Shown here: positions 1-64,000 of the stretch, piece by piece | Position numbering within the stretch: position 1 is the first letter of the stretch | How the letters are laid out: every line of letters starts with the position of its first letter | NCBI GenBank assembly: GCA_963705255.1 | Contig: OY970061.1 | Location: forward strand, 832,001 to 896,000 | DNA from: an uncultured Methanoregulaceae archaeon | Lineage (GTDB): Archaea > Halobacteriota > Methanomicrobia > Methanomicrobiales > Methanospirillaceae | DNA length: 64,000 nt | Direction: 5' to 3' | Made by a program: the position numbers and the translations under genes | The notes under the pieces: generated by a model | The model's input: the letters and a program-made list of their open reading frames with translations, nothing else | Told to the model about the DNA's origin: nothing | The model's database searches: none

Positions 1-10
1 GATTAATTTT

Positions 11-838
11 TTATCGGTACTCTGTTTTCTTTTCAATAAATTCTCGGAATTCTGGGTACTTTTGGTAAATTTCATCTGGAAACGTTGAAAAATTAATTAA
101 AAAATCTTGGCCAATATTATACGGATTTAAATCCGTTTTTGGATCTATTTTCCCATTTATTAAGAAAATAAATGCAATAAAATATGGAACTGTAATACCC
201 TTTTCTTGTAAAAATGGTCTCATAATATTTCGAAAAATTGGGAGAGTCTCAGTGCTGATAAAGTGTATATACTCTCTCTCTTGGGTGTCATAATCTTCAA
301 TATACTCAAATATTTTCTTAATATGCATTCTAAAAACAGGTTCTTCATAGTTTTCATTAATTTTAATAGCTTCAAATTTTGATTTAAAATACTCTGACGT
401 TGTAGAGAATTGTTCGTCGGAAAAAAGTCTAAAAACTTTGACATGATTTAGGGTATAGTCATTTAACCAAACGTTTCGTTTATCCTGTATTTTTTGTTTA
501 TGGTTTTTTACATCTTGTTCAAAGGGAACTAAAATATTTCTAGCAATCTCTTCGACTTTGGCAGATCTCCTTTCCAGAGAGTGTAATTCCAATTCCCTAG
601 TAAGTAATTCTAAAGTTTCTTGATTTACTTCTAATATTTTTTCTGTGGTGAATGCATAATGAGAGTTCACTCTCAACAAACTTTCAGTTGTAATCGCGTA
701 ATATGCTGTAATAATAACCAAAATTCCAGTAACTGCAACGGTAGCCCAAGCCGAATCTCTAATTATCGTTGCAAAAATTAAAAGAAAGATGAAAGACCAA
801 CAAATAACTGAAAAAATAAACAATGTTGATTTTCTCAT
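11..838 (-). CDS. Hypothetical protein with two N-terminal TM helices (island cargo)
   Basis: 275-aa AT-rich ORF; hydrophobic N-terminus followed by a helical soluble region; no family recognised. Confidence 0.6.
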   Translation of the reverse strand: MRKSTLFIFSVICWSFIFLLIFATIIRDSAWATVAVTGILVIITAYYAITTESLLRVNSHYAFTTEKILEVNQETLELLTRELELHSLERRSAKVEEIARNILVPFEQDVKNHKQKIQDKRNVWLNDYTLNHVKVFRLFSDEQFSTTSEYFKSKFEAIKINENYEEPVFRMHIKKIFEYIEDYDTQEREYIHFISTETLPIFRNIMRPFLQEKGITVPYFIAFIFLINGKIDPKTDLNPYNIGQDFLINFSTFPDEIYQKYPEFREFIEKKTEYR

Positions 839-891
839 AACTCCCGCCAGTGAATAGCGTATCGATTTTTATAAGTTAAAGATTAGTATGG

Positions 892-1134
892 TTGGTTCTG
901 CGAGGGAAAATTATGTTTACAGAAGTAAACACATGTAACGAAAGACGAAGTGGTTTCCATCAGGCTGGAAAAACCCACAAAGAATTATTTCAACAGTTTA
1001 TGCTTTATTTCGGAAGTTCGGAGAGTGAAGTAATTCGAAACTTGGCTCTTCGATGGATCGAGAGCAATATCACAAACCCCAACATTGAAGACTTGGCAAG
1101 ACGTGGATTATTGCAACTAAAAGTTGAAAAATGA
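892..1134 (+). CDS. Small ribbon-helix-helix/CopG-like DNA-binding protein
   Basis: FGSSESEVIRNLALRWI resembles RHH helix 2; lies directly upstream of kwaA. Confidence 0.5.
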   Translation: MVLRGKIMFTEVNTCNERRSGFHQAGKTHKELFQQFMLYFGSSESEVIRNLALRWIESNITNPNIEDLARRGLLQLKVEK

Positions 1135-1155
1135 CGAGGCAACTAAGGTATTATT

Positions 1156-1731
1156 ATGAGAACCTGGGTAAAAATAGGATTATTCCTAAGCGCGTATTTT
1201 CCCTTGTTTCTTATTTTAGCCGTAAAAAATTGGTTTAATATCTATGCTATGGCGCTATGCATCGCCGCCGCGATTTATTCCATATCTGTTTGGTGGTTGC
1301 TTCTATACCTAGTACGGAGAAATACATTTGATATATATAAAGTTGTTAAAATAGAGGATAAAACAAAAGATACCTTGTCTTATCTCATACCGTATATTAT
1401 TTCATTTATGGGGATTGACTTCACACAATGGAAAGATCTGGTTGCTCTGGCGATTTTATTGGTTATTTTGTTTGTGGTATATATCAATTCAGATCTTTTG
1501 TATGTAAATCCCTTACTTTCATTTTTTAATTATAGATTCTATTCAGCAGAAGTAACAAAATTGTCGTATATAGGAAATCCAATACGTAACTTTACAATTA
1601 TTACACAAAATAATATAAAAGTAGATAACACTATCTATGTTTGGGATGTTTGGGAAAACGTAGTCTTTGAGCGTGAATTGGATGAAAGTGATATTACAGG
1701 GTCTGGAAGGGGTCTGACAAGAAACTTGTAA
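1156..1731 (+). CDS. kwaA: Kiwa anti-phage system membrane protein KwaA-like
   Basis: 4 TM segments; motifs LSAYFPLF, LSYLIPYI and LYVNPLL; followed by a DUF4868-like gene. Confidence 0.7.
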   Translation: MRTWVKIGLFLSAYFPLFLILAVKNWFNIYAMALCIAAAIYSISVWWLLLYLVRRNTFDIYKVVKIEDKTKDTLSYLIPYIISFMGIDFTQWKDLVALAILLVILFVVYINSDLLYVNPLLSFFNYRFYSAEVTKLSYIGNPIRNFTIITQNNIKVDNTIYVWDVWENVVFERELDESDITGSGRGLTRNL

Positions 1732-2666
1732 AACTCTTTTTTATCAAAAAAATTCACAATAGGAAGGAAAACACAGTATCGTATGATTTTCTAAAATCTA
1801 TAATTAGTTTAGAGATCGGAGATGATTTATTAGTCAACGCTATTAATCAAATTTCCAAGAAGATAGGAAAATTCGAAGTACAAAATTATAATATCCTTCC
1901 TGCATCAGACGAAAAAATTATCGAGACGTTGCCACTTAAAGAAGTTCCACATCTTTTAGAATTTGTTGATGCCCTCTCAAATAAAGATTTGAAGATGATT
2001 ACCGATGTTGATTTTTCAAAAACAACCGGATATATTGTTAGAATTGAGAACAAGAGTAATACAATATATCTTTTTAAAAGACATACATCGAACGAATTAC
2101 TCGACAAAGGGAAATCATCATTAGTTTGGGGAAAAGAGGGTAGTTTTAGTCGAATTGAAGATAATATTATTACAATTGCAAAAACATATGACGCTGCACT
2201 TTTAGTGCCCACTCCCAAAACAAAAGATAATTTCACAACAGAAGAGAAATTAGAGTTCGAATCATCTCTTGTGTATATTTTTGAACATTCTCAATTTGAA
2301 TATCTATTTGGATTTAAAGAATATTTTTCTTCAGAAATTACAGCTAATAAAATGTATCTTGAAGAATCAAAACTGGTGGAGTCTGAAGAGACACTTATCC
2401 AATGTTGCGGTGATGATGCCAGAAGAATAAGAAAATTGGCGCGTATTTTGAAAAACAAAGGATTACACTTACTCAAATTAGAGAGAATTCAAAGCGTAAT
2501 ATCAGAATGGGGTTTACCCGTTGAATTTTCAAAAGATAATAAAATGGTTGTCACTCAGGAAAATATAGGACAGATCCTCCATCTTCTTGATGACGACTTT
2601 TCAAAATCCGAAATTACCGATAAACTATACAAAATGTACTCAAAACAAGAATATGCTCAAAAATAA
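1682..2666 (+). CDS. kwaB: Kiwa KwaB-like (DUF4868) protein, apparent +1 frameshift near the 5' end
   Basis: Frame of ORF 1929..2666 is open back to ~1692; ATG 1682 joins it if one G of GGGG (1709-1712) is removed; C-terminal LLDDDFSKSEIT is KwaB-like. Confidence 0.65.
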
Positions 2667-2672
2667 ATTTTA

Positions 2673-2783
2673 TTAGACCGTAGATTTTTCCTTCATAATC
2701 TGCATCGGAGTTTTGTACCCGAGTTTCTGGATCTCGCGCTCGTTGTTGAACCACTGCCGGAACTCCTCAAGGTTGTCCTTAAG
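2673..2783 (-). mobile_element. Remnant of a DDE (integrase-core, IS3/IS481-like) transposase C-terminus
   Basis: Minus strand reads LKDNLEEFRQWFNNEREIQKLGYKTPMQIMKEKSTV*, matching the N-x-x-R...LGYKTP signature. Confidence 0.6.
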
Positions 2784-3070
2784 TGTGGTGTTAAATGACA
2801 TCGTATACCTTTTGTGATTCAGCGGTTCTGTTGCGTTGTCGGGATTTTTCCTTTTTAATACCCCACTATTGATGGAGGGACTTTTGAAAAGAGATGATAA
2901 GTTGTGGGGTCTTTAAATTGAATAATTGAATGCTTTCGGCGTTTAGTCAAACTAAAAAAAATAGGAACAATTCTTTTTTTTTTAATTTTTTGTATGCCCA
3001 GTAAGGTTGCTAGTGCAATCTCCATGTGAAATAGGAGGGGTTATTTCCCTCCCACGAGAGGTATACCTCT

Positions 3071-3223
3071 CTAACGAGATAGTCTCTGGCAATTAGTCGT
3101 GAAGAGACTACCACCAATATTGTCGTGGTACCATTCTTCTACTAGGGATTTCCCTATTGAGGCAAATACATATGATGCCCCGAGAAGAATTATTGCCAGA
3201 ACTATCTTCTGATCGTCATCCAT
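3071..3223 (-). CDS. 50-aa single-TM small protein (not in the ORF track)
   Basis: AGGAGGTG SD at 3233-3240, then MDDDQKIVLAIILLGASYVFASIGKSLVEEWYHDNIGGSLFTTNCQRLSR*. Confidence 0.6.
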   Translation of the reverse strand: MDDDQKIVLAIILLGASYVFASIGKSLVEEWYHDNIGGSLFTTNCQRLSR

Positions 3224-3609
3224 GGCGATTAACACCTCCTTAATGGATTTCGTTCGTCTATCTAAACAGCAATCCTTTTCTCAGTTGAAGTAGAAGAGAT
3301 ATACATAACTCTACTACTTTGTTAGCACCGGATGGATTGCAACCTTAATCCGGAGCGATCCCTTGTTCCGCCGCGAGTTCGCATCTCTACGACAGAACAA
3401 CCTAAGCTTTCTGTTTTTCGAATATTTATAGTAGCTAAGTTGTGACTAAAAAATACGTGTCGTACGTACGCCAAATCACCACAGGCGCGCATATAAGGCG
3501 TATTTAGAACAATTTATGTTTGTTTATTTTTTTTATACTTCTCTTGCTACTTCTTCCAATAATAGGATCTTCACTTTTTTCCCAATCCATTTCTTCGGCA
3601 AGAACACTC

Positions 3610-4089
3610 TTAATAACATATCAATGGGATTATCAAAAATCCAAAAATTAACCCGATTAACCAGCCAATTGCCCCGAAAGAAGGAATATTTTGCATTATC
3701 GGCTTTATACTACCACCGGTAAAATATCTTGGATAAAATTCTTTATTCTCTGGGTTGGTACGAAAATCATTATCAATTTTAAGTTCATTCTCCAAATTTA
3801 CAATTAATTTATCATAAAATCTCTGATATGAGAAGATTCGTTTTACAATAATATACCAGATTATTGATAAGATTACACCAAATAATGGAACGATTGTCCA
3901 TTTGATTTGAGTGAGAAAACAATCATTGCTTTGAAAAAGGGCAATTAATAATATAGCATTAGCTGCCCAAAATGCACTAAATACCATCCAAAATAAATTA
4001 TCATAATGCATTTTCATATTATAATAAATTTTCAATAGCTCAAAAAAATCTTGTAGATTGCCTTGTTGATTATTTATCTCCGTATCCAT
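3610..4089 (-). CDS. Small 3-TM membrane protein (RipA/SLATT-like effector fold, tentative)
   Basis: HYDNLFW..F..ANAILL, TM, helical linker, C-terminal TM. Confidence 0.5.
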   Translation of the reverse strand: MDTEINNQQGNLQDFFELLKIYYNMKMHYDNLFWMVFSAFWAANAILLIALFQSNDCFLTQIKWTIVPLFGVILSIIWYIIVKRIFSYQRFYDKLIVNLENELKIDNDFRTNPENKEFYPRYFTGGSIKPIMQNIPSFGAIGWLIGLIFGFLIIPLICY

Positions 4090-4110
4090 AAACCATCTCT
4101 TCTCTAAATA

Positions 4111-4350
4111 TCATCTTTCTTTATCATTTTCAACCGGATCCAAACGAAGAATTTTCACGCGTTCGAAGTGAGTTGTTACATCGGCGATATCTGCTCCGTC
4201 TTCCTCTCCTATTTGATAATCACGATTTAATTGAGATATTGTTTCTTGCGCTTGTCTTTGATTTAGCTCTAACTTTTGAATGAGAATGGTTCGTTGTTCC
4301 ACTGGTAAATTCAGAGGATTGTAAGTGAATGGGAATAGGCGGCAATCCAT
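4111..4350 (-). CDS. Hypothetical protein
   Basis: 79-aa ORF co-oriented with its neighbours. Confidence 0.4.
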   Translation of the reverse strand: MDCRLFPFTYNPLNLPVEQRTILIQKLELNQRQAQETISQLNRDYQIGEEDGADIADVTTHFERVKILRLDPVENDKER

Positions 4351-4393
4351 AATTTATCGCTGAATATATCCAGCCGTATAGAATTAACCTTTC

Positions 4394-5077
4394 CTAGATC
4401 GTCGCTTCTCTCTTCCTTTTTAAATGCCAATCGATCCAACTAATTCTTAATTTCTTTTTATTATCAAGCTTGAACTGAGTATTTTTCTTAAATTCATCGT
4501 CAATCTTATTATATTCTAATTCAATTGAATCCCATCTTAGATTGATTTTATCAACGGTTTCCTTAAAAAGACTATTAAATGTTATACTATCGCTGTTAGA
4601 GTCACCCTCTTCAAGAAGTTTAGTACATTTTTGAACATGCTCGTTACTAATAGATCTCATCTCCTCTTCGAGTGATTGTGTTTTTGCACAGAAATTTTTA
4701 CAATTATGATAAAATATCTTCAAATTATAATCTAAATCATGATTTAGATTTAGATTCATTCCAGAACTCATAAAATTATTATAAGAATCAAATTTAAAAA
4801 AATTATATGGATAACCGCCATATCCGGTGGAAAGCTCATTGTTGTCAATCCATTCAAATATCCTTGTGGCAACCCACACTGCTTTTACTTTTTTCACACG
4901 TTTAATGAAATTTGGTAATTTCTTTCGGTTATGTTCAATTTCCACAAACAATGACTCAATAGCATCATTATATTTTAGTCTCTTATCCTCGATATGTGTA
5001 TATTTTATGGTTAAAATAGCAGTCAATAACCCAGTAGCAATCCCTAAAAAGGTAGTTGTTATATCATCAAGAACCAT
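4394..5077 (-). CDS. Hypothetical protein with N-terminal TM anchor
   Basis: 227-aa AT-rich ORF; TM then a helical domain. Confidence 0.6.
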   Translation of the reverse strand: MVLDDITTTFLGIATGLLTAILTIKYTHIEDKRLKYNDAIESLFVEIEHNRKKLPNFIKRVKKVKAVWVATRIFEWIDNNELSTGYGGYPYNFFKFDSYNNFMSSGMNLNLNHDLDYNLKIFYHNCKNFCAKTQSLEEEMRSISNEHVQKCTKLLEEGDSNSDSITFNSLFKETVDKINLRWDSIELEYNKIDDEFKKNTQFKLDNKKKLRISWIDWHLKRKREATI

Positions 5078-5243
5078 TATCTAAAAAATATCGTCTAGAA
5101 GATAAAAGGGATGCGGTCTTAAAATATCGCAACTTTTTCTTCATTCTCGTTAAATGGATACAATCATGATTATATCTACTCCATTCACGATATCCCATGC
5201 ATCACATAATAAAGCTCCGTTGAGTGTCAAACCCCCGGAAAAA

Positions 5244-5501
5244 TTATTTCCCCATCCCTTCGATAATCGCAACAACCTTCTTCCCGGCTTCAGTTGTCCG
5301 GTAATACCGGTCCCGATTTTCTTCCGGCGTCAGGCATTCCACGAGCCCGACTTTTTCCATTGCGTGGATGGTACGGTTTACCGCAGCCCGGTCGACACCA
5401 ATCATCTTCGCAAGTTCCGTTGTGGTGGTTGGACGAAGAAGGCCCTTGATCACTTTCCTTCTTACGCTCCCCCGTGTCACAAAACTCACGAGATTATACA
5501 T
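5244..5501 (-). CDS. Winged-helix (ArsR/MarR-like) transcriptional regulator
   Basis: TTTELAKMIGVDRAAVNRTIHAMEKVGLVEC...RYYRTTEAG. Confidence 0.85.
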   Translation of the reverse strand: MYNLVSFVTRGSVRRKVIKGLLRPTTTTELAKMIGVDRAAVNRTIHAMEKVGLVECLTPEENRDRYYRTTEAGKKVVAIIEGMGK

Positions 5502-5784
5502 TAATTGAACAAGGAATAGAATACGTATCAGGATGTTTGATAGATGTTTAACAAATTTTATCCCTTCTCCCGCCGATAACTATAATGGTGCCTGGTGAGA
5601 ATGAATCGAATACATGTGGATGTGAATATGTCCCTGAGCGGTCACCCCCGGCTTTTAACACTTGTTCCGATCTGGAACATTGTCGCTCCGAAGGGATTCA
5701 CCAGACACCAGTATTTACGGATATTGAGGGGGATTTTTCGTCGGGATCCCCATTTTTTGGAGTGCTTCCGAAATAACCCTTCTG

Positions 5785-6410
5785 TGGGCTCCGATTCCCT
5801 GTTTTTCCGGAAACAGAGGTAATAATTCGGGAAAATGCGGTAATAATTCATGTACTTCCGGTTATTTTTACGTCTGAAATCATGAGGTAATAAGTAGCAG
5901 TATTTGGACAGCGAAAACGGAGTGTGGATGGGTTTTAGGACATCCCTGGATTTTTCCCGGGCTGGAAATGCCACCTGGACCTTCTGGAAAAGTCTGGTCT
6001 TCTCCGTCGATATATGGAGGCAATCCGGAGTATCTCCTAACAGGGCCCGTATTGGGCTCCGATTCCCTGTTTTTCCGGAAACAGAGGTAATAATTCGGGA
6101 AAATGCGGTAATAATTCATGTACTTCCGGTTATTTTTACGTCTGAAATCATGAGGTAATAAGTAGCAGTATTTGGACAGCGAAAACGGAGTGTGGATGGG
6201 TTTTAGGACATCCCTGGATTTTTCCCGGGCTGGAAATGCCACCTGGACCTTCTGGAAAAGTCTGGTCTTCTCCGTCGATATATGGAGGCAATCCGGAGTA
6301 TCTCCTAACAGGGCCCGTATTGGGCTCCGATTCCCTGTTTTTCCGGGAATAGAGACAGTAATTCCGGAAAATGAGACGATAATTCATGCAATTCCGGTCA
6401 TTTTTACGTC
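5785..6410. repeat. 268-bp tandem repeat: two apparently identical copies and a diverged partial third
   Basis: gggctccgattccctgtttttccgg starts at 5786, 6054 and 6322 (period 268). Confidence 0.9.
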
Positions 6411-6912
6411 GGTGAGACAGAGACGCTATTTGGGTGTATTTGGGCGGGCGATCTCAGCCCGGATCGATATTCAGTATCAGCAACTCGGAAAAACATCGTT
6501 TTTCCTCAACGCTCGGGTCGGCCCGACCCTCACGTAAATGAAGGAAACCCCCTTTTCGGGGTCACACCCGGACGGGTTGCCGGGAACCGGAGGTGGTACC
6601 CCTCATGCACAAAGAGGGGTGGGGGGTGGGGTTGATCGAAAAGAGGATCCATTAGTTTCATGATTCGAACGCAGTTTGGTATAAATTATGCTAATGAGTT
6701 TATCCGGCAAGCAACTCTGACTGGAGTGCAAAAGTCAGATTTGAAATGTAAGGAGAAAATTTGAGCTAATTTGTAGTTTTAATTAATTAAAAATGAGAAC
6801 AAATCCTAAAAAAATCGAATGTCGGTCAATCCATTTTCAGATTCTTGATTTTTTATTGTATGACATTTTTATATTGTATTGGAAATTATCTTACTACAAG
6901 TGGGATTGAAAC

Positions 6913-8040
6913 ATGGGAGATATTGAGTACACTAAAGATTATGAAGGTATAGAAGATGAAGAAAGAGATGACATACCAATTGATTTTTGGGAGAGAAAAC
7001 AGCTTGAGTTAGTAACTAGTGTGGTAGATTACAATCTTGCGGGTCTTGCAGATTTAGTTAAAAAAAATAGTATTGATCGTATTGATCTCTCTCCAAAACA
7101 CCAAAGACGGTTACGATGGGATGATAAGCGACAGTCAAAACTTATTGAATCATTCTTAATGAATGTACCTGTTCCCCCAATTTTTCTCAATGAAGATTCA
7201 TACGGAAAATATTCAGTGATAGATGGAAAACAAAGACTTCTCACAATCTCAAAATTCTTTGAAAATGAGCTTGTTTTAACCGGGTTAAAAGTTTTTCAGG
7301 ATGTTAATGGAAAAACATTTTCTATACTTCCCACACGACTTCAAACGGTTCTAAGAACTCGTGTTACATTACGTTCAATAATTCTTTTGCGTCAATCCGA
7401 TCCAAAGATAAAATATGAAGTTTTTGAGCGACTGAATACAGGAGGAGTTAAACTAAATGCTCAAGAATTACGGAATAGTGTCTATCATGGGAAATTGAAT
7501 GATATGATATTAGAAATTTCAGAAAATAAAAAATTCCATCGTCTTTTAGGTATAAAAAACAAAGACCATTCTGCACTTTATCAAGAAATGAGAGATGCTG
7601 AATTAGTCTTGAGATATTTTACATATCGGAATAATTTAGACAGTTTTTCAAGTAAAATGCGACTAACGATGGATATATTTATGGAGCAGAATGTTAATCC
7701 TTCGGGAGAAGCATTAACAGAAATGAGAGAAGATTTTTTGAAAAACCTCGATATTGTTGAAGCTTGTTTTGGAGAATATGCATTTCAACGTTGGCAACCG
7801 GAATTGAAACGGTGGCGTAGATCGTTTTTAGCTTCTGCATATGACGCGCAGATGTTTGCTTGCAGAGAATTCTCTCTGGAAGATGTAAAAACAAAACGCA
7901 CTGAAATACTGAGTGGAGTGAAAAAGCTTTTCACAAATAAAGAGTTTAGGACAGCGATTGACGCTGCTACAAATACTCCCAGTTTCTTTAAAACAAGAAT
8001 TGATCTCATGAGAGAAATGATCGAAAATGTAATCCATTAA
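6913..8040 (+). CDS. DUF262 (ParB-like/GmrSD N-terminal) protein
   Basis: HQRRLRWD, LIESFLMNVPVPPIF, VIDGKQRL and FERLNTGG motifs. Confidence 0.9.
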   Translation: MGDIEYTKDYEGIEDEERDDIPIDFWERKQLELVTSVVDYNLAGLADLVKKNSIDRIDLSPKHQRRLRWDDKRQSKLIESFLMNVPVPPIFLNEDSYGKYSVIDGKQRLLTISKFFENELVLTGLKVFQDVNGKTFSILPTRLQTVLRTRVTLRSIILLRQSDPKIKYEVFERLNTGGVKLNAQELRNSVYHGKLNDMILEISENKKFHRLLGIKNKDHSALYQEMRDAELVLRYFTYRNNLDSFSSKMRLTMDIFMEQNVNPSGEALTEMREDFLKNLDIVEACFGEYAFQRWQPELKRWRRSFLASAYDAQMFACREFSLEDVKTKRTEILSGVKKLFTNKEFRTAIDAATNTPSFFKTRIDLMREMIENVIH

Positions 8041-8050
8041 TAGGATAATT

Positions 8051-8761
8051 ATGGCAAAACCTTCGAAAGCCCTTATCGATTTTCAAAATTCTCTAAAGAT
8101 GGCAGAGGAACTGCAAATACGCGAAAGAAAATCTAATAAAAATGAGATTCCTCAGCCACAAGATGAAAATTTTGTTTATGGATTGCGCGGAGGTTCGATC
8201 GTTTTAATGGTGGGGGCATTTGAAAATTTTTTAGAGGATTTAGTTGAAGAAAAGTTGGATTATCTGAATCAACACCAAAACTATCGCCCTGATAAATTAC
8301 CTACGGATTTGATATATTATAATTGTAAATTAACATTCGAAAAATCAAAAGAGAAAACAAATGATTATCCTAATAATTTGGACAAAATTCCAATTTACAA
8401 AAAAGCAGCCTCTTTAATAAATGATGAAAAAATTGATCCGAAATTATTCCGTTTGTTGGCTGATAGTAATCCGAATCCCAAAAAAGTGAAATATTTATTC
8501 GTAAGCGTGGGTATTCCTGATATCTTTAAAACTATTAAACCAAAATTCGATAAAAAATGGAATAGAGGCAATCCAAGAACAGGGATTGATATTTCCCAAG
8601 AACTTGGAACACTTGTAGAACGCCGCCATGAAGTGGCGCATAAGGCCTATGTGATGGGATTTAGTCGAGATGATCTAAAAAGGTATATCAGATTTCTTCG
8701 GGTATTAGCTCCTGTACTAGACCAAGAGTTAAACTCACATATTCAAAAGATGGTGAAATAA
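8051..8761 (+). CDS. HEPN-domain protein (RiboL-PSP/MAE_28990-like), putative RNase
   Basis: IVLMVGAFENFLEDL helix and R-x4-H motif RHEVAH; adjacent to DUF262. Confidence 0.75.
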   Translation: MAKPSKALIDFQNSLKMAEELQIRERKSNKNEIPQPQDENFVYGLRGGSIVLMVGAFENFLEDLVEEKLDYLNQHQNYRPDKLPTDLIYYNCKLTFEKSKEKTNDYPNNLDKIPIYKKAASLINDEKIDPKLFRLLADSNPNPKKVKYLFVSVGIPDIFKTIKPKFDKKWNRGNPRTGIDISQELGTLVERRHEVAHKAYVMGFSRDDLKRYIRFLRVLAPVLDQELNSHIQKMVK

Positions 8762-8807
8762 TTTTCACACTTCTTACGGAAAATTTACTTATTCAAAGAC
8801 GAAAACA

Positions 8808-9800
8808 GTGACTATGAGCAAAGCAGAATCTGATTTTAGTTTAATCGACACGACACAAACCAGGTTCTGTGACGGAGATATAGTAGTCCTTCGCACCAAG
8901 GAAGCATCCTTGGAAAAAAAGTTCGAAGCAAAAGTCAATGCTTGGAATCGTAGACCCGAAATTCTGAATACGGTCCATGAATTTTTCGAAGGGGATGCAA
9001 GGCTTATGGAAGGACTCGATTCTAACAAAAAAATTCACTTGGTTGTGACATCTCCGCCTTACTGGAACCTTAAAAAATATAGCGATAGCGGGGACGGTCT
9101 CCAACTAGGCCACATCGAATCTCGCGAGGAATTTCTTCACGAGCTTGGTAAAGTGTGGAAAAATTGTTTTGATCGACTTGTTCCGGGGGGACGAATGTGC
9201 GTCGTAGTTGGAGATGTATGCCGCTCACGCAAAAAGCATGGACGACACCTTGTTGATCCTCTGCACGCATACATTCAGGTCCAATGTCAAGAGATAGGAT
9301 TTGATCCACTTTCCCCAATAATCTGGAATAAAATTTCAAATGTGGTCACAGAAATGGAAGGAAATGGATCAACATTTCTCGGTAAACCATACGAGCCAAA
9401 TGGAATCGTAAAAAATGATATAGAATTTATTTTGCTTTTCCGGAAACCGGGCGGCTATCGTCATCCATCGCAGGATCAAAGGGATCTGAGTATGATTGAC
9501 CGGGAAGATCACGAGAAATGGTTCCAGCAGATCTGGACTGATATTCCGGGAGAGATCCAGAGGGCGCACCCGGCACCATTTCCTGTAGAGGTAGCCCGGA
9601 GATTGATCGGCATGTTCTCTTTTGTCGGGGATGTCGTTCTCGATCCTTTTGCCGGGACCGGGAATACAATCCAGGTCGCGATTAAAATGTACCGGAATTC
9701 AATCGGCATCGAATTAGAACCATCATACATGAGATATGCAGAAAAGCGCCTCAACGAAACACATACTCCGGTAATATTCCACTATAACGAAAGCAGGTAA
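8808..9800 (+). CDS. Beta-class amino (N4-C/N6-A) DNA methyltransferase
   Basis: Motif IV VTSPPYW precedes HPAPFP and motif I VLDPFAGTG. Confidence 0.93.
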   Translation: MTMSKAESDFSLIDTTQTRFCDGDIVVLRTKEASLEKKFEAKVNAWNRRPEILNTVHEFFEGDARLMEGLDSNKKIHLVVTSPPYWNLKKYSDSGDGLQLGHIESREEFLHELGKVWKNCFDRLVPGGRMCVVVGDVCRSRKKHGRHLVDPLHAYIQVQCQEIGFDPLSPIIWNKISNVVTEMEGNGSTFLGKPYEPNGIVKNDIEFILLFRKPGGYRHPSQDQRDLSMIDREDHEKWFQQIWTDIPGEIQRAHPAPFPVEVARRLIGMFSFVGDVVLDPFAGTGNTIQVAIKMYRNSIGIELEPSYMRYAEKRLNETHTPVIFHYNESR

Positions 9801-9801
9801 C

Positions 9802-10524
9802 ATGGCACCAAATCCCGTCAGCTTTTTACAACACCTTCAAACATTAGGCTATCATCCGAGATCGAATAAACATTCAAACGCTTTGGCAGAGACGATCATG
9901 GGCGACTTACTGAAATATTGCCCGAAGATTGCTTCAAAGGCATCCGCCGGTCAGTTAGTGTACGATCTGAATTTCAACATCACCGTTGGGACGGCAGACT
10001 GGAATATCGATCTGGTTATCGGCAGTGCTCCTCTTGGTATGAAGGCTCCAGAACCGGATATTCCCATTGTGAAAACTCCTCCTGCCCTTGTTCAGATAGC
10101 GATCGAGATCAAGTCTGTAATGACGGAGCATCGCAAGGCGGTGAAGAACCGGAAGAGGGATTTCGATGCACACCACGCCCACGTGCACCAGTATAATCCC
10201 CATTCCATCGCGGGCGGGATTCTTGTCTTGAATGCCTCGCCGAAATTCAAATCGCCGCTTCGGGATACTGAAACGATCCATAAGAACCCGGACAAACTTG
10301 TCGGTCACTGCCTCGACGAGTTCCGTGGCATCTCCTCAAGCGGCGGAACTATCGGGGTCGCGGGTCTCGATGCGAAGGGCGTAATCGTGGTGAATTGCGA
10401 TAATATTGTGCCGCCAAGAACCTGTTACGTCACAACAAAACCGGCGCCTGTTGTCGGCGATCCGATTCACTATGATGCATTTATTCAGAGTATCTGCGAT
10501 CTGTATACGGCCCGGTTTCCTTAA
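9802..10524 (+). CDS. Putative PD-(D/E)xK type II restriction endonuclease
   Basis: NIDLVIG...IAIEIKS motif; starts 1 nt after the MTase stop. Confidence 0.65.
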   Translation: MAPNPVSFLQHLQTLGYHPRSNKHSNALAETIMGDLLKYCPKIASKASAGQLVYDLNFNITVGTADWNIDLVIGSAPLGMKAPEPDIPIVKTPPALVQIAIEIKSVMTEHRKAVKNRKRDFDAHHAHVHQYNPHSIAGGILVLNASPKFKSPLRDTETIHKNPDKLVGHCLDEFRGISSSGGTIGVAGLDAKGVIVVNCDNIVPPRTCYVTTKPAPVVGDPIHYDAFIQSICDLYTARFP

Positions 10525-10733
10525 TGGGCGAATCTGGATTTTTTACTTATTATCGAGTATAATATCCTTAATCCCATAATTATCAAATCTTTTTTGAAGA
10601 ATGTCACGAGAATTAAAGCAATAATCCCCAAAAGCATCCATGAGACAAGCATAATGTTCAACAACGCCTGAAATCCACCGAAGGCCAAAATAAGACCAAC
10701 GTAGAAAAGAAGTTGTTTTAAATCTGAGTTCAT
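10521..10733 (-). CDS. Small 2-TM membrane protein
   Basis: GAGGTGA SD upstream of the ATG; hydrophobic 70 aa. Confidence 0.55.
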   Translation of the reverse strand: MNSDLKQLLFYVGLILAFGGFQALLNIMLVSWMLLGIIALILVTFFKKDLIIMGLRILYSIISKKSRFAH

Positions 10734-11132
10734 AGGAGATCACCTCAATCAATTTTTTTCCAGTCACAACTTTTTTTATCGAGAGGGCACGGTGGCAATC
10801 TGTCCGTATCCTGATCGAGATAGATAATTTCTCCTGTTTCAACCGATTCATAGTGTCCTTTTCCCGGTTTTGTTCCGCACTTGAATGACATTTATTTCCA
10901 CCTTGAGGTCCCAGTGAGAACCTCAGATAATTATCCTATTATGCAGCGAACAAAAGAGTATCAGCAAGTGTTGTGAAAGTGTTACAGTTAGATATTTTTT
11001 ATTTTAGCGAGAATTCTAAATTCGAATGTATTCAGTTAAAACCAGATGTTAAAAATATTGGAAATTCTGACGTGAAAAAACGTCATGAGAATATTGAAGT
11101 AGTTCTCTTATCCATATTAAATAATAAATTCT

Positions 11133-12197
11133 ATGATTTTTATGACGGACATTCCAGAATTAATTGAGGTAATCAATGAAATGGATGCCGATGCTGATAC
11201 AATAGAAAATGAGATGAGCCATCTCTTTTCATCATTAGCCATTGTAGAAAAACCTAATCTTTCTGAAAAAAATGATGAAAGTATTCAAAAAATTCTTTTT
11301 CGTCCATCACTACCCACATATGTCCCTACTCGCGATAAATGGGAGGAACCGAATAAAGAACTATCAGAATATCATCGATATATAATCAAACACTATGAAA
11401 AATGGTATAATCAGGCATTATTCCTTATTCGCGAATATAACAAATCTTCAGAAGTAGAATTCATTGAATTGCATAACGGTAAAAGAGAAAGTTATACCGG
11501 TCCAGACACTTACCGAGACTCACCAGTTCCGGTAACAAAAATGATTACGGTGTATTATGGAATTTCTGAATTATTACAATTTAATGAAAAAATCAAAGGT
11601 ACTTATGAACCTCAAAAATTAATCAAGACTACTACAAATTTATTTTCAAAACAACGCGCATCACTTCTTGCATTACCGGATATTGTAAAAATGTCAAAGA
11701 AATCAAATTCTGTGATTCCCAATTCAATGCCCAATAAGAAGGAAGTATTCATTGTTCATGGCCATGATGAAGAATTAAAACAATCAGTCGCTAGATTTAT
11801 TGAAAAAATTGATTTGAAACCGATAATTTTACATGAACAACCAAATCAAAACAGACATTTGCTCCAAAAATTAAAAGATTATAGCGATGTCGGATACGCA
11901 ATCGTCTTGCTTACTCCGGACGATATGGGAATATCTAAACAGGATTTTGATGAAAAAAATATTGTTCTAAATTTTCAATCAAGGGCCCGTCAAAATGTGA
12001 TTTTAGAATTAGGTTTCTTTTTGGGTCTACTGAAAGAACAGCGGATTTGTGCTATCAATAAAGGTGTTAAAGATATTCCGTCAGATTATCACGGAATTAC
12101 ATTTATTGAATATGATAAAGAAGGAGCGTGGAAAATGAAAATCGCAAAAGAATTAGATTCTGTAGGTTATGTAATAGATTTTAAAAATGTTATATAA
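11133..12197 (+). CDS. TIR-domain (Cap12/PF10137-like) protein with an unknown N-terminal domain
   Basis: VFIVHGHDE, YAIVLLTPDD, RARQNVILELGFF, PSDYHGI. Confidence 0.9.
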   Translation: MIFMTDIPELIEVINEMDADADTIENEMSHLFSSLAIVEKPNLSEKNDESIQKILFRPSLPTYVPTRDKWEEPNKELSEYHRYIIKHYEKWYNQALFLIREYNKSSEVEFIELHNGKRESYTGPDTYRDSPVPVTKMITVYYGISELLQFNEKIKGTYEPQKLIKTTTNLFSKQRASLLALPDIVKMSKKSNSVIPNSMPNKKEVFIVHGHDEELKQSVARFIEKIDLKPIILHEQPNQNRHLLQKLKDYSDVGYAIVLLTPDDMGISKQDFDEKNIVLNFQSRARQNVILELGFFLGLLKEQRICAINKGVKDIPSDYHGITFIEYDKEGAWKMKIAKELDSVGYVIDFKNVI

Positions 12198-12287
12198 TAG
12201 AAAATTGCATTTTCCTCCTACATTCGCCCATTTCATATTCGCATTTCTCCTTGGTAAGCGCACCGTGCTACTCATTAGCACACACGC

Positions 12288-12295
12288 TTAAATAC
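12288..12295 (+). promoter_or_regulatory. Putative archaeal TATA box of the aromatic operon leader
   Basis: cTTAAATA about 25 nt upstream of ATG 12317, ahead of the leader ORF. Confidence 0.45.
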
Positions 12296-12341
12296 AAACA
12301 CACCAAACAATAAACCATGCAGAACGAGTGCCACCGCATTC

Positions 12342-12503
12342 ATGAGGGTTTTTTTGCCCGTGAATGTCTTTATCTCCGTTAGAACACCCGCCCGCTGCAT
12401 CAGTGAGATCGTTTCTGAACTTGTCGTGAATGCCGGTACGTCCGCGTATCGCTTCTTCGGCTTTTTTGGCTTTTATTACCGGTTTTATTACTGGTATCAG
12501 TAA
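12342..12503 (+). CDS. Putative aromatic-amino-acid leader (attenuator) peptide, 53 aa
   Basis: MRVFLPVNVFISVRTPARCISEIVSELVVNAGTSAYRFFGFFGFYYRFYYWYQ*; 6 Phe, 6 Tyr and 1 Trp in the last 18 codons; ends 58 nt before the first operon gene. Confidence 0.75.
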   Translation: MRVFLPVNVFISVRTPARCISEIVSELVVNAGTSAYRFFGFFGFYYRFYYWYQ

Positions 12504-12561
12504 ACCCTCTGGTTCCGCATAAAAAATCCGTGTGTGAATGCAGGGGGAGGTTGTTGTTGTT

Positions 12562-13353
12562 ATGAGAGGAAAGGAAATTCGTCTGGAAAGAATCATGAAC
12601 CGGAACACGAGGAAGACGGTCATCGTGCCGATGGACCACGGGGTCACGAATGGGCCGATCCCGGGGCTGATCGACCTGTCGCAGGCCGTGAACCTGGTGG
12701 CCGAGGGCGGGGCGAACGCGGTGATCGGGCACATGGGGCTCGCCCTCCACGGCCACCGGCAGAGCGGGCGGGACGTGGGGCTGATCCTCCACCTGTCCGC
12801 GAGCACGTCGGTAGGGCCGGACCCGAACAACAAGGTCCTCGTGAACTCGGTGACGAACGCCCTGAAGATGGGGGCGGACGCGGTATCGATGCACGTGAAC
12901 ATCGGGGCGGAGTCGGAGGCGGCGATGCTCCAGGACCTCGGGAAGGTCGCGGTGGAATGCATGGAGTGGGGGATGCCGCTCCTCGCCATGATGTACCCGA
13001 GGGGGAAGAAGATCGCGAAGGATAACGACGTGGAGATGGTCAAGCTCGCCGCCCGGGTGGCAGCGGAGCTCGGCGCCGACATCGTCAAGACGGTGTACAC
13101 CGGCGACCCGGAGTCCTTCCGGGAGGTGACCCGGGGGTGCCCGGTGCCGGTGGTCGTTGCCGGAGGTTCAAAGACCGATGACCGCACAACCCTTGAGCTG
13201 ATAGAAGGGGCGATGGCGGGAGGGGCGGCCGGGATCTCCATCGGCCGGAACGCCTTCCAGCACAAGCACCCGGCGAAGTTCGTCCGGGCAGCGGCCTGTA
13301 TCGTACACAAGAACATGAGCGTTGACGAAGCATTGAAAATTCTGAAGGTGTGA
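12562..13353 (+). CDS. aroA': 2-amino-3,7-dideoxy-D-threo-hept-6-ulosonate (ADH) synthase, class I aldolase, paralog 1
   Basis: VPMDHG, GADIVKT (Schiff-base Lys), GRNAFQ; GGAGGT SD before ATG 12562. Confidence 0.88.
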
Positions 13354-14141
13354 AGATGATTGGAAAGGAGATCAGGATCGAACGGATCATGAACCGGAAC
13401 ACAGGAAGGTCGGTCATCGTGCCGATGGACCACGGGTTCTCGATGGGACAGATTGAAGGACTGCTGGACATGACGAAGGTCATCTCGGACGTGAGCGAAG
13501 GGGGCGCGAACGCCATCGTGCTCCACAAGGGGCTCGTCAAGCGCGGCCACCGGAAGCACGGCCGCGACATCGGCCTCATCATCCACCTCTCGGGGTCCAC
13601 CTCGCTCAACCCGGACCCGAACGACAAGGTGCAGGTCTGCACCGTGGAGGAGGCGATAGCCCTCGGCGCGGACGCGGTCTCGATCCACATCAACCTCGGC
13701 TCGCCCAACGAGTCCAAGATGCTGGAGATCGGCGCCGGCGTGGCAAAGGACTGCATGCGCTGGGGGATGCCGCTCCTGACCATGTGCTACCCGCGGGGCA
13801 AGGGGATCGACTCCTTCTCCCCGCAGTCGGTGGGCCACGCGGTCCGGGTCGCCGAGGAGCTCGGCGCGGACATGATCAAGACCAACTACCCGGGAGATGC
13901 AGAATCCTTCCGGAAGATCGTGAAGGCCTGCTCGGTTCCCGTCTTCATTGCCGGCGGCGAGAAGACCGGCGACCTCGAGTCCCTGAAGATCATCCGCGAC
14001 TCGGTGAAGGTCGGCGGCGCAGGGGTCTGCGTGGGGAGGAACTCCTTCCAGCGCGAGGACACCACGGCGTTTGTCAAAGCCCTCTGTGCGGTCGTCCACG
14101 ACAAAACGGACCCGGAGAAGGCGCTGGGGAAGAAGAGATGA
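13350..14141 (+). CDS. ADH synthase/DhnA-type aldolase, paralog 2
   Basis: VPMDHG, GADMIKT, GRNSFQ; tandem paralog of the preceding gene. Confidence 0.85.
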
Positions 14142-14323
14142 TACGGTCGATCACAAAGCTCGATGCCGGCACATCCATGAAGACGAAAAAGTGGGTCTGT
14201 GGAAAAACCAATAAAACCCTCAAGTGGGATTGCGATGAAGCCACGGGTGCTCGCCGCCTCGTCGGGGCTCGCCCCGTGGAGCATGGCCGCAGAAGGGACC
14301 CGTGGGAAAAAAAATTTAAAAAT

Positions 14324-14490
14324 GGGGGTCAAGGGGGTTTGCCCCCTTGGGCTGCCTCGAAGAACCTTTTGGGTTCTTCTCCTTCTTCACGGTCCTTATG
14401 GACCGTTCAGACTCCCCCTCTGGGGACCGACCGCAGGGAGGTCGCAGAAGAACGCATGAGCGTTCTTCGAGGAGAGAGGGGGTCACCCTC
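14324..14490 (+). repeat. Intergenic repeat family A with two inserted hairpin mini-elements
   Basis: Matches the uninterrupted copy at 37584-37647, with inserts at 14359-14414 and 14427-14473. Confidence 0.8.
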
Positions 14491-14553
14491 ACAAATTCCA
14501 CTGAACGTTTCTGAAAAGACAGAGATGAAACAACAGCAAAACAGGGGGCTGCA

Positions 14554-15540
14554 ATGAAGCAGTTCTGGGTCGACATCCGCCCCTGGAACAAGGAGGTCGC
14601 GACCACGGCCATCGAGAGCGGTGCCGACGCGCTGGTCGTCGACCGGGCGGAGGACGTGCGGCGGCTCGGGAGGATCACGACCATCGCCCCCGACGGGGAC
14701 CTGAAGCCCGGCTCCGATATCGCGGAGTGCACCATTACCGACAAGGAGAGTGAGAACGCCGCCGCCCGGATCGGGAAGGGGAAGAAGGTGATCGTCACCA
14801 CGTCCGACTGGACCGTCATCCCGCTCGAGAACCTCGTCGCCCAGTCCGACCAGATCATCGCGACGGTAAAGAGCGTAAAGGAGGCGGAACTCGCCCTGCA
14901 CGTCCTTGAGAAAGGGGTGTACGGCATCCTCCTGAAGACATCCGATCCCGCCGTCGTACGATCGGTGGCGGCCCTCGTGAAGGGGGCGAGCGCCACGGTC
15001 GGCCTCGTCCCGTTCACGGTCACGAAGATCCGGCAGGTCGGCATGGGCGACCGCGTCTGCGTGGACACCTGCTCCATGCTCTCCGACGGGGAAGGCATGC
15101 TGATGGGGAACACCTCGTCGGCGATGCTCCTCGTGCACGCCGAGACGCTCGAGAACCCGTACGTGGCCCCCCGCCCGTTCCGGGTGAACGCCGGGGCGGT
15201 GCACGCCTACATCCTGATGCCCGACGGCAAGACCGCGTACCTCTCCGACCTGGCGATTGGCGGGCAGGTCCTCGTCTCCGACGCGAAGGGCTCCGCCCAC
15301 ACGGCGGTCATCGGGCGGACCAAGATAGAGCGCCGCCCCCTCCTCCTCGTAGAGGCCGAAGCAGGAACAGCAAAGGTGAGCCTGATTCTCCAGAACGCCG
15401 AGACCATCCGCCTCGTCGGCGAGGACGGGAAGGCGATCTCGGTCGTGAACCTCGCAACCGGCGATACGATACTCGGCTGCGTGCTCGAGGGCGGCAGGCA
15501 TTTCGGGATGGCCGTCAAAGAGACTATCCGCGAGAAATGA
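14554..15540 (+). CDS. aroB': 3-dehydroquinate synthase II
   Basis: WTVIPLENL, GDRVCVDTC, RPFRVNAG, LQNAETIRL, GRHFG. Confidence 0.95.
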   Translation: MKQFWVDIRPWNKEVATTAIESGADALVVDRAEDVRRLGRITTIAPDGDLKPGSDIAECTITDKESENAAARIGKGKKVIVTTSDWTVIPLENLVAQSDQIIATVKSVKEAELALHVLEKGVYGILLKTSDPAVVRSVAALVKGASATVGLVPFTVTKIRQVGMGDRVCVDTCSMLSDGEGMLMGNTSSAMLLVHAETLENPYVAPRPFRVNAGAVHAYILMPDGKTAYLSDLAIGGQVLVSDAKGSAHTAVIGRTKIERRPLLLVEAEAGTAKVSLILQNAETIRLVGEDGKAISVVNLATGDTILGCVLEGGRHFGMAVKETIREK

Positions 15541-16367
15541 CCATGAAGGCAGGCATCATCGGCGGGACCGGCAGGATGGGCAGGCTCTTTGCCCCGGTCT
15601 TCGAACGTGCGGGCTACGAGGTCCTCGTCTCCGGGCGGACAACGGCACTGACCAGTGCAGAGCTGGCAGAGCGCTGCGAGCTCGTCATCGTCTCGGTCCC
15701 TATCCATGACACGGTCAGGGTGATCGACGAGATAGCCCCGCTCCTCACCGCTGACCAGCTCCTCTGCGATCTCACGTCCCTCAAAGTAAAGCCAGTCGGG
15801 GCGATGCTCACATCAAAAGCCAGTGTTATCGGGCTCCACCCGATGTTCGGGCCTACGGTCAGCTCCCTGCACCACCAGACCATCATCGTCTGCCCGGCCC
15901 GGGCCAGAGACGAAGAACTCCAGTCACTCCTCTCCATCTTCCGGGCGGAGGGAGCGGACTGCACCATCACGACCCCGGAGGAGCATGACCGGATGATGGC
16001 CGTAGTCCAGGGGCTCACCCATTATGTCACGCTCTGCATGGCGGACACGGTCCGCAGGCTCGGCGTGGATATAGAAAAGACCCTCACGTTCACCAGCCCG
16101 GTCTACCAGATCGAGCTCTCGCTGGTCGGCAGGCTCCTCTCCCAGGACCCGGCGCTCTATGCCGACATCCTCCAGCAGAACCCGTTCGTGCCCGGCGTCC
16201 TGGCGGCCTGCCGGGATTCGGCTGCCGAGCTCTCGTCCATAGTCGGTTCCCGCGATCCCGCACTCTTCCGGAAGTTTTTCGAACAGGACAGCCGGCATCT
16301 CGGCGCATACTGTGACGAGGGGCAGGCGATCACCGATGCCCTTATCGAGTGCATGGTGAACCGATGA
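15537..16367 (+). CDS. tyrA: Prephenate/arogenate dehydrogenase
   Basis: IIGGTGRMG, HPMFGP, EEHDRMMAVVQGLTH. Confidence 0.92.
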   Translation: MTMKAGIIGGTGRMGRLFAPVFERAGYEVLVSGRTTALTSAELAERCELVIVSVPIHDTVRVIDEIAPLLTADQLLCDLTSLKVKPVGAMLTSKASVIGLHPMFGPTVSSLHHQTIIVCPARARDEELQSLLSIFRAEGADCTITTPEEHDRMMAVVQGLTHYVTLCMADTVRRLGVDIEKTLTFTSPVYQIELSLVGRLLSQDPALYADILQQNPFVPGVLAACRDSAAELSSIVGSRDPALFRKFFEQDSRHLGAYCDEGQAITDALIECMVNR

Positions 16368-17158
16368 CCGTCATAACGCTGGGACCGGAAGGGACGTTCT
16401 CCCACGAGCTCACCCTGAAGATGGGCTACTCCGGGACGGTCACCCTCCTCCCGACCATCCACCGGATCATGGATGCAGTCGCGCGCGGGGAAGGGGACGG
16501 GATCGTGCCCATGGAAAATTCCGAGGCAGGCAGCGTCGGGGAGACCCTCGACGGCCTCTCCCGCTACCCCCTCTTCATCACGGCCGAGATGTACATGCCG
16601 GTCCACCACAACCTCGCGTCGCTCGTCCCGCTGGAGAAGATCCGGGTGATCTACGCCCATCCGCAGACCCACGAGCAGTGCAGCGAATATATCGAGAAGT
16701 GGGGCGTCCCGGTCATCCATACCAGCAGCAACGCCTCCAGTGCCCTCGAGGCAAAGAAGACGCCCAATGCCGGCGCGATACTCTCGGCTTCCGCAGCCGC
16801 GCTCTACCGGATCCCGGTCATCGTTAAGGACACCGAGAACAACCTCTCGAACACGACGCGGTTTGTCCGGATCTCCCCAACTCCTGCCGGAGATGGCCAC
16901 CCGGAAAAATGCAGCATCTTCATCGACCCGAGCACGGACCGGGCCGGGCTGCTCCACGACCTCCTTGAGGCCTTCGCTTCCCGGGGGATCAACCTGACCC
17001 GGATCGAGTCGAGGCCGTCGAGGCGGGGCATAGGGAACTACGTCTTCTTCCTCGATTATGCCTGGTCTCCCCGGACCGGGGATGCCCTCGAGGAACTCCG
17101 GGGGATCACCACGGTCAAGGAGCTCGGCTGTTACCGGAAAATCGGGGTCCCGCCATGA
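16364..17158 (+). CDS. pheA: Prephenate dehydratase with ACT domain
   Basis: LGPEGTFS, PMENSEAG, NTTRF, INLTRIESRP. Confidence 0.95.
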   Translation: MTVITLGPEGTFSHELTLKMGYSGTVTLLPTIHRIMDAVARGEGDGIVPMENSEAGSVGETLDGLSRYPLFITAEMYMPVHHNLASLVPLEKIRVIYAHPQTHEQCSEYIEKWGVPVIHTSSNASSALEAKKTPNAGAILSASAAALYRIPVIVKDTENNLSNTTRFVRISPTPAGDGHPEKCSIFIDPSTDRAGLLHDLLEAFASRGINLTRIESRPSRRGIGNYVFFLDYAWSPRTGDALEELRGITTVKELGCYRKIGVPP

Positions 17159-18420
17159 GGATTACCATCCCGCGTTCGGGAAGCGTAGACCTGCAGTTCG
17201 AGGCACCCCCCTCGAAAAGTTTCACGCACCGGGCGCTGATCGCCGGGGCCCTCGCTTCCGGTACGACAACGGCCATAAACCCGCTCGAATCAGAGGACAC
17301 CCTCCTCACGCTGGCCGCTCTTCAGAAACTGGGTGTCGACGCCCGGCAGGAGACCGGCCGTATTGTCCTCCACGGGTGTGACGGGGAACTTCCTGCGGCC
17401 GGACCGGTAACCCTTGAGCTCGGCAACTCCGGCACGAGCCTCCGCCTCATGGCATCCCTCGCCCTGCTCTGCCGCTACCCGCTGACCCTCACCGGGAGCG
17501 CCCGCATGCAGGAACGGCCGATCGGGCCGCTCGCGGAAGCGCTCTCATCCATCGGGGGTTCCGTAAAATTCTTACAGAGGAGCGGCTATCCCCCTCTCGA
17601 GGTGAGCGGCCATCTCCGGGGCGGCAGGGTCAGCATCGACGGCTCGGTCAGCAGCCAGTTCATCTCGTCCATCCTGATTGCGGCTCCCTACGCGGAGACC
17701 GAGGTGGAGATCCATATCCCCTCGCCTCCCGCATCGGCGTCCTACCTCGATATCACCCTGAGCGTCATGGAAGGTTTCGGCGCACGGGTCGCCCGTGAAG
17801 GGTATGAACAGTTCACGGTCAGCACCCGGAACCGGTACGCCGGGCGGACCTATGCAGTCGAGGGCGACTATTCGTCTGCCTCCTACTTCTTTGCCCTTGC
17901 CGCTATCTGCGGGGGGAAGGTCACGGTACATAACCTTGTCCCGGACTCCGTGCAGGGCGACCGCAGGTTCCTCCCGGCGCTTCAGGAGATGGGGTGCACG
18001 GTGACGTATCCGGAGAACGCCGTCTCCGTAGAACGGACCGGGGAGCTCCGGGGGATCACCATCGACATGTCATCGTCTCCCGATACCGTGCAGACCCTCT
18101 GCATGGTCGCAGCGACCGCGACAACGCCCACGACCATCAGCGGCATCGGTCATTTGAAGTTCAAGGAGAGCGACCGTATTTCCGGTACAGCTGAACGGCT
18201 CCGGGCCCTCGGGGGCAGGGTGGACGTCGGCGGCGACCGCATCACCATCCGCCCCTCGGTCCTTCACGGGGGCGTCATCGACCCGGCCAACGACCACCGC
18301 ATGGCGATGTCCTTCGCGGTGCTCGGGCTCGGGATCGGGGGGATCACCATCACGAATGCCGAATGCGTCAGCAAATCGTTCCCGGGATTCTGGGAGAGCC
18401 TGAGCGGGGTCATCCCGTGA
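17155..18420 (+). CDS. aroA: EPSP synthase
   Basis: PPSKSFTHRA, GNSGTSLR, SSQFISS, KESDRI, DHRMAM. Confidence 0.97.
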   Translation: MRITIPRSGSVDLQFEAPPSKSFTHRALIAGALASGTTTAINPLESEDTLLTLAALQKLGVDARQETGRIVLHGCDGELPAAGPVTLELGNSGTSLRLMASLALLCRYPLTLTGSARMQERPIGPLAEALSSIGGSVKFLQRSGYPPLEVSGHLRGGRVSIDGSVSSQFISSILIAAPYAETEVEIHIPSPPASASYLDITLSVMEGFGARVAREGYEQFTVSTRNRYAGRTYAVEGDYSSASYFFALAAICGGKVTVHNLVPDSVQGDRRFLPALQEMGCTVTYPENAVSVERTGELRGITIDMSSSPDTVQTLCMVAATATTPTTISGIGHLKFKESDRISGTAERLRALGGRVDVGGDRITIRPSVLHGGVIDPANDHRMAMSFAVLGLGIGGITITNAECVSKSFPGFWESLSGVIP

Positions 18421-18426
18421 GGAGGA

Positions 18427-19809
18427 TTGGTACTGACCGGGTTCCGGGGCACCGGAAAGACCGAGATCGGGAAGATCCTCGCCCTGCAGAACACGGTGCA
18501 GTTTTTCGACACGGACTCCCTCATCGAGCTTGCGACCGGCCGCTCCATCCCGGACATCTTCCACGAGGACGGCGAGGAACGCTTCCGGAACATCGAGCGC
18601 GAGGTCATCGCCACCCTCCCGCCCGCGGATGCCGTGGTCAGTACCGGTGGCGGGGCGGTCGTGGACCCGGCCAACATGGAACGCCTCCGGCGGGACAGCA
18701 TCATGGTCCTCCTCTTTGCGGATATCGACACCATCGAGAAGAGGCTCGAAAACGCCCCCCGCCCGCCGCTCACCGGCCTCCCCCTGAGGGAAGAGATCGC
18801 CGAGATAATGGACCGGCGCAGGCACCGGTATTACGCCTCTGCCGACCTCTGCATCGATACCAGCGAGACCACGCCGGCCGATGCTGCCGGAACGATCAGC
18901 GCCCTCCTGCGGGGCGGTGTCCCGGCGGCGGCTTCCCGGAAGGAGGCCCTTGCTTTTTTCCGGGGAGGACGGATCCCGGGGCCGTCGATGCGCCGGCTCG
19001 AACAGGTCCTGAACGACCCGCCGGACGACCCCCTGACACGGATACTCGGGGTTGCCGGGTATCCCTGCGCCCACAGCAGGGGGCCGTACCTCTTCAACGC
19101 CCTCTTCAGCCGGTTCGGGCTCAACTGCCAGTACACATGGTTCGAGGACCCGGATATCGGAAAGATAATGCGGCTCGCGCGGGATCTCGATGTGAAAGGG
19201 CTCTCGGTGACCATCCCGTTCAAGCAGGACGTGATGAACCACCTCGACGAGATCGACGAACATGCCGCACGGCCGATCGGCGCGGTGAACACGGTGGTCT
19301 TTGCCTGCGGGTCGTCTGTCGGGCACAACACCGACTGGCTCGGCATCCGGAAGCCGCTGGTCTCCCTGAAAGGGTCAAGGGCCGTCCTGCTCGGTGCGGG
19401 CGGGGCCGCCGCGGCCGCGGCCTATGCACTCGTGGACCTCGGGATGGACACAACCGTCCTGAACCGTACCCCGCAGAAGGCGAAAGATCTTGCAGAACGG
19501 GCCGGATGCCGCTGGGCCGGGTGGGACTCGTTCGACGACCTGCGGCCTGACCTTGTCGTGAACGCGACCCCGCTGGGGATGGCGCCGGACTTAAGAAGCC
19601 CGCTGAACGAGGACCAGCTCTACCCGGAACTGACGGTCTTTGACCTGGTCTATACCCCGCCGCTCACGCCGCTCCTCGAAGCGGCACAGCGGAAGGGCTG
19701 CAGGACCATCAGCGGCACCGAGATGTTTATCGAACAGGCGAGAGAGCAGTTCTACCTCTTCTTCGGGATCGATGTCCCGTCGGAGACCATCAGGAAGTAT
19801 CTCACATGA
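18427..19809 (+). CDS. aroK-aroE: Fused P-loop shikimate kinase - shikimate dehydrogenase
   Basis: GFRGTGKT, GEERFR, STGGG and RPPL (AroK); HSRGP, VTIPFK, GAVNT, HNTD, GAGGAA and NATPLG (AroE); the true start may be GTG 18417 with a 1-nt indel. Confidence 0.92.
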   Translation: MVLTGFRGTGKTEIGKILALQNTVQFFDTDSLIELATGRSIPDIFHEDGEERFRNIEREVIATLPPADAVVSTGGGAVVDPANMERLRRDSIMVLLFADIDTIEKRLENAPRPPLTGLPLREEIAEIMDRRRHRYYASADLCIDTSETTPADAAGTISALLRGGVPAAASRKEALAFFRGGRIPGPSMRRLEQVLNDPPDDPLTRILGVAGYPCAHSRGPYLFNALFSRFGLNCQYTWFEDPDIGKIMRLARDLDVKGLSVTIPFKQDVMNHLDEIDEHAARPIGAVNTVVFACGSSVGHNTDWLGIRKPLVSLKGSRAVLLGAGGAAAAAAYALVDLGMDTTVLNRTPQKAKDLAERAGCRWAGWDSFDDLRPDLVVNATPLGMAPDLRSPLNEDQLYPELTVFDLVYTPPLTPLLEAAQRKGCRTISGTEMFIEQAREQFYLFFGIDVPSETIRKYLT

Positions 19810-20807
19810 ACACCTTTGGCAGGAATTTCCGTATCACCACGTTTGGCGAGAGCCACGGTGCCGCAGTCGGTGTCATCATCGACGGGTGCCCCCCGGGAAC
19901 CCCGCTGGCTGAGAGCGATATCCAGCCGTTCCTCGACAGGCGCCGCCCGGGCACCTCCCCGCTGGTCTCCGCGAGGCAGGAAACCGACACCGTCAGCATC
20001 CTCTCGGGGGTCTTTGAAGGAACGACGACCGGCACTCCCATCGCCCTTGTCGTGAAGAACGAGGATGAGCAGCCGAAGGATTACGAAGAACTGCGGTCCC
20101 TGTTCCGCCCGGGCCATGCCGACTTCACCTACCTGCAGAAGTATGGCATCCGGGACCACCGGGGCGGGGGCCGGAGTTCCGGGCGGGAGACGGTCGGGCG
20201 CGTGGTTGCCGGCGCGGTTGCCATGAAATTCCTTGGCAGCAGGGGGATACGGATCTCAGGGAAGATTCTCGAGGTACACGGCAGGTCGGGTGCGGAGGGG
20301 ATCGAACAGGAAATCCTTGCCGCGAAACAGGCCGGGGATTCGGTAGGGGGCATCGCGGAGATCACTGCTGCCGGCTGTCCCCCGGGGCTCGGCGACCCGG
20401 TCTTTTCCAAGCTGGACGCGCAGATTGCGGGCGCCATGATGGGCATCGGGGCGGTGAAGGGAGTCGAGATCGGCGACGGTTTCTCTGCGGCCCGGAGATT
20501 CGGGAGCGAGAACAACGACCCGATCACCCGTGCGGGGTTTGCGAGCAACCATGCGGGCGGGATCCTTGGCGGGATCTCCACGGGGCAGGACATTGTCGTG
20601 CGCATCGCGGTAAAACCGACTCCCTCGATCGCAAAGCCCCAGCAGACGACCGACATTCACGGGAACGACGCGACGATCTCGATCAGGGGGCGGCACGACC
20701 CCTGCATCGTCCCCCGGATCCTCCCCGTTGCCGAGGCGATGCTCGCGCTGGTGCTGGTCGATTGTATGCTGGAACAGGAGAAGTACCGGCAGGGCCAATC
20801 ACCATGA
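19806..20807 (+). CDS. aroC: Chorismate synthase
   Basis: FGESHG, RPGHAD, GGGRSSGRET, GRHDPC. Confidence 0.97.
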   Translation: MNTFGRNFRITTFGESHGAAVGVIIDGCPPGTPLAESDIQPFLDRRRPGTSPLVSARQETDTVSILSGVFEGTTTGTPIALVVKNEDEQPKDYEELRSLFRPGHADFTYLQKYGIRDHRGGGRSSGRETVGRVVAGAVAMKFLGSRGIRISGKILEVHGRSGAEGIEQEILAAKQAGDSVGGIAEITAAGCPPGLGDPVFSKLDAQIAGAMMGIGAVKGVEIGDGFSAARRFGSENNDPITRAGFASNHAGGILGGISTGQDIVVRIAVKPTPSIAKPQQTTDIHGNDATISIRGRHDPCIVPRILPVAEAMLALVLVDCMLEQEKYRQGQSP

Positions 20808-20929
20808 AGGTTCGGAATCCCTGCCCCCCTGTATAAAAGACGATAACGCATCATTTTTTTGGGAAACAGACATGAAACGATTGGATTCATTCCGGAACCA
20901 TGAAAATTGTTAAAAAACGGATTTGAGAG

Positions 20930-21200
20930 AGTCCCCCGCCTCAGGGCCTCTCCGAGGACAGCCCGCAGGGCTGTGGAGAAGTCCGTACGAACTTCGGGCA
21001 CGGCGGGGCAAGAAGGTTGATCCGCCGCGGGGAGGCAATCGTTGCTTCAGCGAAGAGAGTCTGATGACACTCTTCTCGTGTTCCTTCGTCACACAGCAAG
21101 GATTGACTGGAGAAGAACTCTTCAGAGTTCTTCGACTGTGCAAGGTGGGGGCGGCGACGTTCATCGTAATTGGGGATTGGGGGTATCAACCCTATCATCA
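20930..21200. repeat. Intergenic repeat family B with inserted hairpin mini-elements
   Basis: ccccgcc[tcagggcctctccg...]acggcgggg...ccgccgcgg shared with 38478-38700 and 46705-47030. Confidence 0.8.
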
Positions 21201-21304
21201 TATTTTGAATGGTTCAATTTTTAGAAGAAACGCTGACGCATGGGCTACCTACATAACCATTCAGCCACTATCACTACTTCGAGAATCAGGAAATGGGTTG
21301 AGCC

Positions 21305-21544
21305 ATGGAACTCCCGTCCATCCGGTTATGGGTTATATTTTACCTGATCGCTTTTGTGATGCTGCTCTGGGCAGTCTTCCTCTCTTCGCAGGGGACGATG
21401 CTCTGGGTAAGCCTGATGCTCGTGATCGTGGTGATCGGGATCAACTCCCTGGTGGTCGTGAGGGAGATAAAAAGAATCACTGCCCGTGCCGAGATGCAGC
21501 AGAGCCTCACCAGGGATATGCGCGGGGGCAAAAAAGAAGGATAA
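21305..21544 (+). CDS. Small 2-TM membrane protein
   Basis: Two hydrophobic helices and a basic tail. Confidence 0.65.
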   Translation: MELPSIRLWVIFYLIAFVMLLWAVFLSSQGTMLWVSLMLVIVVIGINSLVVVREIKRITARAEMQQSLTRDMRGGKKEG

Positions 21545-21784
21545 CCGTCCTTGTGCGGTTCACTGCCGTCGTGCGTTCATCAGGCAAAATATCTTTGGCA
21601 CGGTTGCGACATCATTCGGATGGAACGTCGGGGATCCCTGACCATTACCGGGCGGCGCCCATGAAGATCGCGACCACGCATGCTGCGCTCTGGCAGTAAT
21701 CCGGCCGGTCCGGTCCCACACTCCATCCAGGGTCTGCCTGCGCAGACAAGGGCTCTGCCTGCCGGGTGGGAAATACTCAAAAAA

Positions 21785-22692
21785 TCAGCGGGGATTCTTC
21801 CCGGTCACCACCGGGTTCCCTTTGTACGACACCCATTCGGTGAACGATCCCTCGTAGATCCGGACCTTCGGGTACCCGAGGAACCACCGGAAGAGGATGA
21901 ACTCGTTGGTCGCTTCACGGCCGGTACCGCACGAGCAGATGATCGTCTTGTCGGGAGTGACACCGGCGGCCTTTATCAGCGCGAGGATCTGGTCCTCCGG
22001 TTTCAGGAGCTTCCTGTTCCGGTCGTCCATCAGGCTCTTCCAGGGCAGGCTGACCGCCCCGGGGATGTGCCCGGGCCGGATCCACGGCCCCTGCCCCTCG
22101 TAAAACGCAGACGGGCGGGCGTCGAGCAGGATCACGTCGGGGTTGTCCTTGATCTTCCGGAATTCCTCGTACCCGATGAAATATTCGGTTCTCAGCTGTA
22201 CCCTGAATACCGAAGGTTTCGTGACCCCGTATTCGCGGGTCAGGGGGCGGTTCTCCTCTTTCCATTTCTCGAATCCGCCGTCGAGGATATACACCTTCCG
22301 GTGGCCGTACCGCGCCAGCGTGTAGGCGACCATCGTCTGTTCAAGCCCGTCTCCGATGAACGTTGCACACGCACTGAGCGGCCCGGAACTCGAGTACACG
22401 ACGACCGGTCTCTCCGGTTCCAGGCCGAGCGTCCCGAACAGTATCCGGGCAGCCTCCGGGGGGATCCAGCGGGTCGGGATCGGGCCCTCGTGAATCCGGA
22501 AAAGCCCCTCGTGCCAGTACACTGCCCCGGGGATATGGTCCTGGATGTACTCGTGGATATTGGGCTGGCAGTCGAGGATCATCAGGTCCCGGTCACCGAG
22601 GTGGCCGGCCAGCCATTCAGTGGAAACCCACTTTACAGGCGCATCGCCTCTTCCGTACGGATAGATCACGGTCATTTCAGTCACCGGAAACA
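21785..22692 (-). CDS. Tandem-rhodanese sulfurtransferase
   Basis: HIPGAV twice, ILDGGFEKW, CSCGTGREA, YEGSFTEW. Confidence 0.92.
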
Positions 22693-22869
22693 TGGATCCG
22701 TCTCCACGCCGTGGAAACGGATATACCCGCTTCTGAACCGGAGATGATAATGATTCCGGCACATTCCATATTTTGGAATAACCGCCGGCAGTTCCCGGCC
22801 TTAAGGGAAAAATGGTTCTGGAGAAATTCTGTTAGTATCTATTTTTTGTAAACCGGATGAAAATGCAAT

Positions 22870-23335
22870 GAGGGTGACCCCCTCTCTCAAGTCGAAGAAC
22901 ACTCCGGGTTCGATCGAAGACCTGCGGTCTTCTCCTGTCTCAAGTCTGATGACTTTCGACATTCTCCAGCCTGTTCTTCCCTTTGGGAAGAGACGTCTCC
23001 CCAGAGGGGGAGGCATCCCAAGAGGTGCATCCCCTTGAATCTCTGAGAGGTCTTTAGACCTCGAAGAGGAGAAGGGAGACAAAAGCCGACCTTCGACCCA
23101 TCTATTACTCCTCCTGTTCTCGCGGGAATTTCTCGCTAACCTTCTGAGTGACTATCCTATTATGGGGGATGCCTAGCGGCGGGAAATTAATCGTCGCATC
23201 AGCGAGGATTAATTGAAAAAGATTTTCATCAGAAAATCTTGGACTGCGGAGAGTCGAAGAACCCTCTGGGTTCTTCTCCAGTCTGCCCTTCCCTCCGGGA
23301 AGAGCAGTCTCCCCCAAGAGCGTCAGAATTTTGTT
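22870..23335 (-). repeat. Composite repeat (families A + C) with nested mini-element insertions
   Basis: ~90 nt near-identical to 35014-35105; scaffold matches 37481-37647 in reverse. Confidence 0.85.
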
Positions 23336-23373
23336 CCAATGATTTCTACAGTGCGGGAAAAATCAGTTCCCGG

Positions 23374-24015
23374 TCACGGCACCGCTCTCATCAGGTTCAT
23401 CAGGGAGACAAATTCCTCCACCGAGTACTGCCCTTCTGCCGTCGTTGTCCCGGTATGGCAGTACACGAACTCCGAGCCGAAGAGGGGGAGGATAGCCCGG
23501 GCGTACCGGAACTGCGCCCCCATCACTCCCGTGCAGACCGGTTTCTTCGCTGCCTCGGTGAAGGAGATCAGATCGATGAGATCGTCGTTGTCCGAGGGGG
23601 TGACCACGATCTTGGGGATGTCCCCGTATACCCGGAGTTCCCGCTCCAGCATGAAGAGCGCATCGAGGGGAATCATCGATCCCGCGTGGTGCGATGCGAT
23701 GATCGTCCTGCCTGCCCCGCGGACGGACGGGGCGTGCTGCGAGAACGTCTGCTCGATATCGATATAGTCCGCGAGCGGGATGAGCGGGCCGATCTTCTCC
23801 ACCCATTCGTCCGCGTTCCCGAAATACTGCCCTCCTTCCCGTGCGGAGCGGAGCGTGGCGATGACCGGCAGCGAGCAGTCCTTCCGGCTCGCTTCGAATA
23901 TCTCCACCGGGTCCCCGTCCATGAGGTCGAGGCGGAGCTCGACCAGGCCGGCACCCTGTGCCTGCGCCCGGGCGGCATGCGAAGGATCGGTCAGCGCTGC
24001 AACAATCTTCATCAA
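23374..24015 (-). CDS. aroD: Type I 3-dehydroquinate dehydratase
   Basis: VELRLD, TLRSAREGG, IASHH, PKIV, GQYSV. Confidence 0.9.
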   Translation of the reverse strand: MMKIVAALTDPSHAARAQAQGAGLVELRLDLMDGDPVEIFEASRKDCSLPVIATLRSAREGGQYFGNADEWVEKIGPLIPLADYIDIEQTFSQHAPSVRGAGRTIIASHHAGSMIPLDALFMLERELRVYGDIPKIVVTPSDNDDLIDLISFTEAAKKPVCTGVMGAQFRYARAILPLFGSEFVYCHTGTTTAEGQYSVEEFVSLMNLMRAVP

Positions 24016-24153
24016 TGGGGGTTGGGCGGCAGTTCAGAAAAAGATACGCCCGGCCCCGCATCGTACATCGGCCGGGAACCTTCCGGGACCGCTGGAGCCG
24101 GTGGATGACAATACCTGTTTATTCCCTCCCGTGCAGACACTATAATCACGGCT

Positions 24154-24690
24154 ATGGAGTATGAGAGGATCTCACAATTCCTGCAAAAGCTTGCAGGGGC
24201 GCTCGGGAGGTGTGTCCTGCTGGCGGTTGTCCTCCCTCTCCTTCCCGTCCTTCTCTTCGGCCTTCCGCTGGCGCCCGCCCTCGCCCTGATCACCGGCGGC
24301 TTCCTGATCGAGTACGGCGCCGCGCCCATCGGTATCGCCCTCGGTCTCCCTCCGCTCTTCGTCTTGTACGTCCTGATCTGTACCGAGACCGGTATCTTTC
24401 TCGGGTTGTTCGACATCTTCGATACGATAGGGAAGACCTCGGCCCCCGTGGCCCGGTTCCTTGAAAAGACGCACCAGCTCGCCCGCAGTTCAAAGGTGAC
24501 GGAGAAGTACGGCATCCTCGGTCTCGTCCCCTGCGAGATCCTCCTCGGCGTCTACATCTGCGCGCCGCTCTCATGGGTGATGGGATGGCGCGAATACCTC
24601 TCGCTTGCGATAACCATCGCCGGTTACTGTGCAGCACTGATCCTCACGATCCTGGCAACCATCGGCCTGCTCGGGGTGCTCGCATCATGA
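24154..24690 (+). CDS. Small multidrug-export-like membrane protein
   Basis: Multi-TM ORF, EKYGILGL pattern. Confidence 0.6.
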   Translation: MEYERISQFLQKLAGALGRCVLLAVVLPLLPVLLFGLPLAPALALITGGFLIEYGAAPIGIALGLPPLFVLYVLICTETGIFLGLFDIFDTIGKTSAPVARFLEKTHQLARSSKVTEKYGILGLVPCEILLGVYICAPLSWVMGWREYLSLAITIAGYCAALILTILATIGLLGVLAS

Positions 24691-27361
24691 CCGGCACCGC
24701 CACCCCCGGATCTCCGCCCGGGAAAAAACCCGGCCGGTTCCCGAACTCCTCGCACCTGCAGGTTCACCGGAAGCATTCCGGGCCGCCGTCGCGGCTGGGG
24801 CAGATGCGGTGTACCTGAGCGGGAAACGGTTCGGTGCCCGGAAATACGCCCCCAACTTTTCCGAGGACGAGATCCGGGACGCGGTCCGGGAAGCGCATGC
24901 GCATGGCATCCGGGTCTACGTCACGGTCAACACCCTCATCCATGACCGGGAACTGGCTGACGCCATGGACTACCTGCTCTGGCTCTACTCCGTCGGGACT
25001 GACGCAGTCCTCGTCCAGGATGCAGGTCTTGCCGCCCTGGCACGCGAGGTGGTACCCGGTCTTCCGCTCCATGCCTCGACCCAGATGACCATCCACAATG
25101 CCGGGGGCGTGCGCCGGGCTGCCGCAATGGGATTTTCCCGGGTCGTCCTCGCCCGCGAACTCTCCCTTCCCGAAGTCAGCCGCATTGCGGATGAGACGCG
25201 GGAGAGCGGTGTCGGCCTCGAGGTCTTTGCCCACGGGGCGCTCTGCTACAGCTACTCAGGCCAGTGCCTCCTCTCCTCGCTCATCGGTGGCAGGAGCGGG
25301 AACCGCGGCATGTGCGCCCAGCCCTGCCGGAAGCCCTATACGCTCGTAACCGGCGGGACCGACCCTTATGGCCGCCCGCTCGGCCTCGCCGAAGTCCCGT
25401 CGCGGGGACCCTACCTGCTCTCCCCGAAGGATCTCTGCACCTTCCGCCGGCTCCCCGGGCTTGTCCAATCCCCGGTCGTCTCGCTCAAGATAGAGGGGCG
25501 GATGAAATCCCCGGAATACGTGGCAACGGTCGTCATGGCATACCGGAGAGCTCTCGATGCCATTGCTGCGGGAAACTATCGCGAGTCTCCGGAAGCATAC
25601 CGCGACCTCCTCCTCGCCTTCAACCGCGGGTTCACCCGGGGCTACCTGTCCGGCGACCGCCACGATACGCTCATGGGAAGGGAGGCCCCGGGCAACCGGG
25701 GGCTCCGCATCGGGACCGTAACCCGGTACCGACCGGAAGACCTCCTGTGCAACCGTCAGGCCCGAGAGCCCGGTCCTCCCCGCCCCGGGGGACGGCCTGC
25801 TCATCTCCGGCCCGGAGATGTCCGGGAACGGGACGGGATTTTCCCTCAACACCGAACCGGTCCGGAACGGCGCGGAGATCTGTTTCCCGGTCCCCCGCCC
25901 GGTCAGTCCCGGCTCTGCTGTCTCCATCACGTTCTCGCGGGAGCTCGACGGAAGAATACGGCGGGCTGTTGCCCATCCTCCCGCCGGCACGCTCAGGGCA
26001 GTTCCCATCGACCTCGCGGTTTCCGTCATGGATGACGGCACGCTGCTCTTCGACGGGAAGATCCAACGCCCTGACGGGAACGTGACAGGGGTCAGTTTCC
26101 ACCCGGACCTCCGCATGGAACCGGCACGATCGCAGACCGGTCACAAGGGACCAGCTGGAGACCCGGCTGAAGAAGAGCGGAGGCACCCCTTTTGTCATCC
26201 GGAACCTGAGCCTCACCTACTCCGGCAGCCTGTTTGCGCCACTCGCTGAGCTCAACCGCATGAGAAGGGACTTCCTTGTAACTGCCGGAGATGCGCTCAT
26301 AGCCGCGTCACTCCCCGGAGAAGAGGAACTGGGCCGGGCGCGGGAGCGGTGGGCGGGACTGGCGCCGCATTACCGGTCCCCCGCCCTTCGGGCAGATACC
26401 CGTCGGCCTTCCAGACTCCGGCTCGCTGCCTATACCGATTCGATCGACGGAGTCAGGGAACTGGCGGCTGCCGGATGCGAGAAGATCTATTTTGAGCCGG
26501 ATTTTACCCTGCCGGAACACCGTTGCAGCGGGAACGGGACCCGCGATTCATGTGAGAACCGGATCCTGGAAGCCATGACCATCTGCCGGGCTTCAGGTGC
26601 CGGTTTTGTCTGGAAATTCCCCCGCATCACCCGGGACTCGTATCTTGAGAAAGTACTCCCTTCAGTACCCTGGTCTTTTCCGGCAGGGCGCCTGCGAATG
26701 CATGGTCGGGAACGCAGGAACGGGAGACGCCCTCCTCCGGGAGGAGCCTTCCCTTGTATTGTCAGGTTCAACCGGGCTCAATATCTTCAACCATGCTGCG
26801 GCTCTCAACGCACTGCCCGGGTCCAGGCTCCTGACGCTCTCCCCGGAACTCTCCGGCAAAGAGATCAGCTCCCTTGTCCGGCTCGCCCGGGCAGGAGCGG
26901 ACAGCCCGGATTTCGCGGTCATTGCCGAGGGTACCGGCGAGGCCATGATCACCGATGACTGCCTCGTCAGGAACCACCTTGACTGCGCTGGGAAAAACCC
27001 GGATACCGGGAAGAGCGCCGGGCGGTTCCTGGGCATCAGGGACACCACCGGGCATGTCTTCCCGGTGCGCATGGACGGGGAGTGCCGGACGAGGATCGGC
27101 AATGCAGCCGAGACCTGCCTCATCGACCACCTCCCGTCACTCCTGGCCGCGGGCGTTGCCGAAGCGGTCATCGACACGAGGGGGAGGACACCGGCATATA
27201 CCCGGGAGATCTGCCGGATCTACCGCGAGGCAGTCGATACGGTCAATACCGGTCCTGCGGAGGGAAATTCTGCCGTGCTGAAATCCCTCAGGGAGCGCGT
27301 CCGGCAGATCGCACTCGGCGGTATCACGGCCGGCCATTTCATACGGGGGCTCCGGACCTGA
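24687..27361 (+). pseudogene. U32-family (RlhA-like, DUF3656) protein broken by about four frameshifts
   Basis: PELLAPAG, HASTQM, HGALCYSYSGQC, NRGMCAQPCR, LKIEGRMK; pieces lie in different frames (breaks near 24725, 25735, 26140, 26670); could be assembly indels. Confidence 0.8.
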
Positions 27362-27452
27362 CAGCAGCCCGGGAAACGGCGTCCAAATATTCATTATACC
27401 ATAGCCAAAATGGTGTAACTGAGATCCGCAGCAGTCCGGAGGAGATTCTGAT

Positions 27453-28121
27453 ATGGCTTCACCCTTGATTCTGGTAAACCTGAAAACGTACAGGGAGGGG
27501 ACGGGGAACCGCGCCCACATGATCGCAAACGCAGCACAACTGGTGGCAAAGGAGAGCGGGGTTGAGATCGGCATTGCCCCTTCCTATATCGACCTCCACC
27601 CGATCTGCCACCACTTTTCCCTCCCGGTCTATGCCCAGCATGTCGACGGGTGCGAGCCCGGCGCAAACACGGGCCATATCACGGTCGATGCGATCCGGAC
27701 CGCCGGGGCTGCGGGATCCCTTGTCAACCACTCGGAGCGACGCCTGACCCTTGCGGAGATCGAGGCCTCGGTCCGGGGACTCCAGGCACACAAACTCATC
27801 TCGGTCGTCTGTTCCAATAACGAGGTGACCAGTGCCGGGGCTGCAGCATTATCGCCCGATTACGTGGCAATCGAGCCGCCGGAGCTCATCGGGAGCGGTG
27901 TCTCGGTCTCAAAAGCGAACCCGGAGATCATCCGGCGTTCCGTGGCGGCGGTCCACGCGGTCAGCCCGAACGTCAGGGTGCTGACCGGGGCCGGGATCCA
28001 GTCCGGGGACTGCGTCCGGATCGCGGTCGATCTCGGTACGGACGGGGTACTGCTCGCTTCGAGCGTGGTCAAATCCAAAGAGCCGGGTGCGGTCCTCAGG
28101 GACCTTGTCTCAAAACTCTGA
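27453..28121 (+). CDS. tpiA: Triosephosphate isomerase (archaeal type)
   Basis: [29 protein letters not shown]. Confidence 0.97.
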
Positions 28122-28311
28122 TCCGGGAACTATTTTTGATACCGCACAGGTAAGGGGGGGTAACCCACCCTCCCTCCGGAGAAGGTGTGTTGACTGGCAA
28201 TTGCCGACGCTCCGCCGCGGGCTGCCCTTTCGGGGAGATAATGGTATTTTTTTGGATTTTCCCCGGGCGATTGTGTGGAGATTTTTAAAAAACGGGTGAC
28301 AGGGTCATTCG

Positions 28312-28413
28312 TTATTTCAAGAACAGGTACCAGACTCCCAGAATAACGATGAATAGTACGATCCCGATTCCGATTACCGTCATACTGCTGATTTCTGCCG
28401 ATTCTTCTGCCAT
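28312..28413 (-). CDS. 33-aa single-TM micropeptide (not in the ORF track)
   Basis: MAEESAEISSMTVIGIGIVLFIVILGVWYLFLK*; a TATA-like tatatata lies upstream at ~28472-28479. Confidence 0.55.
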   Translation of the reverse strand: MAEESAEISSMTVIGIGIVLFIVILGVWYLFLK

Positions 28414-28529
28414 CGTAAAAACTCCGGATTCGCGGTCAAAACCACGACAATTAACCGTCCGCTATAGATACTATATATATTTTGGGGAAATCCCCCTATT
28501 CGGATGGATTTTGCGAAAACTCCGGTTAA

Positions 28530-29084
28530 TCAGATGATCAGGGAGATCAGGTCGTGTTTGGTGATCACGCCCCGCACCGTCCTCCCTTCAACGACGAGGA
28601 CTGCATGGTTCTGCTGCAGGATATTGACGACCGTCTCGACATCCATGTCGGGGGGGACCGTGGGGAACCCGGTCTCCATAAAGTCCCGGACAAAGAAGAG
28701 GTGGGTCTTATGGAGGCGCTGCTGCTCGATCGCCTTGACGATGACCGATTCGGATATGCACCCTACCGGCACGCCGCGTTCGATGACCGGCAGCTGGGAG
28801 ATATTGTTCTTCTCAAAGATCTCCACGGCACGGCCGATAGCGTCCTGCGGCTGGACGGCCAGGACCGGGGTGTGCATGATCTGCACCGCCCTGATCTTCC
28901 TGGGTTCGGCACTGTTCAGGACCACGATGATCTTGTTGAGGGTGCTGACCCGGGGATCGACATTTCCCGCCTCGATCCGTGCTACCATGGACTGGCTGAT
29001 CCCGGCGCGTTTTGCCAGTTCGGTCTGCTTCATGCCAAGGGATTCCCGGCGCGATCGGAGCTCTTCCGGTGTTGGTATGTGCAT
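28530..29084 (-). CDS. XRE-HTH + CBS-pair transcriptional regulator
   Basis: QTELAKRAGISQSMVARIEAG; two CBS repeats. Confidence 0.93.
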   Translation of the reverse strand: MHIPTPEELRSRRESLGMKQTELAKRAGISQSMVARIEAGNVDPRVSTLNKIIVVLNSAEPRKIRAVQIMHTPVLAVQPQDAIGRAVEIFEKNNISQLPVIERGVPVGCISESVIVKAIEQQRLHKTHLFFVRDFMETGFPTVPPDMDVETVVNILQQNHAVLVVEGRTVRGVITKHDLISLII

Positions 29085-29316
29085 GGTTGATTACTGATGG
29101 TGATAGGATCATATCAACTTTATTGTTAAAACCGGTTGTTCAGAGAGTGTACGGCAGGATATTGCTTCGCATGATGGCGCGATTCGGGTTTTTTGTGAAA
29201 TCGCCTCCTCAGACCATATATAACCACCGGATATTTTTTTGCCGGAGAGCAAAATGTTTTAAAGAGAGGGGAGATACAGCTGTTAACGGGAATCCAATGG
29301 CCATGATGTTGGATTC

Positions 29317-29541
29317 GTGTTTGATATGAGCGACAGTCCGGACAGCGACGACGACAGTGAAGAGGCCCATCGGGCATTCTTCTCTTTTTTTCCACAAGGG
29401 GGATTCCTGCACAGTGCAGGTCCGGGACAACGGGTCTCCGGCAGACGACAGCATCGTCCCGGGATTACCCTCCATCCATCTGACAGAACCAGATGCCGTA
29501 GTATGACGCACCGGCACACCAGCGGGCTGATCCCCGGATGA
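29317..29541 (+). CDS. Possible small acidic/basic peptide coupled to the ligase cluster
   Basis: SDSPDSDDDSEE N-terminus; stop overlaps the next start (ATGA at 29538-29541). Confidence 0.35.
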   Translation: MFDMSDSPDSDDDSEEAHRAFFSFFPQGGFLHSAGPGQRVSGRRQHRPGITLHPSDRTRCRSMTHRHTSGLIPG

Positions 29542-30320
29542 ACGATAGCCGGGGTCATCCCCTCCCGGCCGGCGGCCTGCCAAAACCGGCGCACACCTCT
29601 GTTCCACGCACGGCCTCTGCCGGATACCGCTCCGGGATCAAAACCGTTCCCGCCCTTCCCACGCACCGGCGGGTGAACGGGAAACGGGAACCGCTCATCG
29701 CAAAGGATGCATTATTTACGGTGTGGCGGGAGGGCGTATCTCATATTATTGCCGAGAACTATTCCTACAAGACCGAACCCTACTACTCGATTCTCCGGCA
29801 TGAACTTGACGGTAAGCCCGTACAGCCCGCGAGCTGCGCCGTGCTCGACGCCTGCGTTGTCCCCATCTGCCTGGAACGGGCACACCTTGCCGGCATTCCG
29901 GTCTGCGACTGGGCGATATCCCAGGGATATGCCCCGTTCCCGTCAATTCTGTACGGCCTGAACTACTTTGCCAATACTTCGGATTATTGCGTGGTCCGGG
30001 ACAACGAAGAGGCAAAAGACGTGATCAGGCATATCACCAACAGGGGAAAATACCCGTTCTGCTACCAGAAGCTGGACGATAGTGCAACGATACACTCCTG
30101 TATCTCGGTCTTCGGCAGGACTGCCGGAAAATGCGATGACGTGGCCCGGCTCGCCGAGAGAGTGTACGACCTCTTTGCCATCCCGCTGATCACCCTTGTG
30201 CTGGTGAACGATGGCGAGCGGTACCTCCTCTCCTCGCTTTCCTGGACGAGATACCCGCAGCTCTCCGGAGAAGAGCGTGCGCTCCTTTCCGCATACCTGG
30301 CACGGCAGGAATTCCTATGA
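29538..30320 (+). CDS. RimK-like ATP-grasp N-terminal (RLAN) domain protein
   Basis: NYSYKTEPYYSILRHE...VQP pattern; coupled to a RimK gene. Confidence 0.65.
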   Translation: MNDSRGHPLPAGGLPKPAHTSVPRTASAGYRSGIKTVPALPTHRRVNGKREPLIAKDALFTVWREGVSHIIAENYSYKTEPYYSILRHELDGKPVQPASCAVLDACVVPICLERAHLAGIPVCDWAISQGYAPFPSILYGLNYFANTSDYCVVRDNEEAKDVIRHITNRGKYPFCYQKLDDSATIHSCISVFGRTAGKCDDVARLAERVYDLFAIPLITLVLVNDGERYLLSSLSWTRYPQLSGEERALLSAYLARQEFL

Positions 30321-31189
30321 GCAGGCTCGGCATCTTTGTGGACCGGAAGACGATGTCGAACTCCGAGCAGCTCAACGCCCTGATCCACTGCCGGGACGTG
30401 GCAGAGGAGATGGGCCATGGCGTGGACTTCATCTTCCCGGTAGATATCGGCAAGATCACGAAGATGGACGCGCTCTTCATCCGCGCCCGGACCGACCCGA
30501 TGAATGTCACGTATGTTGCCGCGCGGATGGCGGCGTTTCACGGCATACCGGTCATTGACGACCCGCAGTCCATCCAGGTCTGTTCTGACAAGGTCAACAT
30601 GTACTCCCACCTGATCCGGAAGCAGGTCCCGCTGCCAGAGACGGTCTTCCTCTCAAAACGGGACCTGTCGGTGGAGTGCGTGACAAAACTCTTTGACGAG
30701 CTGGGTTCGCCGCTGATCCTCAAGGAACCTTCGACATCCTTCTCCCTGAGAGTGGAGAAGGTGAGCGACATTGCCGGATTTTTCCGCGTAGCCCGGCGGT
30801 TCATCCGGCTCTCGGACTGGATTGTCGTGCAGCAGTTTATCGAGAGCAGGTACGACTGGCGGATCGGGGTCCTCGACGGAAAACTCCTGTATGTCTGCAA
30901 GTATACCATCCCGTCCGTGACGTTCAAGATCCAGGCTTCGGTCAACGGGCACCTCGTCTATTGCGGGGTCGAGAGCGTTCCGGAACAGTCCGTGCCCCCG
31001 CATGTCGTCCGGCTGGGCATCGATGCGGCGAACGCGATCGGGCGTGGCCTGTACGGCGTGGACATAAAAAATACTAATGGCGACGCGTACGTTATTGAGG
31101 TGAACGACAACCCCTCGCTCGAAAGCGGGGAGGATACCTGTTACCCGCAGGTCTACGAACAGATCGTGACCCACCTTTTTGCGAAGTGA
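30317..31189 (+). CDS. RimK-family ATP-grasp ligase
   Basis: LFIRART, PVIDDP, QQFI, DWRIGVLDG, YGVDIK, VIEVNDNPS. Confidence 0.92.
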   Translation: MSRLGIFVDRKTMSNSEQLNALIHCRDVAEEMGHGVDFIFPVDIGKITKMDALFIRARTDPMNVTYVAARMAAFHGIPVIDDPQSIQVCSDKVNMYSHLIRKQVPLPETVFLSKRDLSVECVTKLFDELGSPLILKEPSTSFSLRVEKVSDIAGFFRVARRFIRLSDWIVVQQFIESRYDWRIGVLDGKLLYVCKYTIPSVTFKIQASVNGHLVYCGVESVPEQSVPPHVVRLGIDAANAIGRGLYGVDIKNTNGDAYVIEVNDNPSLESGEDTCYPQVYEQIVTHLFAK

Positions 31190-31198
31190 TCCCAAAAT

Positions 31199-31690
31199 AT
31201 GATCGAAGACCGGCTGATCCGTCCCGAAACCTGCTGCCTGCGCTGCGGGGGGCACTGCTGCGACGGCGCGCATCCCCCGATCTCTGAACCCTGTTACCGG
31301 AAGCTCATATCCGCGGGAGTCCCGGCAGACGCTTTCGAGCGGGACGGGTACCGCCGCCTGAAGACCCGCCCTGACGGCACCTGCGTCCAGTGGATCGATG
31401 GTAAATGTTCCATCCACGACATCAAACCGGAGACCTGCCGGGCAGGTCCCTTCACGTTTGACGTAGAAGGTGATGTCATCGGGATCTACCTGAAATACGA
31501 GAGCATCTGCCCTCTGGTCCGGCTCCTCAAAGACACCCCGGCAGCGTATGAGCAGCAGTACGAACGTGCGGTGAAGAGCATCACCCACCTTGTGGCACAC
31601 CTTTCGGAAGAAGAACTGGGGGCCATCTGCCGCATCGAGGAGCCGGAGACCGGGAAGGTGGGCGAGATCCCGCGGCAGTATAATCCATGA
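31199..31690 (+). CDS. YkgJ-family cysteine-cluster (Zn/Fe-S) protein
   Basis: CLRCGGHCC...C...CSIHDIKPETCRAGPF. Confidence 0.85.
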   Translation: MIEDRLIRPETCCLRCGGHCCDGAHPPISEPCYRKLISAGVPADAFERDGYRRLKTRPDGTCVQWIDGKCSIHDIKPETCRAGPFTFDVEGDVIGIYLKYESICPLVRLLKDTPAAYEQQYERAVKSITHLVAHLSEEELGAICRIEEPETGKVGEIPRQYNP

Positions 31691-32835
31691 CCATCGGCAC
31701 TGAGCACGAGTTCTCCATCAACGACCCGCAGTTCGACGTCTGTCCGGTATCTGACGAGATCCTCAGGACGGTCTGCGGCAGGTACGAGAGCGAGATCCTG
31801 TTCGGGGATGTGAAGCTGGGAAAGGAACTCCAGAAGACCGTCCTGGAGATCGTCCCCCGGAGACCGGCTGACGAGCTTGCACACCTGGAAACCCAGCTCA
31901 CGAGCGGCATCAGGAAATTCTACCACATCTTTTCCGGGAGATATCACCTCCTCGGCCTCGGGATGCACCCTACAGCCCGCCTCCACGAGATCCCCGTCTG
32001 GGACCATGACGAAGGTGAGTATTACGAGGCATACGACCGGCTCTTCAATATCCGGCAGCACGGCTGGCTGAATATCCAGGCGCTGCAGATCAACCTTTCG
32101 TACTCCGGGGAGAGAGAACTCGTTTCGACCTATAACAAGGTCCGCGCCCTGCTGCCCTATCTCGTCGCGGTCACCGCTTCATCGCCGCTCGTTGAAGGAG
32201 AACTGACCGGGACCTGCGACACCCGGCTGGTCTGCTACCGGGATAACCAGAAGGAGATACCGCTGATCTGCAACCACGTAGTCCCACCCCCGATCCGGAG
32301 CGTGAAGGATTACCAGGCCGTGCAGGACGGTATCTTTTCCGCGCTCCATGACCGCGGCGCCGATATTCTCTGCGAGGAATGGGTGAACTCGGGCGGGCTC
32401 ATCATACGGTTCTCGCGGAGGTGCCTCGAGATCAAGGCGCTCGATGAACAGGAGTCCATCCGCTCGGACATGGCGGTCTGCGCATTTGTCCGCGCCCTGC
32501 TCCGCTGCCGCTCCCTGCCGGTAGAGACCGGCCAAGATGCCCTGCTGGGTCTCCTGGAGGAGGCCATCCGGGACGGCACTGCCGCGTTCAGGCCTGAACT
32601 CGAACGGCTGTACACTGCCGCCTGGCGCCATGCCACGGAGGATGAACGGCTCTACCTTCCGGTGATACGGGAGCGGATCCTCAGGGGAAGCCTTGCTGAA
32701 CTCATCCGCGACCGGTTCCGGCGCGACCATGCAATCTCCCCCCTACTTGCGGAGATGGCGGAGTGCCTGAAAACCAACCGCCCGTACTCGTCCGGCAAAA
32801 CCCCGTTCTCCGGTCCCAGCCACGATCAGCATTAA
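31687..32835 (+). CDS. Glutamate-cysteine ligase family 2 (GCS2) carboxylate-amine ligase
   Basis: GTEHEF, GMHP, QALQINL, ASSPLVEG, EIKALDEQE. Confidence 0.85.
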   Translation: MTIGTEHEFSINDPQFDVCPVSDEILRTVCGRYESEILFGDVKLGKELQKTVLEIVPRRPADELAHLETQLTSGIRKFYHIFSGRYHLLGLGMHPTARLHEIPVWDHDEGEYYEAYDRLFNIRQHGWLNIQALQINLSYSGERELVSTYNKVRALLPYLVAVTASSPLVEGELTGTCDTRLVCYRDNQKEIPLICNHVVPPPIRSVKDYQAVQDGIFSALHDRGADILCEEWVNSGGLIIRFSRRCLEIKALDEQESIRSDMAVCAFVRALLRCRSLPVETGQDALLGLLEEAIRDGTAAFRPELERLYTAAWRHATEDERLYLPVIRERILRGSLAELIRDRFRRDHAISPLLAEMAECLKTNRPYSSGKTPFSGPSHDQH

Positions 32836-32866
32836 GACCGGGGAGGACAACCCTACATCAGGATCG

Positions 32867-34945
32867 ATGCCGATGACACGGATCTTACTCTCTGAAGCCG
32901 AGGGCTATATGCTGCTGAAATCCGCGGGCATTCCCGTGCCGCTCTTCTCGGTTGCAGAGACCCCGGAGGATGCAGCCAAGATGGCAGATTCCACCGGGTA
33001 CCCGGTCGTCCTGAAGGTGATCTCGCGGGAGATCGTCCACAAAAGCGATGCCGGCGGGGTCGTCACCGGTATACGGTCGGCTGATGAGGCCCGGACGAGC
33101 TTTGACCGGATCACCCGCTCGGTGCTGGCATATAAACCGGGTGCGGCGATCGACGGGGTCATGGTAGAGCAGCAGCTCATGCCGGGGCTGGAGCTCATCG
33201 TGGGCGGGAAGACCGACCCGACGTTCGGAAAGATCATCACGATCGGGAGCGGGGGAAAACTGGTAGAGTTGCTCCACGATGTCTCTCTCAGGGTTCTTCC
33301 GGTCGATGAGACTGAGATCCGCCTGATGGTCAGGGAACTCCGCAGTTACCCGCTGATCACCGGTTTCCGCCACGAGCCGCCGAGGGATGAAGAGGCGTTC
33401 GTCCGGATGATCGGTGCGGTGTGCCGGATGTTCCTCTCCGATCCCCGTATCGTGGAGTTCGACATCAACCCCCTTATCCTGTACGAAAACGGGGGTTGCG
33501 CCGTTGATGCACGGTTCTATACCGATGACGCGGCGGCGCCAGTACTGCAACTGGAGCCGGTACGCGAGGTGCCGGAAGAACTCTTCCATATCCGTTCCAT
33601 CGCCGTTGTCGGGGCATCGCAGGACCCCAACAAGGTGGGGTACGCGATCTGCCGGAACCTGCTCACCTTCCCGGGGACACTCTACCCGGTCAACCCGAAA
33701 GCCTCCACGATCCTCGGGCGGACTGCGTACCCTTCGCTCTCCGTGATCCCGGACAACGTCGATCTGGCTGTTGTGGCGATCCCGGCAGCCGGCGTCCCCC
33801 GCATTGTCGAAGAAGCGGGAACAAAAGGGGTCCCCCTTGTCATCGTCATATCCTCCGGGTTCCGGGAGGGGAGTGCGGCGGGAAAAGAGCTTGAGGATCA
33901 GATCGTCTCGACAGCAGGACGGTTCGGGATCCGGATCATGGGGCCCAACTGCCTCGGGCTCATGCTCCCCTACCAGGGGATCAATACAACCTTCGACCCG
34001 GTCTCACCCAAGCCCGGCAACATCTCATTCATATCCCAGAGCGGGGCTATCATAACGACCATTGTCGACTGGAGCCTCCCTGAGGAGATCGGGTTCTCCT
34101 CGGTGATCAGTGTCGGCAACCAGGCAGACCTGACCTTCGAGGACTTCATCCGCTTTGCGGGCAATGACCCCGGCACCCGGGCAATCATCCTCTATATCGA
34201 GCAGATCAAATATGGAAAACGGTTCATGGATTCCGTGCGCCGCGTGGCCCTGACGAAGCCGGTCGTGGCCATCAAGTCCGGGTCCTCGCGCATCGGCCAG
34301 AAGGCTGCATCCTCGCATACCGGCTCGCTTGCGGGCAGCTATGACGTCTATATGGCAGCATTCCACCAGGCCGGTGTCATCCCGGTCGACTCCATCCACG
34401 AGGCATTCCAGACCGCCGAACTCCTGGCATCCGAGGGTTACCCGAAAGGGACCCGGGCAGTCGTGATAACCAATGCAGGAGGGTTCGCCGTCCTTTCTTC
34501 GGATTATGCCGAGAAATTCGGGATTGAACTGGTCAGATTTTCACCGGACCTTATCGATGCCCTGAATGCCGTGCTGCCGCCCGACTGGAGCCGGGAGAAC
34601 CCGATCGACATGGTGGGGGACTCGAGCGCGGACCGCTTCGCCCGCACCTTCGATATCATGATCAGAAACCAGGACCTCTGGGACATCGCGTTTGTCATCG
34701 CGGTCCCGTCAGCGATATCTGACCCTATCCGGGTGGCAAACGAGATCGTGCGGTTCTCAAAGAACACCCATAAGATGATCGTGGGCTGCATGATCGGCGG
34801 GGACAGCATGAAGACCCCCCTCCGCATCCTCCGGGATGCCCAGATCCCCAACTTCCCGGACCTGATGGATGCATTCAGGGCAGTGGGGAACATCTGCCGG
34901 CACCGCTGCAGTTCCGGTATGCCGGAGTGCCGCCACGGCTCATAA
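32867..34945 (+). CDS. ADP-forming acyl-CoA synthetase (fused beta-alpha)
   Basis: HKSDAGGV, DINPL, GPNCLG, SQSGA, SHTGSLAG, NPIDM. Confidence 0.92.
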   Translation: MPMTRILLSEAEGYMLLKSAGIPVPLFSVAETPEDAAKMADSTGYPVVLKVISREIVHKSDAGGVVTGIRSADEARTSFDRITRSVLAYKPGAAIDGVMVEQQLMPGLELIVGGKTDPTFGKIITIGSGGKLVELLHDVSLRVLPVDETEIRLMVRELRSYPLITGFRHEPPRDEEAFVRMIGAVCRMFLSDPRIVEFDINPLILYENGGCAVDARFYTDDAAAPVLQLEPVREVPEELFHIRSIAVVGASQDPNKVGYAICRNLLTFPGTLYPVNPKASTILGRTAYPSLSVIPDNVDLAVVAIPAAGVPRIVEEAGTKGVPLVIVISSGFREGSAAGKELEDQIVSTAGRFGIRIMGPNCLGLMLPYQGINTTFDPVSPKPGNISFISQSGAIITTIVDWSLPEEIGFSSVISVGNQADLTFEDFIRFAGNDPGTRAIILYIEQIKYGKRFMDSVRRVALTKPVVAIKSGSSRIGQKAASSHTGSLAGSYDVYMAAFHQAGVIPVDSIHEAFQTAELLASEGYPKGTRAVVITNAGGFAVLSSDYAEKFGIELVRFSPDLIDALNAVLPPDWSRENPIDMVGDSSADRFARTFDIMIRNQDLWDIAFVIAVPSAISDPIRVANEIVRFSKNTHKMIVGCMIGGDSMKTPLRILRDAQIPNFPDLMDAFRAVGNICRHRCSSGMPECRHGS

Positions 34946-35013
34946 AACCTGATACAAGTGTACGGTAGAAATCCTGTCATTGCCCATTGTTTTTGTAAAA
35001 CTGAAAAGGCAGT

Positions 35014-35520
35014 GAGGGTGACCCCCTCTCTCAAATCGAAGAACACTCCGGGTTCGATCGAAGACCTGCGGTCTTCTCCTGTCTCAAGTCTGATGACTTT
35101 CGACAAGAGGGATTTTTCAAAATCCCTCTGCTCCATCCTTCAAGGATGAAGCATTCTCCAGCCCGCTCTTTCCTTCGGGAATCTGAAATGTTCGTCAGAA
35201 CATTGAAGATGAGAAGAACTCGTCAGAATTCTTCGAACAGCAGTCTCCCCGGAGGGGGAGGCAGCGAAGATGCGGATGCATCTTCTCGATTTCGTAGTCT
35301 GCTGACTACTCAATCATCCCAAGGGGTGCATCCCCTTGACCCCCGGTAAAATCCTCCCGTTCCATCGGGAACTCCTTTCTAACCTTCTGAGTGACTATCA
35401 CGTTATGGGGGATGCCCCAGCGGCGGGGGCGGAGTCTGAAGGGTCCATCAGGACCCTGAAGACGAGAAGAACTCGCCAGAGTTCTTCGAGGCAACGATTG
35501 CCGTAGCCCCCGAGAGCGTG
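35014..35520 (-). repeat. Composite repeat (families A + C) with at least six nested mini-elements
   Basis: Same scaffold as 22870-23335 plus extra inserts at 35106-35153, 35182-35237 and 35264-35316. Confidence 0.85.
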
Positions 35521-35542
35521 CGATGATCTTACCAGAGCCGGT

Positions 35543-37222
35543 TCAGAGCGTTATCTTCTTGAGGATCCGGCCGTCCCGGAAGACCGTGATCCCCCCGCCG
35601 CTCTGCGAGACGACAATCCCGACCGCTTTTGTTACGGCCGTGATGGCCGCAACGGAGTTGTGGCGGGTGCCCATGCCCGGGGGAAGGGAGACACCGCTGG
35701 TATCGACGGTGATATAGCGCCCGACCGCCTCGACAAAACCGTCACCGGTGATGACAAACGCACCGTCGAGCTGGGCAAGTGCCTTGATGTTTTCCTTGAG
35801 CTCGGGATTGGTGATGACCCGCAGTTCGGGGCGGTGCCCCTCGAACGGGTTGAGGATGATCTGGCGCGATTTTTCGAGAACGCTCGCGGTATCACCGATA
35901 AGAAAGGTGGTGCCGACCGGCTTTCCTTCTCTCCCTTCGATAGAGATCTCGGTGCAGATGTGGAACACCGCATCGAAGATGTCCTCCCGGATATCGGTAT
36001 CGCCAACCACGAGGTCTTTCCAGGAATCGGTACTGATGCGCACCTGCCCGCTCCGCTTCCTGTCCGTGATGTCATTCCCGATGCAGAGGATCTCGGTTAT
36101 CCGGCCCTGCCCGTCGCGGATAGCCTTGTTTATCCATGCGATCCAGACCCGGTCGCCGTTGCGGCGGACGTTCTCGTTCACATTGACCGCATATCCCTCC
36201 GCATTGAACCCCAGGTCGTTGGCCATCATCGAGAGGTCGTGCTGGACCCGGGATTTCTGGGGAACGATGGTGCCGACAACATTCCTGCCAATCACTTCAT
36301 CGCTGGTATAGTCGAAGAAGGTGAGAGCGTAGAGGTTGAAAAACGTGATAGTGCCCTGCGTGTCCATCCGGATGATGATACTCTGCGTGTTCTGGAGCAC
36401 GTCCCGGTATTTCGCCTCGCTCTCCTTGAGGGCGTCGGTAATTTTCTGTTTTTCCGTGATATCGGTTGCGATAAATGTCCCGCCTCTGGTGGTATCCCGG
36501 GAGTCGAGAGGGTTTGCCTGCAGGTGAACGGGAAGAAAGGATCCGTCTTTTTTCAGGAGCCGGCACTCCGAGTACCCGAGCCCGCGGGAGTCGTGCCGGA
36601 TCAAAAATTCACGGCAGACCTGGTCGTATTCCTCGGGCGTCCTGAAAAGAGATCTCACCTCTTTTCCGATGAGGGAGGATTCTTCGAATCCGAGCATGGA
36701 ACCAAACGGGCGGTTCACCCATTCGACGAGGCCGTTCCGGACCTGGAATATCCCGAGGGGGGTTGCAGAGAGGATAGTAGCGAGCTGCTCGTTCTGGATC
36801 TTGAGCTCCCGTTCAGCCTTCTTCCGGAGCGTGGTCTGTTTGATCAGGCTGACGATCTCAACGAGGTACTGGCGGGGATCCCCGCTTTTAGGCAGGGTGA
36901 TCTCCAGGCCGTTATAGACTTCCTGCATGGCGACCTTATTTCCACCCCGTCTGCCGAGGAGGAGGACCGGCGTGGTATTTCCCTGTGACTTGAGGTATTT
37001 CAGAAATTCGATCCCGTTCATGTCCGAGACGAACTCAATGCCGTTCACCTCGGGTACCTGCTCGTAGGAGACGATGACATCAAACGTCCGCCCTTTGAGC
37101 TTTTCCATGGCATGTTTGATGGAATGGACGGATTCGACCCGCATCTCGCCGGTCTTCTCGAGAAATGTGCGGATTTGTACAAGGAGATCCGTATTGTCAT
37201 CCACAAACAAAACAGAGATCAT
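35543..37222 (-). CDS. Diadenylate cyclase with N-terminal REC and two PAS domains
   Basis: REC (VLFVDD), two PAS/PAC (DITE, DITD), DAC motifs EGREGK, LDGAFVI, GTRH, VVSQSGG. Confidence 0.88.
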   Translation of the reverse strand: MISVLFVDDNTDLLVQIRTFLEKTGEMRVESVHSIKHAMEKLKGRTFDVIVSYEQVPEVNGIEFVSDMNGIEFLKYLKSQGNTTPVLLLGRRGGNKVAMQEVYNGLEITLPKSGDPRQYLVEIVSLIKQTTLRKKAERELKIQNEQLATILSATPLGIFQVRNGLVEWVNRPFGSMLGFEESSLIGKEVRSLFRTPEEYDQVCREFLIRHDSRGLGYSECRLLKKDGSFLPVHLQANPLDSRDTTRGGTFIATDITEKQKITDALKESEAKYRDVLQNTQSIIIRMDTQGTITFFNLYALTFFDYTSDEVIGRNVVGTIVPQKSRVQHDLSMMANDLGFNAEGYAVNVNENVRRNGDRVWIAWINKAIRDGQGRITEILCIGNDITDRKRSGQVRISTDSWKDLVVGDTDIREDIFDAVFHICTEISIEGREGKPVGTTFLIGDTASVLEKSRQIILNPFEGHRPELRVITNPELKENIKALAQLDGAFVITGDGFVEAVGRYITVDTSGVSLPPGMGTRHNSVAAITAVTKAVGIVVSQSGGGITVFRDGRILKKITL

Positions 37223-37480
37223 GGTGCATCTCCTGAAAATCGCGCGAAATTCACTGTTATGAGGTGGATTGTTGAGCGATAAATAGTTGTTGAGATTGGG
37301 GACCTGCCGGGCAGGGAAAACCCGGGAATTGCCATGATGTCAGGAGGTGTGATGATTCCCGGAGCAGGATGAGCGGGCCGGCCCCATCCTCGGTTCCGGT
37401 ACCGGGTGAGTTATTTTCAAAAGAATCCCGGAAGAATATCAAAAAACTGTTCGATAGAAATCCTCAGAGAAACATGCAGT

Positions 37481-37647
37481 CGCTCTTGGGGGCTCCAGCA
37501 TTTTATGCTTCTGCCTCCGCCGCTCGGGCATCCCCCATATCAGGATAGTTCTTCAGAAGGTTGATGAAAAAACCCGAAAAAACGGGGGTCAAGGGGATGC
37601 TCCCCTTGGGATGCCTCCCCCTCTGGGGGAGAGAGGGGGTCATCCTC
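37481..37647 (+). repeat. Uninterrupted copy of repeat families C + A
   Basis: cgctcttgggggc...cagaaggtt followed by gggggtcaaggggatgctccccttggg...gagagggggtcatcctc. Confidence 0.8.
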
Positions 37648-37714
37648 CTATTCGCAGCGGAGTATAGGCAAATGATCCGAAAAATAGGGTTTCAACAAAG
37701 CCAAAAAACCGGTC

Positions 37715-38059
37715 TTATTCTTCCGTGTGCTCGACAATTGCCAGCTGGTACATCCAGTCCATGAGCGGGTGGCATTCCTCAACGATACACTCAAGCTCGC
37801 ATCCGATACACGGTATCAGTTCGTCACCTGCGAGCAAATCGCAGGGATTGACCGGCATCTGTCTGGCCCGGAGGAGATAGGTCTTGATCCCCTCTTTCCG
37901 GAATTCGACCCGTTCAATGAGACCGTTCTCTTCCAGCTTCTTGACGATCCGGGAACATTTGCGGCTGTCTACACCCAGCTCCTTCCAGAGTTCACTCTGA
38001 AGCACTCCTTCCGGGCGTGATTGTATCAGCTTCAGTCCATCATCCACAGGATCTCCCAC
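37715..38059 (-). CDS. TFE-beta/RPC34-like wHTH protein with C-terminal Cys cluster
   Basis: QSELWKELGVDSRKCSRIVKKLEENGLI; PCIGCELECIVEEC...W; next to an Sm gene. Confidence 0.7.
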   Translation of the reverse strand: MGDPVDDGLKLIQSRPEGVLQSELWKELGVDSRKCSRIVKKLEENGLIERVEFRKEGIKTYLLRARQMPVNPCDLLAGDELIPCIGCELECIVEECHPLMDWMYQLAIVEHTEE

Positions 38060-38079
38060 GAGAGTCCACCCCCACCCGC

Positions 38080-38316
38080 TCAGATTACCGGCGCAATAGT
38101 CAGGATATTATTGCCCCGGATTACGACCGTACCGAGGCTTCTTCCCCGCTGGTTGTCCACAAACTCGATAGTCTCTTCCATGTGGATGTTCAGATATTCA
38201 TCCACCGCGATGAGGCGCCCCTGCAGTTTCCGTCTCTCATCCTTTATCTCGACCGATATTTTGGAATCAACAAGCGCAAACACTTTTTTTATTGGCAAAA
38301 CAATTCCGTTAACCAT
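38080..38316 (-). CDS. Sm-like (Lsm/SmAP) RNA-binding protein
   Basis: GRLIAVDEYLN...VIRGNNI. Confidence 0.93.
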   Translation of the reverse strand: MVNGIVLPIKKVFALVDSKISVEIKDERRKLQGRLIAVDEYLNIHMEETIEFVDNQRGRSLGTVVIRGNNILTIAPVI

Positions 38317-38477
38317 CTGCCCTAATTTGGGATGTAAGATAATTAAAGTTTGCCCATTCGGGTATTACAGGCTCAGGACCGGCGGGTCTGGTGGGAAAAA
38401 AGACCCCACTTTAGAAACAGAATGAATCAACTCCGTTGATATGCAACTATGAAAATTCGTAAGAGTTCTTTACTTGG

Positions 38478-38700
38478 GAGGGTTCCCCGCCTCAGGGCCT
38501 CTCCGAGGCACGGCGGGGAAGGAGCATTTTAATTTGCGTGTCTGGTCACGGATCCGCCGCGGGGGCGTGTCGAAAATTCTTAAAAGAATTTTCTTCAGCC
38601 AGCCCTCGCCATCTGGTGACGGCTGGCTCCCCGTTGGGGACAGCCGAAGGCTGTGGAGAAGATTTTCGCCAGAAAATCTTCGACTGCGGCGGCGTTCATC
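38478..38700. repeat. Repeat family B copy with mini-element inserts
   Basis: Shares scaffold and the tcgaaaattct...aaaatcttcgact insert with 46705-47030. Confidence 0.8.
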
Positions 38701-38836
38701 ATGAGGAAATACGCATGCAGGCAATATCCGTATCAACACAAACGACAGGAATGCCTTCAGAGGATCCGCACAACCTCATTCGGCATTATATCACACCTGA
38801 TGCTGAAAACAAAATTTTCGATTGAGCAAAAAAAGA

Positions 38837-39934
38837 TTATTCCGGTATGGGTTCCCAGCGGCTGCGGAACTGCTTCTCGATCCCCGGCAGGGTCGTGTAT
38901 TCCATCTCTTCGAGCGAGAGGCGGTGCGGTTCGAACGGCCCCTGGTCCCGGATGACATCGGCAAGCTCGTTGCAGCGTTCGCGCACACGGTCGAACCCGA
39001 CATCATCAAACATGTCCGCCGGCCCGATCAGTTTCCCGTTGCAGACCTGGAACCCGAGGCAGATTGCCCTCGGAGGGCCGTCAAACCGGGTCATGTTTGC
39101 ATCGCACACGCCGACCGGCATGAATGGGCCGTGATGCGATCCCCTCATCCACCCGGCAACGATGATCGGCGTGCAGAAGGGTTCGATAACTTCCCCAACC
39201 GAGGGGAGCCCGCTCTGAGCCCGGACGATCATGACCGGGTCGTCTTTCCCGACATACCTTCCGGCCATGATGTTCAGCCGCTGGGTACTGGTCGAGGTCG
39301 CGATAATCCCGTCTTTCCGCCACACGTACTTGATCACGTACCGCGAACAGGCGCCGATATAGGAGAGAAGGGTATACGTCTCCTCCGGGGTCTTGAACGT
39401 GATGCGGCGCTTGTTGATGACATCGTGTACCTCGAAGATGAACCCGGTGTGCATGCTCGGATCGATGACCAGCCCGGCGGTATTGAACGGATCGGCAAAG
39501 ATCTTGTACAGGAAGAAGTTCCAGGCACCGGGCTCGGTCTTGTCGGCCATGAAGATGAGCACCGGGTCGCTCCCCCGCTCCTCGAACTCCATCTCGGCGA
39601 CCCCGGGGCCCATCCCCTTCACATTCCCGCTGAACGCATCGGCCAGCAGGTCCTGGCCCGCACCATAGAGTTTCATCGATTTGGCTATCTTGGTGCACTC
39701 GAGAAAGACGTCCCAGGCAAGCTTGTGGACCTCTTCGTTGTCCTCGCCCCGGGTGTGGGTCATGATCAGTTCAAGGTCGTCACCGCAGTGCGTGACGAAT
39801 GAGTCGATCAGGAGTTTCCCTTCCTGGTCCTTGAGCATCTTTGCGGCCTTCTCCAGGAGCTTGGGGTGGGTGCGGGAGTGACCCGGAAAACTGCCCACAT
39901 CCGCTTTAATGACGGAAATCGTGGTTTTCGGCAT
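38837..39934 (-). CDS. fbp: Bifunctional FBP aldolase/phosphatase (class V FBPase)
   Basis: IKADVG, GDDLEL, YGAGQDLL, DKTEPGAW, YVGKDDP, FDGPP. Confidence 0.96.
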   Translation of the reverse strand: MPKTTISVIKADVGSFPGHSRTHPKLLEKAAKMLKDQEGKLLIDSFVTHCGDDLELIMTHTRGEDNEEVHKLAWDVFLECTKIAKSMKLYGAGQDLLADAFSGNVKGMGPGVAEMEFEERGSDPVLIFMADKTEPGAWNFFLYKIFADPFNTAGLVIDPSMHTGFIFEVHDVINKRRITFKTPEETYTLLSYIGACSRYVIKYVWRKDGIIATSTSTQRLNIMAGRYVGKDDPVMIVRAQSGLPSVGEVIEPFCTPIIVAGWMRGSHHGPFMPVGVCDANMTRFDGPPRAICLGFQVCNGKLIGPADMFDDVGFDRVRERCNELADVIRDQGPFEPHRLSLEEMEYTTLPGIEKQFRSRWEPIPE

Positions 39935-39988
39935 GAGACTTCACAGTAAGAAATCGTCCCGTGGTTAAAAAATAGTTTGGTGGTTTAT

Positions 39989-41125
39989 TTAGAGCGTCTT
40001 TCGCACGACAGATGCCGATCCGTACGCACCGAACGCCCGGAAGAAGATGAGGCTCTCGGCGTACGCCATCGACTGGATCGCGTGCTCGGTCGCCGCTTCC
40101 AGCGAGTAGAGGTCCTTGAAAAATTCCTTGATCGCCATCTTGCAGTTGCCGTCGAATATCTGGCGGTCCGATTTCCCTGCGTTCAGGGGGCGGTACTTCT
40201 CCAGCGTCCAGTCCTGGATGCTCTTGTATAACGCGGGTTCGTACACCTTGAGCGTGCTGAAGACCACGTCCTGCCAGAACGTACCGACGTTGCCCTTGAT
40301 GATGTCCCCCTTCGGGAAGTGGAGGTTGATGAGGTCCCGGGGAGTACCGGTAATACCGTGCTGGGCGATGCCGACCTGCAGCCTGTTGTCCCGGAGGGCT
40401 TGTGCGATCGCCTTCGTCTGCGGGATGTCGATGGAGAGCTGCTCCACCACGTTCCCGTTCGCATCGTAGGTGTGCCCGTGGGTGCTGCCGTTCGCGATCG
40501 CGAGCACGTGCGGGAAGACATCGTTTTCATTGAGAGCCCGGATGAACCCGACGGCTTCTTCGGGTCTCGTCAGGATGAGCCCGCTCCCGTCCTTCCTGCC
40601 GATCTCGCCGACCTCGACTTCGAGGCCGAACTCCGTCCCTTTCATCTTCGTCCTGATATACCGGGCGAGATCCGTGGTGACGCGGATATTCTCCTCCAGT
40701 TCCTCCCGGACATTCTTCCCCTCGAAATTGAAGAGGTGGGAGGCGTCGATCGCAAACGAAGTGTAACCGGCGCTGATCTGGGCGTCGATCAGCTGTTTCG
40801 TCCCGTCAATTTCCTGGGCATCGCCTTTCTTTATCGTGATATGATCCGCGTGGAGGGCCCAGACGTCAAATCCCACCCTCTTCGCGGCCTCGTTCATCTT
40901 CTCCGAGAATGCCTGCGGGGTGAGCCCGGTATAGCCGCCCTTGAGATCGCTCTCCGACCGGGCGATTTCCATGAATACGGCCGAGTCCGTATCCTTTGCT
41001 GCCCGGAAGATGCCGTCAGCGACCGAGGCGATCCGGATATTGGCCGCCATCACGATGGTCTTGTGGCCGGCAATGCCCCGGAGAATCGTTGACCCGGGGA
41101 TGGGACCGAATGCATGCTGTTTCAT
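39989..41125 (-). CDS. fba: Class II fructose-bisphosphate aldolase
   Basis: LHADH, AIDASH, EVEVGEIG, NGSTHG, QHGITG, KGNVGT. Confidence 0.9.
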   Translation of the reverse strand: MKQHAFGPIPGSTILRGIAGHKTIVMAANIRIASVADGIFRAAKDTDSAVFMEIARSESDLKGGYTGLTPQAFSEKMNEAAKRVGFDVWALHADHITIKKGDAQEIDGTKQLIDAQISAGYTSFAIDASHLFNFEGKNVREELEENIRVTTDLARYIRTKMKGTEFGLEVEVGEIGRKDGSGLILTRPEEAVGFIRALNENDVFPHVLAIANGSTHGHTYDANGNVVEQLSIDIPQTKAIAQALRDNRLQVGIAQHGITGTPRDLINLHFPKGDIIKGNVGTFWQDVVFSTLKVYEPALYKSIQDWTLEKYRPLNAGKSDRQIFDGNCKMAIKEFFKDLYSLEAATEHAIQSMAYAESLIFFRAFGAYGSASVVRKTL

Positions 41126-41146
41126 AGACTGATCACTCCTCTTTGT

Positions 41147-42052
41147 TCACCCTTCCTTCATTAATGTTTCAATCAGCGCGATCTCCTTCCTGCCGCCGAC
41201 ATAAATCGGGGTGACCTGGCCGATCTCCTTCGGCTTGATGGTCAGGATATCGTCCTTCCCGTTGCTGATCGCCCCGCCGGCCTGGAAGATGATCATGCCC
41301 ATCGGGTTTGCTTCGTACAGGAGGCGCAGCTTCCCGCTCTCCTTCCCCCTGAACCCCGGGTACGAGAAGACGCCCCCCTTGTGGAGGATCTGGTGCACGT
41401 CGCCGACGAAACAGCCGCTGAACCGGAGCTTGTATCCTGCGTCCTCGAGGGCCTGTATCCACTGGCTGTGGGCAGGGAAGTAGTCTTTCCTGAGTGCGCC
41501 GGGGGCGTAGATCTTCCCGTCCGGGATCCTCAGGTCCTTGTGCCGCAGCACGAACTCCCCCGCGTCATTCATCACGAACTCGTGCACGCCCTTCCCGGTG
41601 GTGAAGGTCAGGGTGGTGAGCGGGCCGTAGAGGATATAGAGGGCGGCAACCATGGAGAGCCCTTTCTCAAGGACATGGCCGGGGTAGATGCCGATGATCG
41701 AGCCCACGCAGAGGTTCACGTCGATCAGGGACGAGCCGTCGAGGGGATCGATCACGACCCCGAACTCGTTCCTGGGGTTCTCGACCTCGATGATCCGGGG
41801 CTGTTCCTCCGTTGCGATATAGCGTGCCAGCCGGGTCTCCTTCAGTCCCGAGATGAAGATCTCATCCGCATACTTGTCGAGCTCCATCTGCTCTTCGCCG
41901 AACTGGTTGCGCGTGATCTCCTCTGACGGGGTCCGGGGGATCGTGCAGTAGAACCCGTGTCTCACGATCCGGGCCTGTTCGCTGAAGAAGAGGATGAGCT
42001 CGGTCAGATTTTTTTCCGTTCCTGCCTCGGCAAGGAAGTCTTTGAGTAGCAT
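41147..42052 (-). CDS. fbp: Class I fructose-1,6-bisphosphatase
   Basis: [22 protein letters not shown]. Confidence 0.94.
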
Positions 42053-42265
42053 TATGGTACCACCTGATGATCCTGTTCCCGACCGCATGGTCGCGGGATA
42101 CTCAGCCAGGATCTCGTGATTTCATGTAGAGTAGGGTGCCGATCCATATCAGGATTTTTATTGCCGTCGTGATGGGATCTCGGGAGCCATGAAAACACCG
42201 GCCCGGTCATGGCACCCGGTCGTTCAGGGTTTGAAAAAGAGGGGAGTTATCCGGTTCCGATCGGT

Positions 42266-42721
42266 TCAGGTGCCGGAAGAGCCGGGCAGGCTCCTGAAGG
42301 TCACTTCGAGCATGCCGTTCCTGAGGGAATGCTGCATCGATCCCGGTTCAACGGGGGGAATGGCTACGGATGTATGGTAGTGGGTGTCCGCATCTCCCGC
42401 GTCGATGACGAGTTTCCCGTGCTGGATGCCCAGGCGGAGGAGGTCCTCGGTCACTCCGGGAAGCCCGGCGATTACTCTCACTTCATCGCCAACATGACAG
42501 ACCTCGGTCACGGGTTCGTCTGCTGCTCCTGGCTGAATAACCGGAGTGGCAGGCATTTCTGACGGCTCTTCGCCGTTCCTGATCAGGATCCGGTAGCTGC
42601 CGGACAGCGCACCGGATTCGGGATCACGGTCCATCCGGGAGAGGAGACGGGCGACCATCCCGTCCATCTCCTCAAAGATATCCAGCGGGTCTTCAAACAT
42701 TTTTGTATCCCTCCACACCAC
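42266..42721 (-). CDS. Hsp20/alpha-crystallin small heat-shock protein
   Basis: LPGV...LRNGMLEV; downstream of CDC48. Confidence 0.85.
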   Translation of the reverse strand: MVWRDTKMFEDPLDIFEEMDGMVARLLSRMDRDPESGALSGSYRILIRNGEEPSEMPATPVIQPGAADEPVTEVCHVGDEVRVIAGLPGVTEDLLRLGIQHGKLVIDAGDADTHYHTSVAIPPVEPGSMQHSLRNGMLEVTFRSLPGSSGT

Positions 42722-42723
42722 AA

Positions 42724-45134
42724 TTATTTTTCGATCTTCTTCTCCAGCGTCTCGGTGAGTTTCTTGATCTCGGCAAAGTCCTTCTGCCGTGCGAAGGTCA
42801 GTTTCCTGAGATCAGCAGCCACCTTTTCATCAGCCTTCTTGGGGGCTGCGCCGGCCCTGGCGACAAGCATGGCTGCCTTATCGAGGATGATCCGCTGGTC
42901 CTGGTTGTAGAGCATCTCCCAGGCCTGGCGCTCTGATCTCTCGACGGCATCCTCGTCCAGCGATCCTTTGACCTTGAGCAGGGCCGCTTCGAAGTGGGCA
43001 CGGGTCAGCATGACGTTCTTGATGGCGTCTTTCCGTTCCTGTTCCGTCCGGCTCCCCATCTGAACGATGAAGTCGCGCATCGCGGCCATCTTTGCCTCCC
43101 GCACGAGCGCTTCGATATCAGCACCGACGTAGCCCTGGGTCTGTTGCACGAGCGTGTCGACATCCACGTCCTTTGAGAGGATGCCCCCGGTCTCGCCGCC
43201 GAGGTAGACATCGAATATCTTCTTCCTGCTCTCCTCATCCGGCGCAGGCACGTAGATATGGCGCTCGAGGCGTCCCGGGCGGAGCAGGGCGTCGTCCAGC
43301 ATGTCCGGGCGGTTGGTAGCAGCGAGGATCGTGACGTTCTTCAGCTCCTCCATCCCGTCAAGCTCGGTAAGGATCTGGGACACAACGCTCTCGGTAACAT
43401 GGGACGAGCCCTGGAAGCTCCCCCGCCTGGGGACCAGGGCATCGATCTCGTCGAAGAAGATGATCGACGGCGAGGCCTGCCGCGCTTTCCGGAAAATCTC
43501 CCGGACTCCCTTCTCGGACTCCCCCACCCACTTGGAGAGGAGCTCGGGCCCCTTGACCGCGATGAAGTTGCACTCGCTCTCGTTGGCCACGGCTTTTGCG
43601 AGGAGGGTCTTCCCGGTACCGGGAGGGCCGAACATCAGGATGCCTTTCGGGGGTTTGGTGAGGAGGTGCTCGAAGACATCCGGGAACCTGAGCGGCCATT
43701 CGACGGCCTCTTTGAGCTCCTGTTTCACTTCCTCGAGACCGCCGACCTGTTTCCAGGTAACATCCGGTACTTCGACCAGTACCTCGCGCATCGCCGACGG
43801 CTCGACATGCTTCCGGGCTTCTCCAAAGTCTTCGTTCGTCACCCTGAGCTTGTCGAGCACCTCGTCCGGGATCTCCTCGTCGATCTTGATCTGTGGGATC
43901 ACCTTGCGGAGTGCGTGCATTGCCGCCTCCTTGACCAGGAGTGCAATATCAGCACCGACAAATCCGTGGGTCGTGTTGGCGAATTCCTCAATCTTCACAT
44001 CGTCGGCGAGCGGGACCCCCCGGGTATGCACCTGGAAGATCTCCATCCTGCCTTTCTTGTCCGGGATGCCGATCTCGATCTCCCGGTCGAACCGCCCGCC
44101 CCTGCGGAGGGCCGGGTCTATCGAATCCGGAAGGTTGGTCGCTGCAATGACAATGACCTGCCCGCGTCCCTTGAGCCCGTCCATAAGAGCCAGGAGCTGG
44201 GCTACCACGCGCCGCTCGACTTCTCCCTGAACCTCGGCACGTTTTGGTGCGATCGAGTCAATCTCATCGATGAATATTATCGCAGGCGCATTCTGCTCGG
44301 CCTCTTCGAACTTCTCCCGGAGGCCTTTCTCGCTCTCGCCGTAATACTTGCTCATGATCTCCGGGCCGGAGAGGGTGATAAAGTGAGCGTCCACTTCGTT
44401 TGCAACCGCCTTGGCTATCAGCGTCTTGCCGGTACCGGGCAGGCCGTCCAGGATACCCCTTTGGGTGGCTGGATGCCAAGGCGCTCGAAGATCTCCGGGT
44501 GGCGGAGCGGGAGCTCGATCATCTCGCGGACGAGCTGGAGTTCGCGGCCAAGTCCCCCGATGTCCTCGTAGTGGATATCGGATGTCTCCTGTTTGCCTTC
44601 TTCCGGCTTGTACGGCTCCTCTTTCAGCTCGATCTCGGTATCATCGGTCACGATGGCAATGCCTTTTGGCGCGACTTTGGCAATGACGAGCGTTATGGTA
44701 TTCCCGATCACGTCGATCCGCTGGGTCTGGCCTTCAAATACTGCACGCCCGCGGAGGATCCTTGACAGGTACTGTTCCCCTCCAACGAGCCGGATCGGTT
44801 GTGTCGGCTGGATCACCACTTTCTTTGCATATTCGGCCTCTGATTTCCGGATCCTTACCTTCTCGTCGATGCCGGTAGCTGCATTGCCCCGGATATTGCC
44901 ATCAATCCGCAGGACGCCAAAACCTGTGTCCTGGGCAAAGCCGGGCCAGACAATCGCAGCGGCCTTCTTCTTTCCCTGGATCTCGATAACGTCGCCGGAG
45001 ACGAGCCCCAGTTTCTTCATCACCTCGATGCTGACCCGTGCTATGCCGCGACCGGCGTCATCATGGGCTGCCTCCTTCACCGTTACTTCGGAATAATCCT
45101 TATCTGTCAATTGTAAAACACCCCGCTGGTTCAA
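42724..45134 (-). CDS. cdc48: CDC48/VCP AAA ATPase (frameshift near 44440-44460)
   Basis: N-domain ORF 44418..45134 and D1/D2 ORF 42724..44394; break falls in the [12 protein letters not shown] Walker A region. Confidence 0.92.
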
Positions 45135-45259
45135 GGTTTACCACTAGTTAGTGTGGTATTGTATTTAAACTTTGGTTACGGGGGTTCTGTTAACTTGATG
45201 GGGGACAGTGCAGGTTGTTAACCAGAGGGGGACGACCTTATAAAAATAAAAATCTTTTA

Positions 45260-45967
45260 TTAAATCTCCTGTTGTTTTGATTCAATCCATTCTCTGACAA
45301 GCATTTTAATAAAATCCTGCGCCTCGGAAAAAGACATGGGTTTACCCGTATAACTTATTTTTGGATCAGCATGCCGAGATTCCATACCTAATATTTTATA
45401 GCTATTGGCAGTTGCTTTGAAACGTTTAATTATCTCTTTATTTTTGCTGTTGGAGTTGCTTAGAGGAAACTTATCTTCCTGCAATATTTCCAAAATATTA
45501 TAGAGTGTAAACCATGAGTCAAAATTTTGATTAATATACTGGCACATTTTTGCAACTTGGGGATCCGTTTTTGCAAGGTTAAAAAGAGGAATTACAGATT
45601 CCGCTGCATTATGGATTTCTTGTGTTCCATCTTCTTTTATTACACTGAGACACGCAAATGCCCTTGCTTTACTACTCATTGTACATGATAGTAATACAAG
45701 TCTCGATCCATCTGGTTGAGGTTTCATTATTTGACCGATTTTTATTGGATTTGAAGCTCCCAAACTTATTATGATTCCAGCATTAATGGGAATTAAAAGT
45801 TCATTGGCTTTTTTGCAAATTTCTTGATCCGCCAACGAATCAAAACGAGTGGATTTTAAAATATATGCAGACCCATCTTTTTCGATAGTAAGTTCCGGAG
45901 TATTGCAGACTTTTGCTAGTTCACGAAGATCAATTTCATCCCCTGTTAATGTAACAATCCATCCCAT
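45260..45967 (-). CDS. Hypothetical protein (AT-rich insert), possibly HEPN-like C-terminus
   Basis: SWFTLYNILE...FKATANS...SRHA; much lower GC than the flanks. Confidence 0.6.
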   Translation of the reverse strand: MGWIVTLTGDEIDLRELAKVCNTPELTIEKDGSAYILKSTRFDSLADQEICKKANELLIPINAGIIISLGASNPIKIGQIMKPQPDGSRLVLLSCTMSSKARAFACLSVIKEDGTQEIHNAAESVIPLFNLAKTDPQVAKMCQYINQNFDSWFTLYNILEILQEDKFPLSNSNSKNKEIIKRFKATANSYKILGMESRHADPKISYTGKPMSFSEAQDFIKMLVREWIESKQQEI

Positions 45968-45995
45968 AAAACTCTAAAAGATGTTTGGGGTTTTA

Positions 45996-46235
45996 TTATT
46001 TCGCCCGCACCGCAGCATTCTGTATCAGCGTCATCCACTTATTTTCCCCAGTAACCACAATCCCACATGCCTCAGCCGGTGTCTTTCCGTCAAGTGCTTC
46101 ATGTGGACGCACAAAGTTATGATAAATCTGCATACCATGAATAATCTTTGTATCGACTTTCTTTATCCCGCGCATTGTCTTTTCCCTGTCGCGGATCTCA
46201 CCATTGATCCTTTCCATCTTGTTGTTGTTCGTCGG
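45996..46235 (-). mobile_element. Remnant of an archaeal IS6-like DDE transposase C-terminus
   Basis: NNNKMERINGEIRDREKTMRG...YHNFVRPHEALDGKTPAEACGI. Confidence 0.8.
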
Positions 46236-46316
46236 GTCGGTAAGTTTGATTGCATTAATTCCACAAAAATTTCGGTTCCGGCTCGCAAAAAAAATCGCGA
46301 TCGCCCGTGCGCCAAA

Positions 46317-46368
46317 AAAATTTCAATCGACCCCTCACCCCCCGCCCGGAAAATTTCAATCGACCCCT
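46317..46368. repeat. 19-bp direct repeat aaaatttcaatcgacccct
   Basis: Copies at 46317-46335 and 46350-46368. Confidence 0.8.
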
Positions 46369-46704
46369 GACTGGATGTTCCTGACCCTCACGCCGGAGAA
46401 CTAAAAATTTTGTAGCATGTACATGCATTTTGTAGCATAATTATCCGATTGTAGCCTCACAAACTAACACCTCATGATCGCGATGAAAAAATTTTAAACG
46501 CGATCGTGATCGCGATTGAAAAAGACCAACGTGAAAGTCACGCTGACTTTCATGTGAGGCTGCTGAAAATACAATGCATTTTCATGCCTTTCCAGGCAGG
46601 GTCCGGCCAAAAAAATCTTGGAAAATGCTTTGGTGAAACCCACATGAACCGGTCGGGTTCGCACCCGGACTATGGAAATTGCTGATACCTCTCTGATAAT
46701 CTGA

Positions 46705-47030
46705 GGGGCCCCGCCTCAGGGCCTCTCCGGGGACAGCCCGCAGGGCTGTGGAGAAGAATCCGCAAGGATTCTTCGACCAGCATCACCCGGTACGGGTGAG
46801 CCACGGCGGGGCAGATTACCGGGTTCAAGGATTGTAAGGTAACTTCAGGCCGCCGCGGAGCGGGTCGAAAATTCTTGAAAGAATTTTCTTCAGCCAGCCC
46901 TGACCCTCTGGTCACAGCTGGCTCCCGTCGGGGACAACCGAAGGCTGTGGAGAAGATTTTCCTCAGAAAATCTTCGACTTCGGCGGCAGGTATCACGTTG
47001 GGGGTAGGGGGGCATCAGCCCCCATCGTTA
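46705..47030. repeat. Repeat family B copy with mini-element inserts
   Basis: Shared scaffold and inserts with 20930-21200 and 38478-38700. Confidence 0.8.
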
Positions 47031-47341
47031 ATCCTGATGAAGTCAATTTTCATGGGAAATCCTGACCAAAACTGACAGTACCCGATGACCAAAGGTCTAA
47101 GGTACATGGTCCCCCTGCATTCCTGCGGCAAACTCATGAGTTCCATTGGTGCATTCAGCCTGCTATTCACCGGATTCTCGACGAATCCCCAGCTGAACCA
47201 CAGGAAAGATCCCGATCTAACAAAAACACAAAAAATTCTGCGTTATGCCAAATCAACTTTACTTGTTATCTTAACAAGCCAGATTTACTCCAGAATCGAG
47301 AAACCGAGCCTTTATCTTGTCTTTACCATAACCAGTATGAT

Positions 47342-48619
47342 ATGAGTATCGTAGCAGATGCCAAGCGTGGCATCGTCACCGAAGAGATGAAAATTGTCGC
47401 AGCGCAGGAAGGGGTCACCGAAGACTTCGTCCGGCGCGGTGTTGCCGGCGGGCATATCGTCATCCCTGTTTCCCCGTACCGCAAAGTAAAGATCTGCGGT
47501 ATCGGGGAAGGGCTTCGCACCAAGGTAAATGCCTCTATCGGGACCTCCACGGATATCGTGGATATTGGCATGGAAATTGAGAAGGCAAAACAGGCCGAGC
47601 GGGCGGGCGCAGATACCCTCATGGAACTCTCCACCGGCGGCGATTTTCTCGAGATCCGCAGACAGGTCATCGCCAATACAAGCCTCTCTGTGGGCTGCGT
47701 CCCCCTCTACCAGGCATTCATCGAGGCAGCAATAAAAGACGGCGCTGTCGTCAACATGAAGGAGGATGACCTCTTCCGCATTACTGCCGAGCAGGCAAAA
47801 CTCGGCACCAATTTTATGGCGATCCATACCGGCATCAACTGGGAGACCGTCAAGCGCCTGAGAAACCAGGGCCGTCATGCCGGACTCGTCTCGCGGGGCG
47901 GGGCATTCATGACCGCGTGGATGCTCCACAACGAGAAAGAGAATCCCCTGTACCGGGAGTTCGATTACCTGCTCGAGATCATGAAGGAGCACGAGGTCAC
48001 CCTCTCCATGGGTAACGGTATGCGGGCCGGGGCGATCCATGATGCAACCGACCGGGCCGGGGTTCAGGAGCTCCTGATCAACGCTGAACTCGCGGACAAG
48101 GCCCATAAGGAGAACGTGCAGGTCATCGTCGAAGGTCCTGGCCACGTCCCGATCGATGAGATCGCGACCAATGTCCAGCTCATGAAGCGGGTCACCAATA
48201 ACAAACCGTTCTACATGCTCGGGCCCATTGTCACCGATATCGCACCGGGCTATGATGACCGGGTGGCAGCGATAGGTGCTGCAATCTCATCGTCCCTGGG
48301 TGCCGATTTCATCTGCTATGTCACGCCTGCCGAACACCTCGCCCTCCCGACACCGGAGGAAGTGTATGAAGGCGTCATGAGTTCCCGGATTGCCGCCCAT
48401 GTCGGGGATATGATCAAGCTCAAAAAGACCCGCGAAGCAGACCTCGAGATGGGACACGCCCGCCGGGACCTTGACTGGGAACGCCAGTTCGCCGTGGCCA
48501 TGAACCCGGCCCGGGCAAAAGCGATCCGGGCCGAGCGTATGCCTGCCGATACGGACGGATGCACGATGTGCGGGGACTATTGTGCTATCAAGATCGTCAA
48601 CCGTCATTTCAAATTCTAA
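47342..48619 (+). CDS. thiC: Phosphomethylpyrimidine synthase (ThiC family)
   Basis: KVNASIGTS, SRGG, EGPGHVP, YVTPAEHL, CTMCGDYC; a BzaA/B-type role cannot be excluded. Confidence 0.9.
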   Translation: MSIVADAKRGIVTEEMKIVAAQEGVTEDFVRRGVAGGHIVIPVSPYRKVKICGIGEGLRTKVNASIGTSTDIVDIGMEIEKAKQAERAGADTLMELSTGGDFLEIRRQVIANTSLSVGCVPLYQAFIEAAIKDGAVVNMKEDDLFRITAEQAKLGTNFMAIHTGINWETVKRLRNQGRHAGLVSRGGAFMTAWMLHNEKENPLYREFDYLLEIMKEHEVTLSMGNGMRAGAIHDATDRAGVQELLINAELADKAHKENVQVIVEGPGHVPIDEIATNVQLMKRVTNNKPFYMLGPIVTDIAPGYDDRVAAIGAAISSSLGADFICYVTPAEHLALPTPEEVYEGVMSSRIAAHVGDMIKLKKTREADLEMGHARRDLDWERQFAVAMNPARAKAIRAERMPADTDGCTMCGDYCAIKIVNRHFKF

Positions 48620-48721
48620 CCAGACTTTTTTTACCCTGCTTATTGTGCTGACAGTCACCAGGGGATGTCAAGAATTATGGCATAGGTATGCCAAATATCT
48701 GTACAGGATACTCACCAGCAT

Positions 48722-49300
48722 ATGAACGGCCTGCTATCGAAAAATGCCCTGCGGGAGGCCGCGCGACAGAAGCGTTCTCTGCTCTCCCCGGCTGAAATTG
48801 AAGGAAAAAGCACCCGCATCTGTACCGCCCTTGCCGGAATACTCGACGGGATGGATCCCATCATGGTCTATGTTTCAAAACCGCAGGAGGTCGATACCCG
48901 CAGGCTTATCGGGGAGCTCATCATATCACGGAAAAAAATTGTTGTCCCGGTAATTGAGAAGGAGACCCGGACCCTGCGCCTTTCCTATCTGGACCGGATC
49001 TCAGACCTTGTCGAAAGCACGTTTCAGGTACCTGAACCCGTCGGACACGAGCTTCCTGCAGATTCGCGGGACATAAAAGGAGTTATTGTGCCTGTACTTG
49101 CTTTCGATCGAAAGGGGACCCGGCTCGGGTACGGTGCCGGCTACTATGACCGGTTCCTGTCCGCGCACCCCCATATGGCGAAGATCGGACTCGCTTTCGC
49201 ATGCCAGGAATTCGATGAAATCCCAGCGGACGGGAATGACATAGGAATGGATAGTATCATAACCGAGAACGGGATCATCCGCTGCGGCCGAAGGTGCTGA
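48722..49300 (+). CDS. 5-formyltetrahydrofolate cyclo-ligase family
   Basis: VPVLAFDRKGTRLGYGAGYYDRFL. Confidence 0.92.
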   Translation: MNGLLSKNALREAARQKRSLLSPAEIEGKSTRICTALAGILDGMDPIMVYVSKPQEVDTRRLIGELIISRKKIVVPVIEKETRTLRLSYLDRISDLVESTFQVPEPVGHELPADSRDIKGVIVPVLAFDRKGTRLGYGAGYYDRFLSAHPHMAKIGLAFACQEFDEIPADGNDIGMDSIITENGIIRCGRRC

Positions 49301-49373
49301 GATATCGATCACAAACCACGACTCAATACACTCAAATAAGCACGGGAATAAAATACTCCGGCACGGTGATCCT

Positions 49374-50193
49374 ATCAAACTGAATTTCGGCGGTTTTGTC
49401 CCGCTATCTACCATCGACTGGCGTGGAAAGGCCGTCTGCACGGTCTTCTTCCGGGGCTGCCCGATCCGCTGTTCATACTGCCAGAACGAGGCGATCCAGA
49501 TTGGCGAAGATTACCGGGATACCGGTGAGATCCTCGGGCTGATCAGATCTTCGTCCCCCTATATCAGCGGCGTCGTTTTTTCCGGAGGTGAACCTGCCCT
49601 GCAGAAAGATGCGCTGCTCGATCTCGCCCGGCAGGTAAAAACCATGGATCTCGCAGTCGGCATCCAGACAAACGGCCTTTTTCCCGGGACGCTTGAAGCA
49701 CTGCTCTCGGAGAGACTGGCAGACAAGATTGCCATCGATTATAAGACGCGGTGGGAGGGGTATTCCGGTATGGCCGACGGTCGGAGTACCGATTCGAGAA
49801 GACAGCTACCAGACATCCGTCCGCAAATCTATTGCGATCTGCAAAAAAGCACTCAGGGAAGATGTCCTCCCTGAATTCGAAGTGGTGATTACCGTGTTTT
49901 ATGAGAATGAAGAATATATCCGGGAAATTTCGAAGGAGGTTGGAACGGTGCCGCTCGTGCTCCAGCAGGGGGAGCACAAGATAGGGCATATCTATTCTGC
50001 AGCACCTGCTATGACCAACGGGGAATATATCTTTAAGAAGCGAAACCTTCAGGAAGAACATCCTCCCCTGCAACTGGACGAGATCAAAAAAATTGCGGAT
50101 GAACTGGGAAGAACGGTAAGGATAAGAACGCGAGAGGTTGGAGAGATTTCCTATGAAAGTGATTGGCGTCGTCGGGCTTCCCGCAAGCGGTAA
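49374..50193 (+). CDS. nrdG: Anaerobic RNR-activating radical SAM protein (frameshift near 49795; possible ATC start)
   Basis: In-frame IKLNFGGFVPLSTIDW...FRGCPIRCSYCQN...FSGGEP upstream of ORF 49644; continues in the frame of ORF 49693..50193. Confidence 0.8.
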
Positions 50194-50701
50194 AGGTGAA
50201 TTCTCGAAGATTGCTGCTGGTACGGGTATCCCGGTCGTCGTTATGGGAGATATGATCCGGACTGCGGTCAAAGCTTCAGGACTGGAACCCACTGACGAAA
50301 ATTTCGGGACGATGGCAAACAACCTCAGAACTGAACGCGGCATGGATGCAGTCGCCCAGCTCTGCATCCCCGAGATCCGGAGCCTGTCCGCACCTCTTGT
50401 GCTCGTTGATGGTATCCGTGGCAATGCGGAAGTTGAATTATTCCGCCGGACTTTTGAGGGATTTACCCTTATCGGGATCGAGTCTTCCTTCGAAAAACGG
50501 CTTTCGCGGATAGCAGCCCGGGCACGTTCAGATGATTTTTGTTCCGCTGATGCCCTGCACAACCGTGACGAACGCGAACTGAGCTGGGGGCTGGGCAATG
50601 CCCTCCGGAATGCCGACCTGACTCTCAGGAATGAAGGTACCCTTGACGCGTTCTCAACGGCTGTCCGCGACCTCCTTGCCACACTTGGACGTGAGAGATG
50701 A
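50153..50701 (+). CDS. P-loop kinase (UPF0200/dephospho-CoA kinase-like)
   Basis: GLPASGKG, MGDMIR, VDGIR, RDERELSWG. Confidence 0.85.
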   Translation: MKVIGVVGLPASGKGEFSKIAAGTGIPVVVMGDMIRTAVKASGLEPTDENFGTMANNLRTERGMDAVAQLCIPEIRSLSAPLVLVDGIRGNAEVELFRRTFEGFTLIGIESSFEKRLSRIAARARSDDFCSADALHNRDERELSWGLGNALRNADLTLRNEGTLDAFSTAVRDLLATLGRER

Positions 50702-51471
50702 CCCTGCAACCCTACTTTTCCTCCTCGGCAAAAGTCTGGGACGACATTTCCTGGGTCTACCAGATCGAAGAGTCCGGTTACGCTGGCTGGGAGATTGTAG
50801 GAGATGGCAATTACCGGCTCGACAACCCGGACTGCTTCAGAAAGATACAGGAAGTGATCACCACAACAAAACTCGGTGTGACCGTTCATGCCCCCTATGG
50901 CGACCTCAATCTCGCAACGTTGAATGATCCGATCTGGCGTGAATCGATCCGCCAGATCTGCACCTGCATCGAACATGCCGCGCCCCTCACCGATCGTGTC
51001 ACCATCCATCCCGGTTACATTTCGCCCATAGGCAAGATGATGCCAGAAAAGGTCTGGGAGCTCCAGAAAGAAGCGCTCAGGCAGATTGGAAAATATGCTG
51101 CCGACCGGGGTGTCCTGGCCTGCCTTGAAAACATGATCAGCGCTAAGGAGTTTCTTTGCAGGTTCCCGGAAGAGCTCATCGGGATGACCGAAGGAATTGG
51201 AGGAGTTGGGATGACCTTTGATTTCGGGCATGCGAATACGATCGGAAAAGTGGAGGAGTTCCTTCCTTTTGTAGGAAGGGCAGACCATATCCATATCCAT
51301 GACAATCACGGTATGTCGGATGAACACCTTCCTCTCGGTGACGGCACCATCAACTGGGAACGTGTCGGCAGGACAACTGCCGATCATTACAGAGGAAGGA
51401 TTGTTATCGAAGGGCGGTCGGTTGAAGAAGCGCGGAAGAGCCTTGCCGTTTTCAGGAGATGGTTTGCGTGA
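50698..51471 (+). CDS. Sugar-phosphate isomerase/epimerase (AP endonuclease 2 TIM barrel)
   Basis: VHAPYGDLN, LENM, FDFGHA, HIHDNHG...DEHLPLGDG. Confidence 0.85.
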   Translation: MTLQPYFSSSAKVWDDISWVYQIEESGYAGWEIVGDGNYRLDNPDCFRKIQEVITTTKLGVTVHAPYGDLNLATLNDPIWRESIRQICTCIEHAAPLTDRVTIHPGYISPIGKMMPEKVWELQKEALRQIGKYAADRGVLACLENMISAKEFLCRFPEELIGMTEGIGGVGMTFDFGHANTIGKVEEFLPFVGRADHIHIHDNHGMSDEHLPLGDGTINWERVGRTTADHYRGRIVIEGRSVEEARKSLAVFRRWFA

Positions 51472-51574
51472 GCGGTGAGCCGAAGCGAACCGCTGGAGCA
51501 GAATCCTGGGAAGGATTGGGCGTGAGCAGTGAGCAGATGCGAACTGCCGGAACGGAGTTCCGGAGGGGTTGTAT

Positions 51575-52517
51575 ATGAGCGGGGAAACACTCCAGGTCTA
51601 TTTTCTCGGAACTGCGGGGGCACTTCCGACCCCGGTGCGCAACCCTCCGTGCATCCTGATACGCCATGGCTCCGACACCATGTTATTCGATTGCGGCGAG
51701 GGGGCGCAGCAACAGATGATGCGCTCACGGTGCGGGTTCACCGTCAACGCCATCTTTGTCACTCACTGGCATGCCGACCACTTTCTTGGTATATTCGGCC
51801 TCGTCCAGACAATGTCTTTCAACGGCCGTACGGAACCGCTTACCATTTATGGTCCCGAGTGGGTGCATGAATTCGTGAAAACCCTTCGCCATGTGGCACG
51901 CTTCAATCTCAAATTTCCCATTGAGTCAGGAGAACTGCATGACGGGTCATGGGTACGTTTTGAAGGCTACACGGTCACCGCATTTGCAGCACGTCACGGC
52001 CTGCCATCACTGGGATATATTCTTGAAGAGGACCCGCGGCCGGGAAGGTTCAACCGCGAGCAGGCAGTCGCACTGGGAGTCCCGCCCGGGCCTCTTTTCG
52101 GAAGGCTCCAGAGGGGTGAATCCGTCAGGATCTCCGGCGGCGGGGGATGCGAAGTGGAAGTCAGGCCGGACCAGGTCATGGGAGCACCACGACCCGGGCG
52201 AAAGATCGTATATACCGGGGACACCCGTTCGATCCATACTTCCATCATGGATATCGCCCGGAATGCCGATCTGCTGATCCATGACGCCACATATGATGAT
52301 TCCGAGTCGGCGCGGGCTGCAGAGTTTTACCACGCAACTGCATCGCAGGCCGGGGAAGCTGCTGCGGCCCTGAAGGCCCGGACACTTGTCCTCATTCATA
52401 CCAGTTCACGATATACTGATCCCGGGGCCCACATCAGCTGACGCACAGAAAAAATTTGACGGGCCGGTTCTTGTCCCCAAGGATCTGGACATGATTGAAG
52501 TAGCATTCCGCGACTGA
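51575..52517 (+). CDS. rnz: Ribonuclease Z (frameshift near 52435)
   Basis: FLGTAG, DCGEG, THWHADH, GP-rich exosite, GDT, HDATY, HTSSRY. Confidence 0.93.
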
Positions 52518-52683
52518 CCGGGTTTCCCTTATCCTGTGATCTCATTTTGCAGATAACAAGTAAATTAAACATTCAGTCACCCATTGATGATCATACAGGA
52601 GAATAGTACCGCGTAGCGTTGACGATACTAATACCATATCGCAACAATATGCCCATTTTCGCCGTGTGCAGTGAGAGGAGATT

Positions 52684-54535
52684 ATGCAGAATAATGACGC
52701 AAATGATGTGCTGGTCTACCGGCTCGGCGCCGGGTGCGACCTTGCCGAAGTTGAGGAAGGGAATATTTATCAGGGAAAGGTGCAGGGTTTTGCAAATTTT
52801 GGGGTGTTTGTCCAGTTAAACGACCGAATCAAAGGACTCGTGCACAAGAGTAACATCAAGGCCGATCATAAGGAACGGGATTCTATCCTCGTCAGGGTCC
52901 GCCAGATCCGCCCGAACGGGAATATCGATCTCGAAGAGGTCCAGATCCAGGTGTATCAGGTCCAGAACGTGGAACGGAAGTCTACAACGGTAAAAATTGC
53001 AGATCTCAACAACAGGGTGGGAAAGACCGTAGCAATCGAGGGGGAGATCGCCCAGATCAAGCAGACAAGCGGGCCTACCATCTTCACGATCGTTGATGAG
53101 ACCGGGACCCAGAACGCAGCCGCATTTGTCGAAGCCGGCGTGCGGGCATTTCCCGAAGCCGAACTCGGTAACATTGTCAGGGTCGTCGGCGAGGTGATGA
53201 TGCGCAACAGCCAGCTCCAGATCGAGGTGGATGCATTAACCATTCTTTCGGAAGAAGAGTCCGTGTCGGTGAGGGTCAGGATTGAGAAAGCCCTGGATGC
53301 GCGGGCAGAACCGGAGAATATTCCGCTCCTTATAAAAAGTGAGGTAATGGAAAATCTCCGTCCCGATATGAGGAAGATCGCAAAGATTATCCGGAAGGCG
53401 GTATTCACCTCCCAGCCGATTATCCTGCGCCACCATGCCGATGCCGATGGTATCTGCTCGGCGGTCGCCATCGAACAGGCCGTCGTATCGTTGATCCGTG
53501 AGTCAGGGGGTGATTTTGACGCGGATTATTTCATGTTCAAACGAGCCCCGTCAAAGGCTCCGTTCTATGAGATCGAAGACATCACCCGTGACCTCGATTT
53601 TTCCCTGAAAGATCATATCCGGTATGGACAGAAGATGCCACTGGTTCTTCTCACGGATAATGGATCAACAGAAGAGGACGAACCTGCGTACAAGATTGCC
53701 AGCGTCTACGACATCCAGTTTGTAGTCATCGACCACCACCATCCGGATGCAACTATTGACAAATACCTGCTGGCCCACCTGAACCCGTACCATGTCGGCG
53801 GGGACTTTGGTATAACGGCCGGTATGCTTGGGACCGAAGTTGCACGGCTGATCAACCCCAAGATCGAACCCCTTATCCGTCACCTTCCGGCCGTCAGCCG
53901 GCGTCGGTGACCGCAGCGAAGCCCCGGAACGGGCACTCTTCCTTGCGCTCGTCCGCGAACAGTATCCGGAGGAAACATGCAAGGATATAGCGCTCGCCCT
54001 TGACTATGAGCAGTTCTGGCTCCGGTTCAATGATGGCAGGGAGATCGTCAAGGACATCCTTGACCTCACGGGCCACGCGGAACGCCACAGGAAGCTTGTC
54101 TCCCTTCTCGTTGACGGGGCAAACACCATGATCGAGGACCAGATGAGTGCATGCATGCCCCATGTGGTCCCCCGTATCCTTGCGAATGATGCCCATCTGT
54201 TCCTGATCGATGTCGAAATCCATGCCCACAAATTCACGTTCCCCCCTCCGGGGAAAACCTCCGGTGAAGTGCATGACCGGCTCTGCAAACAGAACATCGG
54301 TAAACCCGTTGTCACCATTGGCTTTGGCCCTGATTTTGCCGTACTGCGATCCCGGGGCGTACTCATGAACATCCCCCGCATGGTCCGTGAACTCCGGGTC
54401 GAGATTCCCGGGGGCGGCATCAGCGGCGGCGGCCACCTGGTTGTCGGGAGTATAAAATTCGTGGAAGGTATGCGCGAGGTCGTTCTTGAGGCATTGATAA
54501 AAAAGATCGCCGATGCACAGGTTCAGAACCTGTGA
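52684..54535 (+). CDS. S1/OB-fold DHH phosphoesterase (RecJ-like; frameshift near 53897)
   Basis: HHADADG, DNGS, DHHH and GGGH motifs across ORFs 52684..53910 and 54128..54535. Confidence 0.88.
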
Positions 54536-54559
54536 ATAGCCATTTTTTTAAAAATTTTA

Positions 54560-55666
54560 TCAGAGACGGATCAGTTCATACGCACTGCTTCCCATACCGA
54601 TTTCTTCAGCATATTGTATCTGCCGGAAGCCAACGGTATTAGCGTGTACACCGGTAAATTTATCCTCACCTGCACGGTGGTGAGTGGCGAGGAGCGATTC
54701 CCTGTATCCCTGTTGCAGGTTGACGAGATCGAAGCTGGCCGCATCAATGGCAACCGGGTCGCGCGATGCAAGAATTCCGATATCCGGGACGATCGGTGCG
54801 TCACTGAACGGGAAACAATCACAGTCCGGTGTGATCCGTATCAGGAAATTCATGTAACCCACCCTGCCCTCCTTTCCAGCGACTGCCCCGTATGCATACT
54901 CCACCATCCTTTCCATGAACAAGGGAATCTCGGTCTCCCAGTCTATATCGATCGCATGCTCCGGGCATGCATGCATGCATTCGAAACAGCCGATGCAGTT
55001 CTCACGGTTAATTACCGATTTTTTTGCTACAATGCTCATCGCCGAACTCGGGCAGACCTTCATGCAGGCTGCACATCCGGTGCATTTCCCGCTCAAGGTA
55101 AACGGTCGGGCATTGTGCTGTGCCCGTTTTCCCTCGGGAGGAGCACACCCCATGGCAAGATTTTTTATCGCACCGCCGAAACCTGAAACGATGTGTCCCT
55201 TAAAGTGACTCAGGACCAGCATGCTGTCGGCAGAAACAATGTCACCGGCTATCGACACCTCGCTGAAATGTTTTTTACCGATCGGAACTCTCACCACATG
55301 TTTGCCAAAAATTCCATCCGCAATGATGACCGGTGCACCGACCACTGCAAAATCAAAACCGTGCAGGATGGCAGTGGTGATGTGCTCCACCGCGTTTGAA
55401 CGGCTGCCCCTATAAAGGGTATTGGTATCGGTCAGGAATGGCAGACCCCGGCACTCTTTCACCTTTTCCACAACCTGTCGCACATAGACCGGGCTGATAA
55501 AGCCGTCATTTCCCACTTCTCCAAAATGGAGCTTGAGTGCGGTTTTATCCCGTGGTTTGATCAGCTCTGAAAACCCCGCACGGTCAAAGAGCTGCTGCAC
55601 CTTTGCTGTCGTACATTCCTGATCAGAATGTGCCCGGAGGCTTGCGAAATAGACCGGACTTTTCAT
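54560..55666 (-). CDS. DUF362 Fe-S protein with a 2x[4Fe-4S] domain
   Basis: KLHFGE, SHFKGH, GGAIKN, CxxCxxCxxxCP twice, DPVAID. Confidence 0.9.
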   Translation of the reverse strand: MKSPVYFASLRAHSDQECTTAKVQQLFDRAGFSELIKPRDKTALKLHFGEVGNDGFISPVYVRQVVEKVKECRGLPFLTDTNTLYRGSRSNAVEHITTAILHGFDFAVVGAPVIIADGIFGKHVVRVPIGKKHFSEVSIAGDIVSADSMLVLSHFKGHIVSGFGGAIKNLAMGCAPPEGKRAQHNARPFTLSGKCTGCAACMKVCPSSAMSIVAKKSVINRENCIGCFECMHACPEHAIDIDWETEIPLFMERMVEYAYGAVAGKEGRVGYMNFLIRITPDCDCFPFSDAPIVPDIGILASRDPVAIDAASFDLVNLQQGYRESLLATHHRAGEDKFTGVHANTVGFRQIQYAEEIGMGSSAYELIRL

Positions 55667-55955
55667 GCTTATGCCTCTGCAGAGGGAATTGTTTTCCGAA
55701 GTACTAGAACCCATCGTTTCCGTGAAATGTCCTGTTGTGGACGCGGACGGTTTTTCCTGACAAAACCCCGGACCCGTGCGCCGGAAGCGACGGGTCATGT
55801 AATTATCAGCCAGTCTGGATCTTTATGTGCCGGGACAATCCTGGGAGAAGAGTGTCGCGAGTCTTTTCAAGGTGTGGCCCGCGACATAAGAGGTGAGAAA
55901 AATCCTTGAATGATACATAAAGAAGAAAAGTTCAAAAGGAAAATACGTGGAGGAA

Positions 55956-56444
55956 TTATTCCCGCTTGCCGAGGTAGTGATCAATATAGAAGAGATGGCC
56001 GATAATATCGCCAACGATTCTTACCTGGTTGAGAACCTCCAGGGCCTGTTCCTCCTCCTCCACCTGTTCTTTGACAAACCACTGGAGCATCTCGAACGTT
56101 GCGTGATCTTTTTCTTTGATGGCAAGATCAACGATAGCGTTGATCATCCCGGATACTTTCTGCTCATGGGCATACACCTCTTCGAATACCTTTCCCGCAG
56201 ATGTCCATTTTGCCTTCGGGGCCTCGAGAGCACCAAGGGTAACTTTCCCCCCGCGGGCAACGATATACTCAAAGATCTTCAGGGCGTGTGAGCGTTCTTC
56301 CCGCGCCTGCACCCTCATCCATTTTGCGAATCCCCTCAGACTGATTGTCTCTAAATACGCTGCCATCGAAAGGTAGAGGTATTCTGAGAAAAATTCCCGG
56401 TTAACCTGCCGGTTCAGGGCTTCTTCCATGGTCTTTGAAATCAT
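55956..56444 (-). CDS. ftnA: Ferritin
   Basis: LNRQVNRE, EERSHA, HEQKV, QWFVKEQVEEE. Confidence 0.93.
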   Translation of the reverse strand: MISKTMEEALNRQVNREFFSEYLYLSMAAYLETISLRGFAKWMRVQAREERSHALKIFEYIVARGGKVTLGALEAPKAKWTSAGKVFEEVYAHEQKVSGMINAIVDLAIKEKDHATFEMLQWFVKEQVEEEEQALEVLNQVRIVGDIIGHLFYIDHYLGKRE

Positions 56445-56577
56445 CGTATAACCTCTGATGCATCGTTCATTGGTTTTTTTATTAATAATGCTTTCGTAAC
56501 GCGGCATCAGTTCTGAGTATAATACCCGGAATCGGTTTTTCCCGAAACAAAGAATGTCTGACTATAAATAAGAAAAT

Positions 56578-57078
56578 TTACCTGCCGACTTTCTTTCTTT
56601 CGGCGTCCATATCCAGAATAATTTCAAGTTCGAGTGACCTACCGTACGCTTCCTGTGCCTCATCGTTCCTGCCGAGTTCATCGAGGCAGACCCCTTTGAT
56701 GTACCAGGCTGCAGCATCGTTACCGTTCAGGGTCGTGGCTCGCGTACTGGCAAGTACCCCCTCGTCAAACCGCTCGAGATTATAGAGAACCAGCCCTTTC
56801 TTCGCCCATGCGTCCGCATAATTCTGGTCAAGGGCAAGTGCCCGATCGCAGTCAGCAAGCGCCTCCTTGTACCTCCCGGTCTCGATAAATGCAGTGGCCC
56901 TCAAAAGCCAGCTCTCCGGATAATTTGGATCGAGAGCCAATGCTTTCTCGAAGTGGATTATCGCTTCCTTATACTTCGTACGTTTTGCCAGCGATTTTCC
57001 TCGTTTGAGCAACTCTACAACTTCTTTCACCGGCATGAAAGTCCTCCGGCAAATCCTGGCTCGCGAAGCATCATCCAT
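56578..57078 (-). CDS. TPR-repeat protein
   Basis: Repeated W..KG..L...GRY.EA...Y..AL units. Confidence 0.88.
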   Translation of the reverse strand: MDDASRARICRRTFMPVKEVVELLKRGKSLAKRTKYKEAIIHFEKALALDPNYPESWLLRATAFIETGRYKEALADCDRALALDQNYADAWAKKGLVLYNLERFDEGVLASTRATTLNGNDAAAWYIKGVCLDELGRNDEAQEAYGRSLELEIILDMDAERKKVGR

Positions 57079-58099
57079 CCCCCCAGGTGTCCGTTATCAG
57101 GTCACCGAATATCTTTTTCAGCGCTCTCCTCTCAAACTCCTCTTTGTTCTTGTGGGCTTCGAGCAGGTGTTTTGGCTCCTCCCAGACAAACCAGTCTTTC
57201 ATGGTCATGTACGAAATGAAGTTATCAGTCAGATTGACCCCGATCTTATAAAGGTCAAAATAGTGGTCGAGGGTCGGTTCCGCGTCCCATTTCACAAGGT
57301 TGAGCGGGCGCTCCATGATTGCCAGCATATTGTCTCCAAAGACTTTTGACTGGTACCAGGCAGTCTGAGTCCAGCGTGTGGTCAGCATTTCCTTCACCTC
57401 AAGATGGTTGAACTTCTTCATCTGGGGAATGTTCAGAACCGGCATCAGCTCATCAGCAGGAAGCGTTTTGGCAAGGAACATGTCACGGGCGTAGAACATC
57501 GCCTTGTTCAGTACAAAATACCGGCGGGGGACAATAGTTTCCTGCTCCATCATCTCGTCCATGTCGTTTTTGCTCTCCTTCATGACATGATAGAGCTGGG
57601 TTTTCCGGATCTTGGGCATACGATGGTAGACACTCGCGTTCACGATTGCGTTCCACGGGAGCTCGTTGATATCGTCATTGAAGTGGGTAAACAGGATGAA
57701 GAGCATCTGAATAAGTTTCTGGACCGGAAGTTTGTTCTCCTTTTTCGCTTCGTCCTTCAGCGCGTCCAGGTAGATCTGGTGCATGCCCCTGTATACGGAT
57801 TCCTCGGTATAAGAACAGACAAGGTACCTTGATTTTTTTGCTGCAGCGCCCTTGATAAGCAGGTTGGTGCATTGTTTTGCGATGATGAAGTCCTTGAGGA
57901 GGCCGATGTACTGTGCCGGGAAAATGATGACATTCTTTTCAATATCGTACGTATAAATATCAACGAGAGTCCCCCCAGGTTCAGCATCCGGCTCGCGAAG
58001 AAGCGAGATTTCTGTATCGAGTGTTTCTTCGGTACGGGTAAGAAACCGGCGGATGGGTTTGGATAAAGGCATCTCGGTTTTCATTGTGTGGCTCACCAA
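57071..58099 (-). CDS. Hypothetical protein
   Basis: 342-aa ORF with host-like codon usage, overlapping the TPR gene start. Confidence 0.75.
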   Translation of the reverse strand: MVSHTMKTEMPLSKPIRRFLTRTEETLDTEISLLREPDAEPGGTLVDIYTYDIEKNVIIFPAQYIGLLKDFIIAKQCTNLLIKGAAAKKSRYLVCSYTEESVYRGMHQIYLDALKDEAKKENKLPVQKLIQMLFILFTHFNDDINELPWNAIVNASVYHRMPKIRKTQLYHVMKESKNDMDEMMEQETIVPRRYFVLNKAMFYARDMFLAKTLPADELMPVLNIPQMKKFNHLEVKEMLTTRWTQTAWYQSKVFGDNMLAIMERPLNLVKWDAEPTLDHYFDLYKIGVNLTDNFISYMTMKDWFVWEEPKHLLEAHKNKEEFERRALKKIFGDLITDTWGDG

Positions 58100-58320
58100 A
58101 AAATCGTTTTACAGGGATTTATGCTTTCCAGTACTTCTGTTCTGGTGCGAATTAATCTATTCTTAAAAGGAATGCCAGGGGGGATGGCTGCATAAATACT
58201 TCCGGTCACCCTCGTGCATAATCACCGTTGAAAAATTTCTGTCAGGATTCGATCATCTGGAGCAACCGGTATTTCCCTGTCCAGCGCTATTTTAATTCCT
58301 GTCCGGCACCATTAAACGGT

Positions 58321-58572
58321 ATGCAGTTGAAGAAAAAACTTGCAGATCTCTTTTCAAAACTTTCCGGAAAGAGGCAATACCCTCTCTATGAGACGTGTTC
58401 GTTCTGCGGGGTGCGGGATTACCTTCCCTTTCACTGTGACTACTGCGGGCGGTATTTTTGTGACCGGCACCGGCTGCCGTTCGATCATGATTGCGAAAAT
58501 ATCGATACGTGGAAGAAACAATCCGCGCGGCCACCGAGGTCAACGGCAAAAAAATTCTTTTTACGAAAATAA
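58321..58572 (+). CDS. AN1-type zinc-finger protein
   Basis: CSFC...LPFHCDYCGRYFCDRHRLPFDHDC. Confidence 0.88.
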   Translation: MQLKKKLADLFSKLSGKRQYPLYETCSFCGVRDYLPFHCDYCGRYFCDRHRLPFDHDCENIDTWKKQSARPPRSTAKKFFLRK

Positions 58573-59311
58573 CCTCTCGGCAATCCCGGAGACCTGACCG
58601 TAACGTTTGCCATGAACTTTCTCTCCCGTTTTTAAACAATCCCGATATGTTCGGGATCGTCCCTGTACTAGACATCCTCAGCAATCTCGCCGGAGTGATC
58701 AACAGGCTGTTCAAGGAACTGAGCGACTATGATACTAGATCTTTCACCGGAGTATCGCCCTGTTTTCGATGCTGATATGAGGAAAACAAACCGGAATATT
58801 AAAACAATCAGTGCTCTTGAGAATGTCGGCTGGGACATCTAGAACATGATCCTCAAACAGGGTATCATCATAACCACATCGGTTCGCGAAATTGTTCAGA
58901 GCATCAGAAGATCTGGAGAATATAATAGTGATATTTCCAAGAAGGCGATCAACCTTCTGGGCCGGAAATGGCCTGGCCCGGATACGATAAAAACCCGGAA
59001 ATAATAATGGATTCACAATTTCCTTTCTCTTTTTTACGATCCAGAAAATCATAAAATGTTGAGGTTTATTTTCCGCAGAATCACGTTAATCCAACTTTCT
59101 GTTTTTTTAAAATATGACTATAGTAATTAAAGCAAAATTATTGATATCGTCAAGCAGCCGTGTGCATGGTGCATTGGAATTATAGTATCGAGTGCCGAAT
59201 CCTTCAGATTTATAAGTCCTCAATCTTTAAATATAATTACCATTGTATAAAAAAAATTGCCGATATTTTAATGCTATTAAAAATTTTCATGAGATTGTAA
59301 TAAAGCGAGGC

Positions 59312-60181
59312 ATGGAAATTTTTTATGGTGTGACACTTTTAGACACGCCCACCATGCGGCTCCTGAACTCCTCGACAGTTGTCGCAATTTCCGGGATATT
59401 CAGGCTTCATATTGCTTTTCTCCTGGCAGGTATCGCCATGAGAATACCGGAATATTGTGCATTCAGCCTCATCGTGTATGCCACTTATACCCTGGACCGT
59501 GCCCTCGATTGCAAGGAAGATGCAATCAACCGCTCTGAAATCACAGGTGCAGACAAAAAAACCGGAATACTTGTATGTCTCGCAGCATTTCTCATGGGCG
59601 CCGTCATTTTACTCCATGACGGCATTCTGCTCGCACCTTTTTTTCCTTTCATTGTCGGCTATGCCTACACCCATGGATTCCGTGTCGGGTCGTATACCGT
59701 TAAACTTAAAGCGGGTACAGGTGTAAAAAATGCCATCATAGGACTCACATGGGGCGGGACGATCGCCCTGATCGTGGGCCACTGGTGCGGCAGTATCGTA
59801 ACCGTTGGCGTCATTTTCCTGTTCTTCGGGCTGAAAGTCTTCGTAACTTCGTGCGTGAACGATTTCAAGGACGTAAAGGGTGATATAGCCGCCGGGATCC
59901 GGACACTTCCGGTCTGCCTCGGTGAAGATCTGACAAAAAAAGTCCTTATCCTGATACTCTTGGTCATGCACGGCGTCATGCTCTACGCACTGCTCTCAAA
60001 CGTTATCAGAGATGAATGGCTCGTCCTGCTGACAGGTCTGGTCATCACGGTCGTATTCCTTTTCATCTATTCGCCGTCGTTTGAAACCAGTCCCCAGCTT
60101 ATGTACCGGAAGATGCGGGAGTTTGCGATCAGCTGGGAATCGCTCATCGCACTGGCCATTCGGGGATGCGTGACAATTTAA
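59312..60181 (+). CDS. UbiA-family prenyltransferase
   Basis: YTLDRALDCKEDAIN and NDFKDVKGDIAAGIRTLP Asp-rich motifs; multi-TM. Confidence 0.88.
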   Translation: MEIFYGVTLLDTPTMRLLNSSTVVAISGIFRLHIAFLLAGIAMRIPEYCAFSLIVYATYTLDRALDCKEDAINRSEITGADKKTGILVCLAAFLMGAVILLHDGILLAPFFPFIVGYAYTHGFRVGSYTVKLKAGTGVKNAIIGLTWGGTIALIVGHWCGSIVTVGVIFLFFGLKVFVTSCVNDFKDVKGDIAAGIRTLPVCLGEDLTKKVLILILLVMHGVMLYALLSNVIRDEWLVLLTGLVITVVFLFIYSPSFETSPQLMYRKMREFAISWESLIALAIRGCVTI

Positions 60182-60960
60182 TCCAGCGACTCAATTTTTT
60201 CTGATAGTTTGATGTAATGCGAAAAGATCCGTTCTCCCCATCTCCGTGCCGAAGCGTCATAACTTACGCAATCGTTCTTGGAATCGAACACCCCGTTGTT
60301 ATAGAATAATGAGATGGAAAAATAGGAGTCCGAGACAACAAAGGAGAACTTGATGTCATGCTTTTGCACATAAAGATTAGCCTTATCGCATTTCAGCCAT
60401 TCCTCGAGGAGATCACGGTATTTCTCCTTCACGACCTTGAACACACCTTGCGTCAGGATAAGGTGGGACTCAACACCTTTTTTCGCAAGGTTCAGGAAGA
60501 AATTCGGGTACCGCGGGTGGACCGTATGGGATATGCCCTTGATGACTTTCGAGTTCGAAATATTTTTCAAAAAGATGTTAATATCAAAAATTTCCTCATC
60601 CGAATTTTCAATGATCTGGTAGTTCCCGAGTTCTCGGATATGGAGGAGAATGTCATGGGGCAGTACTTCGATATTATGTTCGTTCCAGAATTTTTTATGC
60701 TTATCAAACACTTCCATTGTCCTGATCAGGGGCTCCATGTGCGCGGTAAGCACCCTTCCCATGGGTGTTAAGGAAAATTTCCTGCCATCCCGTTCGATAA
60801 GGTACTCTTCTTCGAGAATTTTTACCTGCGGAAGCATGCCTGTAGAAGTGACCCGGAGGGTCTGTTTGATTTCATCCCATTCCTTTGGCCCGCTGTTCAG
60901 AAGTATCAGGAGATTCCGTCGTTTGTCGGAAGCTGAAATAACATTCAGAAGGTCGCTCAT
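60178..60960 (-). CDS. wHTH + DUF1724-type methanogen transcriptional regulator
   Basis: SDKRRNLLILL...LPQVKIL; FWNEHNI; ARRWGERIF. Confidence 0.88.
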   Translation of the reverse strand: MSDLLNVISASDKRRNLLILLNSGPKEWDEIKQTLRVTSTGMLPQVKILEEEYLIERDGRKFSLTPMGRVLTAHMEPLIRTMEVFDKHKKFWNEHNIEVLPHDILLHIRELGNYQIIENSDEEIFDINIFLKNISNSKVIKGISHTVHPRYPNFFLNLAKKGVESHLILTQGVFKVVKEKYRDLLEEWLKCDKANLYVQKHDIKFSFVVSDSYFSISLFYNNGVFDSKNDCVSYDASARRWGERIFSHYIKLSEKIESLD

Positions 60961-61708
60961 TCTTTCACCGGGTGTTATGATAACCTCATTGTCATATGAG
61001 AAAAAACCTCCTGAAATGCGATTACGGGACCTGCCCTTGTACTGTGAGCCGAACATCGACCAGATGGCATCCACCCTTGGCCTTGAATGTCCTGGAACAA
61101 CGGTTCTTCATTGCTATCATCACGGGGCATTATAAAATTCCTCGCGCATACCAATCGGATTGTGATGGTGATCCCTATCCTTTCAGTCTGATGCATGGAA
61201 AAAACCGGGATAATACCGTCTGGACCCGGATTAGGCAACGGTCATGTGGCAAAGGAAACAGACCGGAGATAAAATGATCGAGAACAAAGATTTCAATTAT
61301 AATATAAAAGTCGTGTATAATTTTAATAATGTTGAAATTTTTAATGATGTTATAATCGTACATCCAGATAACAATATACAAGAACTGGTCTGATAATTGG
61401 TTGGTGTGTGGATCTGTACCAGCATAGCATCACATCCACAACGGGTCACACACTCCGCAGCTGGTGCCGTCTACCGGGTGGCCAGCTGCATTTTCATCCA
61501 TAACAATGAATGGGAACAAGACGATCATCGGTCTCGGGTATTGGCCTGCATATCAGGAATCTCCTGCGGAACCCCTTTCGTACTACGGTTCACAGGAAAT
61601 TGCAGGAACCATTGTTGAGGTGTATGAGTATAATGTGCTCATTCCCGCCTCATTGGATATCACTGGACCTGGTGAAACAAGTGCGGAAATTATCATGCGT
61701 GATCCGGT

Positions 61709-63280
61709 ATGAAGAATCAGGTTATCGGTATGACTGCATCAATCGAACCAGAAAAAAGCACAATTGGCAAAATTACCGCGTCCGGAGAGATCATTGACGC
61801 ATCAAAAGAGGTTCTCCAGGCTGTGAGCAGGATAATCCAGATCTCTCCTGTCCCCCAGTTTCTGATAGACCAGGACCACCATGTGATCTGCTGGAATGGA
61901 GCCCTTGAAAAGGTAACCGGCGTAAAAGCAGAGGATATTGTCGGGACCTCCGAGCAGTGGAAGGCTTTCTATCCGGTACAACGGCCGTGCCTTGCCGATC
62001 TCCTTGTTGACGAGAATTACAGGGAGCTAGGGGCTTGGTACCCTGACAAATATTCCCCATCCAATCGTGAAGAAGATGCCTACGAAGCCACGGATTTCTT
62101 CCCTCAGATTAACGGCGGTAAATGGCTGCATTTTGCCGCAACTGCGATCAAGAACCGGGACAATGCCGTTATCGGGACTGTTGAGACCGTGGAAGAGGTT
62201 ACCGGGCGGAATCATGCGGAACTGCCATTTGAGGAGGTTGGTGCGGTCCTCCGCAGTTTCGATGGTAATACTGACATTATATGGGGGATAGCCGAGATCG
62301 TGGAAAATATCATTACTGACATATCGGACAGTTCAACTACCGCTGATACATGGAAAAAGCAAGAGATAAAAAAATTTGCCAGAACTGTTCCGTTTACGGA
62401 CACGTTTTCGGAAGACAATCTCCTGTGGATCGAACGCGTGAAAGAGAGCCACCATATCGATAAGCCGGTCACATTTGAATATGTAAAACGGTCCCTTGAG
62501 GGAGAACGCTGCCTTTCCTCAACGGTCTGCTATCTCGGGACATCGACACGCGGACACCAGCGGTTTGCCTATATGGTCCACGACACCACCGGTCAGAAAT
62601 GGGCAGAACATGCGCTCAAACTCTCCAACCGGAAACTGCATCTCATGAATATCATCGCTTGGCATGAGATACAGAACAAGGTTACCGGAATCCGCGGGTT
62701 TATTGAACTTTCAAAAGATCTGGCTGCAGATGAGGACACCCGGTTCTATATTGAAAAAGAAGAGGAGATTCTCAAGCAGATCCACGGGCTAATCCAGTGC
62801 TCGATCGAATACCAGCAGATCGGTATGAAGCCTCACCACTGGGAAAATGTCAGGAATACCATCAGTTCAGTCATCGCTATAATGGAGGTGGATTCTCTCC
62901 AGATGGACCTTGACGTTGGCTCCCTGGAACTGTTCTGCGATCCGATCCTTGGAAGGATGTTCTCACTCCTGATTGAAAACACGATAAAAAATCTCCATAC
63001 CTCCCCAAAAATCCACATCTGGTACAAAGAAACCACTGAAGGTCTGACCCTCTTCTATCAGGACAACAGTGCCGGTATTCCATTGAATCAGAAAGAGAGC
63101 CTGTCAGCTGGCACTATCATCAAGGCCGAGGACTTTTTTATGGCATTTGTACATGACATCCTCGAATTTTCCGGTATGGGAATCAAGGAGACCGGGGAAC
63201 AGGGAGGGGGAGTATGTTTCGAGATATCTGTCCCCGGAGACCGGTACCGGTTCGGTGACAACAACAGGCATGAAGATTAG
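61709..63280 (+). CDS. PAS-domain sensor histidine kinase-like protein
   Basis: PAS (WNGALE, RPCLADL); H-box WHEIQNK; degenerate HATPase. Confidence 0.8.
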   Translation: MKNQVIGMTASIEPEKSTIGKITASGEIIDASKEVLQAVSRIIQISPVPQFLIDQDHHVICWNGALEKVTGVKAEDIVGTSEQWKAFYPVQRPCLADLLVDENYRELGAWYPDKYSPSNREEDAYEATDFFPQINGGKWLHFAATAIKNRDNAVIGTVETVEEVTGRNHAELPFEEVGAVLRSFDGNTDIIWGIAEIVENIITDISDSSTTADTWKKQEIKKFARTVPFTDTFSEDNLLWIERVKESHHIDKPVTFEYVKRSLEGERCLSSTVCYLGTSTRGHQRFAYMVHDTTGQKWAEHALKLSNRKLHLMNIIAWHEIQNKVTGIRGFIELSKDLAADEDTRFYIEKEEEILKQIHGLIQCSIEYQQIGMKPHHWENVRNTISSVIAIMEVDSLQMDLDVGSLELFCDPILGRMFSLLIENTIKNLHTSPKIHIWYKETTEGLTLFYQDNSAGIPLNQKESLSAGTIIKAEDFFMAFVHDILEFSGMGIKETGEQGGGVCFEISVPGDRYRFGDNNRHED

Positions 63281-63474
63281 TAAGGATCTTTTCTGGCAGT
63301 AAATTTGGGAAACGGGTCGGAATTTCAGCCACGGATCCCGTTGCAGGGAGTTGCCTCAATAAGGCGCGGCATGGACAATGCCGGATACTGGTACTACGGG
63401 AGATTCAAGAGCAGGTGGTGAATGTGACGTGGCATGCCGATCAGAAAAACACCGGGACGGTATCGGAAGGCATC

Positions 63475-63897
63475 TCATGATGACGCCGGGTTACCCGGTT
63501 CTTCTGTACGGACGCTTATCACACCGACTACGGGACAGATGAAGATCTTACCGTCGCCTTGGCGCCCGCTCTGGTTGGCGTTGATGAGCAGCTGGACGAT
63601 GGAGCGGACATCTTCATCAGCTGCAGCGATCATCAGCATCCGTTGGGGAATAAACCCCAGCTCATATTCCTTCTCTTCGGGCTTGTCCAACCCGCTAACT
63701 GGACACCGCTTGTACAGTGGATGGATACCTAAATTCCGTTGTGCGGTACCTTCAGGGTCAGGTACGAGGATCGTATCTTTCTGCTGTCCACGGCCTGTGA
63801 CATGAAGATAGGTTACTCGTTTAATACCTGCGGTTGCAAGAGCATGTTTTGTCTTTTCGACAGCTTCGTCCCGGATTACTGCGATAACCTGTTTCAT
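63475..63897 (-). CDS. P-II family regulator, NifI2-like
   Basis: VIAVIR, VTGRGQQ, long T-loop, GDGKIF. Confidence 0.88.
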   Translation of the reverse strand: MKQVIAVIRDEAVEKTKHALATAGIKRVTYLHVTGRGQQKDTILVPDPEGTAQRNLGIHPLYKRCPVSGLDKPEEKEYELGFIPQRMLMIAAADEDVRSIVQLLINANQSGRQGDGKIFICPVVGVISVRTEEPGNPASS

Positions 63898-64000
63898 GGA
63901 CCCGGGGCCCCAATCGTTTTCAGAGTGGCGCGGATCGTGAATGATTCATCGACATAGGTCACAAAGATCTTCCCATCGTCAATCGCCCCCTCCTCTGTGC
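63894..64000 (-). CDS. P-II family regulator (NifI1-like), 3' part only
   Basis: ...EEGAIDDGKIFVTYVDESFTIRATLKTIGAPGP*; stop overlaps the next ATG. Confidence 0.8.
   Translation of the reverse strand, partial: TEEGAIDDGKIFVTYVDESFTIRATLKTIGAPGP

Follow-up and report, generated by a model that had tools for sequence, protein, structure and literature searches.

Ribosome-mediated attenuation is a textbook bacterial mechanism, and archaea couple transcription with translation. To our knowledge, the apparent absence of such attenuation from archaea is a long-standing gap, and no published case of an archaeal leader-peptide attenuator was found in the open-access full-text literature. The question of whether an archaeon might use one is raised by a short frame, ending in a cluster of Phe, Tyr and Trp codons, that lies directly upstream of an aromatic amino acid operon in an uncultured Methanoregulaceae archaeon (assembly GCA_963705255.1, contig OY970061.1, positions 832,001–896,000 of the forward strand), whose relatives include Methanoregula, Methanolinea, Methanoculleus and the Methanospirillaceae. 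The whole stretch of 64,000 nt is referred to as the window; all coordinates are positions in it, and the locus itself was presented as 12,288–13,353.

A first-pass annotation of this DNA had proposed a cis-acting leader peptide that reads the aromatic amino acid supply. That proposal withstood comparison with related genomes. The terminator U-tracts and the GTGAATG pairings that accompanied it were not supported, and its start at 12342 became the less likely one. The placement in the Methanomicrobiales that it implied agrees with the names of the relatives. On balance, the comparative sequence evidence makes it probable that the locus is a cis-acting leader-peptide attenuator of an archaeal shikimate/Phe/Tyr operon, common to the whole order and acting most likely on translation.

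The leader and its operon

The features that define the leader are as follows:

12265–12281, no strand assigned: palindrome GTGCTA-N5-TAGCAC just upstream of the TATA-like box, recognized by the conservation of GCTA-N5-TAGC
12287–12294, + strand: TATA-like box CTTAAATA; in 84 of 87 loci the best octamer starts 30–35 nt upstream of the ORF1 ATG
12317–12382, + strand: ORF1, 21 codons, predicted to be leaderless, encoding MQNECHRIHEGFFARECLYLR and a stop, with conserved ATG and stop
12342–12503, + strand: F2, the frame of the earlier annotation, 53 codons plus stop (translation checked), +1 relative to ORF1
12447–12500, + strand: aromatic tail, the last 18 sense codons of F2, 13 of them aromatic by translation
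12505–12547, + strand: hairpin with outer stem CCCTCTG/CAGGGGG overlapping the Shine-Dalgarno (SD) sequence of aroA' (MFE −18.7 kcal/mol)
12546–12551, + strand: aroA' SD, GGAGGT, located in the sequence ahead of ATG 12562
12562–13353, + strand: aroA' (ADH synthase, DeoC-family aldolase), first gene of the operon (Pfam PF01791, E = 3e-64)

The downstream genes had been taken for a shikimate/Phe/Tyr operon, and their identities agree: besides aroA' they comprise a second DeoC-family aldolase, DHQ synthase II, tyrA, pheA, EPSP synthase, a shikimate kinase-dehydrogenase fusion and chorismate synthase. The true start of aroA' is ATG 12562, from which the N-terminal residues are kept in all loci listed; the gene caller over-extends the gene to 12538. 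Both small ORFs are overlooked by gene callers.

F2 has the composition originally described, with six Phe, six Tyr and one Trp among its last 18 codons and two aromatic residues among its first 35. It has the highest aromatic density (10 of 12 codons) of all stop-to-stop frames of 8–110 codons in the 2.6-Mb genome, of which just 12 reach 8 of 12. Pfam searches with the ORF1 and F2 peptides returned no family, and the leader peptide was absent from a collection of 15 billion proteins in an exact-sequence look-up. No known RNA family (riboswitch, T-box or Rfam leader families) gave a covariance-model match in 10500–13500, where an Rfam 15 scan at E ≤ 10 returned six chance-level snoRNA, miRNA and lncRNA matches, all far under their gathering scores. 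There are no tRNA genes in the window.

The leader is flanked by a TATA-like box and an SD sequence, as the annotation had it. In the single-frame leaders of relatives that were inspected, the box lies 31–33 nt before the ATG by count. Methanogen TATA boxes are placed at about −31 to −24 in the accessible part of a published study (PMC2699501), and the spacing observed here matches that geometry, so that the transcript probably starts at or beside ATG 12317. This geometry and the single-frame relatives make ATG 12317 a likelier 5' end and start codon than the previously favored ATG 12342. A literature search found no transcription start maps for Methanomicrobiales, and among sequencing runs a search for the locus listed no RNA run, only one soil run with a share of 0.05. 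Upstream of the box, GCTA-N5-TAGC is found in all 25 loci of the same genus, 49–52 nt ahead of the ORF1 ATG, and also near the promoter in genera g2, g7, g17, g18 and g22; it occurs in just 1.9% of shuffled sequences. By this pattern, the palindrome is a probable transcription-factor operator, providing a second and separate layer of control.

Conservation across the Methanomicrobiales

We compared the regions upstream of aroA' in six families of the Methanomicrobiales; the set comprised 105 regions without duplicates, of which 88 could be anchored on a motif. A complete frame on the same strand with an aromatic-rich end was found in 100 of the 105 (87 two-frame and 13 single-frame leaders); one of the others was truncated and four, all from genus g20, had none within 450 nt. 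The conservation of both the aromatic-codon cluster and its frame, for which the first-pass annotation had proposed testing relatives, is borne out across the six families. In 12 genomes of the same genus, the leader DNA (about 12261 up to aroA') is 71–83% identical. Across families, the intervening leader sequence is unalignable; the aromatic cluster, the frame and the position next to the aroA' ribosome-binding site (RBS) are kept.

In the 88 anchored loci, F2 stays open between the anchor and the aromatic tail, over 39–74 codons. The two alternative frames over the same stretch contain 154 and 97 stops and are stop-free in just 13 and 10 loci, respectively. Phe, Tyr and Trp make up 752 of 1584 codons (47.5%) in the last 18 positions, and aromatic residues account for a fraction of 0.53 over the last 15 codons versus 0.06 (5.9%) in the middle of the peptide. 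Phe and Tyr swap freely between loci, and the middle of the peptide cannot be aligned between families. Codon usage in the tail (TTT 71%, TAT 85%) is the reverse of that in the operon genes (TTC 78%, TAC 67%). The AT-rich composition of intergenic DNA could explain part of the TTT/TAT bias.

Outside the order, no aromatic leader was seen before aroA'-like genes in 40 loci from 15 other families of the phylum, where the best stretch held 2–7 aromatic residues of 12 on the forward strand and 3–8 on the reverse strand. The suggestion that other biosynthetic operons of the same genome might carry analogous leaders did not hold for trp, since there is no Trp-rich frame upstream of trpE, and a survey of all short frames in the genome for runs of single amino acids, judged without context, gave no convincing case. 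Scanning the genome for the architecture itself (a TATA-like box with an ATG 29–35 nt downstream, and then, in turn, a short ORF, an open +1 frame and a long ORF) yielded 136 candidates, among which the aro leader alone had a cognate-looking tail.

ORF1, the conserved core and entry into the aromatic frame

The predicted start at ATG 12317 opens ORF1 rather than F2, and the way in which ribosomes would reach the aromatic frame becomes the next question. Further features bear on it:

12334–12387, + strand: conserved 54-nt core of 18-nt units, consensus GGTGAATGTTTTTTCGCC (alignment A2, covariance model R1)
12349–12355, + strand: site 1, a T7 run read in ORF1 as TTT_TTT (Phe-Phe), candidate +1 slippery site with Phe in the A site; YTT_TTY in 88 of 88 loci
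12368–12373, + strand: site 2, read in ORF1 as CTT_TAT (Leu-Tyr), a further +1 candidate with Tyr in the A site; YTT_TAY in 87 of 88 loci
12383–12400, + strand: C-rich segment AACACCCGCCCGCTGCAT directly after the ORF1 stop, with alternative pairing partners

The ORF1 ATG lies at a fixed 13 or 31 nt 5' of the anchor in 87 of the 88 loci and its stop 29–32 nt 3' of the anchor in 79, the stop codon being TAG in 54, TAA in 18 and TGA in 16. By sequence, ORF1 and F2 are a pair of overlapping frames of the short 0-frame/long +1 type, both conserved. The core within which they overlap contains two units in most genera and three, the first degenerate, at the present locus. Its alignment (A2) comprises 82 distinct sequences with a mean column identity of 77% and 13 invariant columns. 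Among 151 genomes of the order, the covariance model R1 matched the core in 109, lying 150–350 nt upstream of the aroA' match among the matches compared; among 126 genomes of other orders, it gave one weak match (E ≈ 1e-3). In the present genome, an nhmmer search with the core profile found the aro leader alone, and 14-mer and 18-mer core motifs with up to two mismatches had only chance-like matches elsewhere.

Seven genera (g7, g10, g14, g17, g20, g22 and g23) are without the core, and in these the same ATG opens the aromatic leader in frame. In g22, the fusion of the frames is a one-T deletion exactly at site 2. R1 likewise found no core in g29, where aroA' was not found either. At the present locus, deleting one T from the T7 run joins ORF1 to the aromatic frame. 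The annotation had called for one extra T; the change needed is one T fewer, equivalent to a +1 ribosomal shift. The site 2 pattern, YTT_TAY, is missing only from L094, which is a single-frame locus. At both sites the A site would hold an ordinary Phe or Tyr codon, one read slowly only in starved cells, and in the core consensus an SD-like GGTGA lies 4 nt 5' of each P-site codon. The codon reached by a +1 shift at site 2 is the common ATC (145 of 176 Ile codons); at site 1, it is the common TCG in most relatives and the rare TTG at the present locus. Counts of synonymous and non-synonymous changes in the overlap did not separate the frames (ORF1 0.27, F2 0.24, third frame 0.17). Transcriptional slippage at the T-run was set aside because a C (GTCTTTTC) breaks up the run in several loci of the present and neighboring genera, among them L006, L012 and L032.

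Since the same ATG is in frame with the tail in the seven core-less genera, and two YTT_T sites are present where the frames are separate, a starvation-sensed +1 frameshift is possible. We tentatively suggest a recoding switch, in which a hungry-codon +1 shift from the leaderless ORF1 would itself serve as an amino acid sensor and the tail as a second sensing stage. Ribosomes would load at ATG 12317 and normally complete the 21 codons of ORF1. With Phe-tRNA (site 1) or Tyr-tRNA (site 2) scarce, the empty A site would allow the P-site tRNA on UUU or CUU to slip by +1; the shifted ribosome would bypass the ORF1 stop, reach the tail and be held beside the SD hairpin, turning aroA' on. Such a switch would be ancestral to the Methanomicrobiales, and in at least seven genera one-base indels would have built the shift into the DNA.

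Alternatively, ORF1 and F2 could be two independent small ORFs that involve no recoding, ORF1 being a separate leaderless upstream ORF that competes with or tunes the initiation of F2 at ATG 12342 (GTG in most relatives). The attenuator logic of tail and hairpin would be unchanged. We regard this arrangement as a credible one, although short of probable. The codon at the start position of F2 is GTG in 71 and ATG in 17 of the 88 anchored loci, without exception, and it is ATG in 17 of the 29 loci in which the start lies 25 nt from the 5' end; AUGUG and GUGUG starts reportedly permit overlapping-frame initiation in E. coli, according to the accessible part of one source (PMC9841429). However, the GTG is also constrained by the ORF1 codons GGT-GAA and by a stem, P2, and its constancy is therefore not specific evidence for a start. 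ATG 12342 sits within ORF1 and has no convincing SD of its own, all seven core-less genera begin at the TATA-proximal ATG with an ORF1-type N-terminus instead of the frame-2 GTG, and the preservation of the ORF1 stop by three different stop codons would be left unexplained.

The strong conservation of the core at the nucleotide level also allows it to be mainly a structured element, in RNA or DNA, to which a trans-acting regulator would bind, with the overlapping frames as by-products. Candidates for the regulator would be an aromatic-sensing protein or an uncharged tRNA reading the Phe and Tyr codons in two U-rich loops. The core is far better conserved than its flanks and is made of two similar units; P2 pairs in 89.8% of cells, compared to 35–77% when the partner is slid, and the 5'-end helix P1 is stronger than in shuffled sequences at p ≤ 0.05 in 27 of the 88 loci. 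Against this, the covariation in P2 is one-sided only, with no two-sided compensatory change in the main register, and no Rfam family matches the region. The core is single-copy per genome in all but four assemblies with a second R1 match, all of them fragmented into 70–260 contigs, and thus marks no regulon. Moreover, its loss coincides exactly with the fusion of the frames, which links its role to frame choice. We consider a regulator site unlikely. A further structure, P3, was suggested by single examples and fails statistically (10 of 82 loci at p ≤ 0.05 versus 4 in the control).

The C-rich segment offers additional pairings. Its imperfect complementarity to the SD region had been pointed out before, and hand pairing confirmed 15 of 18 positions with 12538–12555. 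Its CTGCAT can alternatively pair with ATGCAG at the 5' end (12317–12322), and in an RNAalifold analysis of 23 genus-level sequences, the 5' ATGC pairs with the GCAT of this segment. The GTGAATG copies at 12360, 12426 and 12534 and their complement GCATTCATG at 12336–12344 are present as annotated, but a role for their pairing found no support; GCATTCA is confined to an extra 18-nt unit that only the 31-nt leader form has, in 29 of 88 loci.

The hairpin at the SD and the proposed action of the leader

Whichever way the frame is entered, F2 ends next to the hairpin, which begins 4 nt after the first base of the stop codon. The leader stop lies within 95 nt of aroA' in 83 of the 88 anchored loci, and in all 83 a hairpin starts 0–10 nt 3' of it. 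The hairpin pairs at least two of the five SD core bases in 63 of these 83 loci and none in 17, including genera g6 and g11, counts that depend on a crude procedure for choosing the SD core. Its mean z-score against dinucleotide shuffles is −1.63, and the sequences of its arms differ between families. When the folding of 43 loci from 24 genera was modeled, the unpaired probability of the SD core rose from 0.28 in the free RNA to 0.51–0.53 with ribosomes covering the frame as far as its final codons. With just one ribosome, placed at the stop, it reached only 0.34, and the modeled effect therefore needs a queue of ribosomes. The local hairpin alone left the SD core about 50% open in the model. 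Judged by its position and by the pairing counts, the hairpin fits the sequestering structure of mycobacterial-type translational attenuators. Slow codons further upstream in the tail could also cut the flow of ribosomes that reaches the hairpin.

From these elements, we infer that the leader is translated, that it responds to aromatic shortage and that its response unmasks the SD. The operon mRNA would start at or beside ATG 12317, and ribosomes would enter the aromatic frame either through a +1 shift out of ORF1 or by initiating independently at ATG 12342. They would then arrive at the C-terminal run of Phe, Tyr and Trp codons (12447–12500), mostly the rare TTT and TAT, which stops 4 nt short of the hairpin at 12505–12547, with part of the aroA' SD in its 3' arm. 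With charged Phe-, Tyr- or Trp-tRNA scarce, ribosomes would dwell and queue on the tail, and the queue would hold the hairpin and C-rich competitors, such as 12383–12400, unpaired, so that aroA' could be translated. With an ample supply, the ribosomes would leave the leader and the SD would be sequestered again.

The ribosome position might instead set where RNA polymerase stops, through the U-tracts of the Phe codons or through FttA/aCPSF1 acting on naked RNA, in parallel with the bacterial trp and phe attenuators. Archaeal polymerases do stop at oligo-T, archaea have factor-dependent polarity, and the tail in the window contains one T6 and two T4 runs, which the first-pass annotation had likened to terminators. 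However, no T-run follows the leader stop or the hairpin before aroA' in the window; the sequence there is GGAGGTTGTTGTTGTT-ATG, and the 3' arm of the hairpin is the SD itself. An intrinsic terminator with a mutually exclusive anti-terminator was not found, there being no such U-tract in this window and no alternative helix pair in the RNAalifold consensus. A stalled, uncoupled ribosome should furthermore raise factor-dependent termination, which is the wrong sign for a biosynthetic operon, and we consider control at the level of transcription improbable. It is very unlikely that the ORF encodes an autonomous small protein with an aromatic C-terminal tail, such as a membrane peptide, and is no sensor at all: the frame is conserved order-wide and so is its N-terminal motif VFSPVNVFI, but this motif overlaps the nucleotide-level core and ORF1, the tail keeps only its aromatic composition and not its sequence or length, the middle does not align between families, no Pfam family matches, the ORF always adjoins the aroA' RBS, and no aromatic leader was seen before aroA' in the 40 loci from 15 other families of the phylum.

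The leader-peptide attenuator that we favor can be placed beside several known systems. Enterobacterial pheL-pheA, trpL and hisL are leader-peptide transcription attenuators. They share with the present locus a short upstream ORF rich in codons for the pathway product, an RNA structure directly after it and a ribosome whose speed reports charged tRNA. The present leader differs in that no intrinsic terminator was found in the window, that no mutually exclusive anti-terminator pair was found to be shared by the families, that its output element is the SD, that its promoter is of the archaeal TATA/TFB type and that its mRNA is predicted to be leaderless. Enterobacterial leader attenuators are also described in general terms in the accessible text of a study of mycobacteria (Canestrari et al., bioRxiv 10.1101/834739), where leaderless polycysteine short ORFs control cysteine operons and stalled ribosomes block RBS-sequestering structures. 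As far as that text goes, the Ms5788A type resembles our locus in its parts: a leaderless short ORF (predicted here) is the first cistron of the operon, codons for the amino acid that the pathway makes are clustered in it (aromatic here, and conserved in relatives), and control is translational without a terminator, stalled ribosomes opposing an RBS-sequestering structure, as proposed here. Unlike that type, ours is archaeal and known from sequence, one leader would serve three amino acids, the sensing tract sits at the extreme C-terminus beside the hairpin, and the start codon opens a different, overlapping short frame within the conserved 54-nt core. In the drug-sensing translational attenuators ermCL/ermC and cat, as covered in the same text (10.1101/834739), arrest of a ribosome on the leader ORF refolds a hairpin so that the SD downstream becomes free, as we propose; there, the stall is caused by antibiotic and nascent peptide, whereas in the present leader it would arise on a run of codons whose charged tRNA is scarce.

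The tentative recoding switch has its own counterparts in the +1 programmed frameshifting of bacterial prfB and in hungry-codon frameshifting, as outlined in the accessible parts of two reviews (PMC5009743, PMC2377451). Common to these and the present locus are a 0-frame short ORF followed by a long +1 frame, a UUU or CUU P-site codon before U that could re-pair one base on, an SD-like GGUGA 4 nt 5' of the P-site codon, an A-site codon that would be slow under the sensed condition and natural relatives with fused frames, here in seven genera. In prfB, the slow codon is a stop; here it would be a Phe or Tyr sense codon at two tandem sites, in an archaeal setting, and the product would be a regulatory leader peptide instead of a protein with its own function. 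A review of archaeal recoding (PMC8211752) contains neither 'attenuat' nor 'leader peptide' in its text. If the frameshift reading were true, it would represent a new sensing principle for amino acid supply and one of few instances of +1 recoding used for regulation among archaea.

The locus lends itself to experiment, being conserved across a whole order of methanogens that includes cultured Methanoregula, Methanospirillum and Methanoculleus species, and having a clear output element and natural controls in the two-frame and fused-frame leaders. Archaeal trp operons are subject to TrpY-type control, in which a protein binds promoter DNA and no leader peptide is involved; as is proposed for the leader described here, it regulates an archaeal aromatic-pathway operon. 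The trp promoter region of the present genome carries TGTACA boxes, and a TrpY-type layer may coexist with the aro leader as a separate control.

An aromatic leader frame ahead of the aro operon

The aro operon of the window starts with aroA' (ADH synthase), followed by a second DeoC-family aldolase, DHQ synthase II, tyrA, pheA, EPSP synthase, a shikimate kinase/dehydrogenase fusion and chorismate synthase. Two short overlapping frames, ORF1 and F2, precede it.

12317-12382, + strand: ORF1, the upstream frame
12342-12503, + strand: F2, the aromatic frame, translated as MRVFLPVNVFISVRTPARCISEIVSELVVNAGTSAYRFFGFFGFYYRFYYWYQ and a stop codon
12546-12551, + strand: GGAGGT, Shine-Dalgarno of aroA'
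12562, + strand: ATG start of aroA', conserved among relatives

As first reported, 13 of the last 18 codons of F2 are aromatic versus 2 of the first 35. F2 is the most aromatic short frame of the 2.6-Mb genome (10 of 12 residues); among short stop-to-stop frames of 8-110 codons, only 12 have a stretch of 12 residues with at least 8 aromatic ones. Taking the longest ORF would start aroA' at ATG 12538 (window 12538-12561), an unconserved codon within the Shine-Dalgarno hairpin, and automatic annotation from it would over-extend aroA' by eight codons.

Within the operon, a single 460-aa ORF (18427-19809) carries a shikimate kinase domain (PF01202) and shikimate dehydrogenase domains (PF08501, PF01488, PF18317). 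The second aldolase and DHQ synthase II are separated by a gap of ~410 nt (14142-14553), whose candidate ORFs, 14199-14459 and 13784-14557, had no Pfam match; a step otherwise missing from the pathway, for instance chorismate mutase or dehydroquinase, might be hidden there.

Conservation of the two frames

Regions upstream of aroA' were drawn from 151 genomes of the order, giving 111 loci. Six were dropped: three duplicated other genomes, two repeated the window's own locus, and one measured just 46 nt. The remaining 105, from six families, were classified by leader type.

Leader types upstream of aroA' (105 loci)
Two frames, F2 having the motif C[VRK]V[NDS]VFSPV..FI, a middle of variable sequence and an aromatic tail: 87
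One ORF only, ending in an aromatic tail of that kind: 13
Truncated locus (L089): 1
Leader absent within 450 nt (L082, L083, L084 and L088, all genus g20): 4

The comparison proposed in the first-pass annotation thus found the aromatic-codon cluster conserved upstream of aroA' across Methanomicrobiales, in both the two-frame and the single-ORF loci. Leader DNA identity was 71-83% across 12 same-genus genomes, and the named relatives were Methanoregula, Methanoregulaceae, Methanolinea, Methanoculleus and Methanospirillaceae, which makes the organism a Methanoregula-like member of the order. Elsewhere in the phylum, the 40 regions collected upstream of aroA'-like genes in 15 other families held nothing comparable.

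Anchoring on the motif gave 88 loci (the two-frame loci plus L094), over which aromatic residues make up 53% of the last 15 codons versus 6% of the middle. The 1584 tail codons, 18 per locus, include 383 Phe, 305 Tyr and 64 Trp. Tails use TTT (71%) and TAT (85%); the operon genes use TTC (78%) and TAC (67%). Over the stretch separating the conserved head from the tail, the other two frames contain 154 and 97 stops and are stop-free in 13/88 and 10/88 loci, a comparison with neighbouring frames, since F2 is open by construction.

The ATG at 12317 opens ORF1, not F2. An indel in the T run at 12349-12355 had been suggested to join this ATG to F2; the kind of change was right, but its sign was not, as the T7 run joins the frames on losing one T and does not on gaining one. 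ORF1 spans 14-21 codons in most loci and has the consensus M[CQR]G[EG]C[FL]FA[GSR][ED][CRG][FL]Y..*. Its stop falls at either of two positions in 79/88 loci and is TAG in 54, TAA in 18 and TGA in 16; the use of all three argues for selection on the stop itself rather than on particular bases.

F2 is in the +1 frame (one base downstream) relative to ORF1, and their overlap is a 54-nt core (12334-12387) made of 18-nt units, which is better conserved than the rest of the leader (mean column identity 77%, 82 distinct sequences). It holds two candidate +1 slip sites, site 1 (12349-12355) and site 2 (12368-12373), each consisting of UUU or CUU and then a Phe (site 1) or Tyr (site 2) codon that begins with U. 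ORF1 reads YTT_TTY at site 1 in 88/88 loci and YTT_TAY at site 2 in 87/88, and the consensus has GGTGA 4 nt 5' of each.

Candidate RNA stems in the core fared unequally. P2 (GGUGAA/UUCGCC) is paired in 89.8% of cells, compared to 35-77% for slid partners; its changes are one-sided only. Two-sided change occurs in 14 cells of an alternative register, which the three-unit form shows. P1, between the 5' end and the segment after the ORF1 stop, was stronger than shuffles in 27/88 loci. P3 was unsupported.

Promoter and entry into the aromatic frame

A TATA-like octamer starts 30-35 nt 5' of the invariant ATG (12317 here) in 84/87 loci. In mapped methanogen promoters (PMC2699501) the TATA box, 8 nt long, spans about -31 to -24; because the TATA-to-ATG distance fits these, the leader mRNA is predicted to be leaderless on ATG 12317. 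Abutting the TATA box is the palindrome GTGCTA-N5-TAGCAC (12265-12281), probably a transcription-factor operator. GCTA-N5-TAGC adjoins the promoter in 25/25 same-genus loci and occurs at other promoter positions in five further genera (g2, g7, g17, g18, g22).

Similarity to relatives starts only at ~12261. The region 5' of the leader is low in GC (28-34%) and holds a TIR-domain gene of CAP12/Pycsar type; an island of 28-39% GC (8808-12197) directly adjoins the leader and is probably an inserted defence island.

8808-9800: DNA methylase gene (PF01555)
11133-12197: 354-aa protein with a CAP12/Pycsar-type TIR domain (PF10137)

A covariance model of the core, R1, matched in 109 of the 151 genomes of the order, 150-350 nt 5' of the aroA' match in those compared, and weakly in 1/126 genomes outside it. 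Four genomes, all fragmented assemblies of 70-260 contigs, had a second match; one of these (G054:C37:3616-3659) is weaker (E = 6e-8) and on another contig.

Genera g7, g10, g14, g17, g20, g22 and g23 lack the core. In these, the aromatic-tailed leader begins in frame at the TATA-proximal ATG, with an ORF1-type N-terminus (MCGEC.., MCDEC.., MRGEC.., MQG..) and, counted by hand, a TATA distance of 31-33 nt, like that of the two-frame leaders. The g22 junction corresponds to the loss of a single T at site 2, relative to genus g2. Genus g29 yielded neither aroA' nor the core. Core loss and frame fusion coincide in 32/32 genera with data (two frames in the 25 that have the core, one frame in the 7 that lack it), from which it would follow that ribosomes enter at the 5' ATG and that the role of the core is tied to passage from ORF1 into F2.

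The case for a +1 frameshift rests mainly on this coincidence, and entry into the sensing frame by a shift at a hungry codon is a possibility that we put forward tentatively. Separate initiation at the F2 start, where GTG or ATG stands in 88/88 loci, might instead account for entry, and we regard it as an equally guarded suggestion.

Shine-Dalgarno hairpin and probable attenuation

The segment from the F2 stop to aroA' was folded to minimum energy in 83 loci with spacers of at most 95 nt; five with longer spacers were excluded. The resulting hairpin starts 0-10 nt past the first base of the stop in 83/83 loci (3-8 nt in 67), and its 3' arm pairs at least two of the five Shine-Dalgarno core bases in 63 and none in 17. 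Compared with dinucleotide shuffles, the mean z was -1.63, with z < -2 in 27/83 loci. The arms vary by family with pairing kept: CCCTCTG/CAGGGGG (window), TCCCGG/CCGGGAGG, CCCCGC/GCGGGGAGG and CTCCTCTCA/TGAGGGGAGG. Since no T-run follows the hairpin in the window's own locus, it is read as a putative Shine-Dalgarno sequestor rather than a terminator. In the window, 12383-12400 has two alternative partners, the 5' end and the Shine-Dalgarno region; pairing with the latter, noted in the first-pass annotation, is possible at 15 of 18 positions (paired by hand).

A folding model run on 43 loci, spread over 24 genera with no more than three each, gave the probability that the Shine-Dalgarno core is unpaired as 0.28 in free leader RNA, 0.34 with one ribosome at the stop, and 0.51-0.53 with the whole frame covered to within four codons of the stop. 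The model thus supports the proposed direction, in which ribosome coverage of the leader would free the Shine-Dalgarno, with a modest effect; opening would require a ribosome queue on the leader.

Judged on sequence comparison, F2 is probably a translational leader-peptide attenuator of the aro operon; the core of the first-pass interpretation is supported, while details such as the sign of the T-run indel had to be corrected. No archaeal leader-peptide attenuator was found in the open-access full text searched, and neither "attenuat" nor "leader peptide" occurs in the text of an archaeal recoding review (PMC8211752). Of the published systems, a mycobacterial one comes closest: the polycysteine leaderless short ORF (10.1101/834739).

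The core is single-copy in this genome, and a scan for the same architecture turned up no further leader of this type. Upstream of trpE there was no Trp leader or Trp-rich small frame. The AT-rich region 5' of trpE (G000:C1:about 2187250-2187350, minus strand, outside the window) has two TGTACA boxes and one TTTGTAAACA, an arrangement that resembles TrpY-type operators. The tryptophan synthase alpha match of trpA (G000:C1:2180807-2181555, minus strand, also outside the window) falls into two pieces that overlap but differ in frame, which could reflect a frameshift or an assembly error. Contigs filed under Spirochaetia and Bacteroidales genomes (L205, L217) encode aroA' 84-88% identical to the window's protein, probably through binning errors in those assemblies.
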